Assembly (NCBI GenBank): GCA_014191855.1
Contig: BJHF01000027.1
Span: 488 to 64,487 of the forward strand
Length of the DNA: 64,000 nucleotides
DNA from: Deltaproteobacteria bacterium
GTDB lineage: Bacteria > Myxococcota_A > UBA796 > SXON01
Direction of reading: 5' to 3'
Both the position numbers and the translations under genes were made by a program. Positions 1 to 64,000 of the stretch are shown here, piece after piece. The notes beneath the pieces were generated by a model that did not search any database, was not told the origin of the DNA, and saw only the letters and a program-made list of their open reading frames with translations. Numbering within the stretch: the stretch's first letter is position 1; each line of letters begins with the position of its first letter.

Positions 1-723
1 GGCGGCGAAGCAGCGGCCGCTCAGGCTGGCGACGCGCTGGAAGAAGGGGATCGGATTGTCTCGGGAGACGGCGGTCGAGCCGTGCTGGGGCTCGGCGCGG
101 ATACGCGGGTAACGGTGGACGCCAGCACCTCGGTGAAGGTGCTGGGCGTGGTGGACAACGGGGTGCGCCTGGAGCTTGAGGGTGGGCGCGTCACGGCTAC
201 GGTGCGCCCCGGCGGGGGCCGGCTCGGCATCGTGAGCAACGGGCGCGAAGTAACCGCGGAGGACGCGGACTTCACCGCCGTTCGCGACGCCGACGGCACC
301 CTCGCGGTCAGCGCCGAGCGCGGCGTGCTCGCCGTCTCCGGGATCGAAGGGGTAAGCGCGATGAACGCCGGGGACGACATTGTTTCTCCCGGAGATGGCG
401 GCTCCCCGCTGAAGGCGCCGGCCTCCGAAGCGCTGCTGTTGCAGGTGGCGTGGCCGGCCGCCGGTCGCACCCGCGAGGGCGAGGTGCTTGTGGAAGGCAC
501 CACGCAGCCTGGCGCCACCGTGACCGTGAGCGGGGGCGCGCGGCCCGTGTCGGTGAAGGCGGGAAAGGACGGGCGCTTCTCCGCGCGGGTCCCCTTGTCC
601 GAGGGGCGCAACGCGCTCTCCGTCTCCGCCAACTCCCTGCTTGGCCGCGCCGCCCAGGTCGCCAACGCCGAGCTTGTGCGGGATACGACGGCGCCGTCGG
701 TGGGCGTAACCCTCGAGTTCTAA
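1..723 (+). CDS. FecR-domain / Ig-like envelope protein, C-terminal part (5' end lies outside the window)
   Basis: Frame 1 is open from base 1 into ORF 82..723. LEEGDRIVSGDGGRAVLGLGADTRVTVD resembles FecR-type sensor domains. The C-terminus (ATVTVSGGARPVSVKAGKDGRFSARVPLSEGRNALSV) resembles a bacterial Ig-like domain. Third positions are G/C-rich. Confidence 0.6.
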   Translation, partial: GGEAAAAQAGDALEEGDRIVSGDGGRAVLGLGADTRVTVDASTSVKVLGVVDNGVRLELEGGRVTATVRPGGGRLGIVSNGREVTAEDADFTAVRDADGTLAVSAERGVLAVSGIEGVSAMNAGDDIVSPGDGGSPLKAPASEALLLQVAWPAAGRTREGEVLVEGTTQPGATVTVSGGARPVSVKAGKDGRFSARVPLSEGRNALSVSANSLLGRAAQVANAELVRDTTAPSVGVTLEF

Positions 724-742
724 CGCCCTACTTCACGCAACT

Positions 743-1048
743 TCACTTCACGTGAGCCCGGGCCCACTCGTTCGTGAAGTAGCCGTCCCCTTCCTTCGGG
801 CGCATCGGGGAATCGCGCCGGGCGAACACCTCGTCGCGCAAGAAGGTGGCCAGCAACTGGCGGCCCGGCTGGCCCTGGTTCAGCCAGCGCTCCCGCAGCA
901 TTCGGTACACCGCCTCTTCTGAGGCACCTTCACCCACGCCCGCGATCCGCCGCAGCGATGCATCGATCCACGCCGCACTCTCGGCGTTGCAGGTGACTTG
1001 TGCTTCTTCGAAGAGCTCGGTGAGCCAGTCCAGGTAGCGTGCGGCCAT
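743..1048 (-). CDS. hypothetical small protein (101 aa)
   Basis: Complete ORF with an ATG start and G/C-rich third positions. It has an ordinary amino-acid composition, unlike the Arg/Pro-rich antisense ORFs. I recognise no family. Confidence 0.5.
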   Translation of the reverse strand: MAARYLDWLTELFEEAQVTCNAESAAWIDASLRRIAGVGEGASEEAVYRMLRERWLNQGQPGRQLLATFLRDEVFARRDSPMRPKEGDGYFTNEWARAHVK

Positions 1049-1129
1049 GGGGACGTTCCTCGGGTTCGCCCTTTAGCCCCTCATCTCCGCCGCGGCGACT
1101 GCCGATCTCGTGCTCAACCTGAGCGTTTC

Positions 1130-2044
1130 ATGTCCGCCCTCCTGCTCCTCGCCCTCGCCTGCGCCGACTCTGCCGTTCCCGAAGCCACCTCCGCGCCGCT
1201 GAGCGGGGCCGCGGGCGGCACCTTCTTCCAGGTCGAGATCCCCGATTATTACGCCGGCGACGACGGGAAGCTGGTCGCGCAGCTCATCGAGGACGTCCCC
1301 GGGGCGCCGGGCAGCGTGGTGAGCGCAACGATGCAGGTCTCCGTCACCGACGAAGGCTACGTCTCGCTGGAGCTGCCCACGCCCACGGACGAGAGCATCG
1401 ACAGCGTTCGGTACCGCTTCGCGCTGCGCGAGGCGCTCGCGGATGGCACGGCGGGGGCGTTCCGCGGCATCTGGACCCCACGCCTCACCTGGCACGCCAC
1501 ATCCGACGCCGCCGGGGCGCCCCCGGGCTGGTCGACCGAGCGCTCCACCCGCAGCGGCCTCTCCTGGACGCCCGTCGCCGACACGGAGCTGAAGCTCAGC
1601 CTGCTCCCCGTCGAATCACTCGTCGCGGGGGGACCGTTCGACGTGCCCGACGTCGTTACCGACGCCGGATCGAACGTCCGGGTTGCGCTGCTCGATGGCG
1701 ACGAAGTCGTGGAAGGCGCCGTGGGCATGGTCCTCGACGGCACCTGGGCGATCATGCTGGACGGTGCGCCCGACACCGAGCGCTCGCAGCTCCGACCCGT
1801 CGCCTTCATCGACGCCAACGGCGATCTCGCCTACGATCCCGCCAGCGAGGCGAGGATCGGCCTCGCCTGCGCCGAGAGCTCCGAGGCCTTCGTGAAGTGG
1901 ATCGATGAGCCCTACACCGTCGTGGCCGCGGACTCGGTGAAGAGGCACGGTGCCAGCGTCGGCTGGAACTCGTGGATGGCGGGCGGTCGCGTCGGCGGCC
2001 CCACGCACGGAACGGTCGTACGTATTTCCCCCACCTGCGACTGA
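1130..2044 (+). CDS. lipoprotein of unknown function (paralogue of 2167..3168)
   Basis: The internal ATG of ORF 998..2044 gives MSALLLLALACAD, a signal peptide plus lipobox Cys. The C-terminal block AFIDANGD...GLACAESSEAFVKWIDEP...GASVGWNSWMAGG aligns with the next gene. Confidence 0.7.
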   Translation: MSALLLLALACADSAVPEATSAPLSGAAGGTFFQVEIPDYYAGDDGKLVAQLIEDVPGAPGSVVSATMQVSVTDEGYVSLELPTPTDESIDSVRYRFALREALADGTAGAFRGIWTPRLTWHATSDAAGAPPGWSTERSTRSGLSWTPVADTELKLSLLPVESLVAGGPFDVPDVVTDAGSNVRVALLDGDEVVEGAVGMVLDGTWAIMLDGAPDTERSQLRPVAFIDANGDLAYDPASEARIGLACAESSEAFVKWIDEPYTVVAADSVKRHGASVGWNSWMAGGRVGGPTHGTVVRISPTCD

Positions 2045-2065
2045 ACGTCGCACTGGGCGGTGTTC

Positions 2066-2103
2066 GCGGGGAGGATCAAAAAGATTCCCCCCGCGTTCTT
2101 TTT
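2066..2103 (+). terminator. Rho-independent terminator
   Basis: Hairpin GCGGGGAGGATC-AAAAA-GATTCCCCCCGC followed by TTCTTTTT, about 20 nt after the stop at 2044. Confidence 0.6.
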
Positions 2104-2166
2104 CCTAAGGTTCCCGCGCGCGCCGACCGATCTTGATGGGGTCACCCACAACCAGGAGACTCCATC

Positions 2167-3168
2167 ATGATCCGCTTCGCACCGCTTCTTCTCGTCGCCG
2201 CCTGCGCCCAGGAATCCTTCGCCCCGGAGGCGACCGACGCCTTCCTGGAAGTCGGCCCGACCGTGAAGGTCGCCACCACGCAGGACAACACCGTCGTGAG
2301 CCTGTACCCCATCCGACTCACCGAAACCGGCGAGATCGAGTGGATGGGCAACGCGCTCGTTTCCGCCCACTCCATGGACGGGTACGCCTCCCTGCAGCTC
2401 CCGCTTCGCTCCGGCGAGTTCGACCGCGACACGTCCAAGCCCAACAAGCCCGTCACCTACGTCGCCTTTGAGCAGACCACGGACCTCGAGGGCAACCCCG
2501 AGGCCTACACCGCGATCGGCACCGAAGTCGTGCAGTTCTGGAACGGAAAATCCGCCAGCAAGCGCCGCGGTTGGTTCGTCGTGCGCGACTCCGCTGGAAA
2601 GCCGGCCTACGCCTCCACGGACCGCATCATCGAGCTCGATGACTCCATCGCTCAGGCGGCCTCCGTTACCCTCGAAGGCCGCAAGGGCCAGGTCGGCGAC
2701 CAGCCGGTCCTGCTCGGCTTCAGCTCGCCGGAAGGCGTCGTGGCCGGCTGGGTCGGGGAGGTGTCCGAAACCTTCTCCTACAAGGTCGAAGGCGATGCGC
2801 CCTACCTGTACGTCGGTGAGGCCGGCTCGCACTACATCGACATGTTCCCGGAGGCGTTCGTCGACAGCGACAGCGACGGGGCGCGGGGCGAAGAAGAGGT
2901 GGTTGTTGGCGCGATCTGCTACGGCGAGTCGCAGGTGTTCATCTCGTGGGAGAGCCCCGCGATGACCCCGCAGGACGCCTTCGCCTACAACCGCGCCGGC
3001 CGCGTGACCGGCTGGCACGCCTACGCCGCGGGCGAGACGATGGCCGAGCTCATCCCCGAAGGCGCCGGCATGGCGATGCACCGGGACTGCGCGGTCGGCA
3101 TGACCACGGCGGTGGAAGGCGGGGAAGCCAACCCCGACGGCGCGGTAGAAGGCAACATCGGGGGCTAA
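2167..3168 (+). CDS. lipoprotein of unknown function (paralogue of 1130..2044)
   Basis: MIRFAPLLLVAACAQ is a signal peptide plus lipobox. An AGGAGA Shine-Dalgarno lies upstream. AFVDSDSDG...GAICYGESQVFISWESPA...GRVTGWHAYAAGE matches the previous gene. Confidence 0.75.
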   Translation: MIRFAPLLLVAACAQESFAPEATDAFLEVGPTVKVATTQDNTVVSLYPIRLTETGEIEWMGNALVSAHSMDGYASLQLPLRSGEFDRDTSKPNKPVTYVAFEQTTDLEGNPEAYTAIGTEVVQFWNGKSASKRRGWFVVRDSAGKPAYASTDRIIELDDSIAQAASVTLEGRKGQVGDQPVLLGFSSPEGVVAGWVGEVSETFSYKVEGDAPYLYVGEAGSHYIDMFPEAFVDSDSDGARGEEEVVVGAICYGESQVFISWESPAMTPQDAFAYNRAGRVTGWHAYAAGETMAELIPEGAGMAMHRDCAVGMTTAVEGGEANPDGAVEGNIGG

Positions 3169-3186
3169 TCCCGACCATTGAAGCAG

Positions 3187-3227
3187 GGCCGGGTTCGCCG
3201 CGAGGCGGGCCCGGCCGCTGCCGTTTT
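3187..3227. terminator. hairpin between convergent genes (possible terminator)
   Basis: GGCCGGG (3187-3193) pairs with CCCGGCC (3210-3216) and is followed by GTTTT. It lies between the stop at 3168 (+) and the stop at 3227 (-). Confidence 0.4.
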
Positions 3228-4057
3228 CAGGGCTCGTCCACCTCGGCAACGGCGGGCGGCGTCGGCATCGACCAGTCGAATCGGTCCAGGCCATAGCGGT
3301 CGGAAATATCCATCAGCTTCGCCGCATATTTTGGGTCGGTCGCATACTTTCCCTGCAGCGCCCGCGCGAACGCCGCAGGATCTTCCGACACCGCGCGTGC
3401 TTCGGCGTAACGGCTCCGGGTCGACAACAACCGAGCATGATCCTCGATCGACTCTGCAAACGAGCCATAGCTCCGGAAGCTGGAGCGCCGATGCACCCGC
3501 TTGCCATGGCGGTACTCGATGCCAACGTGGGAGGTGGATCCGGCGGACCCCTCCCCTTTCATCCCGAACAGATTGTAGCCCGGCGCCGTTTTCCCCCAGC
3601 CGCTCTCGATGATCGCCTGGGCCAGCGTGATCGAGGCCGGCACCCCCATCACTACGTCGGAGCGCATCGCCCCCGGCGCCACCTGCGCGAGGAACACGCC
3701 CCGGCTGCCCTCAGGGAGCGGCACCGTGGTCGTGAGCGCGGTGAAGCGGAGGGCGAGCAGCTCGTCGAGGAGCGCGAGCTCCCCCGGCGAAGCGGCCGCC
3801 ACGTCCACCATCCCAACCAGCCCGCTGAGCAACGATTCCACCCGTTCAAGGCTCTCTCCCACGCTCTCCGGCGCGGCCACCTGGGGCGCCAGCGCCGCCG
3901 CTTCGTCGTGGATCGCCGCCAGCGGATCGGGCTCCGCCGGGAGCGGGGGAGGCTCCGCGCCGAGCCGTGGCGCCGGAACGACGAGCAGGCTCAAACAAAC
4001 GGCGGGGAGGAGGCGACCGAATCGAACCAGCGTAGCTTCCGGGGAGGGAGCCCCCAA
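3227..4057 (-). CDS. secreted glucosaminidase-domain peptidoglycan hydrolase (FlgJ/mannosyl-glycoprotein endo-beta-N-acetylglucosaminidase family)
   Basis: N-terminal hydrophobic signal. The C-terminal half (ITLAQAIIESGWGKTAPGYNLFGMKG...FRSYGSFAESIEDHARLL...YATDPKYAAKL) is the glucosaminidase-domain signature. The start appears to be TTG at 4057 and is uncertain. Confidence 0.85.
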   Translation of the reverse strand: MGAPSPEATLVRFGRLLPAVCLSLLVVPAPRLGAEPPPLPAEPDPLAAIHDEAAALAPQVAAPESVGESLERVESLLSGLVGMVDVAAASPGELALLDELLALRFTALTTTVPLPEGSRGVFLAQVAPGAMRSDVVMGVPASITLAQAIIESGWGKTAPGYNLFGMKGEGSAGSTSHVGIEYRHGKRVHRRSSFRSYGSFAESIEDHARLLSTRSRYAEARAVSEDPAAFARALQGKYATDPKYAAKLMDISDRYGLDRFDWSMPTPPAVAEVDEP

Positions 4058-4093
4058 CTAACGAAATACGAGGATCAAGCAAGTCTTGACGCG

Positions 4094-4756
4094 TCAACCC
4101 CCCGCGAACAAGCCAGCGGACCGTCGCAAGCGCTTCAGCTCCAGCTCCACGCCGCGCCAGCCCCGGTCGTCGTCGAAGTGCAGGCCGATGAGCCCAGCCC
4201 GGGAGGCTGCGTCCACGTCCTTCTCCTGGTCGTCGCCGATGTGCACCGCCTCGTTCGCCGCCACGCCGGCCACCCGACAGGCGATCTGGAACAGCAGCGG
4301 ATCCGGCTTCTCCACGCCGTGCTCCGCGCTGCACACGAGCAGCGGGAACAGGCGGTCAAGCGCGAACCGATGGTACAAAACCCTCAGTCGTTCATCCCAA
4401 TTCGAGAGGATGCCGAGCCGCACCCCGCTGCGGGAGAGATCCCCGAGCACCCGGAGCGCCTCCGTGTCCACCCACCAGGCGCGGGGCCGCGAATACCACT
4501 CGTACAGCTCCTCGAAGAGCGCCTCATCGTCCACCTCCACCGCCTCCGCCACGAGCGGCGCCCAGAAGGCGCGGCCGTCCCCCGCTTGCGGCTGATCGCG
4601 ACGAGCGGCGAACGCGGCGCGGAAGCGCTGCTCGACCCGTACCGGGTTGCGCTCGTGCCCTCGCGCGCGGGCAGCGCGGGCGTAGGTCACGCCGACCGGC
4701 TCGCGAGGCCGAAGCAGCGTGCCACCAGCGTCCACAAATACCGCTTTTACCGCCAT
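4094..4756 (-). CDS. HAD-superfamily hydrolase
   Basis: The internal ATG at 4756 gives MAVKAVFVDAGGTLL (HAD motif I, DxG variant). Later come ILSNWD (motif II) and HIGDDQEKDVDAA (motif IV). The longer N-terminal ORF extension is Arg/Gly-rich and was rejected. Confidence 0.85.
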   Translation of the reverse strand: MAVKAVFVDAGGTLLRPREPVGVTYARAARARGHERNPVRVEQRFRAAFAARRDQPQAGDGRAFWAPLVAEAVEVDDEALFEELYEWYSRPRAWWVDTEALRVLGDLSRSGVRLGILSNWDERLRVLYHRFALDRLFPLLVCSAEHGVEKPDPLLFQIACRVAGVAANEAVHIGDDQEKDVDAASRAGLIGLHFDDDRGWRGVELELKRLRRSAGLFAGG

Positions 4757-5250
4757 CCCAGACCCTTCTTGCAGCCCCAGCGTACCGCCGCGCCGAGCGC
4801 CAGACCCCACCCCCACCCCGCGAGCACGTCCGTCGGCCAGTGCTGCCCGGTTACGACGCGGGAAGCACCGACCACGAACGAAACCGCCGCAAGCTCCGGC
4901 GAGGCGAGCACGGCCGCGAGCGCCATGGTGTTCGACGCGTGCGCCGAAGGCATCGCCCCGCCGCTCCCGCAGTGCGGGCTGCCGTCGATCACGGGCACCC
5001 CCACCCCCTCGAGCACCGCACACGGCCGTTCGCGGCCGATCATCGGCTTGAGCCCCCGCACGACGGTCATATCTGAGAGCCCGACAGCGACCAGGACCGC
5101 GAGCGTCCAGCGGAGGTGACCGTGCTTCCAGAAATACCAGAGCAACGGAGCGGCGAGCGCAAGCGGCGCCCAAGGCGAGTCGATTAGCGACCAGAGCGGA
5201 GGCGAAAAGCCGAAGAGCGCGTTCGCGCTTCGCAGCAGCGCTTCGTCCAT
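4747..5250 (-). CDS. PAP2-family phosphatase (membrane)
   Basis: KPMIGRERP...PSAHAS...SRVVTGQHWPTDV are PAP2 motifs C1-C3. The start was chosen at ATG 5250 (MDEALLRS), just downstream of the upstream gene's stop. Confidence 0.8.
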   Translation of the reverse strand: MDEALLRSANALFGFSPPLWSLIDSPWAPLALAAPLLWYFWKHGHLRWTLAVLVAVGLSDMTVVRGLKPMIGRERPCAVLEGVGVPVIDGSPHCGSGGAMPSAHASNTMALAAVLASPELAAVSFVVGASRVVTGQHWPTDVLAGWGWGLALGAAVRWGCKKGLGWR

Positions 5251-5257
5251 CAGTCGA

Positions 5258-6088
5258 TCACGGGTTGGGGTGCTCGGCGTGGTGCTCACGCGAGTCCACC
5301 ACCCGGCCGTATCGGTCGTAGATCGTGGCCCGGTCGGCTCCATTGTTCCAGATCGGGTCGAGATTGCCCAGGTACAGCTCGATCTGGGCTGCCGCGTCCA
5401 CGAGGTTCACTCCCTTCCCGCTGTGCAGCTTCACCGTTTGCCCCACCGGCACCAGCGCGGCGGGGAACTCCCAGTTGTTCCCGCTCACGTCTGCGATCCG
5501 GTACCCGCTCAGGTCCAACGGGCTGGGCGAGATGTTGCAGATGCGGAGATACTCCCCGTTCACGTTCTCCCGATCGTCCCCATCGGCGTTCGCGTGGAAC
5601 GAGGTGATGTGCAGCGCGCCCTGGAACCGCGCCGTGGACCAGATACCCCGCCTTGCCCCCCGGGCACGCTCCTGCGCGGCCATGAATGGCGCCATGTCGG
5701 TGTCGTCCGGCGGGATCAGGAACACGTGGCCAAGGCCAGCTTCCAGGATGGCGATGGAGAGGTTCTTCCCATCGATGTCCACGCCTGCGAGCAGCCGTCC
5801 GTACCCATCGCGCGCTCCGCTCCCCAACAACTTCACCTGCTTCTGCAGAACAAGGCTGGCGGTGAGCTCCCGCGCTTCTTGCCCGTACTCCTCCGGCGGC
5901 TTGAGTTCGGGCGTGTTCACCCATTTCAAGCGCACCTTGTCGCCCGTTGAGAGCGTCATCGTATCCCCGTCGTACACGGCGGAGACCACTGCATCCTCTG
6001 GCGGGGGGCGCGCGTCGGAGACGCGCAGCTCGTCGGGATCGACGCTCACTTCCCCGGCGAGAGCCAGCAGCGTCCAGAACAGGTTCAC
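5258..6088 (-). CDS. thermonuclease (SNase) domain fused to a lamin-tail domain (LTD)
   Basis: VYDGDTMTL...VRLKWVNTPE...YGRLLAGV...GLGHV is SNase-like. The C-terminus (ALHITSFHANADGDDRENVNGEYLRICNISPSPLDLSGYRIAD...ATIYDRYGRVVD) is LTD-like. The GTG start overlaps the upstream stop (GTGA). Confidence 0.85.
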   Translation of the reverse strand: MNLFWTLLALAGEVSVDPDELRVSDARPPPEDAVVSAVYDGDTMTLSTGDKVRLKWVNTPELKPPEEYGQEARELTASLVLQKQVKLLGSGARDGYGRLLAGVDIDGKNLSIAILEAGLGHVFLIPPDDTDMAPFMAAQERARGARRGIWSTARFQGALHITSFHANADGDDRENVNGEYLRICNISPSPLDLSGYRIADVSGNNWEFPAALVPVGQTVKLHSGKGVNLVDAAAQIELYLGNLDPIWNNGADRATIYDRYGRVVDSREHHAEHPNP

Positions 6089-8073
6089 CTCGTGCCCGAG
6101 GGCGGCGCCGCGGCCTTGGTAAACCGCCGCGCTTGCCAGATCAGGTAGGGGTCATCCGGCTCGAGTCTGGCCGCTTCACGGGCTTGAATGCCGGCCTCCG
6201 CGAGATCGCCCCGCACGTAGGCGACGACCGCCGCCGTGTCGCGATACGCGCTGTTCTTCGGGTCCGACTTCACCGCGCGCGAGGCGGCAGCAGAAGCGGC
6301 GTCCAGTCGATCTCCGCCAAGCGCCCAGTACCAAGCATCGCAATTGTCGCGCGCCGCGCCGCGCCGGAAGGGCTTGCAATCACGAGCGTACCCTTTCTCC
6401 AACGCCTCCCGGGCCGCCGGTTCGTCGGCCACGAGGCGCAGCGCTGCGCCCACAAAGTCGAGCGGCTCCGCCTCGGGGTGCAACCGACCCAAGGCCCGCG
6501 AAAGATCTGCCTTGAACGTGGAATGATCCTGCGGCTCCAGTGAGAGCGAGTACAACCACATCGCCTGGCCACCGATGGGGTACACGTCCAGCAGGCTTCG
6601 CAGGGTGCTGATCGCGCCGTAGCGATCCCCCTGCTCCAACGCCACGAGCGCGCGACGGAATAGAAATCCGCTGCCGCCGCGGTCCACCGCGATCGCCTCG
6701 TCCAACGCACGCTGCGCCTCAGCCGGTCGGTTGTTCGCCAACAGCGCATCCGAGAGGCCAACGAGCAGCTCCTGCCGCACGTCCGCGTCCGCCACCTCCA
6801 ACTTCAGCGCGAGCTGAGCACGCTCCAGCGCCTCGGCCTCCCGACCGTTCGCGATCAGCGAGCCCAGCATCGTTCCCCAGATGCCCTCGTCCACCAGCTC
6901 GATGGGGCTGAGCGAAGCGAGCCGGGCGATCGCTTCCGCATCCTTGCCGTCGTAGAAGTCCACCCGGGCCGCCAGCGCGATCAGCGCCGGGTCCTCCCCG
7001 CTGCTCGCGATCGCCTCCTGGATCGTGGTGCGCGCCGAGGTCAGCTCGTCGTGCCCGATGAGGACCTTTGCCCGCGCGGCCGCCCGCCGGGGGTCGTGCC
7101 CATGATGCGCGAGGTCCTCCGCCAACCAGGCTGCAGATGCGTCAAACACACGCCGCTTTTGCGGTCGTTCGAGCGTGAGCCGCTCGCCCGGGTAATCGAT
7201 CACAACCCGCTGGTCGCCGTAGCTACGAAAACCGAGGAGGCCCGTCGAAACCGCGCATGCGTCTGCGCCAGGATCGTCCGGACTCGACCACCGGATTGGC
7301 CCGGTGCGCTTCGCGCGACGGCCCCCAAAGGTGAGCCACGTCGCCGGGATGTGCCGCGTTTCCGTCAAGAACTGGAAGTCGGGCACCTTGTCTAGCGCCG
7401 CGCCGATCCCGACCACGGGCTCCACGCCCAGCGTCGTAAAGGGTCGGAACGGCTCCCCCGTTTGGCACCACAGGCTGGTATCCGAGGCGCCCGTGTCAAT
7501 CTCGATGGTTACCGGCACCTTGGCCGTTACCCCTTCGTGCTCCGCCTCCACCATCACATCCACGATCACGCGGTTCCCCGCCACGCGGATCTTCTGCCCT
7601 TTTCCCTTGGCTTTGTAGGTGCCCGGCCGGTGCAGCTCCAGCCGATCCGCGGGGTAGTCCACCACGACCGTGAAGTGGCTCCACACGTTGTGGCCGAAGA
7701 TCCCGTCCACCGGGATCGCCCCCGCCATGTCCGGAACGCCCGGAACGCCAGTCGCGACATCCACATTGTCCAGGGTGAAGTCCCCAAGTTTTACGTTCGA
7801 CAGCGTGGCGCGTTGCCAGCTCACGCTGCCAGAGAGCCCGGCCACCCGCCCCCCGGCATCTTCGCTCACGAGGCCGAGGCGCTCGGCGGCCTCGGGGTTG
7901 ATCACCGAGATGGCCGCGCCGGAGTCCACCAGGAACAGCCCGGTGCTGCCGTCCGGAAGCACGGCTTGTACATACACTTTGTCCGCGCCGGGCGAACCCC
8001 GCCACAGGTCGAGCGTCGTGCTGTCCCCCGCGCCCGCGAGGGCCGCCCCGATCCCTACGACGAAGCTGAACAT
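6085..8073 (-). CDS. secreted protein with two retropepsin-like aspartyl-protease domains and C-terminal TPR repeats
   Basis: LFLVDSGAAISVI and IEIDTGASDTSLW are retropepsin-type D-[ST]-G-A motifs. The C-terminal approximately 300 aa are TPR-like. The start was set at ATG 8073 (MFSFVVGIGAALAGAG signal). The longer ORF start at 8112 would overlap the upstream gene by 32 nt. Confidence 0.8.
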   Translation of the reverse strand: MFSFVVGIGAALAGAGDSTTLDLWRGSPGADKVYVQAVLPDGSTGLFLVDSGAAISVINPEAAERLGLVSEDAGGRVAGLSGSVSWQRATLSNVKLGDFTLDNVDVATGVPGVPDMAGAIPVDGIFGHNVWSHFTVVVDYPADRLELHRPGTYKAKGKGQKIRVAGNRVIVDVMVEAEHEGVTAKVPVTIEIDTGASDTSLWCQTGEPFRPFTTLGVEPVVGIGAALDKVPDFQFLTETRHIPATWLTFGGRRAKRTGPIRWSSPDDPGADACAVSTGLLGFRSYGDQRVVIDYPGERLTLERPQKRRVFDASAAWLAEDLAHHGHDPRRAAARAKVLIGHDELTSARTTIQEAIASSGEDPALIALAARVDFYDGKDAEAIARLASLSPIELVDEGIWGTMLGSLIANGREAEALERAQLALKLEVADADVRQELLVGLSDALLANNRPAEAQRALDEAIAVDRGGSGFLFRRALVALEQGDRYGAISTLRSLLDVYPIGGQAMWLYSLSLEPQDHSTFKADLSRALGRLHPEAEPLDFVGAALRLVADEPAAREALEKGYARDCKPFRRGAARDNCDAWYWALGGDRLDAASAAASRAVKSDPKNSAYRDTAAVVAYVRGDLAEAGIQAREAARLEPDDPYLIWQARRFTKAAAPPSGTR

Positions 8074-8080
8074 CGGTGCG

Positions 8081-8935
8081 CTAAACCCCCGCCTCTGTTG
8101 AAGTAGGCGCATCCAGCCGCTCCGGGTTCTCCAGCAGCGCCTTCATCTCCTTGGCCACCACGCCGCCATGGTAGCCGTCCACCACGCGATGGTCGAAGGT
8201 TCCGTTGATGTGGAGCACCCGCCCGATCACGATCTTCCCGTCCTCCACCACCGGTTTCTCCTCGATCGTGCCCAGCGTGATGATGATCGGCGTGCGCGCC
8301 AGCGGAAAGAACGGCGCGTATCCGATGGTGAGCCCGAACACGCCCACGTTGGTGACCATCGCCGACCCGAAGGGATCCCCGGGCGTGCCGAGGAATTTCG
8401 GGTTGATGTTGAGGGTGTACTGCAGAAAGTCGAGGAAACGCAGCACCGGCTTGATGAGGAAGCCAGGCAGTCCGGCCAGTCCCTTCTTCGTCTGATTGAA
8501 CTCCTCGTCGTTGCCGCTGCGGATCTTCACCGCCCGCTCGCGGATCATCTTGCCCATGGCCACCACATCGAGCTGCTCGGCGTTCTTGATCTTGATCCCA
8601 CTGAGATCAGTCTTGCCGATGTTCTCCGCGTCTTCCACCACGATCTGCATGAAGATGTCGATGTCGCGGCGCTGGTAGAGGCTGCCCATCCGAACCAGGG
8701 AATTCAGATCCCGGTGCTTCTGGATGATGAGCGCAAGTCCACGCGCCACCGCATGGCTCACCGTCACCTTCTCCCCGGAGTCCACCCGCTTCTTCGCGAT
8801 CCACGCCTCAAGCCGCTCCGATCGCACCTCCAGCGATCCGTACACGTGCGGATCGTAGGGATGGTCCCACACGTTCGCGGCGATCTGCCGGTACGTCGAA
8901 GGGTTCGGGTACCGAGTGAGCTCGATGTTCGGCAT
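8081..8935 (-). CDS. stand-alone 2-oxoacid dehydrogenase acyltransferase (E2) catalytic-domain protein
   Basis: The C-terminal INGTFDHRVVDGYHGG matches the E2 catalytic DHRxxDG motif. There is no lipoyl or E3-binding domain in the 284 aa. Confidence 0.85.
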   Translation of the reverse strand: MPNIELTRYPNPSTYRQIAANVWDHPYDPHVYGSLEVRSERLEAWIAKKRVDSGEKVTVSHAVARGLALIIQKHRDLNSLVRMGSLYQRRDIDIFMQIVVEDAENIGKTDLSGIKIKNAEQLDVVAMGKMIRERAVKIRSGNDEEFNQTKKGLAGLPGFLIKPVLRFLDFLQYTLNINPKFLGTPGDPFGSAMVTNVGVFGLTIGYAPFFPLARTPIIITLGTIEEKPVVEDGKIVIGRVLHINGTFDHRVVDGYHGGVVAKEMKALLENPERLDAPTSTEAGV

Positions 8936-8950
8936 CTGAGCTTGTATCGC

Positions 8951-9400
8951 TCAAGCGCGGAGCTTGCCGATCTCGCGGAGCAGGTTCTCGGTCATCGCCG
9001 CAAACCCCTTCTCAAGCCGCGGGCGGAGTCCAAGCTTCTCCGCCAACAACAAGAGGTAGCCGTTCCCATCGAAGTCCACGTGCAGGGTTACGAGCGTGTT
9101 GGTGCTCGGCTTCGTCGTTCGCAGGCTGTAGTGGAGCTTCCCCTTGAGCCGCCGCCCGTCGAGCGCCACGTGTACGCGACGGCCACCGTGCTCCTCGTCC
9201 ACCCGGTCAAAACTGTAGCTGAGCACCCGGGGGCGAGGCTGGCTTTTGATGTCCAGGTCGAAGCAGCCGGTGCCGGTTTCGCGCAGGCCATCCCACGCAC
9301 CATCCACGATCAACCGGTGGTTCTTCGGTTCGCTGAGCCAGGCGAGCACGTCGTCCCGGCGCACGCCCTCGATCAAAACGTCGTTGGTGTAGACGGACAT
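8951..9400 (-). CDS. SRPBCC/START-like small protein (tentative)
   Basis: 149-aa ORF with an ATG start. Size and alternating beta/helix pattern resemble polyketide-cyclase/SRPBCC proteins. The family call comes from weak visual similarity only. Confidence 0.6.
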   Translation of the reverse strand: MSVYTNDVLIEGVRRDDVLAWLSEPKNHRLIVDGAWDGLRETGTGCFDLDIKSQPRPRVLSYSFDRVDEEHGGRRVHVALDGRRLKGKLHYSLRTTKPSTNTLVTLHVDFDGNGYLLLLAEKLGLRPRLEKGFAAMTENLLREIGKLRA

Positions 9401-9447
9401 CGTTCCTCCCGCCGGGGGGCCGGCTGGCGCCGGGTTATCCCGCGCCG

Positions 9448-10278
9448 ATGGTCCCGTACATCCATCTTCCGGTCTACCAGTTGGGGCCGATCCCGCTCGA
9501 CCCGTGGGGAATCCTCGTAACCACGGGGTTCGTGCTGGGTTTGGAGATCGCCCGGGCGCGCGGCATCGCCAAGGGTTTGGACGTTCGGGACATCGTGGAT
9601 GGCGTCGTCTTTACCGTCCTGATGGGTTTTGTGTTCGGCCACCTGGTCCACGTGCTCGCGTACCACCCCGAGCAGCTCGACGAGCAGGGCTTCGCCGCGT
9701 TGTACCGCATCTGGGCGGGCTTTTCGAGCTTCGGCGGCTTCATCGGCGCCGTGATCGGCAGCACCCTGTTCTTCACGGTCATCCGCAAGCGCGACTTCTG
9801 GTCGCACGCGGACGTCGTGATGTTCGCCTTCCCGTTCGCCTGGATCTTCGGCCGGGCCGGCTGCGCGATCGTGCACGACCACATCGGGCGGCCAACGGAC
9901 TTTTTTCTGGCCGTGAACTTCGCGACATGGCGGCCGGAGCTCGGCGTTCGGCATGACCTCGGGCTCTACGAGTGCCTGTGGGCGATGGTGATCTCGGCGG
10001 TGTTCTGGGCGTTCCGCAAGCGCGCCTGGCCGGCCGGCACCTTCCTGGTCATCTGGTGCTTCATGTACGCGCCGGTGCGGTTCTTCATGGACTTCCTGCG
10101 TAGAACCGACGAGATCGAGGGCTTCCCCACGGCAGATGTGCGCTGGGCGGGGCTGACGCCGGGGCAGTGGGGCAGCATCGTGATGTTCCTGGCCGGCGTG
10201 GCGATGTTCGTTCGGGTGCGGCGGTTGATGAAGGGCGCGGCGGCGGTGGGAGATGTGCAGGTGGGGGCGGCGGAGTAG
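9448..10278 (+). CDS. lgt: prolipoprotein diacylglyceryl transferase
   Basis: Polytopic membrane protein containing WGILVTTGF...GFSSFGGFIGAVIG...GRAGCAIVHDH...GLTPGQWGS, the Lgt signature (GR.GN/C-type motif and Lgt topology). Confidence 0.92.
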   Translation: MVPYIHLPVYQLGPIPLDPWGILVTTGFVLGLEIARARGIAKGLDVRDIVDGVVFTVLMGFVFGHLVHVLAYHPEQLDEQGFAALYRIWAGFSSFGGFIGAVIGSTLFFTVIRKRDFWSHADVVMFAFPFAWIFGRAGCAIVHDHIGRPTDFFLAVNFATWRPELGVRHDLGLYECLWAMVISAVFWAFRKRAWPAGTFLVIWCFMYAPVRFFMDFLRRTDEIEGFPTADVRWAGLTPGQWGSIVMFLAGVAMFVRVRRLMKGAAAVGDVQVGAAE

Positions 10279-10282
10279 TTCA

Positions 10283-10337
10283 GGGCGTTGCGCGCGGCCC
10301 GGTTCCGTGGTCGGGCGGGGGTGGCGGCGCAACGCGG
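10283..10337 (+). repeat. REP-like GC-rich palindromic element, family 1 (copy C)
   Basis: GCGTTGCGC (10285-10293) pairs perfectly with GCGCAACGC (10327-10335). There is an inner GCCCG...CGGGC stem and a 3'-side GGGGGTGGCGGCGC. It starts 5 nt after the lgt stop. Homologous copies lie at 37722-37778 (-) and 43288-43346 (+). Confidence 0.6.
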
Positions 10338-10431
10338 CCGCGCCGGACGGCGGCCAACGCGATGCCCACGAGCCCATGCATCGGCCCCCCAGCGGCGCAA
10401 CCGCAGTCGCCCTCGGGCGCGGCCCCGGCAG

Positions 10432-10483
10432 GCATCCCCCTGTAGATGAAACCGATCCTTTCGCATCCCCCTGTAGATGAAAC
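10432..10483 (+). repeat. perfect 21-nt direct repeat x2 (GCATCCCCCTGTAGATGAAAC), 31-nt period
   Basis: Identical 21-mers at 10432-10452 and 10463-10483, separated by CGATCCTTTC. A degenerate inverted copy (GTTTCATCCGGGTGGGG) lies at about 10613-10629. Confidence 0.8.
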
Positions 10484-10539
10484 GTCCGCCGGATCACGCC
10501 TGCGCATTCCACGCGGGGCGAGAGAATTACGGGCGTTTC

Positions 10540-10872
10540 TCAGCAGACGCGACGATAGAGTCCCCGCCGACCGAGGGCGCCGGTTTCACCTGGCTGGGGA
10601 TGCTCCGGCGGCCGTTTCATCCGGGTGGGGTTGGTCCAGTCGCCAGCCCCGACGCTGTCGCGACACCACAACGCGCGCACCGCGAAGCGCTCGTCCCACC
10701 GGCGGCTCCGCGGTGCAGCGATGGCGAGAAACGTACCTGTGAACCAAGGGATCGGGCCTGCGCCATCGTCCATCCCAGGCGAGGTCGCCGTGACGCTACG
10801 CACCTCATCCGCCGCAAGTAAGTCCACCAGCGCCATGCACGGGCGGGTGGGGGACACGAATTTCGAAGTCAC
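10540..10872 (-). CDS. hypothetical 110-aa protein (possibly a remnant domain), GTGA-coupled to the kinase gene
   Basis: The GTG start overlaps the kinase stop (GTGA). Third positions are mostly G/C. PIPWFTGTFLAIAAP faintly recalls the N-terminus of FGE-sulfatase domains. No confident family. Confidence 0.35.
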   Translation of the reverse strand: MTSKFVSPTRPCMALVDLLAADEVRSVTATSPGMDDGAGPIPWFTGTFLAIAAPRSRRWDERFAVRALWCRDSVGAGDWTNPTRMKRPPEHPQPGETGALGRRGLYRRVC

Positions 10873-13487
10873 CGCGACCGACTCGCCCAGCTAACCAGCG
10901 CCGCCGCAAGGATCGGCCCAGTGATCGGCGCGAGGCTCCCGCCCGTCGCAAGCGCAAGCGCGAGCGCGACGGCCAGGATCGCTGGCACCCAGCGCAGCCC
11001 TCGGAGCGCGGGCGGAACACGCGCGCTCGTGGCGATGAACGCCGTGCCTATACCAACCAGCAACGTGAGCACAGCCGCGAATTCCGGTGGCAGCTCGCGT
11101 GGCGCGGCCTGGCGAAGGAGCGTCTGCACCTGGGCGGCGAGCACTTCCGCTCCGTACCGCTGGCCCTCGGGCGTGCGCTGGAGGTCCTCATCCCCGAGAA
11201 GCGCCCCGACGATGGCGAGCCGCCCGCGCACGGCGGCAAGGTCACCCGTCGCTGGGATGGTCGTGACAGGACCCGATGGCGCGATCCCGTAGCTGTTTCG
11301 CGAAAGTGGACTTCGAAGCGCGCCGATCCGGAGCTCGCCGTCCACCGTCTCCGGCTCCGCGGCGCCCACAAGGGCCCCGGCCGCCAGGATTGACACGTGC
11401 CAGTACGTCCTCCCGGCGTCGTCAGCCACGCGCACTCGAGCGCGCCGCACCCACCCGATCGTGAGGTCGGCCAACGCCACGGCGTGGCCAAGCTCCGCCG
11501 CTTCCCCGAGCGCGTGGCTCCCCGGCCGCCGCACCTGCTCGCCATCCATCCGGACCGGCAAAATGACCGGAATGCCAGCCCGCTCGATCGCCGCGGCGAT
11601 CGCGCCGTCCTGCTCCGTTTCAGGCGTGAAGCTCACGTCGATCAGGATCGCGGCGGCCTCGGCGGCGGCGAGGCGGTCGACGAGGGCCGGCCATTCGGCG
11701 CGGAAGCTGCGTAGATCGCCCACTTCAGGGAGGGACACCACCACGACATCGTCGATGGCTACCGTTCGCCCGGCCGCGCGCAGCAGGGGGTAGTGCACGT
11801 GCACGTCCACGAGATCGGCCAGCCCCAGGAAAACCAACAGCGCAGGGGCGATCACCGCGGCTACCAAACGAAATTGTACTCGCGAGCGGAGGAGCGCCGG
11901 GAACGCGCGTGCGAGCACTTCGTCCAGGGTGCCGACCTCCAGGCGTTCAACGCCTGCATCGCTGGGCGGACTGCCGCGGGGCACGATCACGAGGACACAG
12001 CCTGCGCCAGCGGCGGCCAGCAGCTTGGCGGGAATGCCCCCCACGGGCGCGATCTGGCCATCAAGGTCTACGCCGCCCGTGAACACCCAGCCCGACGGCA
12101 CCGGGAGTCCTCGCACGGCGCTCGCGGTGGCGACCGCGACGGCCAGCGCCAACGAGGTGCCGTGGATGCGAAATCCTGCGCCGCGTACCTGCCAGACGAC
12201 GCGCCGCTCCCCCGCTGAGGCGCCGAGCACGGCCGCCACGGCGATCTGCGCGGCGACCTGCGCGTCGCGCTCCACGTCCTGCGGAGTCGAGATGCCCGTG
12301 GCCCCGCTGTACACCTCGACAATCACCTCGACGAGGTGTCCCCTCCCCGCGCCGTCGACCACGAGCGCGGTCGCGACCCCGGGTCGTCCGGAGGGGGTCG
12401 GCTGCGTCGGGGGCAGCGGCTGCGCCCGGGCGGCGTGCGTTTCCGGGGCCGCGCCGTCGGGGTCTTCGGCGGCCTCCACCGCCATCGTCTCGCCGGCAGA
12501 CTGTGGCGGGGCATTCCACACCCTGGATCCCTCGAAAATTGCGCGCACGGTCGCGATGTCAGGCGGCCGCGCCTGAGGATCCACCCGGAGGCAAGCCTCG
12601 ACGGTGCGGCGCCACGCTTCCGGCACCCCTGATCGGGCCTGCCCGAGCGGGAGGTACCGCCCGGTGCTCGCGGCGGCGAGCACCTCCCACGCCGCCTCCC
12701 CTGCGAAGGGCGGGTGACCCGTCACCATCGCGTAAAGGGTTGCGCCAAGGCTCCAGATGTCCGCGCGCATGGTCACGTCGCGCGCGCTCCGAGCCTGCTC
12801 CGGGGCCATGTAGTGCGGCGAGCCGAGGGCGATGCCCGCGCGTGTCGAGTGCCCGCCGGCCGCCTCGCCGTCTGCCCGCGCGATCCCGAAATCCGAGACC
12901 TTCGGCACCGGAGGCGAAACGGCGTCGTCGAGCAGCACGTTCGCGGGCTTGATGTCGCGGTGTACGATATTATCGGCGTGTGCCGCATCGATCCCATCGA
13001 GGATCGCGCGGAAGACTCGCTCCACTTCCGCGAGCGGGAGGGGTTGGCCGGCGATTCGCTCGTGTAGGTTCCCACCGCTCACGAACTCCAAGAGCAACGC
13101 CGGCGCGTCGCCCACCTGGAGGATGTCGATCACCCCAACGACGTTTTGGTGGTGAAGCTGGGCGAGCACCCGGCCTTCCGTGTAGAGCCGCGCCCGCGTC
13201 GCCGCGTCGGCTCCGTCCAGGACCTTGAGCGCGCGGACGACGCCCAGATCGCGATGCCGAACCTGGTAAACGGTGGCCTGCCCGCCCCGGCCGACCACGC
13301 GCTCCACCACGTAGCGATCGACGATGTCGCCCGGTTTCAGGGTTCCGCTCACGGGCGGAGTGTAACGGGCGGCCGATCGCGGCCGCAGGCGGGAGACCGT
13401 AGACCGTAGGCTGGAGCGGAACCGAGAGCGGAGCTCACCGCACCAGTCGCACCGACCTCCCTCGCGCGTCGAGTCCGAGGAGAACAT
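10869..13487 (-). CDS. Ser/Thr protein kinase fused to a Lon-type (S16) protease-like domain and a C-terminal CHASE2 sensor with TM helices
   Basis: Hanks kinase motifs are present: GRGGQATVY..ALKVL, HRDIKPANVLL, SDFGIAR, YMAPEQ. The middle segment HGTSLALAVAVATASAV...VFTGGVDLDGQIAPVGGIPAKLLAAAGAGCVLVIVP aligns with the Lon proteolytic domain. A TM helix follows, then a CHASE2-like segment (VVVVSLPE...ILIDVSF...IPVILPV), then terminal TM helices. The start at 13487 is uncertain because it overlaps the upstream ORF by about 50 nt. Confidence 0.9.
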   Translation of the reverse strand: MFSSDSTREGGRCDWCGELRSRFRSSLRSTVSRLRPRSAARYTPPVSGTLKPGDIVDRYVVERVVGRGGQATVYQVRHRDLGVVRALKVLDGADAATRARLYTEGRVLAQLHHQNVVGVIDILQVGDAPALLLEFVSGGNLHERIAGQPLPLAEVERVFRAILDGIDAAHADNIVHRDIKPANVLLDDAVSPPVPKVSDFGIARADGEAAGGHSTRAGIALGSPHYMAPEQARSARDVTMRADIWSLGATLYAMVTGHPPFAGEAAWEVLAAASTGRYLPLGQARSGVPEAWRRTVEACLRVDPQARPPDIATVRAIFEGSRVWNAPPQSAGETMAVEAAEDPDGAAPETHAARAQPLPPTQPTPSGRPGVATALVVDGAGRGHLVEVIVEVYSGATGISTPQDVERDAQVAAQIAVAAVLGASAGERRVVWQVRGAGFRIHGTSLALAVAVATASAVRGLPVPSGWVFTGGVDLDGQIAPVGGIPAKLLAAAGAGCVLVIVPRGSPPSDAGVERLEVGTLDEVLARAFPALLRSRVQFRLVAAVIAPALLVFLGLADLVDVHVHYPLLRAAGRTVAIDDVVVVSLPEVGDLRSFRAEWPALVDRLAAAEAAAILIDVSFTPETEQDGAIAAAIERAGIPVILPVRMDGEQVRRPGSHALGEAAELGHAVALADLTIGWVRRARVRVADDAGRTYWHVSILAAGALVGAAEPETVDGELRIGALRSPLSRNSYGIAPSGPVTTIPATGDLAAVRGRLAIVGALLGDEDLQRTPEGQRYGAEVLAAQVQTLLRQAAPRELPPEFAAVLTLLVGIGTAFIATSARVPPALRGLRWVPAILAVALALALATGGSLAPITGPILAAALVSWASRSR

Positions 13488-13806
13488 CGCCGACCGGCGG
13501 CACGGGCACCGGAACGCCAGGGGCGAGAGCGACGCGCACCTCCCCGACCTGGATGGTCAGCCCCCCGGGGCCTGCGGTCTGCGTGGCGAAGCCGCCGCCC
13601 ACCACCACCGAGTAAACCGAGTCCCGGTAGGTGTGCTCGCCGTCCGCAGCGGCCAGGCGAATCGGGCTTTCCACTTCTTCCAAGGCCTCGAACTCGTCGT
13701 CCTCCTCGCTGCGCTCTCGCGCGTGCCGGCGCCGCGCCGCGAGCCGCGCGAGCCCATCGAGCAGCGGCTGCCCGGCGAGCAGGCCCTCCCAGCGATCGCG
13801 GCTCAC
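13435..13806 (-). CDS. small hypothetical protein (about 123 aa) between the sigma-like and kinase genes
   Basis: The GTG start overlaps the stop of the sigma-like gene (GTGA). It has an acidic helical N-half (ERSEEDDEFEALEEVE) and a beta-rich C-half. The longer upstream ORF extension was rejected. Confidence 0.45.
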   Translation of the reverse strand: MSRDRWEGLLAGQPLLDGLARLAARRRHARERSEEDDEFEALEEVESPIRLAAADGEHTYRDSVYSVVVGGGFATQTAGPGGLTIQVGEVRVALAPGVPVPVPPVGDVLLGLDARGRSVRLVR

Positions 13807-14771
13807 GCGCCCTCCCCGATGCTGTCCAACACGTCCAGCACCAGCTCCAGGAGCGCCTTGGGCGGAGGCCTCGACGCTTCCGGCGCGCCCAGCTCCCCCG
13901 CCAGCCGCGCAACGAAGTGCTCCCCGATGCGCTCCAGCGCGCGCGTAACCGCCACACGGTGCGCGTATTGGGGCAGACGCGCACACACCTCATCGTAGCT
14001 CTCCCCCCCGATGATCGCGCGGAGCAACGCCCGATCCTCCGAGGCGAGGGCCGACCATCCGGCAAGCACCGCCGCGCGCACGGCCCCCCGACTCAGCAGG
14101 TCTTCGCTGTGCGTTTCTTCGGCCGCCTCGGGCCCCGCAGGCGCGCCGATCACCGCTTCGAGCACGCGGCACAGCTGCGACTGGGTGCGGGGGCCGCCCA
14201 GCCGAAGTGCGCGATCAACCAAGGTGGGGACGTCCCGCTCCGGGCTCCCGCGAAGCAGCTCCACGAGTGTGGCTTCATAGCGGATGGCTGAGATTCCTTC
14301 GAGGCGCCACCGCGGCGGGGCGCCGGCGATGCGCTCGGCGACGAGGCGGAGGTGGTCGCCGATCGCGCCGTAGAGATCCGCGCGCCAAACGAGACGCGGA
14401 TCGGAGGAGAGATTGTGCGCGTAGTCGGCGCGCAGGAGCTCGCGGGTGATCGAGAGCTTGGCGTAGAAGCTATGGTAACGGATCGCGCGACCATCGAAGC
14501 TCTCCAGGGCGTACGCGCGAAACGGCGTGCGACCGGAGAACGGGAAGCGGCCTTTCGGGGTGCGCGCGCACGTAGTGTAGACGCGCGCGCCGAGGTCGGC
14601 GATGGCCTCGGCGTGCTTGCGCCCCAGGGCGAACCAGGCGTCCGGGTAGGGGCGCGCGACGCTCGCGACGTGCCGGAGCACCTCCGTGAGCAGGGCGCGC
14701 CCGCTCCCCTCGTCGCGGTCGAAGGCGGCCACGAGCGAGGGGAGCGGGTCATCGAAACGAATGACGGACAT
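13803..14771 (-). CDS. ECF-like sigma factor with extended region2-region4 linker
   Basis: N-terminal FSGRTPFRAYALESFDGRAIRYH resembles sigma region 2.3-2.4 (F.G.S.F..WL..I..N...D..R). C-terminal LASEDRALLRAIIGGESYDEVCARLPQYAHRVAVTRALERI resembles the region 4 HTH. About 130 aa separate the two regions. Confidence 0.7.
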   Translation of the reverse strand: MSVIRFDDPLPSLVAAFDRDEGSGRALLTEVLRHVASVARPYPDAWFALGRKHAEAIADLGARVYTTCARTPKGRFPFSGRTPFRAYALESFDGRAIRYHSFYAKLSITRELLRADYAHNLSSDPRLVWRADLYGAIGDHLRLVAERIAGAPPRWRLEGISAIRYEATLVELLRGSPERDVPTLVDRALRLGGPRTQSQLCRVLEAVIGAPAGPEAAEETHSEDLLSRGAVRAAVLAGWSALASEDRALLRAIIGGESYDEVCARLPQYAHRVAVTRALERIGEHFVARLAGELGAPEASRPPPKALLELVLDVLDSIGEGA

Positions 14772-14802
14772 GGCGGGAGCCTCTAACGGATGCGAGGTCG
14801 GC

Positions 14803-15885
14803 TTAGAGGCCGTTCAAGTAGGCGTTGAAGTCGGCCTCGCTCGTCGGGAGCAGGTCGACCGACAGCGTTTCCTTCATTTCACCTCCACCCACGTCCACGC
14901 CAACCGGGATGGTGTAGGCGTCGTCATGGAAGAGGAAACGCTCCCCGTCGATGAGCGAGTAGATCACGAGCTTCCCGGTGATCCCCACGGGCATGCCGTT
15001 CATGTAGCTGCGGTAGCCGGGGAGGCTGGAGTCCCCGGTGTACAACTGCACGGCGCTGCTCGCCCCCGCCGGGAGGAAGAACACGGCCGCTTCGGTGGAG
15101 AAGTGGGAGAGGAACACCACGTCCAGGGTCACGTGGACCGCGGACAGGTTGGTGATCGCATCGCAGTTGTAGGCGGAGTACCCGCCGATCCCACCTGCCC
15201 ATACCCCGCTGAACTGGAAGGCGTTGTCCCCGGAGCCGTCCTTCCCGCGCACCAACGTTGCCGTCGCGGGCTCTTCCAAGGGGCGCGTCCAGGCCTCCCC
15301 CGCGTCCCCCGCGACGAAGAGCTCCATGCCCGAGGCGGTGCTGTCCCAGGCGTCGAAGGCGAGGTCCGTGATGCCGTTGATGGCCAGCGGCTGGCCTTCC
15401 TGGGAGGCCTTCAGGGCGAACGAGCCGCTCGTCGCGAGCCAGTCACCGTCAGCGGTGAGCGTGGCGCGGCCGCCGCGGACCATGTCGCCGAGGGAGTCGT
15501 ACTCGGTCAGCTCGACGTCCACGGCGCCGCCGGCCAGCCGGCCGTCGCTGAAGGAGAAGGCTTTGGGGCCGATGGTGATGTGGACGGAGTCGCCCGCGAT
15601 GGCACCCCCGACCGACGCATCCGCGATCGTGAACGCGGTGGGCTCCGGGCCGAGCAGCGCGAAGAGCTCAGCCAGCGTCGCAGGCGCGGAGCCGCCGCCG
15701 CCGGTGTCCCAGCTGTCGTTGGCCTCGCCCGTGTCGAGCCGGTCGCCGGAATCCGCGCTGTCGCCGAGGGCTCCTCCGCCCGGCGCGCCGGAGTCGTCGA
15801 GCTGGGCCTCGGTTTCCGCGGCCAGCGGCAGGCAGCCGGAGAGCAGCGCCAAAAGGGTGGGGACGAACGGACAGATGGAACGCAT
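14803..15885 (-). CDS. lipoprotein of unknown function
   Basis: The internal ATG at 15885 gives MRSICPFVPTLLALLSGC (signal plus lipobox), followed by a Ser/Asp/Gly-rich linker. Its stop is 31 nt upstream of the sigma-like gene on the same strand. Confidence 0.7.
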   Translation of the reverse strand: MRSICPFVPTLLALLSGCLPLAAETEAQLDDSGAPGGGALGDSADSGDRLDTGEANDSWDTGGGGSAPATLAELFALLGPEPTAFTIADASVGGAIAGDSVHITIGPKAFSFSDGRLAGGAVDVELTEYDSLGDMVRGGRATLTADGDWLATSGSFALKASQEGQPLAINGITDLAFDAWDSTASGMELFVAGDAGEAWTRPLEEPATATLVRGKDGSGDNAFQFSGVWAGGIGGYSAYNCDAITNLSAVHVTLDVVFLSHFSTEAAVFFLPAGASSAVQLYTGDSSLPGYRSYMNGMPVGITGKLVIYSLIDGERFLFHDDAYTIPVGVDVGGGEMKETLSVDLLPTSEADFNAYLNGL

Positions 15886-16011
15886 GGGCACCTCGGGGTG
15901 AAACGGGGCCGGGGAAATCCGGTCCGTACGATGCTCCAAGGGACAGGTGCGCGCCCGTTACGAAACCAACGAAATAATTCTGGCCGCGCGGTCCGTGATA
16001 CGAGGATCGGC

Positions 16012-17019
16012 GTGCTTCACCGGCTGTTCCTCCTCTGCCTGCTGATCCTCGCGGTGCCGTCGCGGGCGTTCGCCGCCTGGGGGGAGATCGTTGAGCTGTC
16101 GGCGCCCGACGCGCAGGGGCAGTGGCGTCCGGTGGCGACGACCACCCGCGTGCTCATCCTCCGCGGCGAAGCCAGACTTCCCGCGGCGCGAGGGATGGTG
16201 CTGGAGGAAGGGGATCGCATCGTTACCGAAGAGGCCCGCGCGCGGCTCACGGTCGGGACGGGGGAGGAGATTGCGGTTGGCGAACATGCCGATCTGGAGG
16301 TTCGCGCCCGAACGGTGCTCCAGCGGCTCGGCGACGTATACTACTCGGTGCGCGGCGCGTTCGAGGTGCGCTACGGAACCGTTCAAACGACCGTCGAAGG
16401 CACCGAGTTCGCCATCGACGGGAACGGCGCCTCGGTGCGGATCACGGTCATCGAGGGGCGCGTGCGGGTGAACGCGCCCGCCGGGGAGACTCGCCTCCGA
16501 CGATGGCAGACCGTGGAGTCGCCCGCGGAGGCGCCGCCCGCGTCCGGGCTGGGCCTCCGACCGGTCACGAAGCCGGCCGCCGCCGCCCGCATTGTCGAGC
16601 GCGCCTTCGGTCGGCCTCGGGCGGAGATCGGACTCTTTGGCGCCGCCGGTCTGGAGCCGGGCGGGGTCACCGTCAACCTTCGGGCGCTCGCTCGCGTTCG
16701 GCTCGCTGGCGCCCTCCGCCTCGCGTTCGACACCGCGATCGGCACCAACGGCCGCGCCGAGGGGCTCCGGCTGCCGCAAGCCATGGGTCTGGAGCTCGGC
16801 TTCGGCCCCCTGGCCGTCGGCACCCAGCTCGTCGGCACCTTCGAGCTCGCCCGCCTCAACTGCGACGGCGCCTACACCGCGCTCCACCTCGGCGGCGTGG
16901 GCTCAGTCCGATACGGCCTCCCGCTCTCGCGGCGGGTATCCGCACAAGTGCTGCTTCGCGGCGGCTATGTTCAGGGACCGATGGGCGACCTCGGCCTCGG
17001 CTTCGCGGTGGCGCTATGA
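16012..17019 (+). CDS. secreted FecR-domain protein with beta-strand-rich C-terminus
   Basis: GTG at 16012 is preceded by GAGGA. VLHRLFLLCLLILAVPSRAFA is a signal peptide. LEEGDRIVTEEARARLTVGTGEEIAVGEHADLEV...TTVEGTEFAI is a FecR domain. The upstream part of ORF 14686..17019 was rejected. Confidence 0.8.
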   Translation: MLHRLFLLCLLILAVPSRAFAAWGEIVELSAPDAQGQWRPVATTTRVLILRGEARLPAARGMVLEEGDRIVTEEARARLTVGTGEEIAVGEHADLEVRARTVLQRLGDVYYSVRGAFEVRYGTVQTTVEGTEFAIDGNGASVRITVIEGRVRVNAPAGETRLRRWQTVESPAEAPPASGLGLRPVTKPAAAARIVERAFGRPRAEIGLFGAAGLEPGGVTVNLRALARVRLAGALRLAFDTAIGTNGRAEGLRLPQAMGLELGFGPLAVGTQLVGTFELARLNCDGAYTALHLGGVGSVRYGLPLSRRVSAQVLLRGGYVQGPMGDLGLGFAVAL

Positions 17020-18149
17020 CGCTGTTCTTCATGCTCGGCTGCACCTTTGTGCTGGACGATCAGCCGTGTTCGCCGGATACCGGCGGCACGGACACGAACA
17101 CCGGCATCGACTCGGCCGACACGGCGCTCGACAGCGCGCCGGACACCGCCGAGGACAGCGGCTGTGAGACGTCGGCCCTGTTTCGGGACGTAGACGGCGA
17201 TGGATTTGGGGACCCCGAGCTATCGGAAGACCGTTGCCCGACCGAGGGGTGGGTAGCCGAAGCGGGGGACTGCAACGACGCCGATGCCGACGTGCACCCG
17301 GGGGCGCGGGAGCGGTGCAACGGCACGTCCGACGCTTGCGACGCCGCCTGGGCCAATGACGACGGCCTGGCTACGTTCACCGATGCGCTCGGGGCGATCG
17401 ATCTAACGGCCGAGCTCGCGGGTATCGACGGCGCCCCGGCTTTCGCTGCGTTTGGCGTGGGCTCTCTCGCGCTCTGCACCGGCACCTGGTTCGTCAACCT
17501 CAGCTTCACCGCCGGGGGCGTGGTGAGCGGCGTCGGCGACGGGGTCGTGCTCGACGGGGGCGGGGCGGGATCCGTGCTCGATCTGGGCGCGGGGGACTAC
17601 GACCTCTCGGGTCTCACTGTCCGCAACGGCGCGGGGTCGGCGGGGGGCGGAATCTCAGTAAACGGAGCCGACAACCTTTCGATAACGGGGCTCGTCGTCG
17701 AAGCCAATACGGCCGCGATTGGGGGTGGTCTGAGCATGGGTACGCCGACGGTGGCGACGATCGTGGACTCCACGTTCTCGGGGAACGCGGCCACGGGCGA
17801 CGGCGGGGGAGTCGCCGTTTCCGGCGGGAGCCTCCTGCTGCGAAGCTCCACGGTGTCGGCCAACCACGCGACGGGCCAGGGAGGCGGGATCTATGCGGAG
17901 GATGCGGCCCTCACGTGCATCGGCGATGGCGCGGTCGAGGGCCTCGGAGTTCTGGAGAACGCATCCGACGCCAAAGAGAACGAGGTTCGGCTCGCCGGCC
18001 GGTCGTTTACCCTGCTCGCGGAGTCGTGCGATCTCGCGCGAACCGCGAGCAGCCCGCTTGGCATCGTTTCGGTGGAGGCGGTCTCCGATTTTGCGTATGG
18101 GCCGGATGCGACGTTTTCCTGTGACTCGACGGGGTGCGTGGGTCCGTGA
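17016..18149 (+). CDS. lipoprotein with putative metal-binding (MopE-like) motif and right-handed beta-helix repeats
   Basis: The ATG overlaps the FecR stop (ATGA). MTLFFMLGC is a lipobox. DVDGDGFGD...CNDADADVHPGARERCNG is the putative metal-binding motif. Repeated GG.I...S.L.. segments (GGGISVNGADNLSITG, GGGLSMG, GGGVAVSGGSLLLRSS, GGGIYAED) are beta-helix-like. Confidence 0.8.
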   Translation: MTLFFMLGCTFVLDDQPCSPDTGGTDTNTGIDSADTALDSAPDTAEDSGCETSALFRDVDGDGFGDPELSEDRCPTEGWVAEAGDCNDADADVHPGARERCNGTSDACDAAWANDDGLATFTDALGAIDLTAELAGIDGAPAFAAFGVGSLALCTGTWFVNLSFTAGGVVSGVGDGVVLDGGGAGSVLDLGAGDYDLSGLTVRNGAGSAGGGISVNGADNLSITGLVVEANTAAIGGGLSMGTPTVATIVDSTFSGNAATGDGGGVAVSGGSLLLRSSTVSANHATGQGGGIYAEDAALTCIGDGAVEGLGVLENASDAKENEVRLAGRSFTLLAESCDLARTASSPLGIVSVEAVSDFAYGPDATFSCDSTGCVGP

Positions 18150-18167
18150 GCCCCTCACGAATGCGCC

Positions 18168-18218
18168 GCGTTGCGCCGACGCCCGAGCGCGGCATCGCGA
18201 ATGGGTCTGGCGCAACGC
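18168..18218. repeat. REP-like hairpin between convergent genes (possible bidirectional terminator)
   Basis: GCGTTGCGCC (18168-18177) pairs perfectly with GGCGCAACGC (18209-18218). It uses the same GTTGCGC/GCGCAAC stem core as the elements at 10285 and 37511. Confidence 0.55.
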
Positions 18219-18231
18219 CCGGAGTCCGCTC

Positions 18232-18999
18232 CTACCCCACCCACCGCGCCCCAACCTCAGGCCAAACCTCCCCGCTGTTCACCAAAAGCGGCTTCCCGTG
18301 CGCCGTCAGCCGCTGCAGGCACAGGTCCCGCGCCTCGTCGTCGCTGCCCACCAGTTCCTCCCGCGGAAAGCGGACGACGCCCGCCCAATCGACCCCGATC
18401 CAGTCGAGCGCCGGTGTGCCGTTCGAGAGCTCCCCGACCAGCGCGAACGGCGGGGCCAACTTTCCCGACGCGAGCACCGAAATCCACGCGTCCGGTCCCA
18501 GCCGCTCGCGCAGCCCAGCGGCGGCGCGTCCCCTCCAACCGTCGCCCGTCCAGAGCGCCCACGTCGCGATGGTGCCGACCTCGGGGTGCTCCCCGCGGAA
18601 GCCCTGGGTGCGCTTGAGGTGGAGGTACGCCGAAGCGTGCGCGTCGAGGAGCGCTCGGAGCGCCAAGCGCGCTTCCCCATCGTAGAAGCTCGCTTCTTCC
18701 AGGGGCCCGCGCAAGGGAGCCCACCACCGCACATGAACGCCCACCCGCTGCGCCACGCGGTCGACATAGCAGCCCCAAACCCCGATGATGTCCGGGTCCA
18801 ACCAGCCATGGCGAGCGATCACCCAATCGGGCAACGCCCCTGAGTGCAACACCACGACCGGCTCCGCGCCCTCCGCCCGCGCGAGGCGAATGCGCTGGGC
18901 GATCGCGTCCAACTCCACGTCGTCGTAGGCGCCTCGCGACGGCTCGACCCGCGCCCAACTGCACAAAAGTACGCGAATCGTCGCGTGCCGGCTGCCCAT
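18232..18999 (-). CDS. GH1-like protein, short and lacking the catalytic NEP motif (pseudoenzyme or gene remnant)
   Basis: RVLLCSWARVEP...EPVVVLHSGALPDWV...GWLDP...VRWWAPLRGP parallels GH1 blocks (FSISWSRI.P, P.VTL.H.DLP, GGW, W.T.NEP). NEP is replaced by RGP, and the protein is only 255 aa. Confidence 0.55.
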   Translation of the reverse strand: MGSRHATIRVLLCSWARVEPSRGAYDDVELDAIAQRIRLARAEGAEPVVVLHSGALPDWVIARHGWLDPDIIGVWGCYVDRVAQRVGVHVRWWAPLRGPLEEASFYDGEARLALRALLDAHASAYLHLKRTQGFRGEHPEVGTIATWALWTGDGWRGRAAAGLRERLGPDAWISVLASGKLAPPFALVGELSNGTPALDWIGVDWAGVVRFPREELVGSDDEARDLCLQRLTAHGKPLLVNSGEVWPEVGARWVG

Positions 19000-19031
19000 C
19001 CGCGCAGTTACCCGGCTGTGCGGGAGTCAGC

Positions 19032-20069
19032 ATGTCGCGCCACGTAGGAATCCTCACCGGGGGCGGCGATGCGCCGGGGCTCAACGCCGTGATCCGCGCG
19101 GTGGTAAAGTACGGCGTCGGCCAGAAAGGCTGGCTGCTCACCGGCGTAGAAGATGCCTTCGACGGGCTGATTGCGCGCCCGATGCGGCTGCGCCGGCTCG
19201 TGCCACGGGCGTGCGGGGGCCTCCTGCAGCGCGGCGGCACGATCCTGGGCACCACCAACCGGGGCGACCCGTTTGCGTGGAAGGACGGGAAGAACCACGC
19301 GCACGACATCCGCGTGGAGCTCGATCGCCTCGGCATGGAGGGGCTGATCGTGGTCGGTGGCGATGGCACGATGCGGATCGCCGACCGTCTCATGCGCGAG
19401 GAAGGCGTGCCGGTGATCGGCGTGCCGAAGACCATCGACAACGACCTCGGTGCGACGGACCAGACGTTCGGCTTCCAAAGCGCCGTAGACTGCGTGACCG
19501 ACGCGCTCGATCGGCTCCATACCACCGCCGAGAGCCACGACCGTTGCATCGTCGTGGAGGTGATGGGTCGCGACGCGGGCTTCATCGCCATGCACGGCGG
19601 CATCGCGGGCGGGGCGGACGTGATCCTGATCCCCGAGATCCCGTGGGACCTCGGGCGGCTCCGCGCGAAGCTGGAGCAGCGCCGCAACATCGGGCGCCCG
19701 TTCTCGCTGATCGTGGTCTCCGAATCGGCCCATCCCCTCGGCGTTGCCGACGCAAAAGGTGGCGCCGGCCAGCTCGTCGTGAACGCGCTGCGCGAGGCCG
19801 AGCCCGATCTCGACATCCGGCTCACCGTCCTGGGCCACTTGCAGCGCGGCGGCTCGCCCGACGCTGTCGACCGGGTGCTGGCGACGCGGTTCGGCTGCTG
19901 CGCGGTCGATCTCGCCTGCGCCGATCGCTGGGGCCAGATGGTGGCGCTCCGCGATGGGCACGTCATCGGGGTGCCGCTGGCCGATGCCGTTCGATCGAAC
20001 CGGATCGTCGATGTGGCTGGCGAGCTGGTCGCGACGGCCCGCGCCGTGGGCGTGGAGCTGGGCGGGTAG
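19032..20069 (+). CDS. pfk: 6-phosphofructokinase
   Basis: ILTGGGDAPGLNAVIRAVV, VVGGDGTM, GVPKTIDNDL and VVEVMGRDAGFIA are PFK-A family motifs. Confidence 0.93.
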   Translation: MSRHVGILTGGGDAPGLNAVIRAVVKYGVGQKGWLLTGVEDAFDGLIARPMRLRRLVPRACGGLLQRGGTILGTTNRGDPFAWKDGKNHAHDIRVELDRLGMEGLIVVGGDGTMRIADRLMREEGVPVIGVPKTIDNDLGATDQTFGFQSAVDCVTDALDRLHTTAESHDRCIVVEVMGRDAGFIAMHGGIAGGADVILIPEIPWDLGRLRAKLEQRRNIGRPFSLIVVSESAHPLGVADAKGGAGQLVVNALREAEPDLDIRLTVLGHLQRGGSPDAVDRVLATRFGCCAVDLACADRWGQMVALRDGHVIGVPLADAVRSNRIVDVAGELVATARAVGVELGG

Positions 20070-20080
20070 CCGCGCCGCCC

Positions 20081-20806
20081 CTACTTGGACTTGAAGGCGT
20101 ACCCGATCGCCTCCGCGTGCTCTTCCAGGCGCTCGATGTAGTCCATCGCGATCGGCGAAGGATCCGCGCCATACGCCGCTTTGGCCAGGGTGAGAGCCTC
20201 GTCCAGGTTCCCGGAGCGCTCCGCGGCCACCGCATCGTTGTGCAACCGCCGCGCGGTGCCGGGCTCCGGATCGGGGAACACGACGCGCCGGATGGTCTCC
20301 GGGAGCGGCGCGAGCTTGTCCGCGAGGCGCTCAGCCAGGTCCCCCGTCAGCCGGGTTTGAAGCTCGGGATTCGCGGGCATGTCGAACGCATCGCTCGCCA
20401 CCCAGGGCCCGCGCATGTCCCGCTCGATGTCAACCGCGAACGTCACCGGGTCCACCCCGGGGGCCTGCACTTCCATGACCCCGCGGCCCCAGCCGTGCAG
20501 CGTGTAGCGACGGCGCTCGAAGTAGACCTCCGCGCCGTAGTCGATGCCGGGGTAGTTCCCCTCAACGTCCACGGACGTCGTAAGCAGATCGTCGCATTGC
20601 TTGACGAAGATGCGCTGCGTAGCGTCGGGATGAACATCCACCCCGGGGCGCGAGCCGAGCTCCTTCACCAAGGCATCCGCCAACGGGCGACACGCCCGCT
20701 CCATCGCAACCACCGCCACGCGCGTCGTCGCCAGCGGGTAGGCCGCTGAGCGCTCCTCCACCCAGGTGACCTGGTGAACGCAGCCGATGATCAACGAAAG
20801 GACCAT
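20081..20806 (-). CDS. lipoprotein of unknown function
   Basis: MVLSLIIGC is a short signal plus lipobox. It is a normal-composition 241-aa ORF immediately downstream of purB on the same strand. Confidence 0.6.
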   Translation of the reverse strand: MVLSLIIGCVHQVTWVEERSAAYPLATTRVAVVAMERACRPLADALVKELGSRPGVDVHPDATQRIFVKQCDDLLTTSVDVEGNYPGIDYGAEVYFERRRYTLHGWGRGVMEVQAPGVDPVTFAVDIERDMRGPWVASDAFDMPANPELQTRLTGDLAERLADKLAPLPETIRRVVFPDPEPGTARRLHNDAVAAERSGNLDEALTLAKAAYGADPSPIAMDYIERLEEHAEAIGYAFKSK

Positions 20807-20833
20807 GCCTTGTCAGTGTAGACGCGATTCCCC

Positions 20834-22141
20834 TCACGCGCCGCCGTCTGCACCAAAAACCCTCGCCTGAACTGTTCTCGCATGGCGGATATACCAGCCC
20901 AGGTCACACAGTTCAGTGATCGCTGCGGCGCCCAGCACGCCACCCACCTCGGGGTCGGCGGCGAGCCGGTCGGGGAGCCAGCCGCCCTCGGCCCACACGA
21001 GCATCGCGTTCTTCTGCACCCGGGCGTAGGCATCCTCGCGGCTGAGTCCCGCCTCCACCAGCGCGAGCAGCACCTTTTGCGAGAAGTAGATGCCGCCGCT
21101 CTTCTGGAGGTTTCGCTTCATGTTCTCGGGGTACACCACCAGACCGGCGACAAGGCCCCGAAGCCGGCGGAGCATGAAGTGCAGCGTGACCGTCGCGTCG
21201 GGACCGATCACGCGCTCCACGGAGCTGTGGCTGATGTCGCGCTCGTGCCAGAGGGGCACATCCTCCATGGCCGCCTGCGCGTAGCCGCGGACGAGGCGGG
21301 CCAGCCCGGTGAGGTTCTCGCTCAGGATCGGGTTGCGCTTGTGTGGCATCGCGCTGGAGCCCTTCTGCCCCGCGGTGAACGGCTCCTCGGCCTCCATCAC
21401 CTCGCTGCGCTGCAGATGACGCACTTCCACCGCCAGCTTCTCCACGCTCGTCGCCACCAGGGCGAGCACGTTGAAGAAGTAGGCGTGGCGGTCGCGCTGC
21501 ACGATCTGGTTGCTGGCTGGTGCAGGAACGAGGCCCAGCTTCTCGCAAACATAGGCCTCAACCGCGGGGTCTACGTGTGCGAAGGTGCCAACCGCGCCGC
21601 TCACCTTGCCGACCGCGATGTCCGCGATGGCGTGGTCCAGCCGCGCCCGGCCCCTGCGCAGCTCGTCCCACAAGATCGCCAGCTTCCACCCGAAGGTTAC
21701 CGGCTCGGCGTGGATGCCATGGCTCCGTCCGACACAGATGGTGTCGACGTGCTCTTCGGCCCGTGCCCGAAGCGCCGCCAGAACGGCCGTCAGTTCGTCG
21801 CGAATCAGCGTGCCGGCCTCCTTGAGCTGCACGCCGAGCGCGGTGTCGAGCACGTCCGACGACGTCATCCCCTTGTGGAGGTGCCGCCCCGGCTCGCCGA
21901 TGTGCTCGTTCACGTTCGTGAGGAACGCAATGACGTCGTGTTTGACGGTGCGCTCGATCTCGTCGATGCGGGCGATGTCGAACTTCGCCCGTTCGCGGCA
22001 GATCGCAGCGGTGCCCGCCGGCACCTCGCCGCGCGCCTCCATCGCTTCGCACGCCAAAAGCTCAACTTCGAGCATGATCTGGAGGCGCCGCTCGGGCGTC
22101 CACACGGCGACCATCTCGGGGGTGGAGTAGCGGGGGATCAT
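20834..22141 (-). CDS. purB: adenylosuccinate lyase
   Basis: MIPRYSTPEMVAVWTPERRLQ..., GRSHGIHAEPVTFG and GSSAMPHKRNP (fumarate-lyase signature SSxMPxKxN). The start was set at ATG 22141. Confidence 0.95.
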   Translation of the reverse strand: MIPRYSTPEMVAVWTPERRLQIMLEVELLACEAMEARGEVPAGTAAICRERAKFDIARIDEIERTVKHDVIAFLTNVNEHIGEPGRHLHKGMTSSDVLDTALGVQLKEAGTLIRDELTAVLAALRARAEEHVDTICVGRSHGIHAEPVTFGWKLAILWDELRRGRARLDHAIADIAVGKVSGAVGTFAHVDPAVEAYVCEKLGLVPAPASNQIVQRDRHAYFFNVLALVATSVEKLAVEVRHLQRSEVMEAEEPFTAGQKGSSAMPHKRNPILSENLTGLARLVRGYAQAAMEDVPLWHERDISHSSVERVIGPDATVTLHFMLRRLRGLVAGLVVYPENMKRNLQKSGGIYFSQKVLLALVEAGLSREDAYARVQKNAMLVWAEGGWLPDRLAADPEVGGVLGAAAITELCDLGWYIRHARTVQARVFGADGGA

Positions 22142-22199
22142 GGGGCGCTCCGGGTCAATCGCAATGGCACCGTCCTGACCCCGCACTTAACCTCCTCCG

Positions 22200-22682
22200 A
22201 TGGACACCCTGCCCCTCCGCGCCCGCATCGTCGTCTTGCAGGATCAGCTTCGCGCCCGAAATCGCCGGGAGGGTGCCGCCGCGATCGTGGTCGCCGCAGT
22301 CTGCGTGGGTTTGCTGATGCAGCTCTCCCCCGAGCGGACGATCCAGGCGGGTCTGGCGGTGTGTGCCGTGTCCGCCATCGCGATCATCGCCACGCTCGCT
22401 CGCTTCGGCAGCGCACCGAACCTCGATCTTTCCCAGTCGGACGAAGCACTTTCGGCCGCGGCGCGGGCTGCCGTCGCGAGCCAGGTTCAGCTGCTGCGGT
22501 GGGCGCCAGTCTGGTACGTCGCGCCGCTCGCGTTCGGCAGCAGCCTCGTCCTCTGGGGGCTCCAAAACGCGCTGGCGACCCCCCTCCCCTGGCCGATCGT
22601 CGCACTCTATGCCGCGATCTTCATCGGCATCGCGGCGCTGAACATCCACGCGGCGAGGGCGTTGGAGCGGAGCTGGGCGTAA
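22200..22682 (+). CDS. hypothetical membrane protein
   Basis: 160-aa ORF with an ATG start and about 4 hydrophobic helices. I recognise no family. Confidence 0.5.
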   Translation: MDTLPLRARIVVLQDQLRARNRREGAAAIVVAAVCVGLLMQLSPERTIQAGLAVCAVSAIAIIATLARFGSAPNLDLSQSDEALSAAARAAVASQVQLLRWAPVWYVAPLAFGSSLVLWGLQNALATPLPWPIVALYAAIFIGIAALNIHAARALERSWA

Positions 22683-22686
22683 GGCA

Positions 22687-25074
22687 TCATCCCCGCCCCA
22701 CGATCGCCACCACCCGCCCCTTCTGCTCCCAGAAGAGCCGAAACCCGGGCAGGCGCGGCAGGTGCGTCGGCAAGGGCGGGAGCTTGCGGATCCCACCCAC
22801 CTGGTGAAAAATGGCCGTGCGCTCCGCAACCTGGTACTCGATCTCGTACTTTGCTTCACCCGTGTCCAGGATGCGCGGGAACCTCCGTTCCAGCTCCTCG
22901 ACGATCGCGGGAGCCGGCATCGCCGGGAGGAGGTCCTCGGCGCGGAGCAGGGCGAGGTCGTCCCCGCTCTCGACCCCGAGCTCGGTCAGCCGCGCCAACA
23001 GCCACTCGGGCAGCGGCAGGAGCGGGTTGGACCCCGCGACCTGCGCCGCCAGCATCGCCAGCTTGTAACGTTCTTCCAACGCCGCCCGGAGACCTTGCGA
23101 CTTCATGATCCGTCCGGCCAGCGCGAGGTCACAGATGGCCACCCGCGCCGCCTTGCCGGTCGGCGGCCCCTCTCGGGTCGCGAGCACCTTCCCGGCGTAC
23201 ACTTGCGAGATCGTGACCCGGAGTTCGCCGTCACACAGCTCGGGCTTGCTCGCCCGTTTCTCGCCGAAGCCGGCGGCGGCCAGCCACGCGATGGGCACCG
23301 GCATCGCCGCGGTGATGAGCAGCCCGCTGCCCGGGCGCTGCTGCGAAGCCACCGCCCGCGAGTCCAGTACGATCAGCGCTTCCGTGTCGGCTGCGGGTAC
23401 GGCGCTCTCCTCGTCGAGCTCCATCTCCGTGCCACCGGCGGCCCAGGTGAACCGGTGCTTCTTCTGGTCGCGGCGCACGTGCGCGCAGCCGGGCCAGACT
23501 CGGAACAAGAGCTCGGCGAGCGGGCGCCGGGGCACGGATCCTGCCCAGCGCGGATCCCCAAAGCCGAGCTTGCGGAAGCGTGCGGCCGCGGCGCGCGCTT
23601 CGTCGAGCGCCTTGGCATCGAGGTGATCACGGTATGCGTCGCCCGCGCGCACGGCCTCGATCAGCGCCACTGCGTCGCAACCACCCGCACGCAGATCGTG
23701 AAGGCCGGCGGAGACCACCGGGTCCGGCCGACGGAAGATCGGTCGGTCTACGCTGAGCGCCGCGACGAGGAGCAAGGTTGGCTCCGCCAGCCCCGGCGCG
23801 TGAGCGCCCTCGACCAACACCCGCGCCAGTCCTACGTCGAGCGGTAGCGAGAACAAGCGCACCCCCGCTTCGGTGATCACGCCGTCCTTCACGCAGCCGA
23901 GCGCAGTCAATTCCGCCATCGCGGCCGCCACCGCAAAGGACCTCGGCCGATCCAGCCAAGGCAGATCCATCCCCCGCGGGCTACAGGCGAGCGCCGACAG
24001 CGTCAGCGAAACCAGGGATCCACGGTGGATCTCGGGGATTGTGACGTCTGCGAGCGGGCTCGCGGGGCTCCAAAGGCGGATGCACACGCCTGGTCCAAGC
24101 CGTCCGGCGCGGCCGGCGCGCTGCTCGGCCGAGTCCTGCGCGATCGGCAACAGGCTGAGGTAGCCGCGGCCGGCCCGGTAGACCATGCCGCGAACGAGCC
24201 CGCTGTCGATCACGACGCCTATTCCGGGAATGGTCAGGCTTGTCTCGGCAACATTGGTGGTTAGCACCACGCGGCGCCGCCGCGATGCGCCCGCGACCCC
24301 TTGGGCGCGAGGCCTCAGCACGTCGCCCTGGTCGCGCACGGTCATGCCGCCGTGTAGCGTCGCGATCTCCCACCGCCCTCCGCCGACGCCTGCCAGCGCC
24401 TGCGCCGCACGAGCGATCTCGGCCTTGCCGGGCAGGAACACGAGCACGTCCCCGGGGTCGGCGGCGCAAGACTCGAGCGCGGCGGCGAGGCGCTCGTCGA
24501 GGCCGCGCTTGCTCGGCAACGTCGCGTCGCCGGGGTGCCAACGCACCGCGATGGGGAAGGTCCGGCCTTCGCCGCCGATGTGGACGCCGCCGAGGTGCTC
24601 GGCCAGGCGCTCAGCCTGAATCGTCGCCGACATGACGACGAGGGCGGAGGGTTGAACGCCCGATTGCGCTCGGCGCTCCTGCAACAAACACAGAAGGAGG
24701 TCCGTGTCGAAGGCGCGCTCGTGGAACTCGTCAAGAACGATGGCACCGTACGCCTCGATGTCGCCGGACTGCACGATGCGGAGCGCCACGCCCGGGGTCA
24801 CGAAGGTGATGGACGCGTCATCAGACACGCGCCGCTCGTCGCGCACGATCCAGCCGACATCGGTGCCGCTCGGGCACCCCCGCAGCTCGGCCACGCGCAC
24901 TGCCAGCGCGCGGCAAGCTACCCGGCGCGGCTCGATGACCAGCACGCGCCCGAGCGCCGTGAGGGTCGAGGGAACGCACGTCGATTTGCCCGAGCCCGTC
25001 GGCGCCGACACGACCACCGGCCCGAGGCGCGCCGCATCGAGGATGCTCGGCAACAGCGGGGTGATCGGCAGCAA
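22687..25074 (-). CDS. hrpB: ATP-dependent RNA helicase HrpB (DEAH-box)
   Basis: APTGSGKST (Walker A), VLDEFHERAFDTDLL (DEFH box), TNVAETSLTIPG and QRAGRAGR motifs. The C-terminal HrpB-type extension is present. Confidence 0.9.
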   Translation of the reverse strand: MLPITPLLPSILDAARLGPVVVSAPTGSGKSTCVPSTLTALGRVLVIEPRRVACRALAVRVAELRGCPSGTDVGWIVRDERRVSDDASITFVTPGVALRIVQSGDIEAYGAIVLDEFHERAFDTDLLLCLLQERRAQSGVQPSALVVMSATIQAERLAEHLGGVHIGGEGRTFPIAVRWHPGDATLPSKRGLDERLAAALESCAADPGDVLVFLPGKAEIARAAQALAGVGGGRWEIATLHGGMTVRDQGDVLRPRAQGVAGASRRRRVVLTTNVAETSLTIPGIGVVIDSGLVRGMVYRAGRGYLSLLPIAQDSAEQRAGRAGRLGPGVCIRLWSPASPLADVTIPEIHRGSLVSLTLSALACSPRGMDLPWLDRPRSFAVAAAMAELTALGCVKDGVITEAGVRLFSLPLDVGLARVLVEGAHAPGLAEPTLLLVAALSVDRPIFRRPDPVVSAGLHDLRAGGCDAVALIEAVRAGDAYRDHLDAKALDEARAAAARFRKLGFGDPRWAGSVPRRPLAELLFRVWPGCAHVRRDQKKHRFTWAAGGTEMELDEESAVPAADTEALIVLDSRAVASQQRPGSGLLITAAMPVPIAWLAAAGFGEKRASKPELCDGELRVTISQVYAGKVLATREGPPTGKAARVAICDLALAGRIMKSQGLRAALEERYKLAMLAAQVAGSNPLLPLPEWLLARLTELGVESGDDLALLRAEDLLPAMPAPAIVEELERRFPRILDTGEAKYEIEYQVAERTAIFHQVGGIRKLPPLPTHLPRLPGFRLFWEQKGRVVAIVGRG

Positions 25075-25085
25075 TTCGAGGGCGC

Positions 25086-25910
25086 CTACCAGCGCTCTGT
25101 CCGCACCGACATCGGCGGCAGCGGCCCGCGCTGCCGGCCCACGTGCACCGCGATCTCGCCGGAAACACCGCGCCCGTGGAGCACGCCCATCGCCGACTCC
25201 AAGGCCCGCTCCGGCGTGTTGTTCTCTTCCGACAAGTGGGCGAGCACCAGGGTTTTCAGCCGCTTCGACAGGCCATCGCCCAGTAACGACGCCGCCTGCC
25301 CGTTGCTCAAGTGGCCGTGATTGCCCTTGATACGCTGCTTGAGCCAGTACGGGTACGGCCCGTTGAGCAGCATCGCTTCGTCGTGATTGAACTCAAGCAC
25401 GGCGAGATCGCAGCCCGCGAGCTTCTCCGCGACGAGCTTGGTTGGACGGCCCAGATCCGTGATCACGCCGATCGTCGCATCCCCCACGTGCACCCGCCAG
25501 GCCACCGGCTCCGGCGTGTCGTGCGGGATGGGGAAACACTCCGCGCGGAGGTGGGCAACCTGCACGGTGTCGCCCGGCTCAACCAGCTCTATGCCGTCGG
25601 GAACGGAGGCCACCGGCAGGTTCCCGGCCGTGCCCGCCGTCATGTAAAAGGGAACGGGCGACCCGCGTTTTGCGAGGGCGCGGCTCAACACGCCGGCGGC
25701 CGCGACATGGTCGCTGTGCTCATGGGTGATGAGCACGGCGTTGATCGGGGCGTTCTCCAGGCCCATCTCGCCGAGGCGGAGCATCACCTGCTTGGTTGCG
25801 ATGCCGCAGTCGATGAGCACCCCCGCGTGGCCATCGCCGACGTAGGTGCAATTGCCCGCCGAGCCGGAGGACAACACACACACCTGCACGTTGCGGGCGA
25901 AGAGGCTCAC
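25086..25910 (-). CDS. MBL-fold metallo-hydrolase
   Basis: VCVLSSGSAGNCTYV...VLIDCG...VLITHEHSDHV (HxHxDH)...HLSEENN. The start is uncertain (GTG at 25910 or 25889). The long Arg-rich N-terminal ORF extension was rejected. Confidence 0.8.
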   Translation of the reverse strand: MSLFARNVQVCVLSSGSAGNCTYVGDGHAGVLIDCGIATKQVMLRLGEMGLENAPINAVLITHEHSDHVAAAGVLSRALAKRGSPVPFYMTAGTAGNLPVASVPDGIELVEPGDTVQVAHLRAECFPIPHDTPEPVAWRVHVGDATIGVITDLGRPTKLVAEKLAGCDLAVLEFNHDEAMLLNGPYPYWLKQRIKGNHGHLSNGQAASLLGDGLSKRLKTLVLAHLSEENNTPERALESAMGVLHGRGVSGEIAVHVGRQRGPLPPMSVRTERW

Positions 25911-25924
25911 GGCGGCGGCCGCCG

Positions 25925-26269
25925 CTACGGGGTGCCGGACGGCGGAGCGCTGGCGGGCGGGGCGCCCATTCCCGGGAACGTAAGGTCGGCGGGCATGCCG
26001 CCGCGGCCCGGGAGCTTGAAGTCCATCGGCAGGTCCATCAGCGGCGAGATCTCGATCGAGGAGACGTTCGTGGCGGGCAACCACCCGAAGTCCGTGCCTT
26101 TGCGCACGCGGACGAGCGCGCCGTCGTGAACGAGCACCTCCACGGCATCCCCGCGCTCCACCTTGGCGCTCACGTGGGCCGTGTCGGGCCAACGCAAAAG
26201 GTCCATATCCACGGCGATCCAGCCATCTTCGGCGTGAGCGAGCGAGACGATCCAGGCAAACCACAGCAT
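25925..26269 (-). CDS. small secreted SH3-like domain protein
   Basis: MLWFAWIVSLAHA is a signal. GWIAVDMDLLRWPDTAHVSAKVERGDAVEVLVHDGALVRVRKGTDFGWL is a bacterial SH3-like pattern, followed by a Pro-rich tail. Confidence 0.65.
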   Translation of the reverse strand: MLWFAWIVSLAHAEDGWIAVDMDLLRWPDTAHVSAKVERGDAVEVLVHDGALVRVRKGTDFGWLPATNVSSIEISPLMDLPMDFKLPGRGGMPADLTFPGMGAPPASAPPSGTP

Positions 26270-26364
26270 GGGAGACTCCGAGGCCGACGAGCGGGGCGCC
26301 GACGGGCCTAACTCACCCGGGCGCGCGCCGCGGCCCCTCCGCGCCGGCTATATCGGCGCCGCGC

Positions 26365-27105
26365 ATGACCGACCTCCTCGCCCGCATCGGCCACTTCGGC
26401 GTCTTCGCCGGCCGGGTGGCTTGGCGTGTCGTCACGCCGCCCTGGAACTTTGGGGACTTCTTCCGGCACGCATGGATCGTTTCGCTGCGGTGCCTGGGTC
26501 CGGTCATCGCAGTCACGTTCCCGTTCGGGATGGTGATCGGCCTGCAGGGCCTCGCGATCTTCAACATGTTCGGCGCCCAACGCCTGCTCCCGAGCCTCAT
26601 CTCCGTCGCGGTGCTGCGCGAGCTCTCGCCAGTCCTCGCGAGCGTGTTGGTCGCGGCGCAGGCGGGCAGCTCCTACGCCGCGGAGCTGGGCAGCATGCGG
26701 ATCAAGGAGGAGCTGGACGCGACGGAGATCATGGCGGTAGACAGCTTGCGGTGGCACGTCGCTCCGCGCGTTGCCGCGTTGATCCTGGCGTGCCCCATCC
26801 TCAACACCCTTGGCGATGTCGCCGGTTTGGCGGGCGGCTACACGATGTCGGTGCTCATCAAGGGGGAGCCGGGCGGCGTGTTCATGGCGAACCTGTGGGG
26901 CTTCACGCACGCCGAGGACCTCTTGGCGGGGCTGATCAAGACCTCCATCTTCGGCGCGATCATCGGCTTGATCGCCTGTTATCACGGCTTCTACACCACC
27001 GGCGGTGCGGCCGGGGTCGGACGGGCGGTCAACGACACGGTGGTGCGGGCCACGCTCACCTTCTTCGCGGCGAACTACATCATCACGTCGGCGATGTTCG
27101 CGTGA
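26365..27105 (+). CDS. mlaE: MlaE/YrbE-family ABC permease (copy 1)
   Basis: LRELSPVLASVLVAAQAGSSYAAELGSMRIKEELDATEIMAVD is the MlaE/YrbE signature. Confidence 0.88.
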   Translation: MTDLLARIGHFGVFAGRVAWRVVTPPWNFGDFFRHAWIVSLRCLGPVIAVTFPFGMVIGLQGLAIFNMFGAQRLLPSLISVAVLRELSPVLASVLVAAQAGSSYAAELGSMRIKEELDATEIMAVDSLRWHVAPRVAALILACPILNTLGDVAGLAGGYTMSVLIKGEPGGVFMANLWGFTHAEDLLAGLIKTSIFGAIIGLIACYHGFYTTGGAAGVGRAVNDTVVRATLTFFAANYIITSAMFA

Positions 27106-27839
27106 AGGCGCTCGCTTGGATTGGGGGGCTGGCCTGGTTCGGCGTCGACTGGGCGCGCTCCAGCCTCAGTTGCCGTCCGCCCGCAGGGAAAACCCTGGAG
27201 GAGGCCTACCGCATCGGGGTGCAGTCGCTGCCGGTCCTGTTGACGATCAGCTTCTTCGTGGGGACGAACCTCGCGCTTCAGGGCTACAACGCCTTCGTTC
27301 CGCTCGGCGGGCAGCGTCTGGTGGGGATGTTCGTCGCGATGGCGGGCGTACGCGAATTGGCGCCGCTGATCGCCGCCGCGATGGTGGCCGCGAAGGCGGG
27401 CACCGAGATGGCTTCCCAGATCGCCGTCATGCGCACCCGTGAGCAGATCGACGCGCTGGAGGTGATGGCCGTGAACCCGTACTGGTTCCTCGTCACGCCG
27501 AGGTTGTATGGGATCATCCTCGTGATGCCAGCGCTCACCCTCATCGCGGTATTCGTCACCCTCGTCTCCTCGTTCCTGGTGTCCGTGTTCCAGCTCGGCC
27601 TGAACCCCGCCACCTTCCTGGAGTTCGCCCGGGGCTCCACCCGGATGCGCGACATCTTCACGGGCGAGGTGAAGGCGCTGGTGTTCGCGCTGATCATCTG
27701 CTTTGTGAGCTGCTATTGCGGCTTTGTGTCCGAGAAGGGCCCCGAGGGCGTGGGCAAGGCCACCAACCAGGCGGTCGTCGTGAGTTGCATCTTGTGTGTT
27801 ACCTTCAACTACCTTGTTTCACAGGTGCTCTATGGATGA
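27102..27839 (+). CDS. mlaE: MlaE/YrbE-family ABC permease (copy 2)
   Basis: The GTG start overlaps the previous stop (GTGA). VRELAPLIAAAMVAAKAGTEMASQIAVMRTREQIDALEVMAVN is a second copy of the same signature. Confidence 0.85.
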   Translation: MKALAWIGGLAWFGVDWARSSLSCRPPAGKTLEEAYRIGVQSLPVLLTISFFVGTNLALQGYNAFVPLGGQRLVGMFVAMAGVRELAPLIAAAMVAAKAGTEMASQIAVMRTREQIDALEVMAVNPYWFLVTPRLYGIILVMPALTLIAVFVTLVSSFLVSVFQLGLNPATFLEFARGSTRMRDIFTGEVKALVFALIICFVSCYCGFVSEKGPEGVGKATNQAVVVSCILCVTFNYLVSQVLYG

Positions 27840-28623
27840 GGCACCCGTCTCGCTCGTCAACGTACACAAGCGCTTTGGGGCGCTCACCGTGCTCGATGGC
27901 GTGAGCTTCGACATCCCGAAGGGGCAGACGACCGCCATCATCGGGCCCTCCGGCACGGGAAAGAGCGTGCTTTTGAAGCACATCGTCGGGCTGATCCGTC
28001 CGGACGAAGGCGAGGTGCGGGTGTTCGGCACCAACATGGCGAACGCGCCCGAGAAAGCGGTCTACGCCGTGCGCAAGCGCCTCGGGATGTTGTTCCAAGA
28101 CGGCGCGCTTTTCGACTCCCTGTCCACCGGGGAGAACATCGAGTTTCCTCTGCGCCAGCACCACCCGGAGCTCTCCGCCGCCGAGCGTCGCGACCGGGTG
28201 GACGAAGCCCTGGAGATGGTCGAATTGCCCGGGCTCTACGACCGACCGACGCCGGCGCTCTCCGGAGGGCAACGCAAGCGCGTCGGCCTCGCCCGCGCCA
28301 TCATCACGCGGCCCGAATTGATCCTGTTCGACGAGCCCAACTCGGGCCTCGACCCGATGACGTCAGATGCCATCGACGCCCTCATCGGCCACCTGAAGGA
28401 GACGCTGCACGTCACCTTCGTCGTGATCACCCACGACATCGTGGGCACGATCAACGTCGCCGACCACATCGCGATGCTCTACCAGGGCAAGCTCGTGGCC
28501 TGGGGCACACGCGACGAGGTGACGCATGCGGATCACCCCATCGTTCGCAGGTTTCTCGGTCGAAACCTGGTGCTCCCCTCCCCGGACGATCCCCGCCCTG
28601 CCGCGCTACCGCGTATCGACTGA
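27832..28623 (+). CDS. mlaF: ABC transporter ATP-binding protein (MlaF-like)
   Basis: GPSGTGKSV (Walker A), LSGGQRKRVGLARA (signature) and ILFDEPNSGLDP (Walker B). The start at ATG 27832 overlaps the permease end by 8 nt. Confidence 0.92.
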   Translation: MDEAPVSLVNVHKRFGALTVLDGVSFDIPKGQTTAIIGPSGTGKSVLLKHIVGLIRPDEGEVRVFGTNMANAPEKAVYAVRKRLGMLFQDGALFDSLSTGENIEFPLRQHHPELSAAERRDRVDEALEMVELPGLYDRPTPALSGGQRKRVGLARAIITRPELILFDEPNSGLDPMTSDAIDALIGHLKETLHVTFVVITHDIVGTINVADHIAMLYQGKLVAWGTRDEVTHADHPIVRRFLGRNLVLPSPDDPRPAALPRID

Positions 28624-28649
28624 GCCGCAGAGTCGCGTTACCCGGCGGC

Positions 28650-29582
28650 GTGTCCCGCAGGCATGAGGTCGGAGTCGGACTGCTGGTCGTGGGGGCTACC
28701 GCCATCCTCGGCTTCATGGCGTTGCAGGTGGGCGCGATCAGCGGGATCGGCACCACGATCCAGGTGAACGCCACGTTTCCGGATGCTTCTGGGCTCACAG
28801 AGGGCGCCGTGGTTTCGGTGGCGGGGGTGCCGGTCGGCCGAGTCGAGCACCTCGGGGTGGTGGAAGGGCGCGCGGTCGCCGACCTGTCCTTGCAGAAGTC
28901 GGCGCAGCTCCGGCAAGATGCGAGGGTCGCGGTGCGCGCGCGTTCGGTGCTGGGCGAGAAGTACGTCGAGGTCACGCCCGTTTCCACGACAGCGCCGCTG
29001 CTCGAAGATGGTGGCGCAGTCGCGACGATCAGCTCGCCGGTGGAGATCGACCAGCTCGTCAGCTCGCTGGGTCCGCTCGTGAAGGCCTTCGATCCGGAGG
29101 CGCTCAAGATCCTGACCGACGCGCTCAAGGCCGATCCGGAGCGGGCAACCCGGATCCTCAACGACGCCGAGCGGCTACTGCACAACGCCGCCATCGCCAG
29201 CGACGCGCTCCCCGAGATCGCGGAGCGGGCCAAGTCCACGCTGAGCAGCGTCGAGCGCACCAGCGATCAAGCCCGCCCGGTGATCGCGCATGCCGACGGC
29301 ACCCTGAGCAAGATGGAGGGCGCGGTGGACCGGGCGGATGCGCTGCTCGCCGGCATCGACCCCAAGGAGATCGACGCGTTGATCGCAGAGCTCACCGAAG
29401 CCGCGAAGGAAGGCCGCGTCGTGATCCAGAAGGTGAACCGCAGCACGGGCAAAGTCGAGCGCTTGCTGGACAAGGCAGATGCGTTCACCCGCGAGGATTG
29501 GCTCCGGATCACCCAGGAAGAAGGCATATTGATCCGGCTGAGCCCGCGGGACGCCGCGGCGTTGGCGAAAGAGCCGAAGTAA
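28650..29582 (+). CDS. mlaD: MlaD/MCE-domain substrate-binding protein with long helical C-terminus
   Basis: N-terminal TM helix. FPDASGLTEGAVVSVAGVPVGRVEHL...RARSVLGEKYVEVTP is an MCE domain. The tail is coiled-coil-like. Confidence 0.85.
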   Translation: MSRRHEVGVGLLVVGATAILGFMALQVGAISGIGTTIQVNATFPDASGLTEGAVVSVAGVPVGRVEHLGVVEGRAVADLSLQKSAQLRQDARVAVRARSVLGEKYVEVTPVSTTAPLLEDGGAVATISSPVEIDQLVSSLGPLVKAFDPEALKILTDALKADPERATRILNDAERLLHNAAIASDALPEIAERAKSTLSSVERTSDQARPVIAHADGTLSKMEGAVDRADALLAGIDPKEIDALIAELTEAAKEGRVVIQKVNRSTGKVERLLDKADAFTREDWLRITQEEGILIRLSPRDAAALAKEPK

Positions 29583-29584
29583 CC

Positions 29585-29625
29585 GACGGCGCCTGCAAAC
29601 GGTCGCCGCGCAAGACGCGGCGCCG
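29585..29625 (+). repeat. REP-like element, family 2 (left copy): GACGGC..CCTGC..AAAC + hairpin CGCCGCG-CAAGA-CGCGGCG
   Basis: It starts 3 nt after the mlaD stop. The 22-mer CGCCGCGCAAGACGCGGCGCCG (29604-29625) recurs inverted at 30201-30222 with one mismatch. A degenerate copy lies at about 43476-43500 (-). Confidence 0.6.
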
Positions 29626-29671
29626 GTTGGACGCTCCGCTTGGGATCAGCGGCGTGCGGGCAGGCACGTTG

Positions 29672-29690
29672 GCATAACAAAGGTTTATGC
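29672..29690. repeat. AT-rich palindrome GCATAA-CAAAGGT-TTATGC (dif-like)
   Basis: Perfect 6-bp inverted repeat with a 7-nt spacer, in an otherwise GC-rich non-coding region. The inner arms resemble XerC/XerD half-sites (GCATAA / TTATG). Confidence 0.3.
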
Positions 29691-30028
29691 TGGGTCCTGC
29701 CGGGGCCGGTTGCCCCAGCGCTCCCCTCGAAGACTCGGGTCGGCTGGCGCAACCAACCCCGTCACCCGGACCAGCGGCGCATTGTCCACCCCCGGTGGCT
29801 CCCGCGAGAACGGCGGTGGAGATCCCAAGCTCGCGCAACGGCTGGCTGCGGCGGCTGCGGACGGTTGGCGGTCGTCAGCGTTCTTGCCCAAATCGCAAAC
29901 CGTGATCAGTCGGTCTATGACCGCCTGAGCCTGTTTCCGGCACTCACCCCCCCGGCGAACACGATCCAGCCGTCGCAGCAAGCCTCCGCGGGATTCTCAG
30001 GGTCTACCGGTCGTTTCCATGGTGAACC

Positions 30029-30140
30029 GAATGTTGTCGGGGGCGCTGGAGGGCCGGGTGACGGCTCAGGCCGTCGCCGCCGAGCGGCGCTGCGACGCGA
30101 GCGCGGCGGCGGCGTGGGCCGGCAGGACCCGACAACAATC
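30029..30140. repeat. long-range inverted repeat enclosing a structured GC-rich segment
   Basis: TGTTGTCGGG (30032-30041) pairs perfectly with CCCGACAACA (30128-30137). This extends to 13 nt with one mismatch. An inner perfect hairpin GACGGC-TCAG-GCCGTC lies at 30060-30075. Confidence 0.5.
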
Positions 30141-30200
30141 TGGCTTCTTTCCTTTCCGCGGCGGAGAATCGCTGCCGCCACCCCGAGGCACCCGCCGTGA

Positions 30201-30245
30201 CGGCGCCGCGTCTTGCACGGCGAGTTTGGACACACGCAGGCCGTC
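30201..30245 (-). repeat. REP-like element, family 2 (right copy, inverted)
   Basis: The reverse complement reads GACGGCCTGC...AAACT CGCCGTGCAAGACGCGGCGCCG. It starts immediately after the stop of the minus-strand transporter gene at 30246. Confidence 0.6.
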
Positions 30246-31388
30246 TCACCCCCGAAACGTCCGGCTCTCGCGCCAACGTTCGAGGAGGTACCCGCCAATC
30301 ACCGCGAGGGCGGCCGTGGCCGGAACGGCGAGCACGATACCGAGGATCCCCAGCAGGTTGCCGCCCACGATCAGCGCGACCATGACCACCATGGGGTGCA
30401 GCCCCACGCGGTCGCCGACGAGCAGCGGCGTCAATACCGTGCCTTCGAGGGCCTGACCGAGAATGAAGGTGCCCGCCACGGCGCCGACGTGCCAATCGAA
30501 GCCGAACTTGAGCAGCGCCAGCGAGAGCGCGAGTGAACCCGTGAGGAGCGGGCCGACGTAGGGGACCAGAAACAGCGCCCCGCCGAGCAGCCCCACGGTG
30601 ATCGCGAGGTCGATCCCCGACACCATGAGGCCGAGCGAGTACACGCAGCCGAGCACGAACGCGACGGTGAGCTGGCCGCGAACCCAGCCGGCGAGCCGGG
30701 CGTCGATCTCGCCGACGAGGCGGCCGACGACGGAGCGCGCCGGAACCGGCACCAAATCTCCCACGTAGGCCACGAGGTGCGGCCAGTCGCGCAACAGAAA
30801 GAACGTGAACAACGGGAGCAGCGACAGGGATATGACGGAGATCACGAGGGACAAGCCGCCAGACGCCGCGTTCTTCGCCCACTCCTGGAGCTTGGCGCGG
30901 AAATCGGGGCTGAGGTCCTGGAGGTACTTCGGCCCGAGCTTCCCGAGCTCCTGCAGGTCCACCGGGATGTCGATCTTGAACCGGGCTTCGATCGCGGCGG
31001 ACCACGGGCCAACGTGCGCGTTGAGGTTGTCGATGTACGGGTTGAGGTTCGCGCTCAAGACGGCGATCTGGTGGACCGTGTTCGGGAGCACACCGACGAT
31101 CAGCACGAGCAGCCCGCTAAAGATCGCAGCCGTCACGACGAAGATCGCGAAGGAGCGGGAGGCGCCCCGCCGCTGCAGCTCGGAGACTGGCCGATCGAGC
31201 AGCCACGCGAATACCGCCGCTGCGAACAGGATGAACAGCACCGAGCGGGTAACGTACACGAGCGCGCTGCCGACGGCCGCGGCGGCGATCACCCAGCCGA
31301 GCCAGGAGCGCGTTTGCGCGGGCGGGACGCGCCGGCGGATGGGCAACGAGGCGTTCGCTTCACCCACGTGGGAGCGCGACCGGATCAC
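30246..31388 (-). CDS. AI-2E family transporter (PerM/YhhT-like permease)
   Basis: Polytopic protein containing FLLRDWP...GQLTVAFVLGCVYSLGL...LLGGALFLVPYVGP...HPMVVMVALIVGGNLLGILGIVLAVP, typical of AI-2E/UPF0118. The exact start is uncertain. Confidence 0.88.
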   Translation of the reverse strand: MIRSRSHVGEANASLPIRRRVPPAQTRSWLGWVIAAAAVGSALVYVTRSVLFILFAAAVFAWLLDRPVSELQRRGASRSFAIFVVTAAIFSGLLVLIVGVLPNTVHQIAVLSANLNPYIDNLNAHVGPWSAAIEARFKIDIPVDLQELGKLGPKYLQDLSPDFRAKLQEWAKNAASGGLSLVISVISLSLLPLFTFFLLRDWPHLVAYVGDLVPVPARSVVGRLVGEIDARLAGWVRGQLTVAFVLGCVYSLGLMVSGIDLAITVGLLGGALFLVPYVGPLLTGSLALSLALLKFGFDWHVGAVAGTFILGQALEGTVLTPLLVGDRVGLHPMVVMVALIVGGNLLGILGIVLAVPATAALAVIGGYLLERWRESRTFRG

Positions 31389-32140
31389 GGGCCGACCACG
31401 ACCACGACCTTCACGTGCAGGAGGAAGTCGCTCCCGGCCTCTGCGGCGAGGATCTCAGCGGCGCTCCCAGCGCCGAACACCAGGTCGGTGCCATCGCGAA
31501 CCGAGTCCGGCCGTACGAAGAGCGGCGTGTCCCCGGCCCGCTTCGCGCCGGTCGGGTCGGCCGGATCGCGAACGTACACCACCGGCCCGTGAAGGCTGGC
31601 CGCATACGCCGTCATATCGCCGATCCCGAACAGGTGCGCGCCAGCGGCATCGAAGAACTCTGGCGCCAGCGCGCAGTCCAGCTTCAAGCCGCGAGCATCC
31701 ACCACGAGGCCGGAAGCGCCACCCGGGGCTCCGGGGCGCTCGGGCGTGTGAGCGAAGGTGACCAACGCCGGCCGAAGCCAGGACTGCAGGTTCAACGCGG
31801 CATCCAGCTCGACAAGGCCGCTGGCCAGGTAGCGGGCCTCGAACACCTCCCACAGGGAGAGGTTGCTGTCGAGGCGATCCGCCACGGCGTCTCCGGCGTC
31901 CAAAAGGGACCCCGCCAGCCGCGAGTGATCCACGCGAACGGCGCGAGCGAGCCGCTGAAAACTCGGCTCGAGCTTCTCTCGGGCATCGCCTTCGGCGGCC
32001 TCGAGGTTGTCCATCGCGCCAGTCACGCCGCCGCCCGTGGCGTGCACCACGAGGCGCAGGTTGGTCCAGTCCACGGCGCCGTCGTCCAGCTCCTCGAGGA
32101 CGGGGTCGAACGCGAACGCGGCGGAGAGGAGCAGCATCAT
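31385..32140 (-). CDS. hypothetical secreted protein, stop-start coupled to dnaE
   Basis: The ATG at 32140 overlaps the dnaE stop (ATGA). MMLLLSAAFAF is a signal-like N-terminus. 251 aa with no family recognised. The upstream ORF extension was rejected. Confidence 0.6.
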   Translation of the reverse strand: MMLLLSAAFAFDPVLEELDDGAVDWTNLRLVVHATGGGVTGAMDNLEAAEGDAREKLEPSFQRLARAVRVDHSRLAGSLLDAGDAVADRLDSNLSLWEVFEARYLASGLVELDAALNLQSWLRPALVTFAHTPERPGAPGGASGLVVDARGLKLDCALAPEFFDAAGAHLFGIGDMTAYAASLHGPVVYVRDPADPTGAKRAGDTPLFVRPDSVRDGTDLVFGAGSAAEILAAEAGSDFLLHVKVVVVVGP

Positions 32141-35100
32141 GGGGTGAGCACCAGGGCTTCGGGGCGACCGAATAGAGAACGTACCCCGTCCACGAGCTTC
32201 GGTGTTGCCTTGACCTGCCAAGACCTGCCGACGCTCAGCTCGGCACGAAAGCGACCCGGCTCCTCCACCACCAGGCGCGTTCGGCAGTTGCCCGGGTTCT
32301 GCGTGAACAACTCCTTGAGCTGAAGCAGCACTTCCTCCGTCAATTCCGACGCCCGCACCCGAAGCTCGGCCTTTCCGATCATCCGCTCGCGCAGATCTTC
32401 CATCGGCTCGCACGCCTCCAGCCGCAGCGACCGCGGCTTGTCGGGCTGCTGCTCCACCTTCGCCCGCACCGCGAGCGGCTTCTCCACCTCCAGCATGGCG
32501 GAGAACTTCGCCAGGGTGTCCTTGAACAACACGGCATCGATGCTGCCGGACGGATCCTCGAAGGTAACGAACGCCATCGGATCGCCCTTTTTGTTCCGGA
32601 TCACGCGCTTGCCCGTGATGATCGCGCAAATGCCGTGCTCCTTCCCGTTGCGGGAGTAGCCGGATTCGATCTCCACCGTAGCGAGGTCGGCGATGCACTT
32701 GAAGCCGAAGCCTTCAATCTCATCCGCGAACGCGGTGACCGGGTGCCCGGTGAGGAAGAAGCCCAGGGCCTCCTTCTCGTTCTTCATGCGCTCGCCCACC
32801 GTCCACTCGCCGACGTTGCTCATCCGGAACGCCGGCGCCACATTCCCGCCGCCGCCAAACAGCGACACTTGCCCCGCTGCCTTCTGGGCCTGCTCATCCG
32901 CGGCGGCCGACATCGCATCCTCAAGCGCGCCCGCGAGCCGCGCGCGCGGCAGCCCGAACGTGTCCATCGCCCCGCACCTGATCAGCGACTCCCACACCTT
33001 CTTGTTCACCTTTCGCGCATCCACGCGCCGCAGGCAATCCATGAAGTCCTTGAACGGCCCGCCCGTTCGACGCGCCTCCACCATGGCCTCCACCGCGCCC
33101 TCACCCACCCCCTTCACGGCGTGCAACCCAAACCGGATCGAGCGGCGGTCTTCTTTCGGAACGTCGAAGCGGCCCACGCTCAGGTTCACGTCTGGCGGCA
33201 GCATCCGGATCCCCGACTTACGACAGTCGCCCGTATACAACAACACCTTGTCGGAGTTCCCCGCGTCGATGCTCATCAACGCGGCCATGTACTCGGCTCT
33301 GTGGTTCGCCTTGAGCCAGGCCGTTTGGAAGGAGATGAAGCCATACGCGGCGGAGTGGCTTTTGTTGAAGCCGTACTCGGCGAACTTGGCCAACAGATCG
33401 AACAGGTCGCTGGCTTTCTTCTCGTCGTGTCCCCGCTTTACCGACCCCTCCACGAAGCGGACCTTCTGCCGGCCCATCTCTGCCGCGTCCTTTTTGCCCA
33501 TCGCGCGCCGCAGCAGGTCGGCCTCGCCCAGGCTGTACCCGGCCAGCACCTGGGCGCACTGCATGACCTGCTCCTGGTACACGATCGTGCCATACGTGTT
33601 GCTGAGGATCTCCTCCAGCTCTGGGAACGGGTACTCCACGGCCTTCCTGCCGTGTTTCCGGTCGATGAAGTCGTCCACCATGCCCGAGCTCAGCGGTCCG
33701 GGCCGGTAGAGCGCCACCAACGCAACGAGATCGTCGAGGCAGTTCGGGCGCAGCTTGGTGAGCAGGCCCCGCATGCCGTCCGACTCAACCTGGAACACAC
33801 CCAGCGCGTCCCCTTTGATCAGCATTGTCCACGTGGCTTCGTCGGCCTCGGGAACGCGCAGGATGTCGATGCGCTCGCCGGTGTTCCGCTCCACCATCGC
33901 CACGGCGTCGCGCACCTGGTCGAGCGTCTTGAGCCCGAGGAAGTCGAACTTGATCAAGCCGATGCTCTCGGCCGACTTCATGTCGTACTGCACCACCGGG
34001 CCGCCCTCCGGCCCGTCCCTGTATAGCGGCGCGATCTCCACGAGCGGCCGATCTCCGATTACGACGCCCGCTGCGTGCACGCCCGTCTGTCGTACCGCGC
34101 CTTCTACCGACTGCGCCAACGTAACGACGCGCCGCACCTTCGGGTCCATCTCGATGAGCGCCCGGAGCTTGGGCTCTTCTTTCACCGCGTCTTCGATGGT
34201 GATGTTCAGCCGCTCGGGCACCAACTTGGTGATCTTGTCCGACTCCGGGAACGACATGTCGCAGATCCGCGCCACGTCTTTCAGCGCCGCCTTCGCCTGC
34301 AATTTTCCGTAGGTGATGATCTGCGAGACCAGGGGCGCGCCGTACTTTTCGCGCACGTGCTCGATCACCTCCTCGCGCCGATCCTGCGCGAAGTCGACGT
34401 CGATGTCGGGCATCGAGATGCGCTCGGGGTTGAGGAAGCGCTCGAACAACAACGCGAACCGCACCGGATCGATATCGGTGATTCGCATCGCCCAGGCCAC
34501 GACGGACCCGGCCGCGGAGCCACGGCCCGGCCCGACGGGGATCCCCCGGTCCTTCGCCCAGTTGATGAATTCGGCGACGATCAGCAGATAGGCGGGGAAG
34601 CCCATCTTGATGATCATCGTCAGCTCACCTTCAAGGCGCTCCTTGTAGATGGCGTGCTGATCCTCCGCAACGTACCGCAGCCGCAGATCCAACCCCGCCC
34701 GGCCATACCAACGAAAATAACCGCTGAGCGTACCGCCCTCTTCGGGGCGCGCCGCGGGGATCGGAAACTCCTGGGAAGGCGGGAACGCATCCAAAAAGAA
34801 GCGCCAGTTCTCATCCGTCTCCCCGCCTTTGTCGGGCGGAACGGAGGCCGGGAAGTAGTAGATGCCACTCGGGAACTTGTAGTGACAGGCGTGTGCGAGG
34901 GAGTGCGTGCGATCGATCGCTTCGCCATCCTCGGCGAACAGGTCACGAACCTCGGCCTCGGACTTCAAGTACTGCTGGTCGGTCTGCTGCCGGGGCCGCG
35001 CCTTGTCCCCCAGCGATGCGCCCATCGCGATGCCATTGAGCAGGTCGAGCTGCACCGCGTCGGTCGGCTTGAGGTAGCGCACCTGGTTGGTGACCACCGT

Positions 35101-35676
35101 ATTGAACCCAAACTTGCCCGCCATCCGCCGAACCTCGGCGTTGGCCACCGCCTGGAAGTCCATGCCGTGGTCCATGAGCTCGCCAAACATCCGCTCGGGC
35201 CCAAAAATGTCGCCGAGGGCCACGACACGGCTCTCGTCCCCCGTGCCGCGGATCGCGCCCGTCTCGCCGTTGCCCGTGAGGCAAAACAGCCCGCCGGCGT
35301 GGGCGCGGAGCAGCTCGAGATCAACGCGCGGGCGGTAGTAGATGCCCTCGAAGATCGCGCGGGTCACCAGCTCGCACAGGTTCTTGTACCCGGTGTCGTC
35401 CTCGATCAGCAGCACCACGGCGAAGGAGGGGCCGAGGCCGCCTTCCCGGGTGGCGATCCCACGGGGATCGATCCACAGCTCAGCGCCAAACACCGGGTGC
35501 AAGCTCTTTTCTTTGCACGCCTTGTACAGCTCCACCGCGCCGTAGAGGTTCGCCGTGTCGGTGAGCGCGAGCGAGTCCATCCCCAGCTCCGCCGCCTTCG
35601 CGACGAGCTTCTTGGGCGCGGGCACGCCGTTGAGCACGGAGAACTGCGAGTGGACATGGAGGTGGGCGAAGGCCAT
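32137..35676 (-). CDS. dnaE: DNA polymerase III alpha subunit
   Basis: MAFAHLHVHSQFS (PHP domain), PDIDVDF, GRGSAAGS, FNKSHSAAY and a C-terminal OB fold. 1179 aa. Confidence 0.98.
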   Translation of the reverse strand: MAFAHLHVHSQFSVLNGVPAPKKLVAKAAELGMDSLALTDTANLYGAVELYKACKEKSLHPVFGAELWIDPRGIATREGGLGPSFAVVLLIEDDTGYKNLCELVTRAIFEGIYYRPRVDLELLRAHAGGLFCLTGNGETGAIRGTGDESRVVALGDIFGPERMFGELMDHGMDFQAVANAEVRRMAGKFGFNTVVTNQVRYLKPTDAVQLDLLNGIAMGASLGDKARPRQQTDQQYLKSEAEVRDLFAEDGEAIDRTHSLAHACHYKFPSGIYYFPASVPPDKGGETDENWRFFLDAFPPSQEFPIPAARPEEGGTLSGYFRWYGRAGLDLRLRYVAEDQHAIYKERLEGELTMIIKMGFPAYLLIVAEFINWAKDRGIPVGPGRGSAAGSVVAWAMRITDIDPVRFALLFERFLNPERISMPDIDVDFAQDRREEVIEHVREKYGAPLVSQIITYGKLQAKAALKDVARICDMSFPESDKITKLVPERLNITIEDAVKEEPKLRALIEMDPKVRRVVTLAQSVEGAVRQTGVHAAGVVIGDRPLVEIAPLYRDGPEGGPVVQYDMKSAESIGLIKFDFLGLKTLDQVRDAVAMVERNTGERIDILRVPEADEATWTMLIKGDALGVFQVESDGMRGLLTKLRPNCLDDLVALVALYRPGPLSSGMVDDFIDRKHGRKAVEYPFPELEEILSNTYGTIVYQEQVMQCAQVLAGYSLGEADLLRRAMGKKDAAEMGRQKVRFVEGSVKRGHDEKKASDLFDLLAKFAEYGFNKSHSAAYGFISFQTAWLKANHRAEYMAALMSIDAGNSDKVLLYTGDCRKSGIRMLPPDVNLSVGRFDVPKEDRRSIRFGLHAVKGVGEGAVEAMVEARRTGGPFKDFMDCLRRVDARKVNKKVWESLIRCGAMDTFGLPRARLAGALEDAMSAAADEQAQKAAGQVSLFGGGGNVAPAFRMSNVGEWTVGERMKNEKEALGFFLTGHPVTAFADEIEGFGFKCIADLATVEIESGYSRNGKEHGICAIITGKRVIRNKKGDPMAFVTFEDPSGSIDAVLFKDTLAKFSAMLEVEKPLAVRAKVEQQPDKPRSLRLEACEPMEDLRERMIGKAELRVRASELTEEVLLQLKELFTQNPGNCRTRLVVEEPGRFRAELSVGRSWQVKATPKLVDGVRSLFGRPEALVLTP

Positions 35677-35713
35677 CGCGCGGCGAGGGTAATCCGGGGG
35701 GGCGGCGTTAGCC

Positions 35714-37360
35714 TTGGGTGTGCCCCTCGATCGTGTACGTCGCGTCGTCTTCGCCCTCGGGGTGGCGCTGGTGGCGTTTTGCCGGGTCTGGCTGCCGTCT
35801 GGCGCAACGACGGTGGTAGGGCGGCCGGAGGGCGAGCTCCGCGATCACCTTTGGCTATCCTGGGTATTCGCCCGGGAGCTCTGGGATCGCCATGCCCTTC
35901 CGCTCCACACGAAGCTCGCGGCGTTCCCCGATGGCCTGAGCGTCTACCCGCTCGACCCGCTCCACCAGGCGGCGATTGCGATGCTTGAACCGGCGATCGG
36001 CGTCGTCGCCGCCGTGAACGTCGTGGCCTTCTTGCTCTTCGCCGTGCTCGTGTACGGCGGCCAGAAGCTCGCGTCTTCTGCCGGCGCCGGAGTGCGCGCG
36101 GAGTTGGCGTGTGGCGCGCTCGCAGCCATCTCCCCGGCGTTTCTCGGCGCGTTTACGGATACCCAGACGGAGGGCATGGCGTCGGGGTGGCTGCTTTTGC
36201 TGCTCGCCGAGCTGTTCTCCGACTCCCCTCGTGCCGGTCGCGCGGCGCTGTGGGGCTGCGTGCTGCTCGCCACGGGGCCGTACATGGCCCATGGCGTAGC
36301 CCTCGTGTGCGTGCTTGCCTGGGTCGTTCGCCGTTTCCCGCTGCGGGCGAGCCTGCCGGTCATCGCTACCGCGCTCCTGCTCGGGAGCACCCTTTGGACC
36401 ACCGAAGCCGGGGCCGGGGGAGCGCTCACCGCCCGAGCGTCCCAGCTCACGAGCGCCACCCGCCCCCCGCGCTCCACCCCCCTTGGCGTCGAGGCGCCCC
36501 CTCCCCTGCCCGACGATGGCGTGGTCCGGCACGCTGCGAGCTACCCCGGTGCCGCCGAGACCGGCCCCCGCCGCGCGGCGCCGTGGCTGTTCGTGGCGTT
36601 GTTCCTATTTTCAGCTCGGGATCGGCGCGCCCGAATTCCGGCCGCCCTCGCCCTCGCGTACGCCGCCGTCGCCGCCGGAAATCGCTTCGGCGGCAACGGC
36701 GAACCCGTCGCGTTCCTCACGCCCTACGAAGCCTTCTGGCGGTGGATGCCGTTCGCGAAGTACGCTTGGAAGCCGGCGCAGTACGCGGTTCCGGCCACGG
36801 CGTTCGCGCTGTTGGCGGTGGCGCGGGGCTGGCCGCGGGATCCCCGGAGGCCCGGCCTGGCCTGGCTCGCCGGCGCCGTGGCAATCGCCGCGGTTCTGGA
36901 AGCGACGCTTCGGGAACCCACCCCGCTCCCCCTCCCCGCAAGCACGCTGCATCCCCGGGAAGCGTGGTCCCACCTGCCCCCCGGGGGTGGCGCCGTCATC
37001 GAATTCCCCTGTCGCGACCGTAGTGTGCCGGGTCACCCGCCCGTCGCGGACGTGCTGCTGGGGCCGCTGTGGCACGGCCGCGCGCTGGGGGAGACGCCGA
37101 ACCGCGGAGCGGAGGGGGTACACGCCATGGTGTTGGCCAGCCTGGAGGGGGCGATCACGGGGCATCCGTCGCGAAAGGCGCGGCCGCTCGGGGCGGCGTT
37201 GTGGGAGGCCAGCGAGGCCGGGTTTACGGAGCTGCTCATCCTCGGCAACGTACTCGGGCCGGAAGCGACGGCACGGCTGAAGACGGCGCTGATCGAGGCG
37301 AGCGTGGGGCTGCCGGAGGCGGATGGGGAGGGGGTGATTGTGGTAGCTATTCGTCGGTAA
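35714..37360 (+). CDS. polytopic membrane protein of unknown function (possibly GT-C-like)
   Basis: 548-aa ORF with about 10 hydrophobic helices in the first 400 aa and a soluble C-terminal domain. The start appears to be TTG/GTG and is uncertain. Confidence 0.6.
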   Translation: MGVPLDRVRRVVFALGVALVAFCRVWLPSGATTVVGRPEGELRDHLWLSWVFARELWDRHALPLHTKLAAFPDGLSVYPLDPLHQAAIAMLEPAIGVVAAVNVVAFLLFAVLVYGGQKLASSAGAGVRAELACGALAAISPAFLGAFTDTQTEGMASGWLLLLLAELFSDSPRAGRAALWGCVLLATGPYMAHGVALVCVLAWVVRRFPLRASLPVIATALLLGSTLWTTEAGAGGALTARASQLTSATRPPRSTPLGVEAPPPLPDDGVVRHAASYPGAAETGPRRAAPWLFVALFLFSARDRRARIPAALALAYAAVAAGNRFGGNGEPVAFLTPYEAFWRWMPFAKYAWKPAQYAVPATAFALLAVARGWPRDPRRPGLAWLAGAVAIAAVLEATLREPTPLPLPASTLHPREAWSHLPPGGGAVIEFPCRDRSVPGHPPVADVLLGPLWHGRALGETPNRGAEGVHAMVLASLEGAITGHPSRKARPLGAALWEASEAGFTELLILGNVLGPEATARLKTALIEASVGLPEADGEGVIVVAIRR

Positions 37361-37479
37361 TCCATGGTTTTGGGCGATGCTGCAGCCCGTCTGCCTTCGT
37401 CAGAAGTGGGAAGGAACGCATCGCGATCGGTCGCGCGACGCGACGCCCGCGGCGCGGGGTCACCTGCGCCAACCCCGTG

Positions 37480-37495
37480 CGGCAAATGATATGCA
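37480..37495 (+). promoter_or_regulatory. sigma-54-like -24/-12 element (CGGCAAATGATATGCA)
   Basis: GG (37481-82) and GC (37493-94) have the canonical spacing of TGGCAC-N5-TTGCA. 8 of 11 specified positions match. It lies about 12 nt upstream of the hairpin starting at 37507. Confidence 0.3.
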
Positions 37496-37506
37496 AATCA
37501 CGACGA

Positions 37507-37568
37507 GTCGCTCTCGTTGCGCCACGGGTGGCAGCCCACGCCAGGCGCAACGAGAGTCCGGCAGCGAC
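37507..37568. repeat. long perfect hairpin (REP-like, candidate sRNA stem-loop or terminator)
   Basis: CTCTCGTTGCGCC (37511-37523) pairs perfectly with GGCGCAACGAGAG (37544-37556). An outer GTCG/CGAC pairing is possible. The stem core GTTGCGCC/GGCGCAAC is shared with the hairpin at 18168-18218. Confidence 0.6.
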
Positions 37569-37721
37569 GCAACTCCCCTCGTCGCCAACGGCTGGACGTT
37601 GACCCACGGGACAACCTTGTGAATCGGACGCAGCCGTGAACGCAGACGTCGCGCGTGTCAATCCGCTGGCCGCTCTGGCTCTCGTTGCCGAAGGGGTGGC
37701 GGGGCACCCCTCGCGCTACAA

Positions 37722-37778
37722 TCGCGACGCGCCGCCACGCCCCCCGGGCCAGGGACCGGGCCCGGCGCGTCGCCCAAA
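37722..37778 (-). repeat. REP-like GC-rich palindromic element, family 1 (copy B)
   Basis: GCGACGCG (37724-37731) pairs with CGCGTCGC (37766-37773). The reverse complement carries GGGGGCGTGGCGGCGCGTCGCG, sharing a 20-mer with copy D. It ends about 12 nt after the stop of the minus-strand M50 gene. Confidence 0.6.
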
Positions 37779-37790
37779 CCCCGCCTCCCC

Positions 37791-38441
37791 TCACCCCCCC
37801 AGCGCTAACTTCGCCGCGTTCAGCCACCCATCCATGGCTGCGAGGATCGGCCCGAAGGGATCGAGGCCCACAACGCGCAGCCCAACAATCACGACAAAGG
37901 GCAAAAACCTCCCAAACGACTCCAACTGGCCCCACGCCATCTGCGCCGCGCGGGGCAGTACGAAGTTCACGATGCGACTGCCATCCAGCGGCGGGATGGG
38001 CAGCAAGTTGAACACCGCCAACAGCACGTTGAGTTGGATCGCGTAGCGCGCCAGGCCCCCGAGCGGCCCCTGCTCGAATGAAGGAAACACCACCGACAAC
38101 GCCAACCACGCCGTGAAACCCGCACCCGCAAGCACCACGTTGGAGAGCGGCCCCGCCGCCGCGGTGACCATCATGCCAAACGCCATGCTGCGCCGACGAT
38201 CAAAGCGCGACGGATCGATGGGAACCGGCAGCGCCCAACCGAAGGGTACCCCCAACAGCGGAAACAACACAGTCCCCACCGGATCGGCGTGGGCCAGCGG
38301 ATCGAGGGTCATTCGACCCTGGGCCCGGGCCGTGTCGTCCCCCAACGCAAACGCGGCGCGCGCGTGGGCCCACTCGTGCACGCTCAACGAGAGCCACAAC
38401 ACAACCACGTTGGGGATGCGCTCCAATAGGAAGTCGAGCAC
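37791..38441 (-). CDS. site-2 protease family (peptidase M50) membrane metalloprotease
   Basis: LSVHEWAHARAA (HExxH) and NLLPIPPLDGSRI (NxxPxxxLDG). GTG at 38441 directly follows the upstream TGA, with GGAGGG 5 nt upstream. Confidence 0.88.
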   Translation of the reverse strand: MLDFLLERIPNVVVLWLSLSVHEWAHARAAFALGDDTARAQGRMTLDPLAHADPVGTVLFPLLGVPFGWALPVPIDPSRFDRRRSMAFGMMVTAAAGPLSNVVLAGAGFTAWLALSVVFPSFEQGPLGGLARYAIQLNVLLAVFNLLPIPPLDGSRIVNFVLPRAAQMAWGQLESFGRFLPFVVIVGLRVVGLDPFGPILAAMDGWLNAAKLALGG

Positions 38442-39677
38442 TCATCCCTCCGGGGGGCTCACCGCGATGATCTGGCGTACTTCGCGGCGATTGATGAGAC
38501 GCGCGGCGCCTTCCGTGGGCTGCACCTTCAACAGCTCGGCGTTCGCCCACATCACCCGGCCGGCCACAGTCACGCCCGTGACCAGCTCCAGCTCCGCGAA
38601 CGCCGCGCTGCTCGGCTCCGCGAGCTGGCTCGCCGACTCCACGAGGAGCTGGTCGAGCACCCCAAACGGCCGTTCGATGGAGATCGCCTTCTCCAGTACC
38701 GCGAGCAGGTCGCCCTGTCCGAGCTGCGCGCTGCCGCCGGCTCGGCCCCGCCGCATCGCGACCATCGCCGCGTCGTTTACAAGGGCTTCGAGCACCGCCC
38801 CCGAGGCGCCATCCATTGCGCGGGCGAAGTAGGGAAAGTCGACGTCTGCGGCGAGATCTCGCCCGCGCGCGTGCACCGCCAGCACCTCCATCCGGTCCCC
38901 CTCCGTCAGCTCGCCCACCCGCACCCGAATGTCGAAGCGGCCCGGACGCAGCAGGGCACCGTCGAGCACGTCCGCCCGGTTGCTGGCCGCGATTACCACG
39001 AAGCGGCCCTGCTTCTCAAAACCGTCCATCTGCACGAGCAGCTCGTTGAGCGCGTGCTCCCGCTCCTCGTTCGCGTGGCCGACGCCCGAGCCGCGCCGAC
39101 GACCGATCGCGTCCAACTCGTCGATGAACACCACGCAAGGGGTGTTTTTGGAGGCGGCCTCGAACAGATCCCGCATCCGCGCGGGCCCGACGCCGATGAA
39201 CATCTCAACGAACTCGGTGGCGCTCGCGACGAAGAACTTCACGCCGGCTTCGCCCGCAACCGCGCGCGCAAGCAGCGTCTTCCCCGTTCCCGGCGGGCCC
39301 TCCAAAAGCACCCCGCGCGGCGGCCGTACCTTCGCTTTGTCCCATCGTTCGGGCGCTTTGAGCCAGTCCACCACATCCCCGAGCACGAGCTTCGCCTCGG
39401 TGAGGCCTCCCACATCCGTGAACCGGGTACCCTCCGATCCAGGCTGCAGCAACCGCGCTTTGTTCTGTCGGAACGCCGCCATACCGCCCATCTGGTTCGC
39501 CTGCTGGCGCCGCCCCCACCACACCAGCGCGAGGCCCATGGCCACGACCACGACGACGACGAGCACCAGCGTACGAAGCGGCCCCTCGACGTCGCCAATC
39601 TGAACGGCCAACAACGAGGAGCAGGCGATGAGCGCGAGCGCCAGCCAGACGAGCGCGGTGCGGAGCTTGGGGTTCAC
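38442..39677 (-). CDS. FtsH-like membrane-anchored AAA+ ATPase lacking the M41 peptidase domain
   Basis: Two N-terminal TM helices. FtsH-type AAA module: VGGLTEAK, GPPGTGKTLLARAVAGEAGVKFF, VVFIDELDAIGRRRG (Walker B), ASNRADVLDGALLRPGRFD (SRH). No HEXXH follows. Instead there is a short approximately 90-aa C-terminal tail. Confidence 0.88.
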   Translation of the reverse strand: MNPKLRTALVWLALALIACSSLLAVQIGDVEGPLRTLVLVVVVVVAMGLALVWWGRRQQANQMGGMAAFRQNKARLLQPGSEGTRFTDVGGLTEAKLVLGDVVDWLKAPERWDKAKVRPPRGVLLEGPPGTGKTLLARAVAGEAGVKFFVASATEFVEMFIGVGPARMRDLFEAASKNTPCVVFIDELDAIGRRRGSGVGHANEEREHALNELLVQMDGFEKQGRFVVIAASNRADVLDGALLRPGRFDIRVRVGELTEGDRMEVLAVHARGRDLAADVDFPYFARAMDGASGAVLEALVNDAAMVAMRRGRAGGSAQLGQGDLLAVLEKAISIERPFGVLDQLLVESASQLAEPSSAAFAELELVTGVTVAGRVMWANAELLKVQPTEGAARLINRREVRQIIAVSPPEG

Positions 39678-39709
39678 GGAGGCCGGCTAACCGCAATCGG
39701 CGACGACGG

Positions 39710-40405
39710 TCACCCGTTGGCGAACGCCCACGCCTCACGGATCGCCTCGCGCCCGCCGGCCGCCAGCACGTCGCCGTGCGAAACCACCACCGCCTCCGCG
39801 TCCCAGGCCTCCACCATCCGGGTGACGCTCCGGCCCGCCGCGCGCGCATCCTGGATGTACTGGGACTTTCCGATGCGCGTCATGCAGAATCGATCGTTCG
39901 CACCGTTGAGCCACATCGCGAAGCGGTTGAAGCCGGTCATGCCGTGAAGGTTGAACGCGAGATCCACCGCCAGCACGGTGCGCGACGCCGGGAAGAACAA
40001 CACGTGCTCCTCAAGCTTCGGACAGCCTTCCAGCTTGATCATCTCCACAACCCCGGCGAGCGAGTCGGGCACCTGCTCACCCAGCGTTTCGGCCACGCGC
40101 AACGTCGGCTCCTTCTCGGCGATCCCCGCAACCGCGATCACGCGCGCATCGGGGAAGGCACCCGCGGCTGCGACGCAAAAGAGGTGGTGCATCCGGTTCG
40201 GGATCACGATGGTCGACACCTGCCCGAGCCCCCGGATCGCGGCGATCTGATCCGCCTGCAGCGGCCCCGGCGCATGGAGCGCCAGCGAACCATCGGCGAG
40301 GGCGAACACGTTGGTGCGGGTGCCGATCCCGAGGCCGCCGACCGCGAATTCAGGGTGGTGAATCGTCCAGATGCCAGGGGCGACGGCGACGAGCGGCGCA
40401 GACAT
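39710..40405 (-). CDS. DUF4336-like (MBL-fold-related) protein
   Basis: The start at ATG 40405 gives MSAPLVAVAPGIWTI. The pattern ...IVIPNRMHHLF...VLFFPASRTVLAVDLAFN... resembles DUF4336. Divergent from a MarR gene. Confidence 0.7.
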   Translation of the reverse strand: MSAPLVAVAPGIWTIHHPEFAVGGLGIGTRTNVFALADGSLALHAPGPLQADQIAAIRGLGQVSTIVIPNRMHHLFCVAAAGAFPDARVIAVAGIAEKEPTLRVAETLGEQVPDSLAGVVEMIKLEGCPKLEEHVLFFPASRTVLAVDLAFNLHGMTGFNRFAMWLNGANDRFCMTRIGKSQYIQDARAAGRSVTRMVEAWDAEAVVVSHGDVLAAGGREAIREAWAFANG

Positions 40406-40406
40406 G

Positions 40407-40457
40407 TTGACTCCGTGAGTGCCCAGATGGTAAACTGCCTTGACCAACTCGTCAAGG
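40407..40457 (+). promoter_or_regulatory. sigma-70-type promoter plus palindromic operator upstream of the MarR gene
   Basis: TTGACT (40407-12), an 18-nt spacer, then TAAACT (40431-36). A perfect inverted repeat CCTTGAC-N6-GTCAAGG lies at 40438-40457, just upstream of the ATG at 40468. Confidence 0.5.
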
Positions 40458-40467
40458 AGCTTGACCG

Positions 40468-40956
40468 ATGCCCCCTGCGTCCGCGCCAGTACCGCCTGCC
40501 GTTCCGCCCGACGTGCTGCGCGCGAGCCTGGGTCAGGTGCTGTTCCGCACCGCGCGCCTGTTCAACGAGCTGGCCGTGCAACGCGTGCAACAGGAGCGCG
40601 AGCCCCGACTTCGGCTCGCCCATACGACGCTTTTCCCCCACCTCAACACCAAGGGAGTCCGGCCGACCGCCATCGCCAAACAGCTTGGCGTGAGCAAGCA
40701 AGCCGTTGGTCCGCTGCTGAACGACCTCGTGGAGTGGGGGATGATCGAGCGTTTTGCCGACCCGCACGACGGGCGCGCGGTGCTCGTGCGCCTCACGCCG
40801 CTCGGTGGGGCCGCCATCCTGGATGGGCTGCGGGTGCTCCGCTCGGTGGAGGCGCAGCTTCGGGAGGAGCTGGGGGAAGCGAAGGTCGAAGCCCTCCACA
40901 CCGGCCTCACCGCCGCGATGGACGTGCTCGATCGCGCCCGCGCCGAGGTAGGCTGA
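40468..40956 (+). CDS. MarR-family transcriptional regulator
   Basis: Winged-HTH pattern: RLAHTTLFPHLNTKGVRPTAIAKQLGVSKQAVGPLLNDLVEWGMIERFADPHDGRAVLVRLTPLG. Confidence 0.88.
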   Translation: MPPASAPVPPAVPPDVLRASLGQVLFRTARLFNELAVQRVQQEREPRLRLAHTTLFPHLNTKGVRPTAIAKQLGVSKQAVGPLLNDLVEWGMIERFADPHDGRAVLVRLTPLGGAAILDGLRVLRSVEAQLREELGEAKVEALHTGLTAAMDVLDRARAEVG

Positions 40957-40960
40957 GCGG

Positions 40961-41596
40961 GTGATCGCCTGGCCGCTGTTCGTCGTCGCCGCTCTGGAAT
41001 TGTGGGCGGCGTTCCACCTCCCGTGGTGGCTGGGGGCGTGGTTGGGGTGGGCCGGCGCGGCCACGGGCACGGTGGCGGTGGCGTACCTGCTCCAACGGCC
41101 GTCCTGGATCGGAAAGGGCACACGTCGGCACACGTTCTTCGCACCGTACCTGCTGTTCTCGCGCGGAGTGGCGACCGTGGCCCAGCGCATCGGCCTCATC
41201 GAACGCCAGGAGATCGTGCCGGGACTGTGGGTCGGCGGCTGGCCCCGCGGCGGCGCGGAGGGGTTGGCGCAGCTCGATCTCACCGCCGAGCTGCCCCGTC
41301 GAGGTGTTGCAGCGGAATATCGGAATATACCGATGCTGGACGGTGCGGCTCCACGTCGCGAGGATTGGGAGGCCGCCGTGGAGCAGGCCCTCGCGTGGCG
41401 AAAAGCGGGGTATTCCGTGCTGGTTCACTGTGCGTATGGTCACGGGCGCAGCGTGGCGGTGGTGATCGGCGTGCTGGTTCGCGAGGGACACGCGTCCGAC
41501 GAGCGGGCGGCGATGGCGATGGTCCAGCAGGTGCGCCCGCGGGCCCGACTCACCCCCGAGCAACGGCGGTTCGTGGAGGCAGTGTTTCGCGGATGA
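40961..41596 (+). CDS. membrane-anchored dual-specificity (Cys-based) protein phosphatase
   Basis: N-terminal TM helices, then the VLVHCAYGHGRSVAV = HCxxGxxRS P-loop. GTG start 5 nt after the MarR stop. Confidence 0.75.
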   Translation: MIAWPLFVVAALELWAAFHLPWWLGAWLGWAGAATGTVAVAYLLQRPSWIGKGTRRHTFFAPYLLFSRGVATVAQRIGLIERQEIVPGLWVGGWPRGGAEGLAQLDLTAELPRRGVAAEYRNIPMLDGAAPRREDWEAAVEQALAWRKAGYSVLVHCAYGHGRSVAVVIGVLVREGHASDERAAMAMVQQVRPRARLTPEQRRFVEAVFRG

Positions 41597-43278
41597 TCTG
41601 GTTCGTCCTCGCGTGCGCCGATCCGCACCAAGCTGAGGTTGTGGCCCCAAAACCCGCGCTTGCGGAGGAGGTCGGCGATCGCACGGTTACCCTCGCCGGC
41701 GTTCAAGCCCAGCTTGAGCTCGGGTCGTGGTCGCTCGGGAAGATCGACGCACTCCTTGCGAGCATGGCCGCCGTCACCGACGGCAGCGCGCGTCTCAACA
41801 CGATCGCGCACAGATTCGTCGGCACGCCGTTCCGCTATGAGTCGCTGCTCCCCATCCCGCCGCCGGGCGCCGTTCGGGTGCGCCTGGAGTCGTTCGACTG
41901 CACCACATTCGTGATCACCATGCTCGCGCTGGCCGAGGCCAAGGACAACACGTCATTCGTACGAAACCTCCGTGAGCTGCGGTACGCCGACCCGGCCGAC
42001 GTCGACAGCGACCCCGCTACCGGCACCATCCTCGACTTCGCCTCGGACATCCTGGTCGACAGCGCCGTGGGCAAAGGCCTGACCCTCGACGTTACCGCGG
42101 AGATCGCGGGGGATACGCCGCTAACGCACATCCGCGCCCGCCAAACGGCGCGCCACCGCACCGCCGAGTACGACCGTGACGAACGGCTCGTTGTCCCCCG
42201 ACTCCACGCGAATCAGATGGTTGGCGCTGCGATGATCGCCACTCGCGACATCGAACGCGTTGATCTCTCGCGCTTGCAAAGCGGTGACATCCTGGCGTTC
42301 TCTCGCCTGGATCCCGATGCTCCCACCGGCGATGGCCTGCTCGTCAGCCACCTCGCGATCGCGCAGCGCGCGGGCCCAGAGGTCACGCTGCTCCACGCCA
42401 CGCGGGACTACCTGTGGCGCCCGAACGCGACCGCCACCACGGCGCCGTCCGCGACAGGAGTGTACTACGACAACGACCCGCGGCGCGAACAGTTGGGTGT
42501 CGCGATAGCTACGACTTGGGTTGGCGACCCGGGGGGGCGGAAGATCGAGCTGGAGGGTCACCCCTACTACGGGTATGAAGCCGAGGATCCTCGACCGCTG
42601 GCCTCCTACCTCGAAGGGGCGCACATCACGGCGTTCCTCGTGCTGCGCCCGGTGGCGATCCCACCGACCTTCAGCGATCCGGCCACGCGAACGCCGGAAG
42701 TCCCCGTGATCGACAGCGCCATGACCCGCGCAGAGGCGATGGAAGGCGTCGCTTCGGACTGCCCGCCCGAGCTGGCGGCGAGCCAGGAGCTCGTGAACGT
42801 GCAGTACCGGTCGATGGACGGGGCCCTGCACGCGGGCCAGTTGGTGATCCACGAGCGGCTGGCCGAAGAAGTAAGCGCGGTGTTCGCGGCGATTCGTCGG
42901 AGCGGCTTCCCGATTCGGTCGGCGCTGCCGATGTCGAGTCCGCAGTTCCGCGTGGACGGGCGCTGGGACGACAATGCCTCGATGAACGTGGACAACACCT
43001 CCGGGTTCAACTACCGCACGGTGCCGGGGAGCCCGGTGCTCTCCTTCCACGCCTGCGGCACCGCCGTGGACATGAACACGAGGTTGAACCCGTACATCCG
43101 CTCCCGCGCCGGCGCCCTGCTCATCGATCCTCCCGGCGCTGTGTACGACCCCGCGATCCCGGGCAGCCTCACCGCCGAAGGCGAGGTCGTTCGCCTGTTC
43201 CTCGCGATGGGCTGGCGCTGGGGCGGCCAGTTCCAGTCGCTCAAGGACTGGCAGCACTTTGAGAAGGGGTGTTTTTGA
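41593..43278 (+). CDS. lipoprotein with DUF1460-like (amidase-like) N-domain and peptidase M15 (D-Ala-D-Ala carboxypeptidase-like) C-domain
   Basis: The ATG overlaps the previous stop (ATGA). MIWFVLACAD is a lipobox. ESFDCTTFVITMLALAEA is DUF1460-like. The C-terminus (SFHACGTAVDMN...WGGQFQSLKDWQHFE) is M15-like (H..D...H zinc ligands). Confidence 0.8.
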   Translation: MIWFVLACADPHQAEVVAPKPALAEEVGDRTVTLAGVQAQLELGSWSLGKIDALLASMAAVTDGSARLNTIAHRFVGTPFRYESLLPIPPPGAVRVRLESFDCTTFVITMLALAEAKDNTSFVRNLRELRYADPADVDSDPATGTILDFASDILVDSAVGKGLTLDVTAEIAGDTPLTHIRARQTARHRTAEYDRDERLVVPRLHANQMVGAAMIATRDIERVDLSRLQSGDILAFSRLDPDAPTGDGLLVSHLAIAQRAGPEVTLLHATRDYLWRPNATATTAPSATGVYYDNDPRREQLGVAIATTWVGDPGGRKIELEGHPYYGYEAEDPRPLASYLEGAHITAFLVLRPVAIPPTFSDPATRTPEVPVIDSAMTRAEAMEGVASDCPPELAASQELVNVQYRSMDGALHAGQLVIHERLAEEVSAVFAAIRRSGFPIRSALPMSSPQFRVDGRWDDNASMNVDNTSGFNYRTVPGSPVLSFHACGTAVDMNTRLNPYIRSRAGALLIDPPGAVYDPAIPGSLTAEGEVVRLFLAMGWRWGGQFQSLKDWQHFEKGCF

Positions 43279-43287
43279 CGTGGCGAT

Positions 43288-43346
43288 TGGGGCGACGCGG
43301 TAGGCCCGATCTCGAGGCAGAGCGGGCGTGGCGGCGCGTCGCGGTT
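43288..43346 (+). repeat. REP-like GC-rich palindromic element, family 1 (copy D)
   Basis: GCGACGCG (43292-43299) pairs with CGCGTCGC (43335-43342). There is an inner GCCCG...CGGGC stem and a GGGCGTGGCGG bulge. It starts about 10 nt after the stop at 43278. Confidence 0.6.
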
Positions 43347-43370
43347 GGGACTTGGGGGGTGGCCCCCGGC

Positions 43371-43611
43371 CGCGAGGAGTCGAGTCCGCCCGGATGGCCG
43401 CTTCCCAGAGTCGAGTCGGTCTGTTTGCCACCGCTGGGCTGAACACCGTACGCCCCCGCAGCAAAGTCGGCGTTTGTCCGCGCCGTCTTGCGGTGGCGAC
43501 CGCGAAGGCATGGGCGCAGCCGCCGGCCGCCACCGCGCGGTCCCCCAAACGGCTGAACAGCCCTACTCGACTTCGCCCACCGGCCAATGCGGGCGACTCG
43601 ACTCGGACGCG
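43371..43611. repeat. large imperfect inverted repeat (about 60-nt arms, about 118-nt centre) carrying four GAGTCGAGTC motifs
   Basis: Arm 43371-43429 versus the reverse complement of 43549-43611 gives about 45 of 62 matched positions by eye. GAGTCGAGTC sits at 43377 and 43408. The inverted copies TACTCGACTT (43564) and GACTCGACTC (43595) are also present. Spacing is 31 nt within each arm. Confidence 0.65.
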
Positions 43612-43819
43612 GCCGCGCCGCGAGCCGCCGCGCCACCCGATCGGGCGACGCTCCCTGGATCCGCGGATCACCCGGATTGCCCTCCGTGTCTCCGTGGTGG
43701 ACCCGCCCTAGCACCAAGTTCTTGGCGTCTTAGCGTCGTTGCGCGCCCTTCTCTGAGCGCGCCCGGGGGTCTCCTCCCGAACACAATTGCCTCGAAACGC
43801 AATGGCAACGTCCTGACCC

Positions 43820-44611
43820 CTACCCCCGCAAAACCCCCACCGCCCGCTCCGGAAGCACCCCGTGCCCCGGCAAACCGACGCCCTCGGTGCGGAGCGACAC
43901 TTCCACCCGGGGGCGCAGCACCAATCGCCACGGCGTCCCGAACTCAACCGTAACGACGATCTCCGGGCCGCCGAGCCGCTCAGCCATCCTCGCCAATACC
44001 CGGTCGGCCAGCGCCGATACCTCCTCATACCCCGCCGGAAATTCCTCCCCTCCCCGCGTCGGCAACACCCACGTCTCAAAAGGCACCCGCGGCGCCCACG
44101 CCGCGATCGCCACGGCGCCATGGTTCGCCTCCACCACGCGCGCCCCGTTCTCGAGCTCCACGTCGCGCCACGGCGCGGGGTTGCTCGGCGCGATGTCGGT
44201 TGGGAGCGCGAGCAGCTCCCAAATCGGATGCCGACCTGGCGCGTCCACGCGAAAAATCGAGAAGCCGCGCAGCCGCGGGTCGCGGCGGAGCTCCGCGATT
44301 CGGTGCGCGGCGAACGCCAGCAACCGAGGGTCCGCGCTGCCGTGCGCCCCGAAGATCAGCTCGTGAGCCCCCACCGCGTCCCGCCGAACCCCGTGCGCCG
44401 CCACACGCACCCGCTCGTCCCCTTCGATGCCCAGCGCCGGAACCGGGTGAGGCACCACCACAAGCCCGTCGCGACGGTCGATCTCGGGCCCAGGTGCCGA
44501 ACACGCCCAGCAAGGCTCGCTTGGTGTTGGCGCCGGCCGCGCTCGATCCGGCCAGGAATCGTTCAACAACACGGTGACGCCCGTGACGGGGCAGGTGCGA
44601 AGCTCACGCAT
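43820..44611 (-). CDS. GalT-family (galactose-1-phosphate uridylyltransferase-like) protein with degenerate active site
   Basis: N-terminal R.CPVTG...CWAC (CxxC zinc motif). HGAVAIAAWAPRVPFETWVLP aligns with E. coli GalT [20 protein letters not shown]. The HPHGQIW block is replaced by GRHPIWE. Confidence 0.75.
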   Translation of the reverse strand: MRELRTCPVTGVTVLLNDSWPDRARPAPTPSEPCWACSAPGPEIDRRDGLVVVPHPVPALGIEGDERVRVAAHGVRRDAVGAHELIFGAHGSADPRLLAFAAHRIAELRRDPRLRGFSIFRVDAPGRHPIWELLALPTDIAPSNPAPWRDVELENGARVVEANHGAVAIAAWAPRVPFETWVLPTRGGEEFPAGYEEVSALADRVLARMAERLGGPEIVVTVEFGTPWRLVLRPRVEVSLRTEGVGLPGHGVLPERAVGVLRG

Positions 44612-44643
44612 GGGGTCGGCCGGAATGCTAACCTCGCTGCGCC

Positions 44644-45357
44644 ATGTACAGCCCTATCGACACGCTGCAAGCCACCGCCAAGCACCTCCAGGACAACATC
44701 AAGGGGCATGCCATCATGGGCATCGCCTGGTTCTTCGGGATCCAGTTCTTCGTCTGGGGCCTGATGATCGTCATGTTCGTCGGCATGTTCGGCGGGATCG
44801 CGATCACCTCGCAGAGCGAGGAGCTGGGCGGGGTGGCAATGTTGGGCGTGATTGGGGTGGGCGTGCTGTTCTACATGGCCTTCATCCTCGCGATCATGAT
44901 GGTGATGTACGGCTACCAGCGCGCGGCGCTCAAGGAGATCGACGGCGAGGGGGACGTGACGTTCGGCGGGGTGTTCAGCGGCGCGCTCGCGTGCATCGGC
45001 ACGATCATCGCCCTCGGCTTCGTCAACTCCTTCCTGAGCATCGTCGGCATCTTGATGTGCTACGTCGGCATCTTCGTCACTGTGGTCCCGCTGCGCTTCA
45101 CGTTCCTCCTCACGGTGGACAAGGGTCTGGGCCTCACCGATGCGATGTCCCTGGCCTGGTCCACGTTCTGGGCCCGGCCGGCCGACCACTTCATCTGCTT
45201 CCTCACCGAGATGGGCATCAGCCTGGTCCTCTCGCTCATCCCGCTCATCGGGCCCATGATCGCGCTCCCGGCAATCGTGGTGTTCGACGTGAAGTCGTAC
45301 CGCGCGTTCTTCCCCAGGGAAGGCGGATCGGCGGCTATGTCCACCACTCCAGCCTGA
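44644..45357 (+). CDS. hypothetical polytopic membrane protein
   Basis: 237-aa ORF with an ATG start and 5-6 hydrophobic helices. It is visibly less GC-rich than its neighbours, as is typical of membrane proteins. Its 3' end overlaps the convergent GH57 gene by 23 nt. Confidence 0.65.
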   Translation: MYSPIDTLQATAKHLQDNIKGHAIMGIAWFFGIQFFVWGLMIVMFVGMFGGIAITSQSEELGGVAMLGVIGVGVLFYMAFILAIMMVMYGYQRAALKEIDGEGDVTFGGVFSGALACIGTIIALGFVNSFLSIVGILMCYVGIFVTVVPLRFTFLLTVDKGLGLTDAMSLAWSTFWARPADHFICFLTEMGISLVLSLIPLIGPMIALPAIVVFDVKSYRAFFPREGGSAAMSTTPA

Positions 45358-47002
45358 GATCCTCGAAGCAGGGATCATGCAGGCGGATGTCGTGGAGCTC
45401 GGCCGTCGCGAGCTCGTCGTCCTCCAGACCGCGCGCCCGTGCGTCGGTGATCGTGCAGGCGCGGTCGAAGCGGGCGAGGTGGTCGCAGAAGCGGCGGTAG
45501 CCGTAGTCGACGGCGCCGCGCGTCTTGATCACGAACTGCCAGTCGCTGGCCTGCAACAACAGCAGCTCCTTCGCGGCTAACTGGAGCGGCTCGGCAACAG
45601 CGGGCGAGCCCCGCCAGTCCACGCGCCCCAGCAGGTCGAGGAACCGATCCTCCGCGCCGTGCGCGGCCTCCCACATCCACTTCGTCTCGTCGTTGATCCA
45701 CACCCGATGGTCGCCGCCTTCGCCCCAGCTCCCCTCGGGAAGCGTGACCACCTTGTCGGCCGGGTGCTCCCGCAGCATCCTCGATACGGTCGAGGGCGTA
45801 ACGGCGCCGTCCCCGGCGAACGCGGCCATGACTTCCCGAATGAACCGCGGGCCTTCGTGCCACCAGTGGCCGAACAATTCCGCGTCAAAGGGCGCCACCA
45901 CCACGCCGTGGCGGCCTGTCTTCTCGTGGTAGCGGCGAAGCAAACTCGTGACGACGGCCGAGAAGTGCTGTGCGTGGGCGTAAACGGCGCCTTGAACCTC
46001 ATCCGGCGCGTACGGCAGCTTCGCACCCAGGTCGGTCTTCGGCCCGGTTACCCGCCAGTACCGCAGCCCATCGCGACCGTGGCGTTTGTGGAACTCGAGG
46101 TACCGACCATCCCCCGGATACCCCACGTCCCCGCTCCACACCTGCTCGCTCACCTCCGGGTGCCGCGCGAGGGCCACGAGGCGCCCCGGCCCGCCGTCGC
46201 TCGAGATGAGGTGCGGCTCCAGAACGCTCCGCCACCCGCGGGTATCGTCCCACACGCCCTGATCCCACGGCACTTTGGTGAAGCCAGAGGCCGTTTGGGT
46301 GCCTTCGCTTCGAGCGCCGTTGAACAAGTGGGCATCGACGAAGAAGAAGCCCACGCCCTCGTGCCCGAAGCACTCCTCCACGCCTGCACGCATACGCGGC
46401 GAGGAGTCCCCCACCGGCGGCGTCCACGGGCCCCCCGGACGATACGCGCACTCCGGGAGCCAGGCGCCCGCCGGACGAAATCCGAGGCGGCGCTCGCTCG
46501 TGTGTACACCTGCTCGAACCTGGGCTCTCGCGCACGCGTCGTGGCGGATGAGGGGCATGTAGCCGTGCGTGGCGTTGCTCGTGAGGAGCTCGATCACACC
46601 CCGCTGGGCCAACGCGCCAAACGCACGAGGTATGTCGCGCCCGATCGCGTCGAACTGCGCCAGCAAGGCACGGAAGTGCGCGGCTTGCCCCTCCGCCAGC
46701 CAGGCCAGATGCAGGTCGCCGCGGCCGGTGAACTCCGCTTGATCGTGTACCGCGCGGGCCGCCTGCTCGCCGAGCCAGCGCACGAACCCTGTTTGGAAGC
46801 GCGGATGCCCGAGCTGCTCCAACAACACCGGCATCAGCCCCAGCGTTACTGGGCAATCTCCGAGCTCGAAGGCGGTGAGCAGCGGGAGGTACGTCTCCGC
46901 AGCGGCCTCGAACAACCATACCTCGCCGTGCGGCCAGTGCCCGTGGTGCAGCACCCAGGGCAGGTGCCCGTGCAGCACGAGGCAGAAGCTGCCGATCGCC
47001 AC
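45335..47002 (-). CDS. GH57-family 1,4-alpha-glucan branching enzyme
   Basis: FCLVLHGHLPWVLHHG...WLFEAAAETYLPLL, WLPECAY (nucleophile Glu) and FDAELFGHWWHEG (acid/base Asp) are GH57 branching-enzyme blocks. Confidence 0.88.
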   Translation of the reverse strand: MAIGSFCLVLHGHLPWVLHHGHWPHGEVWLFEAAAETYLPLLTAFELGDCPVTLGLMPVLLEQLGHPRFQTGFVRWLGEQAARAVHDQAEFTGRGDLHLAWLAEGQAAHFRALLAQFDAIGRDIPRAFGALAQRGVIELLTSNATHGYMPLIRHDACARAQVRAGVHTSERRLGFRPAGAWLPECAYRPGGPWTPPVGDSSPRMRAGVEECFGHEGVGFFFVDAHLFNGARSEGTQTASGFTKVPWDQGVWDDTRGWRSVLEPHLISSDGGPGRLVALARHPEVSEQVWSGDVGYPGDGRYLEFHKRHGRDGLRYWRVTGPKTDLGAKLPYAPDEVQGAVYAHAQHFSAVVTSLLRRYHEKTGRHGVVVAPFDAELFGHWWHEGPRFIREVMAAFAGDGAVTPSTVSRMLREHPADKVVTLPEGSWGEGGDHRVWINDETKWMWEAAHGAEDRFLDLLGRVDWRGSPAVAEPLQLAAKELLLLQASDWQFVIKTRGAVDYGYRRFCDHLARFDRACTITDARARGLEDDELATAELHDIRLHDPCFEDLRLEWWT

Positions 47003-49231
47003 CTAGGCTTCCAGTGAAGCAGAGATCTCAACGCGGCGCTTTTCCTGGCCCCACAGCTCCATCGGCCACCAGAAGTACAGGGCCACCCCCTGGAATACGG
47101 GCGCGACGCCGCGCGGCGAGCGGCTGATCGTCTCGATGGGGAAGTGCCACACCCGGGCCGGCTGCCGCGGCGAGAGCGTGAAGCGGAAGCCCCGCTGCAT
47201 GTCTACGAGGCTCAGCTCCGTCAGCTCGTCCAACTCACCCGCTTCATCCAATCGAATCCGGCGACCGTTCCCGGTTTCGAGGAAGGTGTCCGGGCCACAG
47301 GAGGAGTCGAGGTTGATGTCGATCCCCACGGCGAAGCGCGTACGCACCGGCTCGTGGTAGCGGTTCACGATCTCGTAGCGCACCTCCACCAGCGGCACGT
47401 CTTTCGGGAATACATAGCGTTTCACCAGACGAACGAGCCGCAGCGCCGTTCCCTCCACCACGTTCCCGTCGCGCGCCAACGACACCGCGACTTCGCTCGC
47501 CGAGTCGTCGTGCACCGCGAGGAGCTGGTAGTCGGCGCCAACGAAGTCCCCCGCTTCGGCGTAGCGGCCCGTGCGGAGGTTTTGGAGCGTCGTCTCCGGC
47601 CCGAAGAAGTGGTCTACGAAGCCGCCGCGCACGTGGCGATCGTAGTGCAGGCGCGAAGCAAGGTCGATCCCCGAGAAGTGCATGACGCGATCGGTCTCGT
47701 CCACCGTCACTTCGTCCGTTTCGTCTTCGTCGTCGATGATGAGCGTCGTGACCTCCGGCGACTCCTCGATGAGCTGCGGGAGGTCGTCCCCGCGGAGCAC
47801 CGCGTCGTGGTGCGGCTCACCCACCCGCGTCCGCACATTGAGCAGGTTGCCCGGGAGGGTCCACGAATCCAGCTCGGTGAGCGTGCCGCCCTGTGCAGGC
47901 GAGACGAACGCGCACAACGACGGCGTGCGAACGATCACTTCGTTACGACCGTCCCCGTCGTGATCGCTCTGTTCGACCATCAACCGGTCCGCGTCCCCAA
48001 GCGCCGTGTGAACCGCGTATTCGGCGCGAACAAGGTTCGACCACGCGTGGTGGCGGATGTCGCCAAGCTGCGCGCCCACGTCGGCGCCATGCACGTACGC
48101 GCTGCCGTTCTGGCCGCGGTACAGCGCCGCCGTTGCGTCCTCCAGCGCCTCGGTGAGCCCTTCGCCATCCCCACGGTGGCCCACGTCGTCGCGAAGCAAC
48201 GAGCGCAAGCGCGCGACTTCGCGCGACGTGCGGAGCATCCGCCGGTGGAGCCGAAGCACCTCGGGAGACGACGCCAATGTCGATTCCCACCCGGGGATCC
48301 TCAGGAATGGCGCGACGCGCTGGAGCGAGGGGTCGGTGCCGCGGCGCACGTCGGCCAGGAGCGTCTGCCAGGCCGCCCCGGGGCCGCCGCCCAGCGCCGA
48401 CGCCGCAACCGACATCTGCACGCTCGCCGGCGGATAGATCCGCCCCGAGGGCCGCAGTCGATCGAGCACCGTGCCGAAGTGCGCCAGCTTCAACCAAGGA
48501 GAAGCCTCCACGAGCGCAAGGAAGAAGCGCCGAACCCAGGCGCGCTCTCCGCTGAATGACCGCGTAGACGAGCTCTCCAGGGCGGCGCCGAAATCCTCGC
48601 CGCGCATCACCATCGTGACCACCCGATTGCCTGCCCGAGCCCGCGCCGCGAGGTGCTCGATCACCTTCTGGGGCGAGGCCGACGGAGCCATCCGACTCAG
48701 CACCGGATCCGCGCCGAACAACGCCAGGATGCTGCCTTCCCGCTCGGCCAGCCAGTACCCGTCTCCATTCGCGCCGGAACCAAGCTGCGAAACCTCCAGC
48801 ACCGAGAACTGCACGCCGAGGCGGCCGAAGATCCGCGGGGCTACCGGATCCCAACCGTAGTAGGGTAGCCATGCGCCGCGCACGCGCACGTCCCCGTGCT
48901 GCCGCCACCAGCGAAGGCACACCTGCACCTGCCCCACGGCGTCCCGCTCCGGCAGGCTCGGCAGCACCGCTCCGCCGTGTAGCCCGCCGAGGATCTCGAT
49001 TCGGCCAGCGTGAACGAGCTTGTAGAGCTGCTCCAGGCGCTCGGGAGCGTGCAATTCCATCCACTCGACCAACAGCCCGCTCCAGTGCATCGACACCTTG
49101 AGCGCCGTGAACTCGTCGAGCAGGTCGAGCATCGGGAAGTACGCCCGCTCGCACGAGCGACGCACCTCCGTTCCCGTGGTGCCGGGCGGCTGGGTGTTCG
49201 TGATGCACAGGACGAGGCCGAGGTTCTGCAC
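47003..49231 (-). CDS. GH57-like alpha-amylase/4-alpha-glucanotransferase-domain protein, apparently catalytically degenerate
   Basis: The GH57 N-terminal architecture is present (LGLVLCITNTQPPG...YFPMLDLL...GLLVEWM). The expected HxHQP is ITNTQP, WL.ERVW is WLPYYGW, and DDGEKFG is MRGEDFG. The start was chosen at GTG 49231. An ATG at 49339 would overlap the divergent gene. Confidence 0.8.
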   Translation of the reverse strand: MQNLGLVLCITNTQPPGTTGTEVRRSCERAYFPMLDLLDEFTALKVSMHWSGLLVEWMELHAPERLEQLYKLVHAGRIEILGGLHGGAVLPSLPERDAVGQVQVCLRWWRQHGDVRVRGAWLPYYGWDPVAPRIFGRLGVQFSVLEVSQLGSGANGDGYWLAEREGSILALFGADPVLSRMAPSASPQKVIEHLAARARAGNRVVTMVMRGEDFGAALESSSTRSFSGERAWVRRFFLALVEASPWLKLAHFGTVLDRLRPSGRIYPPASVQMSVAASALGGGPGAAWQTLLADVRRGTDPSLQRVAPFLRIPGWESTLASSPEVLRLHRRMLRTSREVARLRSLLRDDVGHRGDGEGLTEALEDATAALYRGQNGSAYVHGADVGAQLGDIRHHAWSNLVRAEYAVHTALGDADRLMVEQSDHDGDGRNEVIVRTPSLCAFVSPAQGGTLTELDSWTLPGNLLNVRTRVGEPHHDAVLRGDDLPQLIEESPEVTTLIIDDEDETDEVTVDETDRVMHFSGIDLASRLHYDRHVRGGFVDHFFGPETTLQNLRTGRYAEAGDFVGADYQLLAVHDDSASEVAVSLARDGNVVEGTALRLVRLVKRYVFPKDVPLVEVRYEIVNRYHEPVRTRFAVGIDINLDSSCGPDTFLETGNGRRIRLDEAGELDELTELSLVDMQRGFRFTLSPRQPARVWHFPIETISRSPRGVAPVFQGVALYFWWPMELWGQEKRRVEISASLEA

Positions 49232-49282
49232 GGGCCCGGAGACTAACAAAGAAACGGCCCCCCCGTCGGCTAAGAGGGGCCC

Positions 49283-50035
49283 ATGCCTGACGCTCCCTGC
49301 GCGCTCCGCGGCGACGAGCCCCCGGCGCTGTACTGGCACGTCGGTACGGCCACGGGCGCCGGGCTGCTCACCGTGGGAGCCGAGGTTGGTCGCGACACAC
49401 TCGCGCCGACGGCATGCCGTTGGTGCGCCACGAACGCTTTCGATCGCGGTGTCCAGGGATCGCTCCGCTGGGCCGATCCCGCGGCGGCGGATGACCTCTC
49501 CGACGGGATGGCGTTCGCCGCGGTCCCGCTCCTGGTCGGGGGGGCGATTGTGGGCCTTCCCGTCACGAACGGCACGTCAAACGACTGGTTTCCCAACATG
49601 GTCTACGTCGCCGAGGCGGTGGCGATCACTGGCGCGCTCAACCAGGGCATCAAGCTCACCGCGGCGCGGGAGCGGCCCTCCACCGAGGGATCCAGCGACG
49701 ACAACCTGTCGTTCTACTCGGGCCACACCGCGCTGGCGTTCGCCGCCGTTGCTTCCGCGGGCACCGTCGCCGAATTGCGGGGATATCGGGGCGCCTGGGC
49801 GGTGTGGACGGTCGGGATTCCGATGGCTTCATTCGTCGGCTACCTGCGCGTTGCCGGCGACCAACACTGGGCTTCCGACGTGCTGGTTGGCGCAGCCGTG
49901 GGCGGCGGCACCGGGGTGTTGATGCCGCTGCTGCTGCATCCGCGGGTGGCGCGTGCGGCGTCGTGCACCGGTGACCTGAGCGTAACCGTGATGCCGGGAC
50001 CTACGCCAGGAGTGGTGGTTCAGGGGAGGTTTTAG
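49283..50035 (+). CDS. PAP2-family phosphatase (membrane)
   Basis: KLTAARERP...YSGHTALAF...LRVAGDQHWASDVLVGA are PAP2 motifs. ATG preceded by AGAGGGG. Confidence 0.8.
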   Translation: MPDAPCALRGDEPPALYWHVGTATGAGLLTVGAEVGRDTLAPTACRWCATNAFDRGVQGSLRWADPAAADDLSDGMAFAAVPLLVGGAIVGLPVTNGTSNDWFPNMVYVAEAVAITGALNQGIKLTAARERPSTEGSSDDNLSFYSGHTALAFAAVASAGTVAELRGYRGAWAVWTVGIPMASFVGYLRVAGDQHWASDVLVGAAVGGGTGVLMPLLLHPRVARAASCTGDLSVTVMPGPTPGVVVQGRF

Positions 50036-50065
50036 GGGGATCTGGGCGATGCCCTGGGCCTCTTC

Positions 50066-51241
50066 TCAGGGACGAAGGGCGTCGCCGGGCATCGCGGTGC
50101 CCGCCAGGATCCCTGGCAACCGCGCGAGTCCCTCCCCGAACGGAAGCACCTCCACCCCGTCTTCGATGTACGCGCGGTCGCCCCCGTAGAACAACCATAG
50201 CTTCGCTGGAGGATAGTCCGCCGCAAAGGACTGCAAGCCCACGAAGTCCTCCCGCCGCAGTCGAGGGGCGCGCTTCACCTCGAACGCATGGAGGCCGCGC
50301 TCGCCGTACAGCACGAGGTCCACCTCCTCGCCGGTTCGAGTTCTCCAGTACGAGAGAGCGTAACCGAGGTCTGCAGCGTCGTTATGCGCCCGCGCCTCTT
50401 GAAGCAGGAGCGTTTCGAGCGCGGCCCCGTCGATCTCTTCGGGGGTGTCGAGCGGGCCGCGAGGGCGAAGCGTCCGAAACACCCCAGCGTCGAAGAAGAA
50501 GAACTTGGGGTGGGTGACCAGCGCCCGGCTCTCCCGACGGCTGAACACCGGCAGTCGCACGGCCACGAGCAGATCCTCCAGCACGGAGAACCAGTCCTCC
50601 ACGACCTTGCGCTGCACCGAACACTCGCGCGCCACGTTGGCCATGTTGAGCGGAGCTGCCTGAGAGAAGCTCGCCGCCTCAAGAAAGCGCGCGAAGCCGG
50701 GCAAGTTCCTCGTCACCCCCTCGGCCTGCACCTCCTCCCGTAGCCACGTTTGGACGTAGTCTCGCAGGTACGCGCGGGCGGCCTCGTCGTCGGGCCGCGT
50801 AACTGCGAACGGGAGTCCGCCGCGGTCAAGCGCCACACGCAAGCTCCAACCGGCCCCCACCTCCGCGCGAACCAGCGGGTGCATCCGCCGGGTCAGCGCC
50901 CGGCCGGCCAATAGGTTCACCCCACCGCGCCTCAACTTCCGCGCGCTCGACCCCGTAAGGGCGAAGCGAAGGCCACGGGTCTCGATCAGGCGGTGCACCT
51001 CGTTGAGCACCTCGGGCACGCGCTGCACTTCGTCGATCACCACCCAGCCGCGATGGTCCGCTGGGAGTCGCCGCTCAAGCCGTGACGGGTCTGCGAGCAG
51101 GTCCAGATACACAGCGGAGTCCAGCAGATCGAACCATGCGGCCCCGACAAATCGCTCCTTCAACCAGGTAGATTTTCCAGTTCCCCGAGGGCCAAACAGG
51201 AAGAAGCTGCGTTCGGGGACGGGGTTCAATCTGGAGTGCAC
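50066..51241 (-). CDS. AAA+ ATPase of the AAA_14/DUF4143 family
   Basis: FLFGPRGTGKST (Walker A), VVIDEVQRVP (Walker B) and LTGSSARKLRRGGVNLLAGRA, with a C-terminal DUF4143-like region. Confidence 0.88.
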   Translation of the reverse strand: MHSRLNPVPERSFFLFGPRGTGKSTWLKERFVGAAWFDLLDSAVYLDLLADPSRLERRLPADHRGWVVIDEVQRVPEVLNEVHRLIETRGLRFALTGSSARKLRRGGVNLLAGRALTRRMHPLVRAEVGAGWSLRVALDRGGLPFAVTRPDDEAARAYLRDYVQTWLREEVQAEGVTRNLPGFARFLEAASFSQAAPLNMANVARECSVQRKVVEDWFSVLEDLLVAVRLPVFSRRESRALVTHPKFFFFDAGVFRTLRPRGPLDTPEEIDGAALETLLLQEARAHNDAADLGYALSYWRTRTGEEVDLVLYGERGLHAFEVKRAPRLRREDFVGLQSFAADYPPAKLWLFYGGDRAYIEDGVEVLPFGEGLARLPGILAGTAMPGDALRP

Positions 51242-51270
51242 AGTTCCTTAATATCATACAAAAAGGAACT
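51242..51270. promoter_or_regulatory. AT-rich perfect inverted repeat directly upstream of the AAA_14 ATPase start
   Basis: AGTTCCTT (51242-49), then AATATCATACAAA, then AAGGAACT (51263-70). It abuts the start codon at 51241 on the minus strand. This is the most AT-rich spot in the neighbourhood. Confidence 0.45.
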
Positions 51271-51338
51271 GGCGGTTCCGAGTTGCGATCGTCGGCAGCA
51301 TACGAGGCCGCGGGCCCGCAGACATCGCCGGCCGAGGC

Positions 51339-52190
51339 TCAAGGCACTTCCGTGAACCGGCCGGGGTCAAACGCAAAGTCGCCCAACGAAGCCGGCACTG
51401 AAGCTCCGGGCGTGTAGTAGTGAGCATCGAGGGCGGAGGTCGGAGCTCCGTCGCTGAAGTCCGGGTAGTTGAGGCCCGCAGGGGTTTCATCCGACTCAAA
51501 CCAGTCCGCCGGTAGTGGAGGGTCAATCTCAAACCTGGCAAATGCGACACTGACCCGGCCCGGAACCCCATCCCCATCCCGACGCTCCAGCCAGGACAGC
51601 GATGGGCTTTCCCGATCGTCATTCTCGGCGACCAGCAGGGACGGGCGGCCGTCTGCGGTGAAGCGTACGGTGAGGCGCCACCCGCCCGGGGGCAGCCCGG
51701 ATGGACGCAGATGAATGAAGTAGGCGCTCCGCTCCAGGGCCGGCGGCTCGTGATTGACCCAGCGCGTTCCTTCCGAGCGAACCTGGGCAATGAGCGCCTT
51801 CATCACGTCAGTGGTCTCGCGAGTCGCGATGCTCCCGCGTGGCTCGGCCTGACGGACCCGCCCCAGGGAGTCTCGGTATGCTGGGACCGCCACCGGCGGA
51901 TCCGCTGGCGCCCAGCGCCGTCGCCCCCCACCCCCACGGTCCATCACCACCACTCCGTCCGAGCGAACGCTCCACATGGACTCGTGCAGTCCGTTGGAAA
52001 AACCTCCCAAACAGTCCCAGGACGCATCAGGATCCACCAGCCAAACCCGCAGCGTCCCCGCGCTCCGAACCGCGTCGCGGAAGGCGACCACCCCCTCCGG
52101 AAGACTCCGGTCATCCACGGCTTCGCTGGTTCCGCCTGGCGGGTGTGTACGGCATCCGCCCACGGCCAACACAAACAGCAGCAACCGCAT
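51339..52190 (-). CDS. lipoprotein of unknown function
   Basis: The internal ATG at 52190 gives MRLLLFVLAVGGC (signal plus lipobox). The Arg/Lys-rich upstream ORF extension was rejected. Confidence 0.6.
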   Translation of the reverse strand: MRLLLFVLAVGGCRTHPPGGTSEAVDDRSLPEGVVAFRDAVRSAGTLRVWLVDPDASWDCLGGFSNGLHESMWSVRSDGVVVMDRGGGGRRRWAPADPPVAVPAYRDSLGRVRQAEPRGSIATRETTDVMKALIAQVRSEGTRWVNHEPPALERSAYFIHLRPSGLPPGGWRLTVRFTADGRPSLLVAENDDRESPSLSWLERRDGDGVPGRVSVAFARFEIDPPLPADWFESDETPAGLNYPDFSDGAPTSALDAHYYTPGASVPASLGDFAFDPGRFTEVP

Positions 52191-52397
52191 CGTCGCCTTC
52201 CATCGCGAGTGCAACATGGCCTGTCGCGGCCGCTCCCGACCACCTCCCCCTTTGCGTCTCTGCGCCTTCGCGCGCCCTTCTTCCTTCTCTTCCGGGGCTC
52301 TTCGCTGCTGCCGACGCCCTCCCACTCCCCGCGCCGAAGGCGCCCTCCCCCGCGCCGCCAGGCGCGTCTCCCCGTAGCCCGTCCCCCGAAGCCCCCC

Positions 52398-53582
52398 TCA
52401 CTCCCCCCGCGCCCACCCCAGCAACAACGCCCGCTCCTCGTCCGTCATCCCCGTGAGGTTACCGAGCGGCATCGCGCGGCTCTCCACCTGCGCGCCGATC
52501 TTCTCGCGGTTCGCCACGATCACCGCCGGGTCCTGCAAGGAGAGCCCCTTCGGCGGCTCCACGAACCCCGCTTGTGTCGGCTCTGCGGCATGGCAGGGCA
52601 TGCAGCGCGCCGCGATGATCATCTGCGCCTGCGTAAGTGTGACGGCCGCCTCGCCCGAGGCCGTGCGCGAGACCGGTGCCTTGTACGTCGCCACCGCCAC
52701 GATCAGCAAGCCGGCGGCTCCGATCCACGAGATCACGAACGGCCGCGGCGCGCCTTGTCCGCGCAGGTTGTAGCCGTGGCGGATGCACACACCGAGCACA
52801 CACACCACGGGCACCACCAGCCACCCGAGCGCGTGTCCCCACACGTTGGGGTAGTGGTTGCTCACCATCACAAAAAGCGCAGGCAACGTGAGATAGTTGT
52901 TGTGCAACGAGCGCAGCGCCCCGGCCGCGCCCTTCTCAAGCGGGAGCGGTTTGTTCCCCACCATGGCGTCCACCAGCGCGCGCTGCCCGGGGATGATGAC
53001 GAAGAACACATTCGCGGCCATGATCGTGCCGATCATCGCGCCGAGGTGCATCGCGGCAGCGCGGGCTGCCATCACCGAGAACAGCCCGAACGAAGCCGCA
53101 ACCAGCAGCACGAGCCCAAGCGCGGCGAACACGCGGGGCTGCTTCGCCAGTGGCGACCGACACAATCCGTCGTACACGAACCACCCCAGCACGAGCGCAC
53201 CGGCGGCCACACCCACGGCCGCCCCGCTGGAGAGGTCGCGCACGGCCGTGTCGATCATCATGGCCTTGGCTTCGAGCCAGTACGTCGTGATCAGCAGGAG
53301 GAACCCGGTGATCCAGGTGAAGTAGGCCTCGTACATGAACCAGTGGAGCGTCGCCGGCAGCGCGGCGGGCGCGCCGCCGAACTTCGAGGCCCGGTAGAAC
53401 GCGCCGCCGTGGATGGCCCACACTTCGCCCTTCACCCCGGGGTTCGCGTCCGCGGATTCCGGAGGCCGAACGTTGTTGTTGAGCCAGTTGAAGTAGAACG
53501 AGGCGCCGATCCAGGCAGCCCCCGTGACCAGGTGAAACCAGCGCAGGCTCATCGAGAGCCACGACAGGAGGTGGGCGTCCAT
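52398..53582 (-). CDS. puuD: membrane urate hydroxylase PuuD-like protein with C-terminal cytochrome c domain
   Basis: The start at ATG 53582 gives MDAHLLSWLSMSLRWFHLVTGAAWIGASFYFNWL, a PuuD-type N-terminus. Multiple TM helices follow. The C-terminus has a CMPCH heme-binding motif. It lies next to allB, alc-uraD and uraH. Confidence 0.8.
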   Translation of the reverse strand: MDAHLLSWLSMSLRWFHLVTGAAWIGASFYFNWLNNNVRPPESADANPGVKGEVWAIHGGAFYRASKFGGAPAALPATLHWFMYEAYFTWITGFLLLITTYWLEAKAMMIDTAVRDLSSGAAVGVAAGALVLGWFVYDGLCRSPLAKQPRVFAALGLVLLVAASFGLFSVMAARAAAMHLGAMIGTIMAANVFFVIIPGQRALVDAMVGNKPLPLEKGAAGALRSLHNNYLTLPALFVMVSNHYPNVWGHALGWLVVPVVCVLGVCIRHGYNLRGQGAPRPFVISWIGAAGLLIVAVATYKAPVSRTASGEAAVTLTQAQMIIAARCMPCHAAEPTQAGFVEPPKGLSLQDPAVIVANREKIGAQVESRAMPLGNLTGMTDEERALLLGWARGE

Positions 53583-53621
53583 TGCGGCACGGTAGCACGG
53601 CGGCGTGGTACCGTTGCGCCG

Positions 53622-54968
53622 ATGCACGGCACCGCCCTCTTCAGCCGACGGGTACTCTTGAACGGCCGCACCGCACCCGCGACGGTGCGGGTGGAAGCCG
53701 GGCGCATCACGGCGATCGACGCGGAGGTTCACGATCTGAGGGCGGCGGACCTCGGTGACGACGTGCTCATGGCGGGCCTGGTCGACGCGCACGTGCACAT
53801 CAACGAACCCGGGCGCACCGAGTGGGAGGGTTTCGCGACGGCCACGCGCGCGGCGGCGGCGGGGGGCGTCACCACGCTCGTGGACATGCCGCTCAACAGC
53901 ATCCCGGTCACGACGACGCTTGAGGCGCTCCACGAAAAGATTGCCGCTACCGAGGGAAAGCTGTTTGTGGACGTCGGTTTCTGGGGCGGCGTGATCCCGG
54001 GGAACGCCGGGGAATTGAGCGCCATGGCGCGCGCTGGCGCCCGCGGCTTCAAGTGTTTTCTGTGCCCCAGCGGCATCGACGACTTCCCGCGCTCCACCGG
54101 CGAGGACCTCCGGATCGCGATGCCGATCCTGCAAGCGGCCGGCGTGCCATTGCTGGTGCATGCTGAGCTGGAGGCCGAACTCGCATCCGCAGAAATGGAT
54201 TCAAATCCAGCCAGTTACCGCACCTACCTTCACAGCCGTCCGAAGGAGTGGGAGGACAACGCGGTCGCGATGATCGTGGACCTCGTGCGCACCACCGGCT
54301 GCGCCGCGCACATCGTGCACCTCTCTTCGGCCAGCGCGCTCCCGATCGTGCGCGCCGCGAAGGCGGAGGGGCTGCCGCTCACCGCCGAAACCTGCCCGCA
54401 CTACCTGTGCTTGACCGCGGAAGAGGTCCCCGATGGCGCCACCGCCTACAAGTGCGCCCCGCCGATCCGCGAGGCCGCGAACCGCGATGCCCTCTGGGCG
54501 GCCCTCGCCGCGGGCACGCTGGACTTCGTCGTCACCGATCACAGTCCGTGTACGCCGGGCCTCAAGCGGCCGGAGACCGGGAACTTCCTCGAAGCGTGGG
54601 GCGGGATCGCCTCCCTGCAGCTCGGGCTTCGCAGCGTGTGGACCGAGGCCCGCAGGCGCGGGTATTCCCTCGGCGACATCGCCCGCTGGATGTCCGCCGG
54701 GCCGGCGAAGCTGGCCGGGTTCACGGATCGCGGCGCGCTGCGCGTCGGAGCACGCGCCGACCTCGTGCGCTGGCGGCCGGAGAGCGTGGGCGTCGTCGAC
54801 CCTGTCGCGCTCTTCCATCGCCACCCGATCACCCCCTACGCCGGCCGCACCCTCGACGGCGCGGTGGTAGACGTGTGGCTCGGCGGCCACCGCATCGTGG
54901 CGGGCGGCCTCCCCATCGGCGAGGCCACCGGTCGGCCGGTGCTCACGCCGCGCGCTCCCCTCCCCTGA
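53622..54968 (+). CDS. allB: allantoinase
   Basis: GLVDAHVHINEPGRTEWEGF...FKCFL...VHAE...HIVHLSS...TAETCPHYL...VVTDHSP are cyclic-amidohydrolase/allantoinase motifs. The start was set at ATG 53622. Confidence 0.93.
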   Translation: MHGTALFSRRVLLNGRTAPATVRVEAGRITAIDAEVHDLRAADLGDDVLMAGLVDAHVHINEPGRTEWEGFATATRAAAAGGVTTLVDMPLNSIPVTTTLEALHEKIAATEGKLFVDVGFWGGVIPGNAGELSAMARAGARGFKCFLCPSGIDDFPRSTGEDLRIAMPILQAAGVPLLVHAELEAELASAEMDSNPASYRTYLHSRPKEWEDNAVAMIVDLVRTTGCAAHIVHLSSASALPIVRAAKAEGLPLTAETCPHYLCLTAEEVPDGATAYKCAPPIREAANRDALWAALAAGTLDFVVTDHSPCTPGLKRPETGNFLEAWGGIASLQLGLRSVWTEARRRGYSLGDIARWMSAGPAKLAGFTDRGALRVGARADLVRWRPESVGVVDPVALFHRHPITPYAGRTLDGAVVDVWLGGHRIVAGGLPIGEATGRPVLTPRAPLP

Positions 54969-54980
54969 ATCGGACCCAAC

Positions 54981-56525
54981 ATGGCGGAAATCGTCGGTAC
55001 TCCTGCGCTCTTCACGGGACTCGTTGATCTGGCGGCCGCCGCGCTCGGCGGCGAAGCCCTGCTCACCAGCGATGATTTCTTCGCGGGGATGGAGAACCTG
55101 CTCAAGACGGCGCCGGCCGCCTTCGACCCAACGACCTACACGCCCTACGGCAAGGAGATGGATGGCTGGGAGTCGCGACGAAAGCGCGTACCCGGTCACG
55201 ACTGGTGCATCGTGCGGCTGGGCGTCCCGGGCCGCATCCGCGCGGTGGATATCGACACCGCCCACTTCCTCGGCAACCACGCGCCGTTCGCCTCCCTCGA
55301 TGGCTGCAACGTCGCCGCCGACACCTCGCCCGAAGCACTCCGCGACGAGGTGAACTGGACGCCGCTCGTCCCGGAAACCCCGATGAAGCGCGGGTCCCCG
55401 AACGTGCAGGCGGTCCGGAACCAGGGCGTGTTCACCCATGTGCGACTGAACATGATCCCCGACGGAGGCATCGCGAGGCTTCGCGTGTACGGCGAGCCGG
55501 TGCCCGTCGGGGCGCATGGCGGGAACGGCGAAGCCCCCCCCGAGATCGACCTGGCGGCCATCGAGAACGGCGGAACCCCGCTCGTTGCGAGCGACAGCTT
55601 CTTCTCCCCCATGACCAACCTCGTGCTCCCCGGCGAGTCGCCGATCATGAGCAACGGCTGGGAAACGCGCCGCAGCCGCCCGCCGGGAATGGACTGGATC
55701 ATCCTGCGCCTTGGCCGACCGGGCACGCTCACGCGCGTCACCCTGCAAACGCACCACTTCCGCGGCAATTACCCCGACCGCGCCGCCGTGGATGCGCTCC
55801 ATTGGCCCGACGCACCCCCCTCCCGCCTGGTGAACCACCCCGACTGGACCGAGATCATCCCCTCCACCAAGATGCGGGCCCACGAGAGCGTCGATCTTGC
55901 GGTCACGACGCCCGGCCCGTGGACGCACCTGCGCCTCCGTATCGTCCCCGACGGCGGCATCTCCCGGCTCCGCGCCTGGGGCAAGCCTAGTCGCGACGCG
56001 CCGTGGGACCCGACGGGGCTCGTGGTGAGGATCAATGCGATGAACGACAGCGCGGCGACCGAGGCGCTGTCGCGCGTTTGCGGCAGTCGGCGGTGGGTGG
56101 CGGCGATGCGCGCGACGCGCCCCTTCGCCTCGACGACCCACCTGTTCGGCGAGGCGGAGACCGCGTGGTGGCGCCTCGGCGATGGCGACTGGAAGGAGGC
56201 GTTCGCGCACCATCCGAAAATCGGCGCCGATCCGGCTGCGCTCCGCGAGAAGTTCGGAACCACCGCATCATGGGCCGCGGGGGAGCAGGCCGGGGTCGCG
56301 GCGGCGGACGAAACGACGATCCAGGCGCTGGCCGCCGGGAACGCCGCCTATGAAGCGCGCTTCGGGTTCATCTTCATCGTCTGTGCCAGCGGGCTGAGCG
56401 CCGCGGAGATGTTGGCTCGTCTGGTCGAGCGGATGCCCAACGAGCCCGCGGCCGAGCTGCGCATCGCGGCCGGCGAGCAGGCGAAGATCACGCGATTGCG
56501 GCTTGAAAAGCTGGCAGGAGTCTGA
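54981..56525 (+). CDS. alc: allantoicase fused to OHCU decarboxylase
   Basis: Two allantoicase repeats (DGWESRRKR..GHDWCIVRLG, NGWETRRSRPPGMDWIILRLG). The C-terminal approximately 165 aa (LSRVCGSRRWVAAM...AFAHHPKIG...FGFIFIVCASG...AAGEQAKITRLRLEKL) form a UraD/OHCU decarboxylase domain. Confidence 0.88.
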   Translation: MAEIVGTPALFTGLVDLAAAALGGEALLTSDDFFAGMENLLKTAPAAFDPTTYTPYGKEMDGWESRRKRVPGHDWCIVRLGVPGRIRAVDIDTAHFLGNHAPFASLDGCNVAADTSPEALRDEVNWTPLVPETPMKRGSPNVQAVRNQGVFTHVRLNMIPDGGIARLRVYGEPVPVGAHGGNGEAPPEIDLAAIENGGTPLVASDSFFSPMTNLVLPGESPIMSNGWETRRSRPPGMDWIILRLGRPGTLTRVTLQTHHFRGNYPDRAAVDALHWPDAPPSRLVNHPDWTEIIPSTKMRAHESVDLAVTTPGPWTHLRLRIVPDGGISRLRAWGKPSRDAPWDPTGLVVRINAMNDSAATEALSRVCGSRRWVAAMRATRPFASTTHLFGEAETAWWRLGDGDWKEAFAHHPKIGADPAALREKFGTTASWAAGEQAGVAAADETTIQALAAGNAAYEARFGFIFIVCASGLSAAEMLARLVERMPNEPAAELRIAAGEQAKITRLRLEKLAGV

Positions 56526-56529
56526 GCGA

Positions 56530-56868
56530 ATGGCCTCCCCCCTCACCACCCATGTGCTCGACACGGCCAACGGGGTCCCCGCCGCCGGCGTCGCCGTCAC
56601 CCTCACCCGACTCGACGGTGGCGCGCGCGAGCTGGCCCGCGGCACGACCAACGCGGACGGCCGGATTCCGGAGCTGGTCTCCCCCCGCGTGTTCGATGTC
56701 GGTCGGTATGTGCTGCGCTTCGAGGTCGCCGACTACTTCGCCGCGCTCGGCACGCCCTGCTTCTTCCCCTGGGCGGAGCTGGTGTTCGACGTCACGGACC
56801 TGTCGCGCCACCACCACGTTCCGCTGCTCGTGTCGCCGTACAGCTACTCAACGTACCGGGGGAGTTAG
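56530..56868 (+). CDS. uraH: 5-hydroxyisourate hydrolase
   Basis: LTTHVLDTANGVPAAGV...HHHVPLLVSPYSYSTYRGS is the transthyretin-like HIU hydrolase signature with a YRGS C-terminus. Confidence 0.92.
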   Translation: MASPLTTHVLDTANGVPAAGVAVTLTRLDGGARELARGTTNADGRIPELVSPRVFDVGRYVLRFEVADYFAALGTPCFFPWAELVFDVTDLSRHHHVPLLVSPYSYSTYRGS

Positions 56869-58145
56869 GGCCGCGCAAACCCCCCAAATCCCGCCACCCG
56901 ATCGAGAAACCCAAACGCCGTCCCCAGCTCCGCCGAGAGCGTCCACCGTGTGGCACCTTCGGCGTCCACCTCCTCCAACGCTCCGGCCGAGGCCCAGTCG
57001 ATGAACGTCGAGCCGTCGTCGGCCCGATCGACGTCCCCCAACGCAAACACCCAAACTGGCGGGTCGCTGATGTGGGTCCACACTGGGGTCGCCATTCCGT
57101 CGCTGATCGCGTATTCAATCACCCGCGAATCCTCGCTCGACGAACGGTTGTCGAACACCAACGCCGAGTCTCCCGACCACTGAAACTGGTGCTGCAGGAG
57201 CAGTTCGTCGCCTTCGTCTGCAAATTTGTAGTCGCTCGACGGCCCCCCAAATTGCCGAAGCACCGCCCCTGTCGATCGCTCCACCTCCACCAGCGCCCCC
57301 ATCTGCCGGAAGCCGGCGGTGTACACGCCGGACTCGTCGTCAAAGTCCATCGCGTTCCCACCGGTCCACTCCCCGTCTCCCGGGATCGTGTCCAACTCGG
57401 GGTCCCACAGGTCAAACGTCGAGAAGATGTCGACTTCGGCGCCGCTCTCGAGGTCCAGCTCGGTGATGGTGTTCCCGATCACCGCCGCGCCCTCCACCTC
57501 GCGCCGATCGTAGTTCAAGAACGCGATCGTCCCCGTCTCCAGCTCCAGATAATCATGGGAGAACTCCGCGATCTCGTGTCGCTCCAGCTCCACGCCGTTC
57601 CAATCGAGGCCGATGAGATACGACGGGTCCGACTTGTCGGTACGCGCGGCCGGAACCGCCCAAACGCCCCGGCCATCCTTTCGTTCGCGCACCCGGACGA
57701 GGCGCCCGTCGGCCGGCACCTCCACAAACCACACCGGCGCGCCCTCCTCGTCCAGCACCACGGCCCACTGGCTCTCGCCCATGAGTGAGGTGACCAGGAA
57801 GCCGCTCCAGCCGGGCGCACCCGTGGTCGACCAGCTCGGAAACGCCGCTGGCAGCGGGCCCGTCGTGAACGGAATCGCCTCTCCCGGGCTCCCAGACTCG
57901 GCCTCGATGTGAATGGAATACTCCGTATCTGCGCGAAGCCCAAGCACCGCCACCGACACGACGCCCGCGCCCGCGTCCTGCCACTCGCCACGCACCCGAA
58001 CCCCCTCCCCGTCCTCCGCGATCAGCCGCGTGCGACTCTCCGCTGCGGCGGTCCACGTGGCGTTGCCCACCGTGCTCACGCCGGCGGACCCCAGCACGAC
58101 CAGCCCGTAGCCATCGCAAGCCACCATCGCGAGCAGCCCGATCAC
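56865..58145 (-). CDS. lipoprotein, arylsulfotransferase (ASST)-like beta-propeller family (paralogue of 62529..63887)
   Basis: MIGLLAMVAC is a lipobox. An N-terminal Fn3-like block is followed by repeated beta-propeller-like segments. The overall layout parallels 62529..63887. The GTG start overlaps the upstream stop (GTGA). Confidence 0.75.
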   Translation of the reverse strand: MIGLLAMVACDGYGLVVLGSAGVSTVGNATWTAAAESRTRLIAEDGEGVRVRGEWQDAGAGVVSVAVLGLRADTEYSIHIEAESGSPGEAIPFTTGPLPAAFPSWSTTGAPGWSGFLVTSLMGESQWAVVLDEEGAPVWFVEVPADGRLVRVRERKDGRGVWAVPAARTDKSDPSYLIGLDWNGVELERHEIAEFSHDYLELETGTIAFLNYDRREVEGAAVIGNTITELDLESGAEVDIFSTFDLWDPELDTIPGDGEWTGGNAMDFDDESGVYTAGFRQMGALVEVERSTGAVLRQFGGPSSDYKFADEGDELLLQHQFQWSGDSALVFDNRSSSEDSRVIEYAISDGMATPVWTHISDPPVWVFALGDVDRADDGSTFIDWASAGALEEVDAEGATRWTLSAELGTAFGFLDRVAGFGGFARP

Positions 58146-59260
58146 GCGGCTCCCTTCCGGGCGGCGATCACCCGCGCATAGAGGCCTTCAAGCTCCCCGA
58201 TCACCGAGTCCCACCCGTACTGCGCCGCCTTGGTTCGCGCGGCCACTTCCCACAAACCACGATCCTCGAGGTCGCGCGCCCGCTGGATGTCCGCAGCCGC
58301 CCGCGCTGGGTCGCCATAGTCGGTGAGCACGCCCGTCGGCCCGTCCACAAAGTACCGAAACGCGCGATTGTCCTGGAGAACGGGCACCAACCCCGCGGCC
58401 ATCGTCTCGACGACGGAGATCCCGAAGCTCTCGTACTCGGCGGGCCACAGCCCGAGGTCGGCGGTGCGAACGGCTTCCATCATCGTCTCGGCCGCCACCT
58501 TGCCCGAGAACGTGACCCGATCGCTGAGTTTCAGCGCGTTCCGCTCCTCGGTGAGGCTTCGCAGGAGTCCGTCCACCACCTCCGGCCCGATCACGTTCGC
58601 GTGGAAGGGGCGAGGGTCGCGGTCTCGCAGGGCCGCCAACGTGCGCAGCAGCGGCGCGATGCCCTTGTGCACGTCCACCCGACCGAGCGTGACGAATTGC
58701 CCAGGTTGGGGAACCCGTTCGATGGCTTGCCACGGCGCAAGGTCCACCGCGTTGCGGATCATCACGCCGCGGTCCGTGAGCGGCGAGAACAGGTCGCGGT
58801 CCTGGTCGGAGGTGTAGACCAGCGCGTCCACGCTGTTGACCAATAGCCGCGTCATCGTCTCGAACCACGCCCGTTGTCGCCGCCGAGCGTAGCCGGTGTG
58901 GAAGAAGCCGCCGTGGGTGGAGAGCACGATCGGCTTGCGGTGGATCGGCCGCGTGGCCACGAGCCAGTCCGCCAGGAAGTCCACGGCGTGCACATGCACC
59001 ACGTCGTAGTTCGCGACGTGCTTCAGCACGCTCGGCGCCACGGGGTAGCGCGTGCTGCCCCGGAACGGCACCCGGGCGATGCCGACGCCGTTGAGCGTCT
59101 CCGACGCGGGAAGCGCGCGTCCATCCTCGAATGCTCGGTTCAGGGTGACTACGTCCGCGGTGTGGCCGCGCGCCACGAGCGCCTCTGCGAGCCACTGCAC
59201 ATGGCGTTCGATCCCGCCGATGTTCGGCCAGAAGACACGCGCGACGAGCAGCACCCGCAT
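58142..59260 (-). CDS. GT4-family glycosyltransferase
   Basis: The start at ATG 59260 gives MRVLLVARVFWPNIGGIERHV. The C-terminal EYESFGISVVETMAAGLPV is the GT4 EX7E region. Confidence 0.88.
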   Translation of the reverse strand: MRVLLVARVFWPNIGGIERHVQWLAEALVARGHTADVVTLNRAFEDGRALPASETLNGVGIARVPFRGSTRYPVAPSVLKHVANYDVVHVHAVDFLADWLVATRPIHRKPIVLSTHGGFFHTGYARRRQRAWFETMTRLLVNSVDALVYTSDQDRDLFSPLTDRGVMIRNAVDLAPWQAIERVPQPGQFVTLGRVDVHKGIAPLLRTLAALRDRDPRPFHANVIGPEVVDGLLRSLTEERNALKLSDRVTFSGKVAAETMMEAVRTADLGLWPAEYESFGISVVETMAAGLVPVLQDNRAFRYFVDGPTGVLTDYGDPARAAADIQRARDLEDRGLWEVAARTKAAQYGWDSVIGELEGLYARVIAARKGAA

Positions 59261-59305
59261 CCGGCGCCCTAACCCCCTCCGGGCGCGGTTACGCTGCCCC
59301 CGCCG

Positions 59306-60823
59306 ATGGCCAGCCCGTCTCCCTTCGCCGACTTCGGGAGCGACCCCTCGCGGCAGTTCGCGATCCCGCTGCTCATCACCGTGCCGATGGCCCTGGCGCT
59401 CGCGTTTGGCGGCCCGCAATACATGGCGGCGCTGGCGATCGTGGGGGTCGGCGGCGGGTTGTTCCTCGCCAACCCGAAGATCTTCATCCTCGTGTTCCTC
59501 ACGCTCATCTCGATGCGGAACTTCGTGGCGGGCGGCGATCGCATCAACGTCGGCGGTTTTGACTTCGATCTCGGCGGGCTCGTGAACGTGCTCGCCACCG
59601 GCATCGGCTTCGTCTACTTCCTCGTGTTGTGGAAGAACCCGTTCAAGGGGCGCTCCCTCACCGTTCCGTATGGCGCCTTCCTCGCTTTGTTCGCCGTTTC
59701 CATGGCGTGGGCCGACGAAACCCGGTGGTCCTCACGCTTCGTCACCCGCCTCGCGGCCCCGTTCTTCACCTACCTCATCATCTCCGACATGCTCGACAAA
59801 CGCATGATGCGGCAGGTCATCAACGCGATCTACATGAGCTCGGCGATCCCCATCGTCTATGGGTTCTACCAGTGGGCCACGGGCCAAGGGAACGACATCA
59901 CCGAGGGGTACGTCCGGGTCAATTCCAGCTTCTTCCATCCTGCCCACTTCTCGATGTACCTCACCTTCCTGTTCTGTCTCGCCTACGCCGAGTTCCTCGA
60001 CGAGGCGAAGTCGAACCGGGGCCTGCGCCTGCTCTACATCGGCTGTCTCGTCGCGCTCGAGATCAGCACCTACACCCGGATCAGTTGGGTCGCGATGCTG
60101 GTGTGCTGGGTGTACCTGAGCTGGGTGTACAAAAAGCGCACCTACCTCGTGGCGGGCGGCCTGATCGGCGCCTTCGGACTGGTTGCGTTCGGCGGCGGCA
60201 TCGTCGCGCGAATGTTGGATGCCTCAAGCGCCTTCGATGCGAGCGTGGGAGACGTCTACGATCTCAACACCTCCGTTGGCTGGCGCCTCTACTTCTGGGA
60301 CGAGCTCACGCGTCGGTTCTGGGAGAACCCCTGGCTCGGCCACGGCGCGGGCAGCTCGGTCATGCTCGGGGTGGAGCTGTTCGGCCAGGAAGCCGCCCCG
60401 CACAACGGCTATCTGCGCGTGGCCTACGAAACCGGCTGGGCGGGGGTGATCCTGTTCGGTTGGGTGCTCGGCACCATGATGTGGCAGGGCTTCCGGCTCA
60501 TCCGGCGGCGCAGCAACGGCGGCCTGGCGATGGTGTCACACGTGTACGTGACCATGACCATCAGCTATGTCATGCTCAACGCCACCGACAACATCCTGGA
60601 GTATTACGAGGTGGCCATCTACCAGTGGGCGATCCTCTCCCTGGTCGAGTACAACAACGTACGTGCGGCGCGCAGCGGCTACATCGAGGTGGCGCGCTTT
60701 GAGGAAAATGTGGAGGTGGAAGCCGAGGAGCTGCAAGAAGTGGCTGCCCAGATCGAGGCGGACGAAGCCGCGGCGCTGGAGGCCGCGGCGGCGGCGAAGC
60801 TGGGGCCGAGGTTTGGGAGGTAG
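59306..60823 (+). CDS. O-antigen ligase/polymerase (Wzy_C) family membrane protein with acidic coiled C-tail
   Basis: About 11 TM helices. The periplasmic loop ...GHGAGSS...APHNGYLRVAYETGWAG is a Wzy_C signature. Confidence 0.85.
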   Translation: MASPSPFADFGSDPSRQFAIPLLITVPMALALAFGGPQYMAALAIVGVGGGLFLANPKIFILVFLTLISMRNFVAGGDRINVGGFDFDLGGLVNVLATGIGFVYFLVLWKNPFKGRSLTVPYGAFLALFAVSMAWADETRWSSRFVTRLAAPFFTYLIISDMLDKRMMRQVINAIYMSSAIPIVYGFYQWATGQGNDITEGYVRVNSSFFHPAHFSMYLTFLFCLAYAEFLDEAKSNRGLRLLYIGCLVALEISTYTRISWVAMLVCWVYLSWVYKKRTYLVAGGLIGAFGLVAFGGGIVARMLDASSAFDASVGDVYDLNTSVGWRLYFWDELTRRFWENPWLGHGAGSSVMLGVELFGQEAAPHNGYLRVAYETGWAGVILFGWVLGTMMWQGFRLIRRRSNGGLAMVSHVYVTMTISYVMLNATDNILEYYEVAIYQWAILSLVEYNNVRAARSGYIEVARFEENVEVEAEELQEVAAQIEADEAAALEAAAAAKLGPRFGR

Positions 60824-60955
60824 GGGGGGCGGGAGTAAGTCGGGACGATGACTGAAAACGCGAGCGCGGCAAAGCCCGGCGGAACGGGCCACGAGCGCTG
60901 GCGAGGGATGTGTGCGCTCGCCGGCTTGTCGCGGAAAATGTGCTACACTCCTCCC

Positions 60956-62437
60956 ATGTGGCTTCTTGTCGCCTGCGATCCTGCGCCACCTGCGCTGCCC
61001 TCCGATTCGTCGGAGGATATAGATTCAGCCCCGCCGGCCTCCGTAGGCGAGTCGTTCGATGTCGTCGTAGTCGGCACGGGACCGGCTGGCGTCGCGGCCG
61101 CCCTCGCGGCCGAAGACCAGGGCGCAACGGTAGTGATGTTCGAGCGGGCAACAGAGCCCGGCCAGGGCATGCGCTACGCCGGGACGGCAACCGCGGTAGA
61201 CACGCCGTGGCAACGAGCGATGGGCGTGGAGGATTCGGTCGAGCTCGCGAGCTCGGAGTGGCAAGGCATCACCGGTGAACCCTGCGATCTTCCTGGAGTC
61301 ATGGCCTATCTTGAGCAGAGCTCCAACGCGCTGGTGTGGCTTGAGCAGCACGGCTTCTCCATCGGTGCCCCAAAACCGTCCACGGACGAGGGTTCCGTAC
61401 CGCGCGCCCATGTGATCATGTGGCCGCCAGATGTCGCGCCGTTTACGGCGATCATGAGCGGCCGGGCCGCCGAGGTGCGCGTCGGCGTTGAGGTGAGCGG
61501 GCCGCTGCTGGCGGAGGGTCGCGTGGTTGGCGTGACCTGGCGCGATCTCCTCACCGGAGAGGTCGGCGAAACCCGGGCGGGCGCGGTCGTGCTCGCGACG
61601 GGCGGCTTCCTGCGCGACCTCGACGCGGTGAACGTGGTGCGTCCCGATCTCGCCGCCGCCGATCCGGTGTTCGAGTCGAGCCCCACCGCTACGGGGAACG
61701 GTCTGCCGTTTCTGGCGGCCATCGGTGCCGCCCGCCACAAACCTGAACAGATCGCGGCCTACCTGCACTCCATCCAGGATCCGCTCCGCGAGGAAGGCGA
61801 GGCCTTGAGCCTGTTCGGCATCAGCCATTTCATCCTCGTGGGAGCCAATGGCCTGCGGTTTACCGAGTCGGCGGGCTTGTCCGCCTTCGAGCCGGCCCTG
61901 GAGGCGCCCGAAGGCGGCACGTGGCTCCTCGGGGGAGGCGAGGAGCTCCCGTACGCCGGCTTCCAGCCGCCTGGGTTCAACTGGGCCGACCCGACCGTTG
62001 TCGAGGACTTCACCTTGGAGGAAGTGGTCGCCCTTGGCTCCACCGAAGTGTTCCTGAGCGACAGGCTGGACGATGCCGTGGCCGCGGCCGGGCTCGATCC
62101 CGACGCCGCGACGGAAATGGCCGACTACAACATGCTCGCGGCCATCGGTGGAGACGATGGCTTCGGCAACAGGCTCTCTCCCGACCATGCGGTCGAGGGG
62201 CCGCCGTGGGTGGTGATTCGCGTACATCCTGGCCTATCCAAGAACTTTGGCGGGGTGGCCACGGACGTGAGCGGCCACGTACTCGACGAGTCCGGTGTTC
62301 CGATTCCCGGGGTGTACGCCGCCGGCGAGGTTGCCGGCATGATCCCCGGTGGCGGTTCAGGCACGGGGTTCGCCGGCAGCGCCGGCGCCTGCTATTACGC
62401 CGGTTGGTTGACCGGAACCCTCGCCGCGACGGAGTGA
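60956..62437 (+). CDS. FAD-dependent oxidoreductase (FAD_binding_2 / fumarate-reductase-flavoprotein-like) with lipoprotein signal
   Basis: The start at ATG 60956 gives MWLLVAC (lipobox). DVVVVGTGPAGVAAAL is a GxGxxG dinucleotide-binding site. The C-terminal PIPGVYAAGEVAG is typical of this family. Confidence 0.8.
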   Translation: MWLLVACDPAPPALPSDSSEDIDSAPPASVGESFDVVVVGTGPAGVAAALAAEDQGATVVMFERATEPGQGMRYAGTATAVDTPWQRAMGVEDSVELASSEWQGITGEPCDLPGVMAYLEQSSNALVWLEQHGFSIGAPKPSTDEGSVPRAHVIMWPPDVAPFTAIMSGRAAEVRVGVEVSGPLLAEGRVVGVTWRDLLTGEVGETRAGAVVLATGGFLRDLDAVNVVRPDLAAADPVFESSPTATGNGLPFLAAIGAARHKPEQIAAYLHSIQDPLREEGEALSLFGISHFILVGANGLRFTESAGLSAFEPALEAPEGGTWLLGGGEELPYAGFQPPGFNWADPTVVEDFTLEEVVALGSTEVFLSDRLDDAVAAAGLDPDAATEMADYNMLAAIGGDDGFGNRLSPDHAVEGPPWVVIRVHPGLSKNFGGVATDVSGHVLDESGVPIPGVYAAGEVAGMIPGGGSGTGFAGSAGACYYAGWLTGTLAATE

Positions 62438-62528
62438 AGCCGTCCCGATAGCGTCCACGCAAGCTCCGCATTTCGAGCGCAGCGGCCTCCATGCGACGGG
62501 CTGAGGCGCGCCTCCGCAAACACGATGT

Positions 62529-63887
62529 TCAACCGGGGCTCACCGGCGTGGTTCCCGGGAGCGCGTCCACACGCTGGGTGTACAGAAAGAGCGCGCCAAG
62601 GTCCAGCTGGATGGACCACGGAGAAGCGCCGTCGAGCCGGCGCTCCTCGATCATCCCGGCGGCGGACCAGGTCACCACGAGACCGTCGTCGTCCAGCCAC
62701 GACACGTCGCCCATGATGTAGTCGAAGAAGGGCGGATTTGGGACGAACTCCCACGTCTCCACGATCTGGCCAGGCCGCGACTCGAAGTCCACGTCGTACA
62801 CCACCACCCGGCTTCCCTGCTCGACGTCGCGATTGTCGTGAACCGCGAGTCGACCGCCCCGGAAATCGAACTGGTGTTGGCCGGAGGGCGGAACGGTGCC
62901 GGCGGACACCTCGAAGCTTGGGTTGGGGCCGCCAAATTCATTAATCGGTCGCCAGGTTTCGGGATCCAGCTCAACCAGCGCGTTCAGGCCGCGCAAGCTC
63001 ACCCAGAGGGTTTTCCGATCCTCATTCCAGCGCAAGGCGTTCGCGTGGGTCCAGTCGGGAGGCGAGCGGAATGTGGAGTCCGGGGTGAAGTCGTCCCAGG
63101 CCGACCACAGTTGAGTCTCGCTCCCGTCGGTCTCCAGCGCGTAGAGCGTGTGTCCCGTGTAGACGGTGCCATCGACGGCTCGGTCGTCGGGCGCGAGGAA
63201 TAGGAGCCGACCATCCTCCAGTTCCAACAGATCGTGGGACGGGCCTTGCCCCTCGTGACCGAACGGGGAGACGTCCAGGAGCACGGTTCCGTCCCACGCC
63301 ACGGAGAGAATGCTTCCGGGCACCAATCCATCAAGGGACGGCGGCATCCGCAGCAGCCACAGGCCCAGGCCATCCCGCCGCAGGCAAGCGCGGCTGAAGT
63401 AGGAGCCCTCGGTCTGCCAATACCAGACCGGCTGGCCGTTCGGCGCGAGCACCACGACCGTTTGCAGCAGGGAGTTGGCGATCCCCGTGACCAGGTATCC
63501 GCCCCATGTGGCGGTCCCGTTCGTGGTGGTCAAGGACATTTCGGTGGGGCCCGCGGCCGTCGTGAATTCGGAGCGCGCAAGCAGCCCCTCTGTCTCATCG
63601 ACCAGCCGCGCGCTGAAGGTGTGGGACGGCCACAGCCCCAACACGGGTACATCCACGGCGTTCGGACCGTCCTGCCAATCGGTGACGAGCACCGGCACGT
63701 CGCCGTCGTCGATCTCCAAACGGGTGCGGCCTGAGAGCTCCGACGTCCACGAGGCGGTGTAGTACGTCACGACGTTCGCGTTGGGCGTGAGCGTGACGTC
63801 GCCGCGACTCACCAAGTCCTGACTTTCGACCTCCTGAGTGGATTCACAGCCGGACACCGCAGGGCCCATCAACGCGAGGATCAGCAT
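62529..63887 (-). CDS. lipoprotein, arylsulfotransferase (ASST)-like beta-propeller family
   Basis: MLILALMGPAVSGC is a lipobox. An N-terminal Fn3-like block is present. HDLLELEDGRLLFLA...WTHANALRW...LNALVELD... is an ASST-like pattern. Confidence 0.75.
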   Translation of the reverse strand: MLILALMGPAVSGCESTQEVESQDLVSRGDVTLTPNANVVTYYTASWTSELSGRTRLEIDDGDVPVLVTDWQDGPNAVDVPVLGLWPSHTFSARLVDETEGLLARSEFTTAAGPTEMSLTTTNGTATWGGYLVTGIANSLLQTVVVLAPNGQPVWYWQTEGSYFSRACLRRDGLGLWLLRMPPSLDGLVPGSILSVAWDGTVLLDVSPFGHEGQGPSHDLLELEDGRLLFLAPDDRAVDGTVYTGHTLYALETDGSETQLWSAWDDFTPDSTFRSPPDWTHANALRWNEDRKTLWVSLRGLNALVELDPETWRPINEFGGPNPSFEVSAGTVPPSGQHQFDFRGGRLAVHDNRDVEQGSRVVVYDVDFESRPGQIVETWEFVPNPPFFDYIMGDVSWLDDDGLVVTWSAAGMIEERRLDGASPWSIQLDLGALFLYTQRVDALPGTTPVSPG

Positions 63888-64000
63888 GGTGCGCTAACCT
63901 ACCGTGCCGCCGCCTTCGGCGCGCCGTGCAAGTACGTCAACTCTTCGACCCCCAAGAGGCGATCCCCCGCGCGAGCCGCCGCGAGCCATCGATTGTCCCG

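Follow-up and report, generated by a model that had tools for sequence, protein, structure and literature searches.

Can a single bacterial receptor couple an extracytoplasmic signal to proteolysis as well as to phosphorylation, and if so, which of the two is its principal output? The question is raised by one gene in a 64,000-nucleotide stretch of DNA (the window) that derives from a metagenome-assembled genome. A preliminary description, made by reading the sequence, proposed that this gene encodes a Ser/Thr kinase with an embedded Lon-type protease domain and a C-terminal CHASE2 sensor. The window is otherwise ordinary chromosome, with genes for DnaE, a purB-like protein, MlaE and Lgt.

Domain composition of the receptor

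The receptor open reading frame (ORF) spans 10869..13487 on the minus strand and does encode 872 amino acids, as first described, but the protein itself is probably shorter. We place the true start at the GTG of codon 46 (nt 13352), because the NCBI model (P0001) has 827 residues, because homologues begin at the equivalent residue and because the initial 17 codons of the long ORF are shared with a 123-aa gene upstream (13435..13806). The gene would then extend over 10869..13352 (minus strand, stop codon 10869-10871) and encode 827 aa. Residue numbers below are those of the 872-aa ORF, save for a PADLOC match range given on the 827-aa protein. The three proposed modules are real, in that a Hanks kinase, a Lon (S16) proteolytic domain and a TM-CHASE2-TM unit each score above the Pfam gathering cut-offs.

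The cytoplasmic Hanks-type Ser/Thr kinase domain occupies residues 59-308 (12564..13313, minus strand) and is complete, matching positions 1-252 of the 263 in Pkinase (PF00069) with 151.8 bits against a cut-off of 31.7. All signature residues are present: K88 (codon 13224-13226), E104, H176-R177-D178 (Asp178 codon 12954-12956), N183, D199-F200-G201 (Asp199 codon 12891-12893) and A228-P229-E230. The Gly-loop, VAIK Lys, αC Glu, HRD, catalytic-loop Asn, DFG, APE and subdomain IX/XI residues are each kept in 33-37 of 37 representatives, and the kinase is, to judge from these residues, apparently catalytically competent. It is followed by a Pro/Ala-rich linker of about 60 residues (aa 309-369; 12381..12563, minus strand), a low-complexity segment that matched no Pfam domain and that aligns poorly among homologues, its length ranging from 12 to 159 aa (median 56, 14 clusters).

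The Lon (S16)-type proteolytic domain (aa 370-533; 11889..12380, minus strand) is cytoplasmic and juxtamembrane, and is identified by Pfam, by LonB-type NCBIfam models, by an AlphaFold (AF2) model and by Foldseek. A match to the Lon_C/S16 profile had been named beforehand as a test of the assignment, and Lon_C (PF05362) was indeed found at residues 443-504 with 32.7 bits (cut-off 21.1), covering only positions 109-170 of the 205 in the profile. ChlI matched residues 421-504 (32.2 bits, cut-off 27), and a RadA model appeared beside the LonB-type models in NCBIfam. In a phmmer comparison with the PDB, residues 376-506 aligned to positions 17-154 of the Archaeoglobus fulgidus LonB protease domain (E = 5e-11), the best sequence matches being LonB-type (AfLon 1z0e and MjLon 1xhk). 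The AF2 model of residues 366-538 (pLDDT 95.4, pTM 0.91) was superposed by Foldseek, at backbone level over about 180 columns, on Lon protease domains from E. coli, Meiothermus, Yersinia, A. fulgidus and human (entries 3wu6, 3wu3, 1rr9, 4ypm, 5e7s, 6on2 and 1z0b), with TM-scores of 0.78-0.83, rmsd of 2.3-3.5 Å and E of ~4e-13. The LonB alignment and this superposition together indicate that the domain is complete despite the short Lon_C coverage, and the fold predicted by the model is that of a complete Lon protease domain. RadA protease-like domains (5lkq, 8rxc) were also among the top structural matches, and BrxL was among the weak PDB sequence matches of the receptor.

The alignment blocks by which the Lon domain had first been recognized were drawn correctly. 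Ser445 (codon 12153-12155) corresponds to AfLon Ser509 and Lys488 (codon 12024-12026) to AfLon Lys552, in a register that the E506A and D508A mutant chains of the PDB pin down. We compared 112 related domains, counting at each position the sequences that have a residue there. Ser445 is kept in 107/108, Lys488 in 104/109, Thr470 (codon 12078-12080) in 101/109 with Ser in six more, and Gly443 in 108/108. On this alignment evidence the protein keeps the Ser-Lys dyad of Lon, and conservation of the dyad is strong. No AAA-family Pfam match was found in the receptor even at E = 10, the segments N-terminal to the domain being the linker and, before that, the kinase; the protein is therefore Lon-like rather than a Lon protease proper. 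Membership of the YlbL/DdcP type was considered and rejected, since no Pfam match to a PDZ domain was found in the receptor and the TM helix comes after, not before, the Lon-like domain. In STAND/NACHT NTPases, relatives of the domain take up the N-terminal position, which is where such proteins usually carry their effector domain.

One part of the initial reading did not hold: the Lon-like domain is not inserted in the kinase, but follows it after the linker and abuts the first TM helix. An RSRVQFR stretch on the cytoplasmic side precedes this helix (TM1, aa ~539-562; 11802..11873, minus strand), which was placed by a hydropathy peak; the peaks lie at 535-546, 800-806 and 827-838, each given as the first position of a 19-residue window. 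The extracytoplasmic CHASE2 sensor, conserved throughout the receptor family, matches Pfam at residues 576-813 (11049..11762, minus strand; PF05226, 45 bits against a cut-off of 26.3, profile positions 37-252 of 257). Hydropathy and inspection of the sequence place further hydrophobic helices at aa ~803-868 (10884..11081, minus strand), probably three TM spans followed by a short Arg-rich cytoplasmic tail, so that the TM helix, CHASE2 and terminal TM helices of the preliminary description were all recovered. Arg-rich stretches flank the TM helices on their predicted cytoplasmic side. With one TM helix N-terminal and several C-terminal to CHASE2, the sensor is predicted to lie outside the cytoplasm, a layout also seen in a CHASE2 histidine kinase (PMC5192318).

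Receptor family and conserved neighbours

We searched exhaustively for proteins with related domain orders, grouping them into clusters at 50% identity. The order kinase-Lon-CHASE2 recurs in other genomes, in at least 17 clusters that include the window protein, the relatives being 40-92% identical to it and coming from independent NCBI, ENA, JGI and Logan assemblies. A larger set of 34 clusters has Lon-CHASE2 with no kinase, leaving the Lon-like domain as the only sizeable cytoplasmic domain; a sister group of 13 clusters (for example P0010) has kinase-CHASE2 with no Lon; and in one cluster the order is Lon-CHASE2-kinase, the kinase of P0012 being C-terminal, beyond the TM helices. The kinase-less receptors are intact genes and not fragments, the sole apparent truncation being P0004, where a DDE transposase gene stands at the expected position of the kinase. 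All traced family members come from metagenomes or metagenome-assembled genomes, and those with names are labelled hypothetical.

What precedes the Lon-like domain in these proteins is a kinase, a conserved helical extension of ~70 aa or little to nothing, and the Lon-TM-CHASE2 core is constant. In the kinase-less forms the N-terminal extension abuts the Lon-like domain with almost no linker. In 46 family members the median gap from the end of the Lon-like domain to the beginning of the TM1/CHASE2 profile is 4 aa. Given that the protease is held some four residues from TM1 and the kinase hangs on a linker of variable length, the core is best seen as a 'receptor protease' and the kinase as an add-on. 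Rather than a kinase into which a protease was inserted, the protein is more aptly called a Lon-CHASE2 receptor with an acquired kinase, because 34 clusters lack the kinase, one carries it at the C-terminus and the Lon-like domain is always juxtamembrane, and because the conserved gene partners described below accompany kinase-less receptors too. The constant part of this receptor family, which we assign to uncultured Myxococcota-like bacteria, is the protease and not the kinase.

The gene neighbourhood is conserved as well, and the small gene upstream of the receptor and the one before it, whose products the preliminary description had singled out for assay, are indeed linked to the receptor. 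The conserved partner gene of 322 aa (13803..14771, minus strand) is found no farther than 10 kb from the receptor in 14 of 20 loci, and a reverse look-up from distant homologues of its product recovered the receptor in 3 of 4 loci. The product is all-helical (AF2 pLDDT 89.9) with an HTH-like C-terminal motif and belongs to no recognizable family: its 63 homologues are unnamed or 'hypothetical' and have no Pfam domain, and fold and profile searches that included a comparison with sigma-70/ECF sigma factors gave no significant match. The 'sigma-like' identity named in the preliminary description thus gained no significant support in any of these searches. One homologue without a receptor within 10 kb (L015) adjoins an ECF sigma gene. 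The small partner gene of 123 aa (13435..13806, minus strand, GTG start), for which three orthologues were aligned, shares 4 nt with the stop end of the 322-aa gene. Its product has a basic helical N-terminus and an acidic stretch of disordered look, with no family match and no recognizable domain in its C-terminal part. Matches to it were found by tblastn in L001, L002, L007, L017, L018 and L023, and in each of the loci inspected on this point the gene for the 322-aa homologue is followed by an overlapping ORF that encodes 123-165 aa. The loci with gene linkage include those of the kinase-less receptors L014, L021, L024 and L028.

Divergently transcribed from these genes is one for a 362-aa FecR-domain protein (15931..17019, plus strand; PF04773, 26.9 bits against a cut-off of 24) with an N-terminal signal-like hydrophobic segment. 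In 18 of the 20 loci it lies no more than 10 kb from the receptor, the sister kinase-CHASE2 group shares such a neighbour (L006), and its product is a candidate envelope co-sensor for CHASE2. Two further genes are less widely kept. A 377-aa protein with weak Pfam matches to Beta_helix and Cu-binding_MopE (17016..18149, plus strand), whose gene overlaps the stop of the FecR-like gene by 4 nt, was found by tblastn only in closer relatives (L001, L002 and L011, and partially in L007, L018 and L033). A putative lipoprotein of 360 aa with an LLSGC lipobox (14803..15885, minus strand) had no family match; it is kept only in the closest relative (tblastn, L002/L009), and its gene is the first in a probable minus-strand operon of four genes.

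Comparison with known systems

The preliminary description recognized no described kinase with a Lon-like peptidase. We likewise found no paper on the receptor family or on the kinase-Lon-CHASE2 combination, although the architecture itself is clearly not confined to the window. Ser/Thr kinases with CHASE2 are known from cyanobacteria as cbSTKII-CHASE2, for example Anabaena alr1869 and all4838 (PMC2176072), and resemble the window protein in that a cytoplasmic Hanks kinase at the N-terminus comes before a CHASE2 domain embedded in the membrane. The window receptor differs from them in having a complete Lon-type peptidase between kinase and TM1, and in belonging to a family most of whose members have no kinase at all. 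With LonA and LonB (MEROPS S16), and especially with archaeal membrane-bound LonB, it shares the fold (TM ~0.8), the Ser-Lys dyad with the conserved Thr and, as in LonB, membrane association. In contrast to these enzymes it has neither an AAA+ unfoldase nor a Lon N-domain, it is fused to a kinase, its membrane anchor comes after the protease domain as part of a sensor, and sequence identity is only 22-28%.

The closest functional analogy is with peptidases that use a Lon proteolytic domain without ATP-driven unfolding. LonC of Meiothermus degrades only unfolded substrates, without ATP (PMC3391209). YlbL/DdcP of Bacillus subtilis, which is membrane-anchored and has no AAA+ module, needs its Ser234/Lys279 dyad in vivo, where it clears a small signalling protein; the purified protein lacking its TM helix had no activity in vitro (PMC6051672). 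Neither is coupled to CHASE2: LonC is soluble and keeps a degenerate AAA-like domain, whereas YlbL combines a PDZ domain with one TM helix at its N-terminus and lacks both sensor and kinase, and its likeness to the window receptor would be one of function only. A protease attached to CHASE2 has a precedent in the metacaspase-CHASE2 fusion of Trichodesmium erythraeum (gene 638105709; PMC2853523), from which it follows that 'receptor protease' architectures exist on a CHASE2 scaffold, although the peptidase there is a C14 cysteine enzyme rather than an S16 Ser-Lys one and no kinase is present. Partners outside the cytoplasm are also known. The Burkholderia BiofilmReg LysM-FecR protein partners a CHASE2 histidine kinase (PMC5192318), and the CyaD1/CyaD2/CyaK CHASE2 receptors of Sinorhizobium meliloti act with NsrA (PMC13001267). 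Both systems thus involve a periplasmic or outer-membrane partner, with a FecR domain on that of Burkholderia, but their histidine kinase or adenylate cyclase outputs lie C-terminal to the TM bundle, whereas the outputs here, a peptidase that in some cases is joined by a Hanks kinase, are N-terminal.

A proposed mechanism and its alternatives

On balance we lean towards a receptor in which an active Lon-type peptidase is the constant output and the kinase is accessory. The periplasmic CHASE2 domain, probably working with the co-encoded secreted FecR-domain protein, would control the cytoplasmic Ser-Lys peptidase, which is seated directly on TM1 and has no ATPase motor, and the competent Hanks kinase on its flexible linker would provide a second output. 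Lon active sites are competent only in an assembled ring. An envelope signal might change the CHASE2/TM bundle in its oligomeric state or its conformation, and the altered bundle might in turn assemble or activate the juxtamembrane peptidase; the same clustering could bring the tethered kinases together for trans-autophosphorylation, so that one signal would be coupled to proteolysis and phosphorylation. In the absence of an unfoldase, cleavage by the peptidase would be confined to dedicated substrates and, within them, to unstructured segments. The leading candidates for such substrates are the 123-aa protein, with its acidic, disordered-looking stretch, and/or the 322-aa helical protein with its HTH-like C-terminus. 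We consider peptidase activity of the Lon-like domain likely and give its activation by a signal an even chance; that either neighbour is a substrate or target is a tentative suggestion from gene neighbourhood. Several points count against the proposal. A four-TM sensor would be an unusual setting for the hexamer that Lon typically forms; the behaviour of purified YlbL indicates that Lon domains without AAA+ can be hard to activate; the 322-aa protein belongs to no recognizable family and in L015 occurs with no receptor in the surrounding 10 kb; and the kinase may be what chiefly carries the output of the window protein, given the 13 sister clusters that have only kinase-CHASE2.

A different use of the same peptidase is self-processing, in which the Lon-like domain, on signalling, would cut its own polypeptide in the flexible linker, in cis or between neighbours, and so detach its N-terminal part from the membrane; the part set free would be the kinase in the window protein and the 70-aa helical extension in relatives that have no kinase. 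Birnavirus VP4, a Lon-fold Ser-Lys protease, cleaves its own polyprotein. Such a scheme would suit a family in which the part N-terminal to the Lon-like domain varies on a constant Lon-TM-CHASE2 core, and a variable, Pro/Ala-rich and probably disordered linker could be cut by a motor-less Lon peptidase (compare the specificity of LonC). We nevertheless consider it rather unlikely: the 53-sequence alignment shows no conserved cleavage motif upstream of the Lon-like domain, the kinase-less forms have almost no linker there to cut, the kinase of P0012 lies beyond the TM helices, and the conserved 322-aa/123-aa gene pair would be left unexplained.

The Lon-like domain might instead be non-catalytic, serving as an oligomerization hub or binding module as in RadA and ComM, with the kinase as the real output. 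The structural matches to RadA protease-like domains (5lkq, 8rxc), the ChlI/ComM-type Pfam and RadA NCBIfam matches, the absent AAA+ module, the 13 sister clusters with kinase-CHASE2 alone and the in vitro inactivity of YlbL (PMC6051672) would all be compatible with such a role. Against it, catalytic Ser, Lys and Thr are near-invariant over 112 domains that are otherwise only ~30-50% identical, which is hard to explain without catalysis, and in the 34 clusters where the Lon-like domain is the sole sizeable cytoplasmic domain, it must be the output. We hold this to be as improbable as self-processing.

Less probable still is that the locus is a conflict or anti-phage system (compare BREX PglW and BrxL, and effector-bearing STAND proteins) and not an environmental sensor. 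PADLOC and NCBIfam do match the kinase to PD-T4-6, MADS6 and PglW, BrxL is among the weak PDB sequence matches and relatives of the Lon-like domain occur on STAND/NACHT NTPases. These defence-library matches are, however, limited to the generic kinase domain (residues ~7-380 of the 827-aa protein), with none of the best 25 on the Lon-like or CHASE2 part, and the PADLOC and NCBIfam scores are far below equivalog cut-offs. The neighbours have no PADLOC matches, the context is one of chromosomal housekeeping genes (DnaE, purB-like, MlaE, Lgt), and the genes conserved with the receptor encode a periplasmic FecR-domain protein and uncharacterized cytoplasmic proteins, not restriction or abortive-infection functions. 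Membership of BREX or another defence system was rejected for want of a full-length model match and of a defence-gene neighbourhood. Finally, that the three-module ORF is a misassembly or a frameshift-fused gene pair, a reading to which the origin of the sequence in a metagenome-assembled genome would lend some weight, is effectively refuted by the uninterrupted architecture in at least 17 clusters from independent NCBI, ENA, JGI and Logan assemblies.

Domain composition and topology of the receptor

The receptor gene is an open reading frame of 872 codons on the minus strand (10869..13487), and its product had been described as an 872-aa polypeptide. The reading frame stands, but its full length probably does not. 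The NCBI model (P0001, a hypothetical protein of the metagenome-assembled genome (MAG) Deltaproteobacteria bacterium LBMAG42) has 827 aa and begins at a GTG, codon 46 of the long frame (nt 13352). Because the first residue of the homologues is the equivalent of this codon, and because the first 17 codons of the long frame overlap a conserved upstream gene (13435..13806), we think that the 827-aa model gives the correct extent; residue numbers here follow the 872-codon frame.

Four Pfam families exceed their gathering cut-offs in the receptor: Pkinase (residues 59-308; 151.8 bits, cut-off 31.7), Lon_C (443-504; 32.7 bits, cut-off 21.1), ChlI (421-504; 32.2 bits, cut-off 27) and CHASE2 (576-813; 45 bits, cut-off 26.3), so that the kinase, Lon-type and CHASE2 modules of the preliminary description are each recovered. 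Hydropathy analysis places one helix at ~539-562 and a hydrophobic region near the C terminus at ~803-868, with Arg-rich flanks on the side predicted to be cytoplasmic. The predicted topology thus has the kinase and Lon-like domains inside, CHASE2 outside and a short C-terminal tail inside.

The Lon_C match covers just one third of that profile, and the NCBIfam LonB-type matches (residues 417-526) are sub-threshold. In a phmmer comparison with all PDB chains, however, the stretch 376-506 matched positions 17-154 of the Archaeoglobus fulgidus LonB proteolytic domain (E = 5e-11), and about fifty further Lon, RadA and BrxL chains followed. Residues 366-538 were modelled with AlphaFold2 from a 53-sequence family alignment (mean pLDDT 95.4, pTM 0.91), and Foldseek superposed the model over ~180 columns (TM 0.78-0.83, rmsd 2.3-3.5 Å, E ~4e-13) on the proteolytic domains of E. 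coli Lon, Meiothermus LonA, Yersinia Lon, A. fulgidus LonB, Thermococcus Lon and human LONP1. The alignment and the superposition therefore indicate that the segment earlier assigned to the Lon S16 family is complete despite the partial Lon_C match, and that it is, as modelled, an entire Lon protease fold. No AAA+ family was found in the receptor by the Pfam scan, even at E = 10. Since the AAA+ module is defining for Lon proteases proper, we file the receptor as Lon-like; it resembles in this respect LonC and YlbL, known Lon-like peptidases without a working ATPase.

The catalytic dyad, which had been proposed from the sequence, is retained, as judged by fold superposition and residue alignment: comparison with A. 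fulgidus Lon, with numbering anchored by the E506A and D508A mutant PDB chains, puts Ser445 at the position of the catalytic Ser509 and Lys488 at that of Lys552. We aligned 112 related Lon-like domains to one profile and counted only those with a residue at the position in question. Ser445 is kept in 107 of 108, Lys488 in 104 of 109, the Lon-typical Thr470 in 101 of 109 (with Ser in a further six) and Gly443 in all 108, at an identity to the window's domain that is otherwise only ~30-50%. Conservation of Ser, Lys and Thr in such divergent domains fits selection for catalysis and speaks against a decayed RadA-like relic; we consider the Lon-like domain to be probably an active peptidase. The kinase residues are similarly preserved, with the Gly-loop, VAIK Lys88, αC Glu104, HRD Asp178, Asn183, DFG, APE, subdomain IX Asp and subdomain XI Arg kept in 33-37 of 37 representatives, and both enzymes look competent.

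The Lon-CHASE2 receptor family

A first word-indexed search returned only ~10 relatives of the receptor, and a word-indexed search with the Lon-domain profile just three weak matches, probably because the query is alanine-rich. We therefore searched 1.84 billion cluster representatives exhaustively by HMMER with a kinase-free Lon-plus-CHASE2 profile, which yielded 96 representatives at E <= 1e-30. The 150 matches listed were then scored with our own kinase, Lon-like and CHASE2 profiles. Among them, the kinase-Lon-CHASE2 order recurs in 17 clusters, accompanied by seven mostly short kinase-Lon sequences; 34 clusters are Lon-CHASE2 without a kinase, 13 are kinase-CHASE2 without Lon, and 36 carry the Lon-like domain in other contexts. 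One further cluster has the order Lon-CHASE2-kinase: its representative, P0012 (906 aa), begins with the N-terminal extension of 70 aa and continues through the Lon-like domain and CHASE2 to a C-terminal kinase. An assembly artefact as the origin of the three-module frame is excluded by the presence of the same architecture in many independent assemblies. The traced loci and named members all come from metagenomes or MAGs of uncultured Myxococcota-like bacteria. Domain shuffling of signalling proteins is common in Myxococcota.

The Lon-CHASE2 core is the constant element of these architectures and the kinase an accessory. The receptor had been read as a kinase with an inserted protease; a Lon-CHASE2 receptor with an acquired kinase is the better description. 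In the kinase-less clusters no sizeable cytoplasmic domain other than the Lon-like one is present. This, like dyad conservation, is difficult to square with a non-catalytic scaffold of the kind formed by the Lon-fold domains of RadA or ComM, a reading that we regard as improbable.

Spacing between the modules is also uneven. A median of four residues separates the end of the Lon-like domain from the start of the TM1/CHASE2 profile (n=46), and the linker that joins the kinase to the Lon-like domain is 12-159 residues long (n=14). The kinase is therefore held on a flexible tether, and the peptidase is fixed at the inner face of TM1, without an unfoldase. A variable N-terminal part and a disordered linker would also suit a protein in which the Lon-like domain releases its own N-terminal cargo. 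We think such self-processing unlikely: there is no conserved cleavage motif, the kinase of P0012 is C-terminal, and the kinase-less forms, most of which carry a conserved helical N-terminal extension of ~70 aa, have almost no linker.

We considered whether the kinase-less relatives are gene fragments. This applies only to P0004, the closest of them (69% identical), whose locus has a DDE_Tnp_1 transposase gene exactly at the expected kinase position (L002 7250-7978; contig L009 is the same locus). P0004 looks like an IS-truncated receptor that still has an intact Lon-CHASE2 frame; P0007, P0009 and the protein encoded at locus L014 are intact genes. A separate protein, P0076 (807 aa), has the order kinase, Lon-like, kinase and lacks CHASE2; it could be chimeric or a genuine soluble variant. 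Three MAG records with family members (L010, L011 and L012) bear the titles 'uncultured Enterobacteriaceae', 'Klebsiella sp.' and 'Enterobacterales'. The P0005 locus lies on this very contig L010, the other named sources of the family are Deltaproteobacteria or Myxococcota MAGs, and these titles look like mislabelled bins.

Beyond the receptors, dyad-keeping relatives of the Lon-like domain occupy the N terminus of STAND-type NTPases, as in P0107 (Lon-like, nSTAND1, FGE-sulfatase) and P0158 (Lon_C, NACHT, TPR), and others are joined to DUF4384, SLH or RNase HII domains. The N terminus is where STAND proteins usually carry their effector domain, and this placement fits an output role for the Lon-like domain of the receptor. 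Its occurrence on STAND and NACHT NTPases places the AAA-less Lon domain among modular protease effectors and suggests that it may be a general one; a literature search found no paper on Lon-like effector domains of STAND NTPases.

Conserved partner genes

The receptor gene is the last of four co-directional minus-strand genes in the window. It is preceded by a lipoprotein-like gene (14803..15885), a gene for a 322-aa protein (13803..14771) and a 123-aa gene (13435..13806) sharing 4 nt with the 322-aa gene. Two plus-strand genes diverge from this series, encoding a FecR-domain protein (15931..17019) and a beta-helix protein (17016..18149).

Linkage was assessed by tblastn of the window's proteins against homologue-encoding contigs, five species-representative genomes and eighteen metagenome contigs, which together gave 20 distinct Lon-CHASE2 receptor loci for which at least part of the flanks is available. 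Within 10 kb of the receptor, a FecR-like gene is present at 18 of the 20 loci and the 322-aa gene at 14, and the negatives are mostly truncated contigs. At every locus examined for the small reading frame, an overlapping one of 123-165 aa follows the 322-aa gene. The two proteins first noticed beside the receptor are thus recurrent neighbours. Partner linkage extends to kinase-less receptors (loci L014, L021, L024 and L028), and the linkage therefore belongs to the Lon-CHASE2 core. In the reverse direction, we inspected long contigs that encode distant homologues of the 322-aa protein (four, at 43-53% identity), and three of these have a Lon-CHASE2 receptor within ~5 kb. The fourth, on L015, lacks a receptor within 10 kb; directly upstream of it is an ECF sigma gene. 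The L015 region (9266-11489) holds the 322-aa homologue and an overlapping 165-aa frame just downstream of this ECF sigma gene (Sigma70_r2 and r4_2), so that the pair can also occur with a conventional sigma factor.

The 322-aa protein has 63 homologues, all unnamed or 'hypothetical' and none with a Pfam domain; no family matched it in Pfam, NCBIfam or PADLOC, and profile searches of the PDB gave no relevant match. We flag this family of ~320-aa proteins as a likely signalling component. The 322-aa protein is modelled with confidence as all-helical and multi-domain (pLDDT 89.9, pTM 0.64). The protein had been called a sigma-like factor. The best Foldseek match has E = 0.37; ~17 of the best 50 weak matches are sigma-70-family chains of RNA polymerase holoenzymes, and hhalign matched a C-terminal L-x-x-E-D-R-x-L-L...G-x-S-Y-D-E pattern to region 4 of RpoE, using an RpoE sequence that may be inexact, at only 4.9% probability. 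The designation is a lead and not a finding. The 123-aa partner combines a basic N-terminal helix with a disordered-looking acidic stretch; family searches with its orthologues gave only sub-threshold matches.

The FecR-like partner consists of a signal-like segment, the FecR domain and ~150 C-terminal aa that are rich in Gly, Leu, Ala and Arg and end in GLGFAVAL. This last region might be a beta-barrel or membrane-associated domain, reminiscent of NsrA, the outer-membrane partner of Sinorhizobium CHASE2 cyclases. CHASE2 receptors with FecR-domain or outer-membrane partners are described in Burkholderia (PMC5192318) and Sinorhizobium (PMC13001267). At two more distant kinase-Lon-CHASE2 loci, a gene for an RCC1/WD40_RLD-like beta-propeller directly follows the FecR-like gene (L007 10964-11920; L016 6322-7290), and its product may be an extra, lineage-specific component of the module.

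A candidate receptor-protease mechanism

CHASE2 is a widespread bacterial sensor domain whose ligands and output logic are poorly understood, as are ATPase-less Lon-fold peptidases. The active sites of Lon become competent only once the ring is assembled, and they can change between an inactive and an active conformation. We propose that the CHASE2/FecR pair would sense an envelope signal and shift the assembly state of the receptor, and that the changed assembly would switch on the peptidase; the case for such signal-gated activation is evenly balanced. Clustering promotes trans-autophosphorylation of receptor Ser/Thr kinases with disordered juxtamembrane linkers, and receptor clustering could likewise favour trans-autophosphorylation here. 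Because it has no unfoldase motor, the peptidase should cleave unstructured segments only, as LonC does without ATP (PMC3391209). The membrane-anchored YlbL, which also lacks AAA+, needs its dyad in vivo to clear the small checkpoint protein YneA (PMC6051672). The foremost candidate for a substrate would be the 123-aa partner, and the 322-aa protein would be a regulator that is released or modified; we put forward this linked pair as the targets only tentatively.

A broader and rather doubtful extension is that Lon-CHASE2 proteins form a class, not recognised before, of one-component 'receptor proteases', in which a ligand bound at CHASE2/FecR would directly gate a motor-less cytoplasmic peptidase that cuts the 322-aa/small-ORF pair and frees a new type of transcription regulator, the kinase-bearing subfamily integrating phosphorylation and proteolysis on the same substrates. 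If this is true, the logic would differ from that of two-component systems, of ECF sigma cascades of regulated intramembrane proteolysis and of classical receptor kinases.

The building blocks and the logic of a sensor with an enzymatic output are known. Kinase-CHASE2 receptors are catalogued in cyanobacteria (PMC2176072) and a metacaspase-CHASE2 fusion illustrates that a protease can be joined to this sensor (PMC2853523). The particular output and partners appear to be new. Literature searches combining CHASE2 with Lon, a protease domain or a protein kinase returned nothing relevant, and we found no description of a CHASE2 receptor family whose constant juxtamembrane output is a Lon-type peptidase, of such a peptidase with a Hanks kinase, or of the FecR-like/322-aa/small-ORF gene set. 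On the computational evidence of sequences, models and gene context, this is a coherent and fairly large family that is open to experiment. By uniting CHASE2 sensing with an AAA-less Lon-type peptidase and recurring with three conserved partner genes, it offers a compact system in which to ask how a receptor could directly switch on a protease, and how proteolysis and Ser/Thr phosphorylation might combine in one receptor.

That the locus is a defence system is very unlikely and is rejected as the main explanation, as PADLOC and NCBIfam matches reach no further than the generic kinase domain, and DnaE, a purB-like gene, MlaE and Lgt mark the window as ordinary chromosome. The window also encodes, at 6085-8112 on the minus strand, a 675-aa protein with a retropepsin-like aspartyl protease domain (Asp_protease_2, gag-asp_proteas) and a long TPR region, followed by the gene for a 284-aa protein in which a 2-oxoacid dehydrogenase acyltransferase catalytic domain is represented by its C-terminal part alone; both proteins are unusual and appear to have no relation to the receptor.

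Follow-up and report, generated by a model that had tools for sequence, protein, structure and literature searches.

A candidate divergent sigma/anti-sigma-like pair associated with a FecR-CHASE2-Lon(-kinase) sensor in uncultured Myxococcota

The locus raises the question of whether a protein annotated as an ECF-like sigma factor, encoded in an operon with a membrane-bound kinase and facing a FecR-domain gene, is a member of the ECF family and, if not, what kind of regulatory system it belongs to. The window, i.e., the whole stretch of DNA analysed, comprises 64,000 nt from a Deltaproteobacteria bacterium (GCA_014191855.1 BJHF01000027.1:488-64487). The initial annotation had proposed that these genes could form a composite control module not previously described as such; we found this module to be present and conserved, while several of its components had to be reinterpreted.

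Results

Organization of the locus

The minus-strand operon runs in the order lipoprotein, F0 (the sigma-like protein), F2, and kinase-Lon_C-CHASE2, with a FecR gene followed by a lipoprotein gene oriented divergently on the plus strand. All the ORFs previously reported were found with the same coordinates and strands, as were the gap of 31 nt separating the 360-aa lipoprotein gene from the F0 gene and the GTGA and ATGA overlaps. The products of 335, 360, 322, and 123 aa were also called by independent gene callers. The genes and ORFs are the following:

10540..10872 (-): 110-aa ORF, probably not a gene
10869..13487 (-): kinase-Lon_C-CHASE2 membrane sensor (Pfam: Pkinase 3e-44, CHASE2 1.3e-11, Lon_C 7e-8)
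13435..13806 (-): F2, 123-aa acidic protein with a GTGA start/stop overlap with F0
13803..14771 (-): F0, all-helical cytoplasmic protein of 322 aa that may be a very divergent sigma-like transcription factor
14803..15885 (-): 360-aa lipoprotein, first gene of the operon and outside the conserved core (ORF, codon bias, lipobox LLSGC)
16012..17019 (+): secreted FecR-domain protein, 335 aa (PF04773, 6.9e-6, above cut-off)
17016..18149 (+): 377-aa lipoprotein, ATGA-coupled to FecR (lipobox FMLGC, MopE-type Cys motif, beta-helix region)

The 360-aa lipoprotein has a homologue only in the closest relative (L005) and matched no Pfam or NCBIfam model. The 110-aa ORF had been counted among the operon genes, an assignment that we do not retain. 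Its codon-position GC content (GC3 0.76, GC2 0.63) deviates from that of its neighbours (GC3 0.82-0.91, GC2 about 0.53) and is atypical for the genome; it had no tblastn match in any related locus, including that of a 78%-identical relative, and no match in Pfam or NCBIfam.

Conservation of the module

The gene cluster was found only in uncultured Myxococcota, in about 30 MAG loci. Of 30 loci, 20 have a FecR homologue, in many cases an adjacent one, no more than 10 kb from F0, and 16 have a (kinase-)Lon-CHASE2 gene inside the same distance. Both counts, like that given below for F2, are lower bounds because several contigs are incomplete. We observed three arrangements, one of which is a single co-directional operon with the order sensor, FecR, lipoprotein, F0, F2. 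The synteny of F0, F2, FecR, and the sensor is far beyond chance. The initial annotation was to be abandoned if its gene set was syntenic in no other genome; because the set recurs in many MAGs, it stands on this point.

F0 and its relationship to sigma factors

F0 consists of an N-terminal domain (residues 1-160), which contains most of the invariant residues of the family, a three-helix bundle (166-208), a linker (209-223), and a C-terminal sigma-4/LuxR-like HTH (224-294). The family comprises 63 clusters at 90% identity and 96 clusters at 50% identity, all annotated as hypothetical. In the AF2 model (pLDDT 86.6), the middle part, made of a helix (H125-144), a beta hairpin, and the three-helix bundle, is confidently folded, and it is followed by an acidic linker modelled with low confidence. 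The "130-aa insert" previously described between sigma-2 and sigma-4 is a folded helical domain plus a linker rather than an insertion into an ECF sigma. With about 80 folded residues and a 15-aa linker between its two ends, F0 departs from the definition of ECF sigmas, in which a short linker connects sigma-2 to sigma-4 and no further domain is present. In the model, the middle segment and the linker look like sigma-3 plus region 3.2.

Profile searches retrieved no sigma factor. None of the 37 family members (F0 and 36 relatives) matched the Sigma70 Pfam models, even at E<=10, and the NCBIfam search of F0 gave no sigma match. The F0 family profile detected no sigma among PDB sequences, and its 96 matches among 1.84 billion proteins all fell inside its own family. 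The "recognisable" regions 2.3-2.4 and 4 of F0 amount to a motif-level resemblance with no Sigma70 profile match. F0 fails the sigma70_r2/r4 profiles, on which the initial annotation had made its claim depend, and this precludes its assignment to the ECF or ECF43-type sigmas.

Profile-profile and structural comparisons gave weaker indications that F0 is sigma-like. With hhalign, comparison of the F0 family with an ECF alignment placed residues 240-288 of F0 on RpoE sigma-4 (P=1.3e-3, probability 18%; reversed controls 0.02-0.07), and the global alignment of F0 to 8 sigmas was colinear (P=7e-4; reversed controls 0.02-0.7 across the hhalign tests). The hhalign probabilities of F0 versus sigmas were 11-18%, compared to 96% for a tiny ECF-vs-group-3 control. 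Sigma factors were also the commonest named class in Foldseek searches with F0 (11 of the top 50 matches in the PDB and about 15 of the top 50 in BFVD), with full-length alignments and matches that were all non-significant (E>=0.06). The model of the N-terminal domain (pLDDT 91.8) retrieved no sigma-2 domain with Foldseek, the best sigma ranking 24th (E 5.6), and did not qualify as a sigma-2 fold.

One may then ask whether F0 is a non-sigma transcription factor, combining a novel N-terminal sensor- or enzyme-like domain with HTH domains and activating or repressing from a bipartite site; F2 would then modulate it, and the FecR-CHASE2-Lon sensor would act upstream. We consider this alternative rather unlikely but worth weighing. 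The negative outcome of all sigma profile tests and the N-terminal domain without a sigma-2 match speak in its favour, and the top Foldseek match of F0 by probability was FixJ, a LuxR-type HTH protein. The many invariant polar residues of the N-terminal domain (C68, K73, R75, R81, H100, E111, N120) could equally mark an enzyme or ligand site. On the other hand, the Foldseek and hhalign alignments between F0 and sigmas, being full-length and colinear, argue against it.

F2, a candidate anti-factor

F2 combines a helix at its N-terminus and an acidic linker with an RLAAxD motif and a small beta domain. An ORF starting at -3 or +9 from the F0 stop, the position of F2, is present in 27 of 29 loci, indicating translational coupling. 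F2 had no match in Pfam and a weak Ig-like match to titin (E 1.6e-3); its family includes 42 clusters, all hypothetical. It had been noted that no classical anti-sigma domain is encoded nearby. This holds in that F2 contains neither a known anti-sigma domain nor a TM segment, but a candidate anti-factor of F0 does adjoin it in the form of the coupled F2.

A promoter-like motif

A bipartite motif of ECF type, TGnAAC-N15-CCCTTGAT, is found upstream of the F0 operons and, for most relatives, upstream of the FecR operons as well. A PWM seeded from sites picked by eye gave 48 matches in 409 kb, whereas the reversed-sequence control gave 3 and shuffled sequences gave 1-4. Twenty-eight of the 48 are located within 400 nt upstream of F0, a region corresponding to 2.7% of the sequence, and others precede FecR or sensor genes. 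The spacer was exactly 15 nt in 18 of the 19 first-pass sites. The site of the operon in the window is the following:

15931..15963 (-): promoter-like site TCGTAAC-N14-CCCTTGGA, a variant of the motif, facing the lipoprotein>F0>F2>kinase operon

This site (16.7 bits) is the top PWM match of the 64-kb window on both strands. It sits in the 126-bp intergenic region between the lipoprotein and FecR genes, with a spacer of 14 nt, 1 nt shorter than in all relatives; the FecR side of this region has no motif site. Typical features of ECF sigmas are autoregulation and a -35 element with AAC (PMC5758882), and the AAC -35 motif preceding the F0 operon corresponds to the autoregulatory promoter expected of the sigma-70/ECF family according to the same source. 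The motif is a line of support for the sigma idea that was absent from the initial annotation.

The motif also bears on the possibility that F0 is a non-sigma factor. Two HTH-like modules could touch two boxes whose centres are about 22 bp from each other. However, the upstream box is a textbook ECF -35 (TGnAAC, often then T; PMC5758882), its rigid spacing and its distance of 24-36 nt from the start codons in many loci are as expected of a promoter, and the motif lacks the symmetry of a typical dimeric HTH operator.

Another possibility is that F0 and F2 act as effectors or simply belong to the regulon, a canonical ECF sigma encoded elsewhere reading the motif and controlling both the F0-F2 and the FecR operons. 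The -35 box is indeed typical of canonical ECFs; in L003 the gene immediately upstream of F0 encodes a canonical ECF, with the motif in between, and in L007 such a gene is found within 10 kb of F0. We nevertheless judge this scenario improbable: a canonical ECF gene occurs within 10 kb in only 2 of about 29 loci, the motif accompanies F0 in all locus types, orphan F0-F2 pairs included, and F0 has a sigma-4-like HTH. The concentration of the CCCTTGG variant of the -10 box in the F0 clade of the window points in the same direction, although this is a weak point. Finally, a fortuitous gene neighbourhood, with a motif that is an artefact of related sequences, is hardly credible: all loci come from one phylum-level MAG group and the PWM was trained on hand-picked sites, but linkage and motif persist at 40-45% F0 identity with the gene order rearranged into three architectures, and 33 PWM matches lie outside the training sites, versus 3 in the control.

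The membrane sensor and its periplasmic partners

The sensor comprises a Hanks Ser/Thr kinase (aa 59-308), a Lon-like S16 domain (about aa 376-520), a TM helix, a periplasmic CHASE2 domain (aa 576-813), and three C-terminal TM helices, the TM positions being inferred by reading the sequence. Its start is ambiguous, since the ATG at 13487 overlaps F2 by 53 nt and NCBI calls a GTG at 13352 (827 aa). About 20 proteins, all from the same MAG clade, have this architecture. CHASE2 scored above the Pfam cut-off, and Lon_C reached 32.7 bits for a cut-off of 21.1. In an alignment to E. coli Lon (S679/K722), the Ser-Lys dyad is kept in 17 of 17 homologues. The sensor has no AAA+ match in Pfam and is therefore not a full Lon protease. 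The kinase is present in the window and some relatives and missing from loci with the L001 and L020 arrangement, in which the protein consists of Lon_C-CHASE2 alone; because this group of loci does without it, the kinase is dispensable. What stays constant in the sensor is the Lon-like protease together with CHASE2.

The FecR protein starts with a signal peptide, as read from its sequence (MLHRLFLLCLLILAVPSRAFA, ...SRAFA/AW), and the FecR domain (aa 96-179) is the only one found. It has neither the cytoplasmic N-terminal anti-sigma domain nor the TM segment of FecR-type anti-sigma factors, a role that we rejected for it. Being secreted, the protein is therefore likely a periplasmic co-sensor for CHASE2. 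Such pairs of periplasmic FecR-domain proteins and CHASE2 sensors are already known (PMC5192318), and here too a CHASE2 domain with flanking TM helices is encoded near a secreted FecR-domain gene. In the 377-aa lipoprotein, the MopE-motif and Beta_helix matches were both just under the Pfam cut-offs. The gene following FecR in relatives encodes an RCC1-repeat lipoprotein or an FG-GAP protein, and this position is the variable slot of the module.

Discussion

Our preferred reading, to which we give slightly less than an even chance, is that F0 and F2 form a new, very divergent sigma/anti-sigma-like pair under the control of a FecR-CHASE2-Lon(-kinase) sensor. The module itself is best explained as a lineage-specific envelope-to-transcription signalling system of uncultured Myxococcota. 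F0 would be an extremely divergent member of the sigma-70 family, organised in a sigma-2/sigma-3/sigma-4-like manner, that reads the TGnAAC-N15-CCCTTGAT promoter. Since this promoter is that of its own operon, we propose that F0 autoregulates. F2 would be its cytoplasmic anti-factor. FecR, the lipoprotein, and CHASE2 would sense a periplasmic signal and activate the Lon-like protease and/or the kinase, which would in turn remove or modify F2 (or F0), so that F0 is freed. If this reading is true, the sensor polypeptide itself contains the step of regulated proteolysis known from classical ECF pathways. A bolder version, which we find doubtful, is that F0 represents a new branch of the sigma-70 family, invisible to profiles, that combines a sigma-2/3/4-like layout with ECF-like promoter logic, its cytoplasmic anti-sigma F2 being destroyed directly by the CHASE2-fused Lon-like protease, with kinase gating in some cases.

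Comparison with known systems

As in FecI/FecR systems, a FecR Pfam domain is found near a putative sigma, but the FecR protein here is without N-terminal cytoplasmic anti-sigma domain or TM segment, no TonB-dependent transducer occurs among the conserved neighbours, and a FecI-type ECF is absent. A parallel for the sensory part is provided by the RR-LysM/FecR-CHASE2 histidine kinase operon of Burkholderia and a P. aeruginosa pair, in which CHASE2 has a periplasmic FecR partner (PMC5192318) and the secreted FecR-domain gene likewise adjoins the CHASE2 membrane sensor gene. Their output is a histidine kinase and a response regulator, whereas it consists here of F0/F2 and a Lon-like protease that may or may not be accompanied by a Hanks kinase; furthermore, the FecR protein has no LysM, and the lipoprotein that comes after it is of the beta-propeller or beta-helix kind. 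The topology of the Lon-CHASE2 sensor is the same as that of cyanobacterial metacaspase-CHASE2 proteins, with an N-terminal cytoplasmic protease, one TM helix, CHASE2, and three TM helices (PMC3501461), except that the protease is caspase-like (C14) in the latter and Lon (S16) here, and that no linked sigma-like pair was described there.

ECFs linked to Ser/Thr kinases include ECF43, Vibrio EcfP/PknT, and Xanthomonas EcfK/PknS (PMC13147305; review PMC8999054), and the operon of the window similarly encodes a transmembrane Hanks kinase and a putative sigma. An ECF43-type assignment does not apply to this locus. These systems involve canonical ECFs without anti-sigma factor, whereas F0 is not a canonical ECF and has a coupled partner, F2, in 27 of 29 loci; in addition, the kinase is missing from L001/L020-like loci, and it is the Lon-like protease that forms the constant domain on the cytoplasmic side.

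The module shares with ECF/anti-sigma pairs of the RpoE-RseA type a co-translated small partner, an autoregulatory promoter with an AAC -35, an envelope sensor upstream, and a protease implicated in activation. It differs in that F0, at 322 aa, has an extra folded middle domain and no Sigma70 profile match, and F2 no known anti-sigma domain or TM segment. The protease is Lon-like and fused to the sensor, in contrast to the DegS/RseP/ClpXP cascade. If F2 is destroyed by the Lon-like domain of the sensor, a single polypeptide would stand in for the multi-protease cascades that release ECF sigmas.

Gene Organization of the F0 Locus

The minus-strand layout proposed in the initial annotation was borne out, the same ORFs being recovered at the same positions. 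The window (GC about 69%) matches a contig of Deltaproteobacteria bacterium LBMAG42 and contains the following genes around F0.

15885-14803, minus strand: lipoprotein ORF, first of the F0 operon
31 nt, minus strand: gap between the lipoprotein and F0
14771-13803, minus strand: F0, a 322-aa ORF, the candidate divergent sigma-like factor
13806-13435, minus strand: F2, 123 aa, coupled partner and candidate anti-factor, overlapping F0 by GTGA
13487/13352-10869, minus strand: sensor ORF, a kinase-Lon_C-CHASE2 membrane protein of 872 aa (or 827 aa), with two candidate starts
16012-17019, plus strand: secreted FecR-domain protein
17016-18149, plus strand: lipoprotein, ATGA-coupled to the FecR gene

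The sensor product and F2 were 100% identical to LBMAG42_21950 and LBMAG42_21960, respectively, and independent gene callers gave the same products on two other assemblies. Pfam matches were obtained for Pkinase (3e-44), CHASE2 (1.3e-11), Lon_C (7e-8), and FecR (6.9e-6), and the MopE-motif and Beta_helix matches of the 17016-18149 lipoprotein fell slightly under the Pfam cut-offs. The 110-aa ORF (10540-10872) that overlaps the sensor stop codon via GTGA was rejected as a gene: its GC3 (0.76) and GC2 (0.63) are atypical, and relatives lack any homologue. It is likely a spurious ORF of a high-GC genome.

The sensor start is ambiguous (13352-13487). Starting at ATG 13487 gives a 53-nt overlap with F2 and 45 extra residues, among them a CDWC motif; in tblastn against the related locus L007, the sensor aligned from residue 8, suggesting that this N-terminal extension is real, and NCBI and one other caller placed the start at 13352. 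The 31-nt gap ahead of F0 contains an 8-bp inverted repeat, GCCTCTAA-N16-TTAGAGGC (14779-14810, minus strand), whose 5' arm holds the lipoprotein stop codon and whose 3' arm holds the sole SD-like GAGG preceding the F0 ATG. It may form a hairpin affecting F0 translation.

Comparison of F0 With Sigma Factors

The F0 family is small: clustering at 90% identity gives 63 clusters, and a library of 1.84 billion proteins contains 96 representatives. All its members are unannotated and come from Myxococcota-type MAGs. F0 retrieved nothing from Pfam at E<=1 or from NCBIfam at E<=10, and none of 37 family members matched the Sigma70 models, GerE, or other HTH families, even at E<=10. The family profile found no sigma among PDB sequences and recovered its own family alone, again with no sigma, from the 1.84-billion-protein library. 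The initial annotation had called F0 an ECF-like sigma factor, a classing that it made dependent on sigma profile matches; since all the profile searches failed, this classing is refuted on its own terms.

We also aligned the family by hhalign to eight sigmas (E. coli RpoD, RpoS, RpoH, FliA, and RpoE, plus three from the MAG loci). Probabilities were below 1% in the first run (-M first). The rerun (-M 50) gave a local sigma-4 match (P=1.3e-3, probability 18%) and a colinear global alignment (P=7e-4, probability 11%), against P=0.02-0.7 for reversed-sequence controls and a probability of 96% for the positive control, ECF vs group 3. In this alignment, several F0 motifs were placed opposite sigma regions in the correct order: DL..RVFT.CARV.KGRFPF.GR.PF.AYV aligned to regions 2.1-2.2, RYHSFYAKLSITRELLR to region 2.3, and SYDELIAR.P.F.HKVAV.RAV to region 4.2. 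These signals are weak and were not accepted as proof of sigma identity.

The AF2 model of F0 is confident (pLDDT 86.6) and all-helical, with the following parts.

aa 1-160: N-terminal domain
aa 166-208: three-helix bundle
aa 209-223: acidic linker, low-confidence
aa 224-294: C-terminal four-helix HTH domain

What had been described as a 130-aa insert appears in this model as folded protein laid out like sigma-3 plus region 3.2 and is not an insertion. Foldseek searches of PDB with the whole model returned nothing significant (best E 0.15), and sigma chains made up 11 of the top 50 hits, aligned across about 300-330 columns; in BFVD, annotated sigma factors were about 15 of the top 50 (best E 0.06-0.2). 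The N-domain modelled by itself (pLDDT 91.8) retrieved no sigma-2 domain and nothing below E 1.3. With the whole protein at E 0.15 or above in PDB and the N-domain at 1.3 or above, we rejected the conclusion that a sigma-2 fold is demonstrated. Support for a sigma-4-like HTH is weak, the sigma-like layout of the whole protein is suggestive, and membership in the sigma family is not demonstrated. Our second-placed reading, that F0 is a non-sigma HTH regulator, fits the N-domain result; we regard it as rather unlikely, if a serious contender.

F2 and the Conserved Module

We compared the window with loci carrying F0 in related Myxococcota MAGs, 27 of them fetched from species-representative genomes, plus others. 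Beginning at -3 or +9 from the F0 stop, an ORF encoding 123-180 aa is present in 27 of 29 loci. These F2 ORFs align with one another; their N-terminal helix is followed by an acidic linker, an RLAAxD motif, and a small beta domain. The F2 family (42 clusters, all hypothetical) had no match in Pfam, including no anti-sigma domain, and its profile gave only weak Ig-like matches in PDB. Homologues of FecR were present within 10 kb of F0 in at least 20 of 30 loci and those of (kinase-)Lon-CHASE2 in at least 16 of 30, several contigs being truncated. Three arrangements were distinguished, and in some loci F0-F2 occurred without other module genes.

Type A: sensor>FecR>RCC1-repeat lipoprotein>F0>F2, one strand throughout
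Type B: FG-GAP protein and FecR divergent from F0>F2; Lon-CHASE2 without kinase downstream, convergent
Type C (window, L005, L007): beta-helix lipoprotein and FecR divergent from the F0 operon, ordered lipoprotein>F0>F2>sensor in the window

Several high-GC module-bearing MAG contigs (L006, L007, L013, L015, L016, L023, L027, L028, L030) have record titles reading "uncultured Klebsiella", "Enterobacteriaceae" or "Enterobacterales", which looks like mislabelled taxonomy on Myxococcota-type contigs.

A Promoter Motif Upstream of F0

The regions upstream of F0 share the motif TGnAAC-N15-CCCTTGAT, with a spacer of exactly 15 nt in 18 of 19 first-pass matches. A PWM trained on 15 sites and used to scan 409 kb found 48 sites; reversed controls gave 3 and shuffles 1-4. 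With a threshold of 18 bits, the counts were 35 vs 0. Of the 48 sites, 28 lay no more than 400 nt upstream of F0, in 2.7% of the sequence. The remaining ones, many absent from the training set, preceded sensor genes, lay immediately upstream of FecR in type A loci, or, in type B loci, sat on the other strand and pointed towards the divergent FecR gene. Autoregulation, together with an AAC -35 box and a group-specific -10 box, is the accepted mark of ECF-type sigmas (PMC5758882). This motif evidence is the strongest support, albeit indirect, for F0 as the reader of these promoters. The third-placed reading, in which F0 and F2 belong to the regulon of a canonical ECF whose gene lies elsewhere, would accommodate the same motif; a canonical ECF gene lies within 10 kb in only 2 of about 29 loci, and we consider this reading improbable.

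The top PWM site on both strands of all 64 kb of the window, TCGTAAC-N14-CCCTTGGA at 15963(-), lies between the lipoprotein and FecR genes, in an intergenic region of 126 bp, and is directed into the F0 operon; the FecR side had no motif site (best score 2.7 bits). The spacer of this site (15931-15963) is 14 nt, whereas it is 15 in all relatives, and the second promoter box is CCCTTGG(T/A/C) in place of CCCTTGAT in the F0 clade of the window and a few others (window, L003, L005, L006, L007, L012, L021). The variant box and short spacer may reflect a factor and -10 box co-varying, or a decaying site.

Two MAGs carry two paralogous F0-F2 modules each, CAYHRZ (L006 and L016) and CAXQUZ (L012 and L025), in both cases one copy with the CCCTTGG-type box and the other with the CCCTTGAT box, hinting at parallel pathways insulated from each other. 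A 19.2-bit match at about 10875 in L015, inside the F0 3' end and just upstream of F2, may be an internal F2 promoter or due to chance. In L003 (1318-9489), the motif separates F0-F2 from a canonical ECF sigma gene (7266-7859) directly upstream, in a copper resistance neighbourhood (multicopper oxidase, HMA P-type ATPase, cupredoxin) with no FecR or CHASE2 gene nearby.

The Sensor and the Secreted Proteins

In the sensor, one TM helix joins a cytoplasmic effector to CHASE2, and three further TM helices follow. In its Lon-like domain, the Ser and Lys aligned to E. coli Lon S679 and K722 are kept in 17 of 17 homologues. The complete kinase-Lon_C-CHASE2 architecture was found in about 20 proteins, all of this MAG clade. 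A kinase-activated sigma as the core mechanism was rejected because one group of loci lacks the kinase while keeping Lon-CHASE2.

Given its signal peptide and lack of a cytoplasmic domain, the FecR protein was rejected as a FecR-type anti-sigma factor. Its C-terminal half (aa about 180-335; window 16550-17019) has no Pfam match and is alternating, Gly-rich, and beta-strand-like; it might be a membrane-associated beta domain. The gene after FecR encodes a secreted beta-rich protein in every case, from unrelated families, and seems to be an exchangeable module for specificity or ligands:

L001, 5578-6972: FG-GAP propeller with a C-terminal Cys-rich membrane anchor
L010, about 8900-9855: RCC1-repeat lipoprotein
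window, 17016-18149: beta-helix lipoprotein with a MopE Cys motif

Discussion

The promoter motif, the coupled partner, and the weak profile and fold signals keep a very divergent sigma-like F0 as our leading hypothesis, held tentatively and at somewhat less than an even chance. The observation from which the initial annotation started was largely right, its sigma identification failing the formal tests. Most likely, a periplasmic cue would be sensed by FecR, the lipoprotein, and CHASE2; the cytoplasmic Lon-like protease, with the kinase where present, would act on F2 or F0, and freed F0 would switch on the F0 operon and also, in most relatives, that of FecR.

If F0 is a sigma, a whole family has been missed by profile-based sigma censuses (Pfam, ECF Hub), and envelope sensing would be coupled to sigma release in a new way, through a sensor bearing its own cytoplasmic Ser-Lys protease. 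Should F0 instead prove to be a conventional HTH regulator, what remains is a new regulator family specific to this lineage, with a new CHASE2 output architecture. To our knowledge, neither the ligands nor the signalling mechanism of CHASE2 have been established so far. The module offers a tractable CHASE2 output: its defined promoter motif could be used as a reporter, and its two small soluble proteins are candidate substrates.

The module is an undescribed variant of envelope-to-transcription signalling. Literature searches brought up no paper connecting CHASE2 with Lon protease. CHASE2 sensors paired with secreted FecR-domain proteins are already known, with histidine-kinase outputs (PMC5192318), and metacaspase-CHASE2 proteins provide a precedent for the topology of the sensor (PMC3501461). 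The closest comparison for the kinase is with the kinase-activated ECFs (PMC13147305, PMC8999054), although here the kinase is a non-constant part of the module.

Follow-up and report, generated by a model that had tools for sequence, protein, structure and literature searches.

A conserved bacterial gene pair joins a protease-less, Hfq-tailed FtsH-type ATPase with an M50 intramembrane metalloprotease

The 64,000-nucleotide stretch of deltaproteobacterial DNA analyzed in this work (the window) encodes, in two abutting genes, an FtsH-type membrane ATPase that carries an Hfq/Sm-like domain instead of a peptidase, and a zinc metalloprotease of the M50 (site-2 protease, S2P) family. Dozens of uncultured bacteria keep the two genes together, and the pair represents known parts in a new combination. 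In one FtsH lineage the original peptidase has been dropped and an Hfq-like domain acquired, an architecture new to the FtsH as well as the Sm/Hfq superfamily, and the proteins comprise a new, widespread and unnamed family even if the two genes act independently. Database entries for members of this family currently read 'AAA family ATPase', 'hypothetical protein' or, mistakenly, 'cell division protease FtsH'. The linkage of the two genes suggests that ATPase and protease are functionally coupled, and the locus quite possibly represents a two-gene module in which an ATP-driven extractase works with an intramembrane protease, comparable to a split FtsH or to the RHBDL4-p97 system. The features of the locus are collected in Table 1.

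Table 1. Positions of the ATPase and M50 genes, their domains and motifs, and the upstream gene in the window.
Feature	Position	Strand	Basis or remark
Protease-less FtsH-type ATPase gene, 411 aa	38442..39677	minus	ORF call, Pfam AAA and AAA_lid_3
N-terminal TM hairpin, aa 3-56	39510..39671	minus	AF2 and hydropathy; periplasmic loop only ~10 aa
AAA+ module and lid, aa 83-313	38739..39431	minus	Pfam/NCBIfam
Walker A GPPGTGKT, aa 127-134	39276-39299	minus	
Pore loop EMFIGVG, aa 158-164	39186-39206	minus	
Walker B VVFIDELDA, aa 182-190	39108-39134	minus	
SRH with Arg fingers, ASNRADVLDGALLRPGRFD, aa 231-249	38931-38987	minus	
C-terminal helix and five-stranded Hfq/Sm-like barrel, aa 335-406	38460..38675	minus	takes the place of the M41 peptidase
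Translational-coupling junction	38439..38451	minus	Shine-Dalgarno GGAGGG 38446-38451, TGA 38442-38444, GTG 38439-38441
Core-only M50/S2P-family intramembrane zinc metalloprotease gene, 216 aa	37791..38441	minus	PF02163
HEWAH, aa 22-26	38364-38378	minus	inside first hydrophobic segment of M50
NLLPIPPLDG, aa 145-154	37980-38009	minus	NxxPxxxLDG motif, third zinc ligand (Asp)
DUF4336-like gene	39710..40447	minus	weak Pfam DUF4336 match; 32 bp upstream of ATPase start

A preliminary description of this DNA, made from its letters alone, had assigned to the 411-aa protein the layout of FtsH (two TM helices, Walker A and B motifs and an SRH) lacking the HEXXH-bearing M41 domain, and this assignment was borne out by Pfam, NCBIfam, AF2 and hydropathy analysis. 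The protein matched the Pfam AAA family with E=9e-42, together with AAA_lid_3, and Pfam returned no match to the M41 peptidase domain (PF01434) with its HEXXH motif. Its score against the NCBIfam FtsH_fam profile (TIGR01241) was 350.4 bits, for a cut-off of 600, and against PRK10733 268.7 bits, below the cut-off of 1008. Of the 598 positions of the FtsH_fam profile the alignment spans 111-387, and its end at position 387 indicates that the M41 part is absent. An AF2 model of the whole protein (pLDDT 80) found its best Foldseek matches in FtsH AAA domains at 45-53% identity, with 8xku among the top structural ones. The two-TM anchor appears as hydropathy peaks at aa 7-25 and 34-52 and as AF2 helices at 3-26 and 33-70. 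The window's ATPase is a short form; most of its relatives (82 long-form versus 26 short-form proteins) contain a periplasmic insert of ~70 aa that resembles FtsH_ext. Both ORFs are real genes: they have strong homologues, with matches reaching E=1e-242 and 1e-135, and the exact proteins are present in NCBI, the ATPase under GDX80407.1 ('hypothetical protein LBMAG42_22180 [Deltaproteobacteria bacterium]'), the M50 protein as 'peptidase [Deltaproteobacteria bacterium]'.

The region following the lid had been described as a short tail of ~90 aa. The absence of M41 was correctly seen, but the tail is a specific Hfq/Sm-like domain that had gone unrecognized. Structure prediction and profile comparison, which the preliminary description had envisaged as checks on the tail, gave a conserved Hfq/Sm-like fold by AF2, Foldseek, Pfam and comparison with 3hfn. 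The AF2 model of the tail (pLDDT 84) consists of a helix, H6-16, and five strands, and contains the Sm fold of an N-terminal helix followed by a bent five-stranded antiparallel sheet, as in cyanobacterial-type Hfq (3hfn, 3hfo). Searched against the PDB with Foldseek, this model returned Hfq in all of the top 50 matches (probability 1.00, TM-score 0.6-0.7). Pfam Hfq_1 (PF21979) was matched by 18 of 18 tails, and the tail profile aligned with Anabaena Hfq 3hfn at E=8.5e-5 and with Caulobacter Hfq at 0.027. Unlike Hfq, the domain is part of a fusion, at the C-terminal end of an AAA+ protein, and the window's tail, at 22 bits, is under the Pfam cut-off of 27. It spans ~75 aa and is conserved in all 32 sequences of the alignment, with D342, S348, P355, G373, W377 and K384 invariant and an Sm1-like motif, G-x-[IV]-x-W-[AV]-[DNT]. 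With 128 matches in 1.84 billion representatives, the domain is practically confined to this architecture; it was present in 113 of the best 120 homologues of the ATPase, the other seven being six CDC48-type proteins and one decayed protein, P0120. At the membrane, cyanobacterial-type Hfq is known to dock on PilB1, an ATPase (PMC4390875), and the Hfq-tailed ATPase hints that Sm rings can be hexamer platforms for AAA+ motors.

The second gene had been read as a site-2 protease on account of HEWAH and NLLPIPPLDG, in agreement with a PF02163 score of 46.4 bits against a gathering threshold of 27.2. Its product has about five hydrophobic segments by hydropathy, and Pfam found neither PDZ nor CBS accessory domains in it. 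Among solved structures MJ0392 (mjS2P, 3b4r) comes nearest, though the match is weak (E=0.046). At the junction (...CCG GAG GGA TGA GTG CTC), the stop codon of the ATPase and the start codon of the 216-aa M50 protein abut in the same frame, and GGAGGG lies within the last ATPase codons, 4 nt ahead of the GTG; the sequence is as first described. Exact in-frame abutment of TGA and GTG is a trait of this lineage only, and relatives have overlaps of 1 or 4 nt or short gaps. No terminator-like site was detected 3' of the M50 gene.

Metagenomic loci were surveyed with a trimmed alignment of eight tail sequences. A contig search with the full-length ATPase alignment picked up generic AAA motifs and yielded only canonical FtsH, from all phyla, and these sequences were reused as the FtsH/M41 reference set. 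Co-occurrence of an AAA-only gene with an M50 gene, for which the preliminary description had proposed a survey, is conserved in varied genomic contexts: of the 52 loci with a tail-bearing ATPase gene, 47 have an M50 gene as its immediate downstream neighbor in the same orientation, or 36 of 40 when loci are clustered at 90% tail identity. The five unpaired loci comprise four in which the genes are unlinked and one decayed deletion-fusion. The distance from stop to start has a median of ~8 bp over 44 loci, 11 of which overlap or abut. Among complete pairs AAA identity falls to ~45%, and whole-protein identity to the window's ATPase ranges over 43-93%. Flanking genes differ from locus to locus, and a search near the module turned up no third gene, for a substrate or an adaptor, that is conserved outside closely related loci. 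Co-inheritance of the partners is evident from the correlation of their pairwise identity matrices (r=0.87), a value reached in none of 2000 Mantel permutations. In 28 complete pairs the Walker A Lys, Walker B DE, sensor-1 Asn and Arg fingers are invariant, the pore-loop F-V-G is conserved with one conservative exception (Phe to Tyr in a single pair), and all 28 M50 partners retain HEWAH, PPLDG and the N and P of NxxP. This conservation of catalytic motifs on both sides indicates that both partners are under selection as active enzymes. The protein of the decayed locus, P0120, was considered as an AAA-M50 fusion because it matches PF02163. It is a deletion product joining the tail helix to M50 positions ~142-201 and lacks HExxH, and is therefore not Rosetta-stone evidence; across the 128 tail-domain representatives there was no natural fusion of AAA and M50 in which both active sites are kept.

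S2P/M50 proteases are generally held to be energy-independent, and a co-encoded AAA+ motor could bear on how their substrates are delivered and unwound and the fragments removed. In the working that we tentatively propose for the pair, the ATPase would be tethered beneath the inner membrane by its two TM helices and would assemble as a hexamer, with the C-terminal Sm-like domains forming a six-membered ring that replaces the hexamer-stabilizing base formerly supplied by the M41 ring. The pore-loop Phe would grip cytoplasmic tails or loops of membrane proteins, the presumed substrate class, and pull on them at the expense of ATP. The M50 active site would lie in the bilayer near the cytoplasmic face, possibly in contact with the ATPase, and would cut a TM segment; the cut could come before extraction, licensing it, or during unwinding of the helix, and fragments would finally be dislocated into the cytoplasm. 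Such a system would keep the FtsH division of labor between motor and zinc peptidase, with the peptidase now a separate membrane subunit. A bolder and somewhat improbable version would make the two proteins the first ATP-dependent intramembrane protease of bacteria, in which one or more M50 proteins are docked in or beside the TM cage of the ATPase, helices are mechanically unwound into the active site, and the Hfq-like ring would close the base of the hexameric FtsH-derived motor. An FtsH-type ring moves its substrate away from the membrane, which makes presentation of a chain to an active site within the membrane speculative. It also counts against the proposed working that the Hfq pore may not be wide enough for a chain to leave through it. 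If true, the extractase-protease module would provide a testable bacterial model of energy-coupled intramembrane proteolysis, a counterpart to the eukaryotic RHBDL4-p97 system. The combination had been called uncharacterized, and we likewise found neither an AAA-M50 operon nor an Hfq-tailed FtsH described in the literature, with an earlier mention in S2P classification work being possible.

Signaling is the characteristic role of S2P/M50 enzymes, and the pair might accordingly act as a switch for regulated intramembrane proteolysis, the M50 protein freeing a specific membrane-tethered regulator (e.g. an anti-sigma or pro-sigma factor) and having no part in general degradation. The ATPase would then gate the substrate in an ATP-dependent manner, or unfold the freed fragment as ClpX does after RseP. 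SpoIVFB requires ATP via its CBS domain, and ClpXP completes the breakdown of RseA after RseP. The lack of PDZ and CBS domains in the M50 protein makes an external selector of substrates plausible, and in Archangium a sigma-70-family gene ends 30 bp ahead of an M50 orthologue. That neighbor, however, is one observation, from a genome in which the ATPase is not adjacent, and a sigma- or anti-sigma-like substrate gene is conserved beside the module in none of its varied contexts. Full conservation of pore loop and Arg fingers suits a processive translocase at least equally well, and we consider a signaling switch unlikely.

The two genes could also be merely co-transcribed members of envelope or membrane proteostasis that act independently, the ATPase being a stand-alone membrane chaperone or dislocase and the M50 protein a housekeeping peptidase for remnants of signal peptides and small proteins. 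Linkage is broken in several lineages: ATPase genes without an adjoining M50 gene occur at L089, L090/L091 and L137 (Pirellulales), Archangium has the M50 orthologue alone (L131; 54% identical to the window's M50), and a stand-alone Pirellulales M50 (L136) is 52% identical to the window's and at most 67% identical to those of paired loci. Unpaired M50 proteins nest among paired ones by identity, and the subfamily reaches well beyond ATPase-linked genes. RseP-type enzymes remove left-over signal peptides and small membrane proteins with no ATPase dedicated to that task. Against independence, tight and often overlapping junctions persist at AAA identities of ~45% while the surrounding genes change, and in the decayed P0120 locus a single deletion hits both genes. 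Loss of the peptidase with retention of the full translocation apparatus is easier to explain with a peptidase acting in trans. Independent action therefore seems to us rather improbable, though not negligibly so.

An anti-phage role as an ATPase-protease system of the Iet type is very improbable. The PADLOC IetA models match the AAA domain at ~100 bits and NCBIfam IteA at 97 bits, but these scores reflect generic AAA similarity, far under the 350 bits of FtsH; the M50 protein matches no PADLOC model, and the IetS protease partner is another kind of enzyme. The neighborhood is moreover of a housekeeping kind (DnaE in the window, ThrRS at the syntenic locus L085 and at L089) and behaves as syntenic core genome. 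Finally, the reading of the ATPase as a pseudogene of an ordinary FtsH, truncated or frameshifted, with an accidental M50 neighbor, to which the 45-53% identity of its AAA module to canonical FtsH and its end ~100 aa past the lid might point, is practically excluded, since tblastn with 13 canonical M41 domains gave no match in the window at E<=1e-3, the sole weak M41 match within the pair overlaps the HExxH helix of M50, the folded tail is conserved as described above, and the AAA core forms a clade apart from 30 canonical FtsH in 200 of 200 NJ bootstraps. The preliminary description had itself named an M41 remnant as the mark of a pseudogene, and none occurs in any frame of the window, which refutes that reading. 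The ATPase is a real, conserved, protease-less derivative of FtsH.

Comparison with known systems indicates which parts of the extractase-protease module are familiar. With FtsH the ATPase shares the two-TM anchor, the FtsH_ext-like periplasmic domain in most family members, and an AAA module with pore-loop Phe and SRH that is 45-55% identical; it differs in having the Hfq/Sm-like domain instead of M41, in forming a separate clade that scores below the family cut-off, and in that the zinc peptidase belongs to another family (M50) and is encoded by the next gene. In FtsHi/Ycf2, protease-dead FtsHi subunits act with Ycf2 as a membrane motor (PMC9020784; structure 8xku). These are likewise FtsH-derived, non-proteolytic AAA subunits thought to form a membrane-associated pulling motor, but FtsHi proteins mostly retain a dead M41 domain, which is deleted and replaced here, and the system is eukaryotic-organellar with neither an M50 partner nor an Sm-like domain. 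Another protease-less ATPase resembling FtsH, Bacillus subtilis YjoB, was weighed as the nearest one but rejected as a close relative, as it is soluble, has a Bcs1-like N-terminal domain and lacks the Sm tail.

RHBDL4 cooperates with p97 in membrane protein degradation (PMC9437926), and the logic that we propose is the same, an intramembrane protease cutting and an AAA+ ATPase extracting the fragments. The two systems are evolutionarily unrelated: RHBDL4 is a serine rhomboid whereas M50 is a zinc enzyme, p97 is soluble and recruited via a binding motif, and for the ATPase-M50 pair the coupling is our suggestion. The M50 core with HExxH and LDG and, presumably, cleavage on the cytoplasmic side of the membrane are shared with RseP/ClpXP and SpoIVFB. 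The window's enzyme differs from RseP and SpoIVFB in being core-only and resembles, weakly and by sequence, the group III mjS2P. ATP-dependent steps are linked to S2P cleavage in known pathways too, yet the ATPase there is not of the FtsH type, has no membrane anchor and is encoded outside the operon of the protease. The RseP authors propose that RseP unwinds helical substrates (PMC11864173).

Upstream of the pair, the DUF4336-like gene is possibly co-transcribed with it, in this lineage only, and stands outside the conserved module; the arrangement is shared only with locus L085. A promoter-like match lies at 40455->40427.

Both genes of the pair lie on the minus strand at the positions given in a preliminary description, and their proteins have the features that it had assigned to them and appear from their sequences to be intact. 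The ATPase opens with two transmembrane helices (AF2 helices 3-26 and 33-70; hydropathy peaks 7-25 and 34-52) separated by only ~10 residues, followed by an AAA module with Walker A and B motifs and the second region of homology. Pfam recognizes AAA (E=9e-42) and AAA_lid_3 with no further match above threshold, and because the NCBIfam FtsH model aligns over profile positions 111-387 of 598 only, at 350 bits where the cut-off is 600, the ATPase is without the M41 peptidase half and its HEXXH, as described. It is thus best viewed as a membrane-tethered FtsH-type translocase that probably descends from and works like FtsH, but differs from the FtsH family on two defining tests, the M41 domain being absent and the score below the cut-off. 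The M50 protein, likewise correctly called a site-2 protease, is a genuine M50 member of the minimal, core-only type and is predicted to be an intact intramembrane zinc peptidase; its sequence resemblance to mjS2P, for which a structure is solved, is weak. Identical proteins, each from a Deltaproteobacteria MAG, are deposited as GDX80407.1 'hypothetical protein LBMAG42_22180' (ATPase) and as 'peptidase' (M50), and the GC content of the window is 68%. Direct reading of the junction (CCG GAG GGA TGA GTG) also bore out the reported abutment of the ATPase TGA and the M50 GTG, with the Shine-Dalgarno GGAGGG 4 nt 5' of the GTG. As these codons share a frame, readthrough of the TGA would yield a 628-aa fusion; the in-frame adjacency is not conserved, since in relatives the two genes share 1 or 4 nt or are separated by short out-of-frame gaps.

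Positions of the genes, motifs and neighboring features discussed in the text
Feature	Sequence	Position	Strand	Detail
ATPase gene	window	38442-39677	-	411-aa product
TM1-start motif	window	39647-39671		ATPase aa 3-11
Walker A	ATPase	aa 127-134		GPPGTGKT
Pore loop	ATPase	aa 158-164		EMFIGVG
Walker B	ATPase	aa 182-190		VVFIDELDA
Second region of homology	ATPase	aa 231-249		ASNRADVLDGALLRPGRFD
TGA/GTG junction	window	38439-38444
M50 gene	window	37791-38441	-	216-aa product; Peptidase_M50, 46.4 bits, cut-off 27.2
HEWAH	M50	aa 22-26
NLLPIPPLDG	M50	aa 145-154
DUF4336-like gene	window	39710-40447	-
Sigma-70-like promoter match	window	40427-40455
Membrane protein gene	window	35714-37360	+	548 aa
P0120	L004	5001-6485		494-aa ORF; tail helix (..LDAVLFEATTQLAEPTARAVF) joined to M50 residues ~142-201 (NMLPIPPLDGSR...)
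Unpaired M50 with sigma-70-family neighbor, Archangium sp. (GCA_047600485.1)	L131	2895-4630
Unpaired M50, Pirellulales	L136	3001-3678
Unpaired ATPase, Pirellulales	L137	2877-4367
ECH_1/ECH_2 gene	L088	1-496
ECH_1/ECH_2 gene	L105	4444-4962
ECH_1/ECH_2 gene	L109	3124-3750
ECH_1/ECH_2 gene	L135	514-1350
ECH_1/ECH_2 gene	L131	5056-5823

We considered whether the ATPase is the truncated pseudogene of a full FtsH, in which case a frameshifted M41 remnant might lie downstream. A tblastn search of the window with 13 M41 domains, each taken from a canonical FtsH protein, gave no match at E<=1e-3, and the sole weak match inside the pair lay over the part of the M50 gene that encodes the HExxH helix. Beyond the ATPase lid, ~100 residues are conserved among 32 aligned homologues of 45-92% identity, with D342, S348, P355, G373, W377 and K384 invariant. 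This tail forms the C-terminus in 113 of the 120 best database matches, the remainder being six CDC48-type proteins and a decayed protein, P0120; an M41 domain occurs in none. A neighbor-joining tree built on the AAA core (240 residues) set 23 family members apart from 30 canonical FtsH sequences in 200/200 bootstraps (mean identity 66% within the family, 55% between family and FtsH). The missing remnant, the conserved tail and the separate grouping lead us to reject the pseudogene. Public annotations of the family read 'AAA family ATPase', 'hypothetical protein' or 'cell division protease FtsH', the last of which is incorrect.

The preliminary description was right that the protein ends without M41, but what it took for a short tail is a conserved domain, identified by profiles and structural models as Hfq/Sm-like with the Hfq fold. 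All 18 tails tested matched Pfam Hfq_1 (PF21979; best E=1.5e-5), that of the window ATPase at 22 bits, under the 27-bit cut-off, and the tail profile matched the Anabaena Hfq structure 3hfn (E=8.5e-5) and, more weakly, Caulobacter Hfq and an LSM protein. The structure prediction proposed earlier, run with AF2, gave five strands preceded by an N-terminal helix, with pLDDT of 85-92 across most of the barrel when the whole protein was modeled and 84 when the tail was modeled alone; the 50 best Foldseek matches of the tail model in the PDB were all Hfq (probability 1.00, TM-score 0.6-0.7). Among 1.84 billion representative proteins the profile found only 128 matches, and as nearly all are C-terminal in proteins of 410-540 aa or are gene fragments, the domain is all but confined to this architecture. 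A long form of ~495 aa with an FtsH_ext-like periplasmic insert accounts for most of the family (82/108); the window ATPase belongs to the short form without it (26/108). A family-specific motif, [KR]-L-[RK]-T-x-x-[IV]-W-x-x-L, marks the start of TM1, in its strict form in 56 of 108 full-length relatives and as looser variants in most others; we know of no such motif in E. coli FtsH. Beyond the family, the profile aligns with 4-12 tandem stretches in a few long proteins, P0312 (1849 aa), P0350 (2728 aa), P0321, P0333 and P0338, which look like repeat proteins of similar beta-hairpin units with an architecture unrelated to the ATPase.

Co-occurrence was surveyed, as had been suggested, at 52 loci with tail-bearing ATPases, comprising the window, 10 loci from individual protein look-ups and 41 metagenome contigs retrieved with a tail-specific peptide pattern; M50 and tail genes were recognized with HMMs built in this analysis. 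The pairing proved conserved, with the M50 gene immediately downstream on the same strand at 47 loci and absent nearby at four (L089, L090, L091 and L137, the last from Pirellulales). After collapsing redundancy the pair was present in 36/40 clusters at 90% tail identity and 26/29 at 70%. The distance from ATPase stop to M50 start has a median of ~8 bp, with overlap or abutment in 11 loci. Genes flanking the pair vary between lineages, and a search across their loci for a conserved third gene found none. In 28 complete pairs the catalytic residues of both proteins are all invariant save for one conservative change (Tyr in place of the pore-loop Phe, one pair), and their pairwise-identity matrices are correlated (r=0.87; 0/2000 Mantel permutations as high). 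By these comparative measures the linkage is tight, apparently translationally coupled and co-inherited. The remaining locus of the 52, L004, encodes P0120, which is annotated 'cell division protease FtsH' and represents a decayed version of the pair, from which a deletion has taken the Sm barrel together with the two-thirds of the M50 protein that carry HExxH. There the ATPase reading frame passes directly from the tail helix to the final third of M50, so the pair was present ancestrally at that locus.

Reasoning by analogy, we tentatively suggest, as a plausible reading somewhat short of probable, that the two proteins cooperate to extract and cleave membrane proteins. Hfq proteins are hexameric rings; the ATPase would hexamerize, and its Sm-like domains would assemble into a ring of six that takes the place of the M41 ring at the base of the hexamer. 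The motor would pull on cytoplasmic parts of membrane proteins while the M50 peptidase cuts their transmembrane segments, and the fragments would be dislocated. FtsH itself is a precedent for this logic, as are the protease-dead FtsHi/Ycf2 motor (PMC9020784), RHBDL4 with p97 (PMC9437926) and RseP, proposed to unwind helical substrates (PMC11864173); cyanobacterial-type Hfq docks on the PilB1 ATPase (PMC4390875).

Viewed from the M50 side, the close homologues P0139 and P0203 are paired with the ATPase. Orthologues from Archangium and Pirellulales are unpaired yet nest among paired M50s by identity, so the operon joins two orthologous groups in an arrangement that is strongly, though not universally, maintained. 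In Archangium the orthologue (54% identical) follows a sigma-70-family gene of the same strand at a distance of 30 bp, a single case that possibly hints that this M50 subfamily has a substrate related to sigma factors. This neighbor and the general role of S2Ps would suit a dedicated signaling (RIP) switch, in which the ATPase would either act as a gate or unfold the product after cleavage, but no substrate gene is conserved around the pair and we consider such a switch rather unlikely. In Pirellulales, the ATPase gene (CheB downstream) and the M50 gene (between folD-like and L27 genes) are unlinked and come from two different MAGs. Unlinked cases favor proteins that are merely co-transcribed and act independently, which we judge improbable. 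A role of the pair in defense was rejected. Our search of the full-text literature, incomplete in coverage, found no description of an operon that pairs AAA with M50 or of an FtsH homologue with an Hfq tail; the architecture of the pair appears new and its component families known, and its physical and functional coupling is proposed from gene linkage. An enoyl-CoA hydratase-family gene stands 1-2 genes from M50, on varying side and strand, in five otherwise different loci, including that of the unpaired Archangium M50.

In the window, the ATPase start is preceded, at a distance of 32 bp, by the end of a DUF4336-like gene of the same strand. The syntenic locus L085 has this arrangement too, and has MarR, a dual-specificity phosphatase, a 570-aa membrane protein and DnaE in common with the window. 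Because a promoter match lies at the 5' end of the DUF4336-like gene, this gene and the pair may form a single three-gene transcript in the window lineage. No terminator-like hairpin was detected between the M50 gene and the gene converging on its 3' end, which encodes a predicted membrane protein without Pfam match and has a homologue at the same position in L085.
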